Assembly: GCF_947568905.1 (NCBI RefSeq)
Contig: NC_079173.1
Span: forward strand, 20,832,001-20,896,000
Source: Ostrea edulis
Lineage: Eukaryota
Direction: 5' to 3'
DNA: 64,000 nt
In this document: positions 1-64,000 of the stretch, one piece after another
Layout: the number at the start of each line of letters is the position of its first letter
How positions within the stretch are numbered: position 1 is the first letter of the stretch
Notes under the pieces: model-generated
What the model was told of the DNA's origin: nothing
The model's database searches: none
Seen by the model: the letters and a program-made list of their open reading frames with translations, nothing else
Program-made: the position numbers and the translations under genes

Positions 1-38900: not shown

Positions 38901-41900
38901 GTACGTTGGAGTTCAAAGTAAACGGTGTGTACAAAAAACTCGAAAAACTTGAAAGTGTTGAAACTAAAGTAGCGAGCATCGGCACAATTATCTCAAATTT
39001 TGAATCGGAACTATCCAACATAAAATCCAGTATAAACTCAAGTCTTCAACAAACAAAGGACATGATTACAACGCTCGGTGAAAGGACAGATGGAGTAGAG
39101 TACCAATGTAACGAAATGGACGACCGAATAGCACACCTAGAGTCAGAAAATCAAGCACTGAAATGGGAAATCATTGACGTAAAAGTGCGCTCTATGAGGG
39201 ACAATTTAATCTTCTCAAATATTCCTGAGAGAGTCGACGAAACCCCTAATGTGACTGAGAACATTTTACGAGAATTTCTAGAAAAAGAACTGAAAATGGA
39301 TACGGCTGATGTGAGCAACATTAAGTTTGACAGAGTACATAGAATGATGGGACGTAACAAACCCCGAGCAATAGTGGCGAAGTTTAACAACTTTAAACAA
39401 AGGCAAGACGTCAAATTCAGATCCAGAGAACTGAAAGGTACAAACTTTTATATAAATGAACAATTTCCACCAGAAATCAACGAACAAAGATGACAACTAA
39501 TTCACATTGCGAAGGAGAAACAACGACAAGGACACAGGACACGTTTAGTGTACAATAAACTGTACATTGATGGCGTTCCATACAAACCACCTACCAACCC
39601 ACGGATCCAGGAACCGATGAGATAGGAAATTGCGGGGGTCGGACATTCATTGCGTATAGTCGCATGGAATGTAAACAGAAATTTAGAGCAAAAGATATGT
39701 GACAGTGACTTTTGCACAGTCATATCTGACTACGATGTAATATTTTTATCAGAATGCTGGATTCAACTTGGAACAGCTCTAAAGTGCGATTGGTTAAACG
39801 ACGAATTTGAATACAAATGTTTTCCTAGACTGAAGGGTAAAGGCGGTGGCCTTGTGCTGTTATACAGAAAAACACTTCGTAAGTTTGTATCAATTGTTAA
39901 ATGTGTTGAAGACACACTCATATGGTTAAGAGTAGAACAAAGAGATCATCCCGATATTTATATCTGTTTTGCGTATATACCTCATGATCATAACGTTTAC
40001 TACACAAAGTATAATTGCGATTTATTTGATTGCATCTTAAATGATATGTCAATTTTTACACAGAACGGCACTGTTGCTGTTGCCGGTGACTTAAACAGTA
40101 GAGTTAGTAATTTACCTGATTATATTGTAGAAGACTCTCTTGCTATACCTATTCATGATATGCTGTCAAATGTTTTTGATTATAACACCGATTCGGTCAT
40201 GCCACATCGAGTATCAGAAGATATGATGGTTAATAGGTTTGGCAGAAAGTTTTTAGAATTATGTAAATCTACTGGTTTAAGACTTTGTAATGGCAGAACA
40301 CCAGGTGATGAAAATGGTCAGTTAACTTTTTACAATCACTTGGGTACAAGTGTTATAGATTACATTTTAGTAGAAAATGCGTACTTTAACAATGTCACTA
40401 AGCTTAACGTCTGTGAGTTTAACGAATGGTCAGATCACGCACCAGTAGAATTTACTTTGAAATGTATGAATGCTAGCTTTTCCAATAATAGTGATGTAAT
40501 CACGAGTGGTCCAAATACGACACGGAAGTTCAGATGGGACGACGAGCACGTGGAACAAATGGAACGTGACCTCAATGACAAAGTCAGTGATCTGTATAAT
40601 ATTATCGACTTAATACAATCATCTACCCTAACACTGGATCGTGGTATTGAGCAGTTTAATTCTATATTAAATGATGTTTTTCAACCTTGTTCTAGAAATG
40701 TAACATATGTTGTAAAAAAAAATTCACCAAATAAGAAAAGTTCTACCAGCAAGGATAAACCTTGGTTTGACGAAAAATGTAAGCACTTGTACAACACTTA
40801 TCGTCATTTTATGTACATCTTTAATTCTGAGCGTAGCCCGGAAAACAGATGTAATCTGGTTGAAGCTAAAGGTGAATACAAACGTTATGAACGACAGGTC
40901 AGACGTAAGTATTTAAGATCAGAGGGGAACCGACTTAGTCTGTTACGTAGGAATAATCCTAGGCAATTTTACAAAGCGTTTAAGAATTCACGGTCTCCAC
41001 CTACAGAGTTGTCTTTGAATAATTTTTTTGTGCATTTCAAGTTTGTCTGTAACAATGATGGAGATAACAATAATACAGATGTGGACCGAGCTCAAAGTTG
41101 CATTTTCGAGGAGCTAGATGTTCCAATATCATGTGATGAAGTTTGTAATGTATTAAAGAAAACGAAAGCTGCTAAATCACCGGGCATTGATAACTTGTTA
41201 AATGAATACTTTTGTAAATTTCGAGTTATTTTTACTCCATCATGTCCATTGTTGTCACATCTATTCAATATTATCTTTAATCGTGGCACATTTCCAACAT
41301 GTTGGTCTGAGGGAATTATTTTCCCATCTTTTAAGAAAGGAAATGCTAACGACACTAATAGCTATAGAGGCATAACTCTGGTGAGTTGTTTGGCAAAAAT
41401 ATTTACTTCTGTTTTAAATGATAGGTTGTTAAAATGGTCTTACGGGAATAATTCTGTGTCAGATGCTCAGTTTGGTTTCAAACCAGGTTTTGGCACTACA
41501 GACGCTATATTTGCATTACAAAGTGTCATTAGTAGAACGTTATCACGCAAAAATAAGTTATTTTGCTGTTTTGTTGATTATCAAAAGGCTTTCGATAATG
41601 TCAACCGAAACAAGTTATTTTTAAAATTATCACGCTGTGGCATCACTGGTAAATTACTTACAATCATCAAATCACTATATAGTAACTTAAAATCCTGTGT
41701 TAGATTTCAATCTGAATTATCGAACTTCTTCTCATGTACAAACGGATTAATGCAAGGTGAGGGGTTGTCCCCCTTTTTGTTCTCTCTCTATGTGAATGAT
41801 TTTGAGAATGCATTTATTAATAACTTATGTGATGGGATTGACTTTAAAGATATATCACTGTTTTTGCTAATGTACGCTGATGATACTGTACTTTTTTCTG

Positions 41901-44900
41901 AATCAGCCACAGGATTACAAAACATGTTAAATACTTTATCAGTTTATTGTAACGAATGGGACCTAAAAGTTAACATTCAAAAAACAAAAGTTCTTGTCTT
42001 TCGTAACGGAGGGAAAATAAATGCCGCCAGCAAATGGTTTTACAATGGTAGCGAACTAGAAGTTGTTGACAGCTTTAATTATCTTGGTCTTGCTTTAAAT
42101 TTTAATGGTAAATTTTTAAAGTCTCAGTGTATTATCGCCGAGCAGGGTAGAAAATGTATGTACCATATTCTTCGAATTTGTGATAATCTGTCACTGAATA
42201 TTGTAACAAAACTTTATTTATTTGATACTTATGTTTCAAGTGTTTTGAATTATGGTAGTGAAATTTGGGGTTTTAACCCAGGTAACGATGTTGAAAAGGT
42301 ACATGTGGACTTTTGTAAGCGAATTTTACATGTAAAGAAGTGCACTCCAAATTATATGGTTTACGGGGAACTTGGTCGTGTGCCAATGTATAATTTACGT
42401 ATGATAAAAATTATCAAATATTGGTTGAAAGTTATCAAAACCGACAATTGTATCCTTCAATCTATATATGATGACATGTTGATTTGCAATCACAAGAACT
42501 GTAATTGGCGCTGCCAAGTTAAGCATTTATTATTATCGAAAGGATTTAGTGATGTATGGTTTAACCACTATGTTAATAATGAAGTTTTATTTCTAGAATG
42601 TCTCAAACAGCGTTTAACTGACAACTTCATGCAGTCACGAGATGAATTTTTTGATAATTCACCCAAATGTATTCTGTATAGACACCTTATTGATAATGTT
42701 ACCATTCAATTTTACTTGACAAAATCTATTCCGGAAAATCTTATTAATCTTTTAGCAAAATTTAGATTGTCTGCTCACCAGCTTAGAATTGAACAAGGTA
42801 GATATAATGGCACAGCAAGACAAGATCGATTGTGTGAATTTTGTAATTTGAACGAAGTTGAGGACGAATATCATTTTATTTTAATATGTCCTTTGTACAA
42901 AAACCTCAGATCTGCATATATGAAAAAATATTATTGGTCGCATGCTTCTATGTTTAAACTGGTACAATTGATGTCAATTCATAATAGAAAACAAATCTGT
43001 AATCTGGGTAAATTTTTAAAATGTGCTTTACTATTACGATCTAGCCAAACTATCGTCTAATGTATATGCTGGTTTTTGTTGGTTTCTTTTTTATGTAAAC
43101 TTGTCTTATAACTCTCTTCATGTATGTCCATCCTCTAATATTCACTCCACTTTTCATACTGTATACATCTTATTTGTTTATATTTTGTAATTGAATATGT
43201 ATTATGCTGATGAGCCGTAAGGCTTAAAGCCAATAAACAATACAATACATGTAATGGAGATTTGTTAAAAAAATTGTAGCGATCGAACAATGCATTACTG
43301 AGATAATGATGATAGGGAAAAAAGAAGAATAAATAGAATTTCAATACAAATGAAAGACTTATTGATAAGAAACAATTAAAATCACTATAAGATCTTCCCT
43401 TGGGAACATTATCATAAACTGTCATCTGAAGAAATAAAGTAAACAGCAACTCTAAAACTCAGTTTGATAACAGAATCATACAATAAGACATGCAGGTATT
43501 ACATTGGGCCGTCATTAAAAATATTTTTGTGTGATATACTCCGACCCACATTTTTCAAGGTGGGTCGGTAGATAGGTTTTTTTTTTTTTGGAACGTCATG
43601 AAATTTTCTGATATTTTCTTTCATTAAAATAAGGAGAATTTCCTATTTTTCAAGGGAACCCAACAACAAAACAAAAAAATCTAAATTTTTTTTTTTACAT
43701 TGCTGAAAAAAATGATCGGGTAGGAGCAAATTTGACGGGTCGGTTGGAGTACACCAAACAAATCAAGTTTTGTTTTTGGCCTTGGCAGTTGATAATGTAA
43801 GTGATATCTACAATGTCAACCACTTGTATACATTGTTAGGTGCATTCACAACTGTTAAATGTAATAGGGATTACATTTGCGGTGCACCCGACATGCACAT
43901 GTAGGTAATGAAATCCGAATATATTAGCTGGCAGGGATTATATTAGTCAGTGTTACAAGGCATGTATAAGTCATGTAAAAGTATTTAGGTACACAGGTGA
44001 ATAATAAAGTAATTGGTAAAGAGAAATATTTCTCTATTTGATGTTTAAAATGATAAAATGTGTCAGAATTAAAAATTGTGGAATTTCAGTATTGCTTGTG
44101 GAAATAAAATGCACAAGTAATGGCGATTGGAAAAATGATTTTGATCTCTAATTGTTGGGAAGAGACCGAACCATGAACCAATAGGCAAATACTGCTGAAA
44201 GATGGTGCAATGCGACAATGATGTGCTACACCAATCGGCAAAATTAGTAAAATGTGCAAACGCATGACTTCTACTTCATTATGTAAATGCTTTGGTGATA
44301 TTGAGACTCTGTTTATCAGTAACCTTTCTCAAGGGTAGAAGGGATCCGAAGCATGATTTAAAATGTGCTAAATTACAAAACATGCAGCCAAAAAAACCCC
44401 CCAAAAAACCCCAAACTTTAATCGCCAAAATCTTCCTACCGGTCACAAGGGCTGATGGTTCGACACGTCCCCATTACATATACAAAGAATGTCTCTCTTT
44501 TTATTAAGTTTTCTTATTGAACGCGATGTCCAGGCCCCAGGATCATGAAACATCTTAAGCTTAAGTCAAAATCTGAATATTGTGATGAAATGATTGAGAA
44601 GTCGATCATTCCAAAATAAAATTGCTATTCAATATTGTTTCATTGAATTTCTGGTGTATGCAAATTAAGAGTTTCATTTCAAAAGTAATGAATGTTTTAC
44701 ATGTGATTGAAATTTTGACTTAAGTCTGAGTTTGTTACATGATCCTGGGGCCAGATCAAAGAATTTTTGGCCCACCATTAAGTCTTTTATTACAAACAGG
44801 AGTAACACAGTCAAACAAGACGTTATTTATCCGAAGTTGATGCTACGGTTTGTGATCAAAGCAGAGTTAGTGAAATTGTCAATGAATTCTTGGTCAATGT

Positions 44901-45567
44901 AGCCAAAAACATACTAGGAATAAGCAGCATAAAAGGAGATGAATCTCACCAAAGTGTCCAGACATTTCAAGATGAAAATAATAAAGAACTTTTTAATTTT
45001 GAACCTGTGGTGAAAGCATTAATATAATAGGCATATGGAAAGCCACAGGTATAGATGGAGTTTCATAAAAGATTGTACACAAAGAAATTCTTAAACCTTT
45101 AGCATCTATTCAGAGTTGGCGAAAGACATTATGTCCTGTAGATTAGGGATAATTTAAAAAATTCACCAGACAAGTTAAAAATTTATCAGACAAAATATAT
45201 AAAAAACCCCGAGATTGTTTCAACTTCTTTCATTATCAAGCCTTGAATGTGACAGTTCAAAACATTAACTTGTGTTTAACAGCTCTCTATGTTTTGACCA
45301 CACAGGATTAAACTTTCTTCTCAATTTTGTTGAAGTTTGATTTTCATCCTTGTTTGTTCATAGGTTCTTGTTGATATAATCATATATCTCTGACACCCCC
45401 CCCCCCCCCCCCAAATTTACAAAAGAATATTTAAACACAAATATAACCATTTTCATTTAATTACTCATTTTACTGTGCATATGCAATACGTAAAATTTGC
45501 CATTTTTAGCACATGATGTAACTTCAAAATAGGCAACAAGGTTGGAAACTTCAAAAATGAAAGTAGA

Positions 45568-45604
<37 letters not shown>

Positions 45605-48362
45605 AAAACTCGATACAGTACTAATAATGAAAGACAAGTATTATGTGATTTAATTGTTTACTCGCTCAACCTTCAATACTACAGTTATTTCCTTAAACTT
45701 CGCAACATAAAGCTGGCCAACATTTACGTGATCTATTGCATAAAATTTTCATAAAACTGACAAAAATCGGAACTATCGCCTCGGAAGTGAATAGTTTTAA
45801 TTATTCTTAAAATATATTTTTTTAAAACTATAAGAGAGAGGGGATATGCGATCATGTTGACAAGCACCTGTGTTTAGACTTTCAACTTTCTGTTTTTCGT
45901 CTGAACCACGACTGTTCAACCATTTGATAGGTCACATAATCAGAAGTTGAATGACATGCGTAATATTGAAAGTACATGCACGGAGTGCAGGGCTTACGAT
46001 TTCTGGGAAAGTAAGTTCATGGTATACAATCAGACTAAGTTTATGTTTGCGTAAAAGTCAATAAACAACGCAGATATGATCTTTTTTTTTGTCTGCTGAT
46101 ATCTACCAGACAGTTTGTCAGATGAGGTTCTTTGTCTGCTGATATCTACCAGACAGTTTGTCAGATGAGGTTCTAAGTTTTACCAGACAAACTGAAAATT
46201 TACCAGAGATATCCGGTAGTTCGGTGTCTTGTAATTTTTTTCTTTTAAACGGTAGCTTTCCAGTTAGAATGAAAGTGGCACAAGTAGTACCATTGCAGGT
46301 ACATGCAATTTAATCGTCCTGTTAGTATGCCACCTGTACTGTCAAAAGTTTTTGAAAAAGCAATATACATTGTCAATTACTTGAAGTTTTTAACCATCAT
46401 TTTAATGACTTTTTATCAGCTTTTAGATAGAGATACGGGTGTCAAATAGCATTGATGAAAGTGATAGTTGATTGCAAGAAAATGTTAGATGAAAATAAGT
46501 ATGCAGCTGCAATATTGATGGATTTGTCAAAAGCATTTGACTGCATGTGTACCTCATGATCTTGTTTTATTGAAACTTTCATATGGATTAGCTGACAATG
46601 TTGTAAATCTTATAAAGAGCTCTCTCAGCAATAGACACCAATGTGTTAAGGTGAATGATCTGTGTAGTGGATTTTTAAGTTTGTACAAAGGTGTATCCCA
46701 GAGGTCCATCCTTGGGCCGATAATTTTTAACATCTGTTTCAATATCTTTTATTTTGCAAAATTCAGCCAGATGATTGTGTGAAATTACGATTGATTGATT
46801 GATGTTTTCCGCCATACTCAACAATTTTTCAGTTATCAGGTGGCGCCCGGTTTTTATTGGTGGAAGAGAGAACCCAGATACAATGTACCTGGGAAGAGAC
46901 CACCGACCTTCCGAAAGTAAACTGGGAAACTTTCTCACTTAATGGTGAGAGGCCGTGTGATTTTGAGCGTGATGCTCTAACCACTCGTTCACGGAGGCCC
47001 TGTGAAATTACGAAGTGTTACAACAGATTATCATCTTAAATCTGAGCAACATATATCCAATAGTTGTAAGAAAGCATCTCATTAACTAAATGTCCCTCAT
47101 TTACATAGACTATTTCACAGAAATATCACAGGCAAGAACAACTAGTTATGGTCTGAATTCTTTTCGTTTTAGTGCAGGCAAGCTATAGAACTTCCTTCCT
47201 GATTTTTTTAGACAAACTTCTTCTTAAATTTAATCAATTTTTAAAAATCACAAATCAACAGTTGGGAAGGGGGCTCAGGACTGCAAATGTAGTGCATGTT
47301 CTTAGTTAAAAATTATAATATATTGTAGTTTGTACAATTTCTTTATTATTACTTTCTTCTTGGTGCTTGATTTTTTACTTATTTATAGCATTCAAATACA
47401 TATATTACTATTTTTTCTTAATGCTTTTAAGGTCATAATATTGCTTTTGATTACCATGCTCAATTACTCTACACATGATCCATGTAGCTTTTATGTTTAA
47501 ATTTGCAGGTAAAGTAATATTTATTTGGCATCGTCTTAGCATTTCTTAGTCCTTTCTGTTTTCTGATTATATTTTGTTGGCATGAACTTCTTATCCTTAC
47601 ATATATTATATCTCCTTTAGTTTGTGTTGTATGAATATTTGTCTTAGTAAAATGATGTTTACATGAACTTTATGTAGTTTTAGTGCCTGTAAAATATGTT
47701 ATACGTCTCTTATAACATAATGATATCTATGTCTCTTATATTATCATAATGTCTATGAATAGTCGGTAATAGCTCTTTACAGCTAATGTTGTACTTTATT
47801 TTTTTACCATGTCTGACTTTAAATAAAGATTATTTGATTTGATTTGTCGTATACAGTGTATGATTTTGACTCATATGATCACAGTTTGGAATCATGTCTT
47901 TGTAGGCGAGAACACTGATAATGCTGTGACCAGTAAAACTGATTCAGACTTGCCAGAGTTAACCAATGACAAAGAAAAAAAAATTTTTGTTCATTTTGGA
48001 TAAAATTGTGCCCTTGGTCTGTTTTATAATTTATGAACTGTGGAAATTGCATTGTACATATTGTGTGGAATTAATTAAAAAATCACAGTATATCTGTGCA
48101 GTCTCAGAAAACAGATTTGTCACCGTTAATGAAAACAAAACAATCCCACATCAAAGTCAGAGTCTGACAGATTTATCACTTGTGATTTCCAACAACTCGA
48201 ATTTGAATTTGGGATTCCGTTATCAGAATGATTTGCCTCAATCTAATTAAAATTAGGTCTTATGATCCACTCATCTACATGTACTATTGCTAGATGAGCG
48301 GATCATAGGATCTAATTTTAATTAGATTGGTTTTGCCTCGAGTTTTTTTCTTTCTTTTCTTA

Positions 48363-48393
<31 letters not shown>

Positions 48394-48698
48394 CCAAATT
48401 TTGCAAGACATACAAATTAAACAATAACCTATCTAAAGTTAATTCTAAAATAGCCCGATGTGTACTCTCTACGACCCTAAGATATGTCTTGTGTGCATAA
48501 TGGGGACCATACTGGTCATCTGTTGTGTCCTTGAAGGCTTCCCATGCTGTTGTGCCCTGCTTTAAAGCTGCATACCTTTTGTATATTTGCCTTTAGTTTT
48601 TCTAACTCCTTCGAACCTATTGCAACATCTGGTACATCTTCAAATATATCTTCAATGTCCGATGATAATATGTCGAACTTTGATTCCGACGAAGCCAT
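35967..48698 (-). CDS. YAE1: YAE1 homologue (Yae1_N family; partner of LTO1 in Fe-S delivery to ABCE1), 153 aa, 3 exons
   Basis: Exons 48698-48576 (123 bp), 37503-37382 (122 bp) and 36183-35967 (217 bp) total 462 bp, with GT-AG introns and matching phases 0 and 2. The protein ...EDIFEDVPDVAIGSKELEKLKANIQK|DGFRTGLSVGQEGEIQTSFNQAFSQGIILLQSVSSVRGQIC|AYLSLNHL... follows the YAE1 pattern (D-x-F-D/E, GY/F-x-x-G-x-x-x-G, GFNQG, RG-x-LSA-LS). Confidence 0.85.
36745..36989 (-). mobile_element. Meta+Deu SINE copy (YAE1 intron 2)
   Basis: Reverse-complement match to the 11092 copy. Confidence 0.75.
37752..38023 (-). mobile_element. Meta+Deu SINE copy inserted in the 21-bp satellite
   Basis: Reverse-complement match; satellite units lie on both sides. 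Confidence 0.75.
38028..38450. repeat. 21-bp tandem array (also 37715-37750)
   Basis: Unit tacatgtaatgatttagtgtg. Confidence 0.95.
38594..39625 (+). CDS. LINE ORF1 (coiled coil + L1-type RRM/CTD) interrupted by TGA at 39491-39493
   Basis: RSMRDNLIFSNIPE, DRVHR, PRAIVAKF and INEQFPPEI occur before the TGA. The conserved CTD continues in frame after it (QLIHIAK...RLVYNKLYIDG) to TAG at 39623-39625. Confidence 0.88.
39650..43060 (+). CDS. LINE ORF2: APE endonuclease + reverse transcriptase + C-terminal zinc knuckle, 1136 codons, uninterrupted
   Basis: APE motifs WNV, FLSE, GDLNSR, SVIDY and SDH; RT motifs KSPGID, YRGITL, DYQKAFD, QGEGLSPFLF, YADD and YLG; C-terminal CEFC-x9-H-x4-C. It begins at TTG and the first ATG is codon 133. 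Confidence 0.97.
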   Translation: MRIVAWNVNRNLEQKICDSDFCTVISDYDVIFLSECWIQLGTALKCDWLNDEFEYKCFPRLKGKGGGLVLLYRKTLRKFVSIVKCVEDTLIWLRVEQRDHPDIYICFAYIPHDHNVYYTKYNCDLFDCILNDMSIFTQNGTVAVAGDLNSRVSNLPDYIVEDSLAIPIHDMLSNVFDYNTDSVMPHRVSEDMMVNRFGRKFLELCKSTGLRLCNGRTPGDENGQLTFYNHLGTSVIDYILVENAYFNNVTKLNVCEFNEWSDHAPVEFTLKCMNASFSNNSDVITSGPNTTRKFRWDDEHVEQMERDLNDKVSDLYNIIDLIQSSTLTLDRGIEQFNSILNDVFQPCSRNVTYVVKKNSPNKKSSTSKDKPWFDEKCKHLYNTYRHFMYIFNSERSPENRCNLVEAKGEYKRYERQVRRKYLRSEGNRLSLLRRNNPRQFYKAFKNSRSPPTELSLNNFFVHFKFVCNNDGDNNNTDVDRAQSCIFEELDVPISCDEVCNVLKKTKAAKSPGIDNLLNEYFCKFRVIFTPSCPLLSHLFNIIFNRGTFPTCWSEGIIFPSFKKGNANDTNSYRGITLVSCLAKIFTSVLNDRLLKWSYGNNSVSDAQFGFKPGFGTTDAIFALQSVISRTLSRKNKLFCCFVDYQKAFDNVNRNKLFLKLSRCGITGKLLTIIKSLYSNLKSCVRFQSELSNFFSCTNGLMQGEGLSPFLFSLYVNDFENAFINNLCDGIDFKDISLFLLMYADDTVLFSESATGLQNMLNTLSVYCNEWDLKVNIQKTKVLVFRNGGKINAASKWFYNGSELEVVDSFNYLGLALNFNGKFLKSQCIIAEQGRKCMYHILRICDNLSLNIVTKLYLFDTYVSSVLNYGSEIWGFNPGNDVEKVHVDFCKRILHVKKCTPNYMVYGELGRVPMYNLRMIKIIKYWLKVIKTDNCILQSIYDDMLICNHKNCNWRCQVKHLLLSKGFSDVWFNHYVNNEVLFLECLKQRLTDNFMQSRDEFFDNSPKCILYRHLIDNVTIQFYLTKSIPENLINLLAKFRLSAHQLRIEQGRYNGTARQDRLCEFCNLNEVEDEYHFILICPLYKNLRSAYMKKYYWSHASMFKLVQLMSIHNRKQICNLGKFLKCALLLRSSQTIV
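44534..44751. mobile_element. PIF/Harbinger-type MITE
   Basis: TIR gccccaggatcatg / catgatcctggggc with a 3-bp TSD CAG. Confidence 0.75.
44757..47846 (+). mobile_element. Fragmented CR1/L2-group LINE ORF2 relic
   Basis: Degenerate peptides KEFWPTIKSF, NRPVSMPPVLSKVFEK, ILMDLSKAFD, KGVSQRSILGPIIFN, YGLNSFRF and CKCSAC; ends AATAAA + (GATTT)n near 47820-47846. Interrupted by other insertions. Confidence 0.75.
46791..47000 (-). mobile_element. tRNA-derived SINE (V-like, internally deleted) with 13-bp TSD
   Basis: Head gggcctccgtgaacgagtggttagagc and (CAAT)n tail; TSD tgtgaaattacga at 46778-46790 and 47001-47013. Confidence 0.75.
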
Positions 48699-49285
48699 AA
48701 TTGCATAACTGATCTACTTTCACTTTCACGAAACCTTGAATCATATTTCAGAAAACATCGAACCCGACTTTAAATGCTCACGTGATCTATGACTTGTATA
48801 GAGAGAGTAAGAGAGAGAGAGAGTGGAAGGTAAAATAGATAAATAATAATTATGAATGGTTCTAAAGATACATATTAATATATATTTTTGTTTCCGTTTT
48901 TTTTTTGGTTGGGGGGGGGGGGGAGCAAAGTGAAAAAAGAAACAAAAGACACCCCCCCCCCCACTTGACATCTAAATGTATGTATATATATATATCAACA
49001 ACTTTTTGTCAGTCAATAAGGAACTCTCTACCAAAATAAACAGAGAACTGTCACGAACCACAATCATAGAAATCAAATGTTAAATTTGGTGATGAGAACG
49101 AAACAGGCGTGAAGAAAATGCGAACTGAAGCGACATGCCCCAAGGGCGACCTTGAAGAAAGAATCATATGATCCACGCAAGAATTTTATATGGCGTAGTT
49201 ACGAAATCACCCAGGTGCAATAAAGTCTAAGTCGCACATTCATCTTGGCCGTTCTATATGCACCCGTCCGCATTTGTAGTCCACG

Positions 49286-49548
49286 ATGAAATTCGAGGAT
49301 TGTTATGTAGTGCTGTATGTTTGCATCTGTAGTGTTCATGTGGTTCTCTGTGGATTCAATCATCGTGTAACTCCATCTTGTGATGAAACTGCGGACGTAT
49401 GTAAGTTTGAGTTTGACATTCATTACAAATTTTCCATGGTGTACTATTTCAACGGGTATTCCACACCCATCGTGGTCAGGAATGGGACACTGCTAAAGAG
49501 ATCGGTGTACAACAGCGAAGAGTTTACACCTCTCACGCCACAAGGTTA

Positions 49549-49612
<64 letters not shown>

Positions 49613-63678: not shown

Positions 63679-64000
63679 ATTTCATGTAAAATACTAGAAT
63701 CGGATTGGCCGAAAAGCATAATCCTTTGAAAACATATGTTTCCCTTTAGTATTAAAATTCTCATCCTGCGAAATGGTAGTATTCAATATTACTTAGCAAT
63801 TTTACTTTCAGTATTTAAAATTGTATGAGATGAAATTCACAGGCTCCATTAAATCCTTGATGAGAAGAGGCACAATGTGCCTGTATATCAGCTCTCATGT
63901 TTCAAAAACCGAAAGAGGTTTCTTATATCTACATTATAACCACTAAAACAAACCCTGAAGGACATATTTCTTGAATTATTCACATTCACACCTTTAAATA

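Follow-up and report, generated by a model that had tools for sequence, protein, structure and literature searches.

The ORF1 and ORF2 of a likely RTE-X retrotransposon in Ostrea edulis lie in one frame, separated by a single conserved UAG, and a complement to the bases past this stop is found about 3.5 kb away near the tail, so that the enzyme is likely made by read-through on full-length RNAs. These sequence facts point to ribosomes that read through the stop, to a helix that forms between the junction and the 3' end, and to a stimulatory effect of this helix. Read-through of the UAG-G to give an ORF1-ORF2 fusion, stimulated by the predicted long-range helix, is thus considered the probable mechanism. 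The type of recoding is known from viruses, and its proposed occurrence in an RTE-X-like LINE has strong support from comparison among relatives. How LINEs translate ORF2 is described as an open question in reviews (PMC3894237), and the clade-wide signal, with its UAG-G, purine run and distal partner and with covariants that occur naturally among 19 families, allows one answer to be tested.

The element and its two reading frames

The window is the 64,000-nucleotide stretch of contig NC_079173.1 that was analysed. The features of the element and of its ORF1-ORF2 junction are as follows.

38455..43249, + strand: full-length non-LTR retrotransposon copy, likely RTE-X, of 4,795 bp, with ends common to full-length copies
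38594..39625, + strand: ORF1, which in intact copies has 343 codons ahead of the TAG and in sister copies is uninterrupted as far as this stop
39491..39499, + strand: TGA-CAACTA, a copy-specific CGA>TGA nonsense change by copy comparison and no recoding site
39623..39625, + strand: ORF1 stop UAG, candidate read-through codon, kept in 27/27 copies
39626..39633, + strand: 8-nt spacer that starts with G-purine, conserved in family representatives
39626..43060, + strand: ORF2, 1144 codons in the window copy, open and in the ORF1 frame
39650..39652, + strand: Leu/Met polymorphic codon at beta strand 1 of the endonuclease (of 26 copies, 16 have TTG and 10 ATG)
43212..43249, + strand: 3' end with a small stem-loop, AATAAA and short CAATA repeats, read from the sequence and common to copies
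38024..38403, no strand: 21-bp host tandem array that adjoins the insertion and lies outside the element; other copies have unrelated flanks

The predicted ORF1 protein consists of a coiled coil, an RRM like that of L1 ORF1p and a C-terminal domain, and a profile built from 17 ORF1 sequences matches structures of human L1 ORF1p (E 4.5e-6). ORF2 encodes an APE endonuclease (~39662-40381; Pfam PF03372, aa 13-252), a reverse transcriptase (RT, ~41339-42094; Pfam PF00078, aa 572-823) and a Cys/His motif in its C-terminal part. The element and its relatives are likely RTE-X LINEs, as judged from the APE and RT domains in ORF2 (Pfam), the short-repeat 3' tail of CAATA repeats and a length close to the ~4.9 kb of this group (mean 4,937 bp; Martelossi et al. 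2023, PMC10294476). All three published RT rows that share the RT heptapeptide QGEGLSP are classed as RTE-X and look close by eye. The RTE-X rows C.farreri_34_LINE, M.yessoensis_40_LINE and M.yessoensis_48_LINE resemble the window element in having an ORF2 with APE and RT behind ORF1; the available main text of the same paper contains neither 'readthrough' nor 'read-through' and does not describe the junction, and the accessible part of its supplement contains none of five words taken from the junction or the tail (PMC10294476). An Rfam search of the element gave no match, and the 3' ends of other families resemble that of the window element.

A genome search with the junction gave 41 matches, of which 30 were retrieved. 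Of 20 extended copies, four have both frames fully open, with 343 and 1141 codons, and the ORF2 of the window copy shows small in-frame length differences at 40703-40714 and 41236-41244 relative to one of the intact copies (L032). The window copy is ~99% identical to young sister copies and is inactive in cis, since the stop at 39491 interrupts its ORF1. Target-site specificity was considered and rejected, as the flanks of 20 copies are unrelated. Internally deleted, non-coding derivatives also occur which keep the junction and the 3' end (L042, L043, L045, L047, L065, L067, L070 and L107). Two of them, L042 and L043, lie on two chromosomes with the same deletion (window-equivalent 40637-42797) and were therefore copied in trans.

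The ATG at 38594, the TGA at 39491, the TAG at 39623 and codon 39650 all fall in one frame, and the TAG is separated from codon 39650 by eight sense codons, which confirms the coordinates and the shared frame given in an earlier sequence-only reading of this DNA. It had been allowed there that one or both stops could be mutations of a single copy, to be settled by a consensus over genomic copies, and the comparison divides the two: the TAG is fixed (27/27), but TGA-CAACTA is not, since the 25 copies that cover site 39491 have CGA in 22 cases, TGA in two and a deletion in one. The literal TGA followed by CAACTA had been matched to the CARYYA read-through context. This assignment is refuted, and UGA-CAACUA is decay, a mutation of the window copy, because CGA prevails among the copies, C is present at full depth in 4/4 sequencing runs and the conserved ORF1 domain continues behind the site, where 43 codons complete the C-terminal domain and CAACTA encodes Gln-Leu. 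The change is one of four of the CpG type among 26 private substitutions of the window copy. A Type I (TMV) signal, stop-CARYYA, was looked for in functional copies and is lacking at this site.

Past the TAG, an in-frame ATG first occurs at 40046, the 133rd codon counted from 39650, behind the WN and FLSE motifs of the endonuclease. The earlier description of ORF2 as AUG-less up to this codon applies to the window copy but not to the 10 of 26 copies with ATG at 39650, where the frame begins M-R-I-V-A-W-N. An in-frame AUG ahead of WNV, which had been named as evidence against the read-through reading, is thus found in part of the family, while the outgroups and the youngest clade have TTG. A copy tree with site 39650 masked shows TTG in two outgroup copies, ATG in copies of middle age and again TTG in the youngest clade, which requires a minimum of two changes (from TTG to ATG, then back to TTG); several inner supports of this tree are weak. 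The youngest TTG clade holds the window copy and all intact copies, and the four intact full-length copies all combine TAG with TTG at 39650. Shared ORF2 changes inside this clade comprise six non-synonymous and six synonymous ones (dN/dS 0.25, p=0.02), compared with a dN/dS of 0.85 for private ORF2 changes. From the tree placement and the dN/dS of 0.25 it follows that AUG-less copies multiplied under selection on their own ORF2. As relatives have Leu, Ile, Val or Phe at the position of codon 39650, Met looks like a tolerated swap, which could serve re-initiation in the copies that carry it.

Conservation of the junction among related elements

Outside the family of the window element, 150 ORF1 matches were found in the genome and 60 loci of other families were retrieved. 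The TAG is present at the junction in 46 of these 60 loci, which form 19 families at a clustering threshold of 85% (17 at 70%). The loci left out have a sense codon at the site (L052, L057), a junction that is deleted or unclear (L078, L085), an ambiguous structure or no ORF2 (L059, L093, L108, L109), or are fusions of ORF1 to UPF0029 without ORF2 (six loci, L095-L100). The sense codons are variants in single copies, TGG in L052, a decayed relative, and TAC in L057. Identity to the window element is mostly 35-52% in ORF1 and 22-45% in the ORF2 N-termini of other families. Across families the ORF1 tails range from 10 to 96 aa and the linkers from 11 to 46 codons, and the frame is constant; the in-frame junction is read directly in 17 of 19 representatives, by comparing copies in F081 and by other analyses in F075 and F086.

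Conservation extends past the stop and concerns nucleotides, not residues. Among family representatives, +1 is G in 17/18 and +2 a purine in 18/18, followed by a second conserved block in which +10 is G in 17/18, +12 and +13 are purines in 18/18 and +14 is a purine in 17/18. An AUG ahead of the first endonuclease motif is almost never present in the in-frame UAG-G families.

The same junction is found in metagenome contigs, where 80 loci were examined and 44 have an endonuclease behind ORF1. In 28 of the 44 the two frames are in frame over one stop, which is TAG-G in 26 (24 clusters), TAG-A in one and TGA-G in one, and a Met ahead of the first endonuclease motif occurs in two of the 24 clusters. 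The remaining 16 comprise three loci in which a frameshift precedes a TAG-G that is still in frame with ORF2, four L1/Tx1-like loci and nine that are decayed or unclear. The four L1/Tx1-like loci share the ORF1 type and have TAA or TGA stops, spacers of 350-500 nt, an ORF2 out of frame with ORF1 and a Met ahead of the motif; in the endonuclease tree the two Met-type rows form a branch separate from every TAG-type row (support 100/100; midpoint root). In the metagenome families the purine run is less strongly kept (+10 G in 17/24). UAG-A with a long linker was seen in one metagenome family (L135, L119, L186) and an in-frame UGA-G in L177. A search of viral contigs gave no relative. Nine of 120 longer ORF1 relatives have an APE match behind ORF1; these are mostly eukaryotic gene models, and such single-ORF relatives were not used because gene models may splice round the stop.

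The frame, the identity of the stop and the +1 G are thus kept over ~44 family-level clusters while lengths vary by whole codons, which gives strong comparative support to read-through at the TAG, with the reservation that family counts are not independent because the families are related. Of the earlier proposal of ORF1-ORF2 read-through, the part that concerns the TAG gains strong comparative support, whereas the TGA is refuted and the local hairpin is probably no stimulator.

The six ORF1-UPF0029 loci (for example L096:922-2061, + strand) encode an ORF1-like protein of coiled coil, RRM and C-terminal domain fused to an IMPACT-type UPF0029 domain (PF01205), with no ORF2 start behind it. The same pairing is seen in several database proteins, and these loci may be an element that consists of ORF1 alone, or a family of domesticated genes.

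Predicted pairing between the junction and the 3' end

Three further features concern RNA structure.

39634..39646, + strand: proximal pairing element, the conserved purine run +10..+14 and the next bases, with a predicted helix to the 3' UTR
43124..43135, + strand: distal pairing element, a pyrimidine-rich complement of 39634-39646 in the 3' UTR, ~3,480 nt away
39643..39672, + strand: local hairpin of 10 bp (6+4) with a 2x2 loop (ViennaRNA), starting at +18 and family-specific

The two pairing elements are predicted to form a helix of 12 bp with one bulge. At -16.2 kcal/mol (-18.6 with an extension) the window helix is the best of 106 sites in the element, and the distal element shows no difference among the 18 aligned family copies that extend that far. 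By inspection, T at 39650 contributes one more pair to the extension of this helix, and A (the ATG allele) one more to the local hairpin that competes with it.

The pairing was tested across the genome families, as the metagenome loci stop short of the 3' UTR. A first, unconstrained scan with 24-nt duplexes was noisy, yet placed the best partner of the window element in the 3' UTR, and a first, looser swap test (280 nt) gave p=0.018. In the final test the head comprised +7..+21 and the purine core had to pair, settings which were chosen after the first scans had been seen. With these, 5 of 13 families have the best site in the whole element within its last 200 nt (p=5e-4; 7/13 and 4/13 for two alternative heads), and in these 13 families the cognate tail pairs better than swapped ones (p=1e-4). 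Six held-out families, of which the tails of F065 and F094 had already been inspected before the formal test, gave ranks of 1, 1, 2, 4, 1 and 1 under the same settings (4/6 at rank 1, p=4e-4; swap p=0.003). For all 19 families the cognate pairing averages -13.7 kcal/mol vs -10.4 kcal/mol for non-cognate tails (permutation p ~5e-6); rank 1 is reached in the last 200 nt in 9/19 and a tail site is among the top three in 14/19. Control 15-mer heads taken 60, 120 and 240 nt downstream reach rank 1 in 0, 2 and 3 of 19 families. Three families (F076, F086, F101) score no better than with non-cognate tails, and F216 stands outside the test since its 3' end is cut.

The predicted helix is short and rich in G-U pairs, and starts at +8 to +10 in most families. 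Covariation is seen in the families with U at +11 (L203, L204, L196), which have A at the partner site. A comparison of ORF2 ends (L058, L089, L103, L105, L075, L065) places the distal partner in the last ORF2 codons, with Cys-Pro-Pro-type ends, in families with the xSLN motif and in the 3' UTR in xSWN families.

The local hairpin had been put forward as a stimulator, with 11 bp at 39644-39671. It is present, 18 nt past the TAG, but ViennaRNA gives 10 bp at 39643-39672. Its z-score is -4.5 for a hand-cut piece of 36 nt and -2.4 to -2.9 at 78-100 nt. A conserved local fold was searched for in all 19 families, and z<-1.64 is reached in 3, 2 and 3 of them at 60, 90 and 120 nt, compared with 0-3/19 for control offsets; the 2/19 at 90 nt that fold better than shuffles thus equal the control windows. 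Local pairing of +10..+14 is marginal, the same level being reached by 3/30 and 1/20 controls. The folding method is blind to pseudoknots such as the compact local one of gammaretroviruses, and local stability is not raised. The local hairpin is therefore probably not the stimulator. In a two-strand fold only its top 4 bp are kept, and the long-range helix displaces the lower stem.

Known recoding systems and the route to ORF2

The Type III read-through motif consists of UAG-G and a structure after a spacer of 8-9 nt, which is also the spacing of the MuLV and alphavirus stimulators (PMC3159437). The LINE junction has UAG-G with the polymerase in frame, and the structure at this distance would be the predicted long-range helix from +8..+10, with its family-specific complementarity. 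Gammaretrovirus gag-pol is alike in its RNA-binding protein gene, UAG-G, purine-rich 8-nt spacer, structure and in-frame RT; MuLV uses a compact local pseudoknot, whereas the window LINE, a non-LTR element, has a predicted long-range helix (PMC3159437). The signal is most like that of tombusviruses, in which read-through into the RdRp depends on base pairing across 3.5 kb with the 3' end of the RNA, a contact that has been proposed to act as quality control against truncated genomes and to favour cis-preference (PMC3234231). Both have UAG followed by G, the polymerase in frame and a pairing over ~3.5 kb to the RNA 3' end, in the LINE as a prediction. The tombusvirus proximal partner lies in a large local stem-loop and its effect has been measured, whereas its counterpart in the LINE is a linear run from +9, predicted to pair and without a conserved stem-loop (PMC3234231).

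Reviews of LINE ORF2 translation name re-initiation, IRES and 2A, and in the parts available not read-through (PMC3894237, PMC5972666, PMC5009743, PMC3708506). Among openly accessible papers, a literature search returned LINE read-through only in PMC5405496 and nothing for RTE-X. In that source one sentence proposes read-through for Paramecium tetraurelia non-LTR Group 3 from consensus frames; this is a separate ciliate clade, and the available text gives no signal, distal element or test (PMC5405496). L1, SART1 and the 2A StopGo LINEs are alike in making little ORF2p and much ORF1p, and the window ORF1 is itself L1-ORF1p-like, but they use an AUG or a 2A peptide and yield separate proteins (PMC5972666, PMC3894237, PMC3708506). 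An AUG at or near the ORF1 stop and ahead of the endonuclease, as in L1 and SART1, is absent from 4/4 intact copies and 22/24 metagenome clusters and present in 10/26 family copies. In the window LINE the functional copies are AUG-less and the frame is conserved, and therefore a fusion is predicted.

Under the favoured reading, most ribosomes would terminate at the UAG and release ORF1p. The 3' tract would pair with +9..+21 and place a helix at the mRNA entry channel while the UAG is decoded, and a minority of ribosomes would insert an amino acid and continue to a fusion of ~1,485 aa. The 3' end in question is the one that reverse transcription needs, and through the helix the enzyme may be made only from RNAs in which this end is intact, with ORF1p kept in large excess. 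The balance tips slightly towards a wider form of this proposal, in which a whole clade of animal LINEs would make its RT in the manner of gag-pol, with a 3.5-kb helix that switches UAG read-through. Only full-length RNA would then make enzyme, and this enzyme would be tethered from the start to ORF1p beside the 3' end on which it has to prime, which would account for stoichiometry, quality control and cis-preference.

In the first of the alternatives, which is unlikely, ribosomes would terminate at the UAG and re-initiate without an AUG a short way downstream, in the manner of L1 and SART1; the helix would hold the ribosome or small subunit near the ORF2 start and ORF2p would be a separate protein. 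L1 ORF2 translation was reportedly found to be AUG-independent by Alisch in 2006. Termination-re-initiation is the route described for L1 and for SART1, the latter with a downstream structure (PMC5972666, PMC3894237), and the toggling of codon 39650 between TTG and ATG, with ATG in 10/26 copies, permits ordinary re-initiation in part of the family. Such a route has no obvious need for a fixed frame, UAG and +1 G, yet all three persist across linkers of 11-102 codons, in 20 families of the genome and 24 clusters of the metagenomes, and the AUG-bearing L1/Tx1-like relatives show none of these constraints.

Next, and likewise improbable, is read-through driven by the UAG-G context and the purine run alone, with the distal complement serving RNP folding, delivery of ORF2p to the 3' end or priming. 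It would fit the three of 19 families that keep UAG-G without a good helix score, and the internally deleted, non-coding derivatives that keep both ends. Against it, the helix starts at +8 to +10, which is the spacing of known read-through stimulators (PMC3159437).

Alteration of the RNA, either by a splice acceptor at TAG/G that removes the stop or by ADAR editing of UAG to UIG (Trp), is very unlikely. TAG/G does fit the YAG/G acceptor, UAG is a favoured ADAR triplet and the decayed relative L052 has TGG. The site, however, is never CAG and lacks a pyrimidine tract (mean pyrimidine fraction 0.46, at least 0.7 in 1/19 families), the A of the UAG is predicted to be unpaired in most families, and altered RNAs would be copied back, yet TGG is found in 0/27 copies and no copy has upstream ORF1 sequence fused to +1. 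A version in which both stops, UGA-CAACUA as well as UAG, are leaky and the local hairpin stimulates them is hardly credible, as the window copy has both stops and the hairpin but 22/25 copies and 4/4 runs have CGA, and local folding elsewhere is no stronger than in control windows.

If read-through stimulated by the helix is the correct reading, long-range-pairing read-through, a plant-virus device in the literature found, extends to animal retrotransposons, and ORF2-only annotations of abundant bivalve elements begin at the wrong Met. The element group is large and common in bivalves.

Elsewhere in the window, open frames of 524 codons (17631-19205, + strand) and 195 codons (26746-27333, - strand) without a Pfam match are probably host exons. 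Long minisatellite arrays at 6003-8507, 25888-26556 and 33990-35285 (units of 18, 24, 16 and 15/27 bp) yield open frames derived from their repeats.
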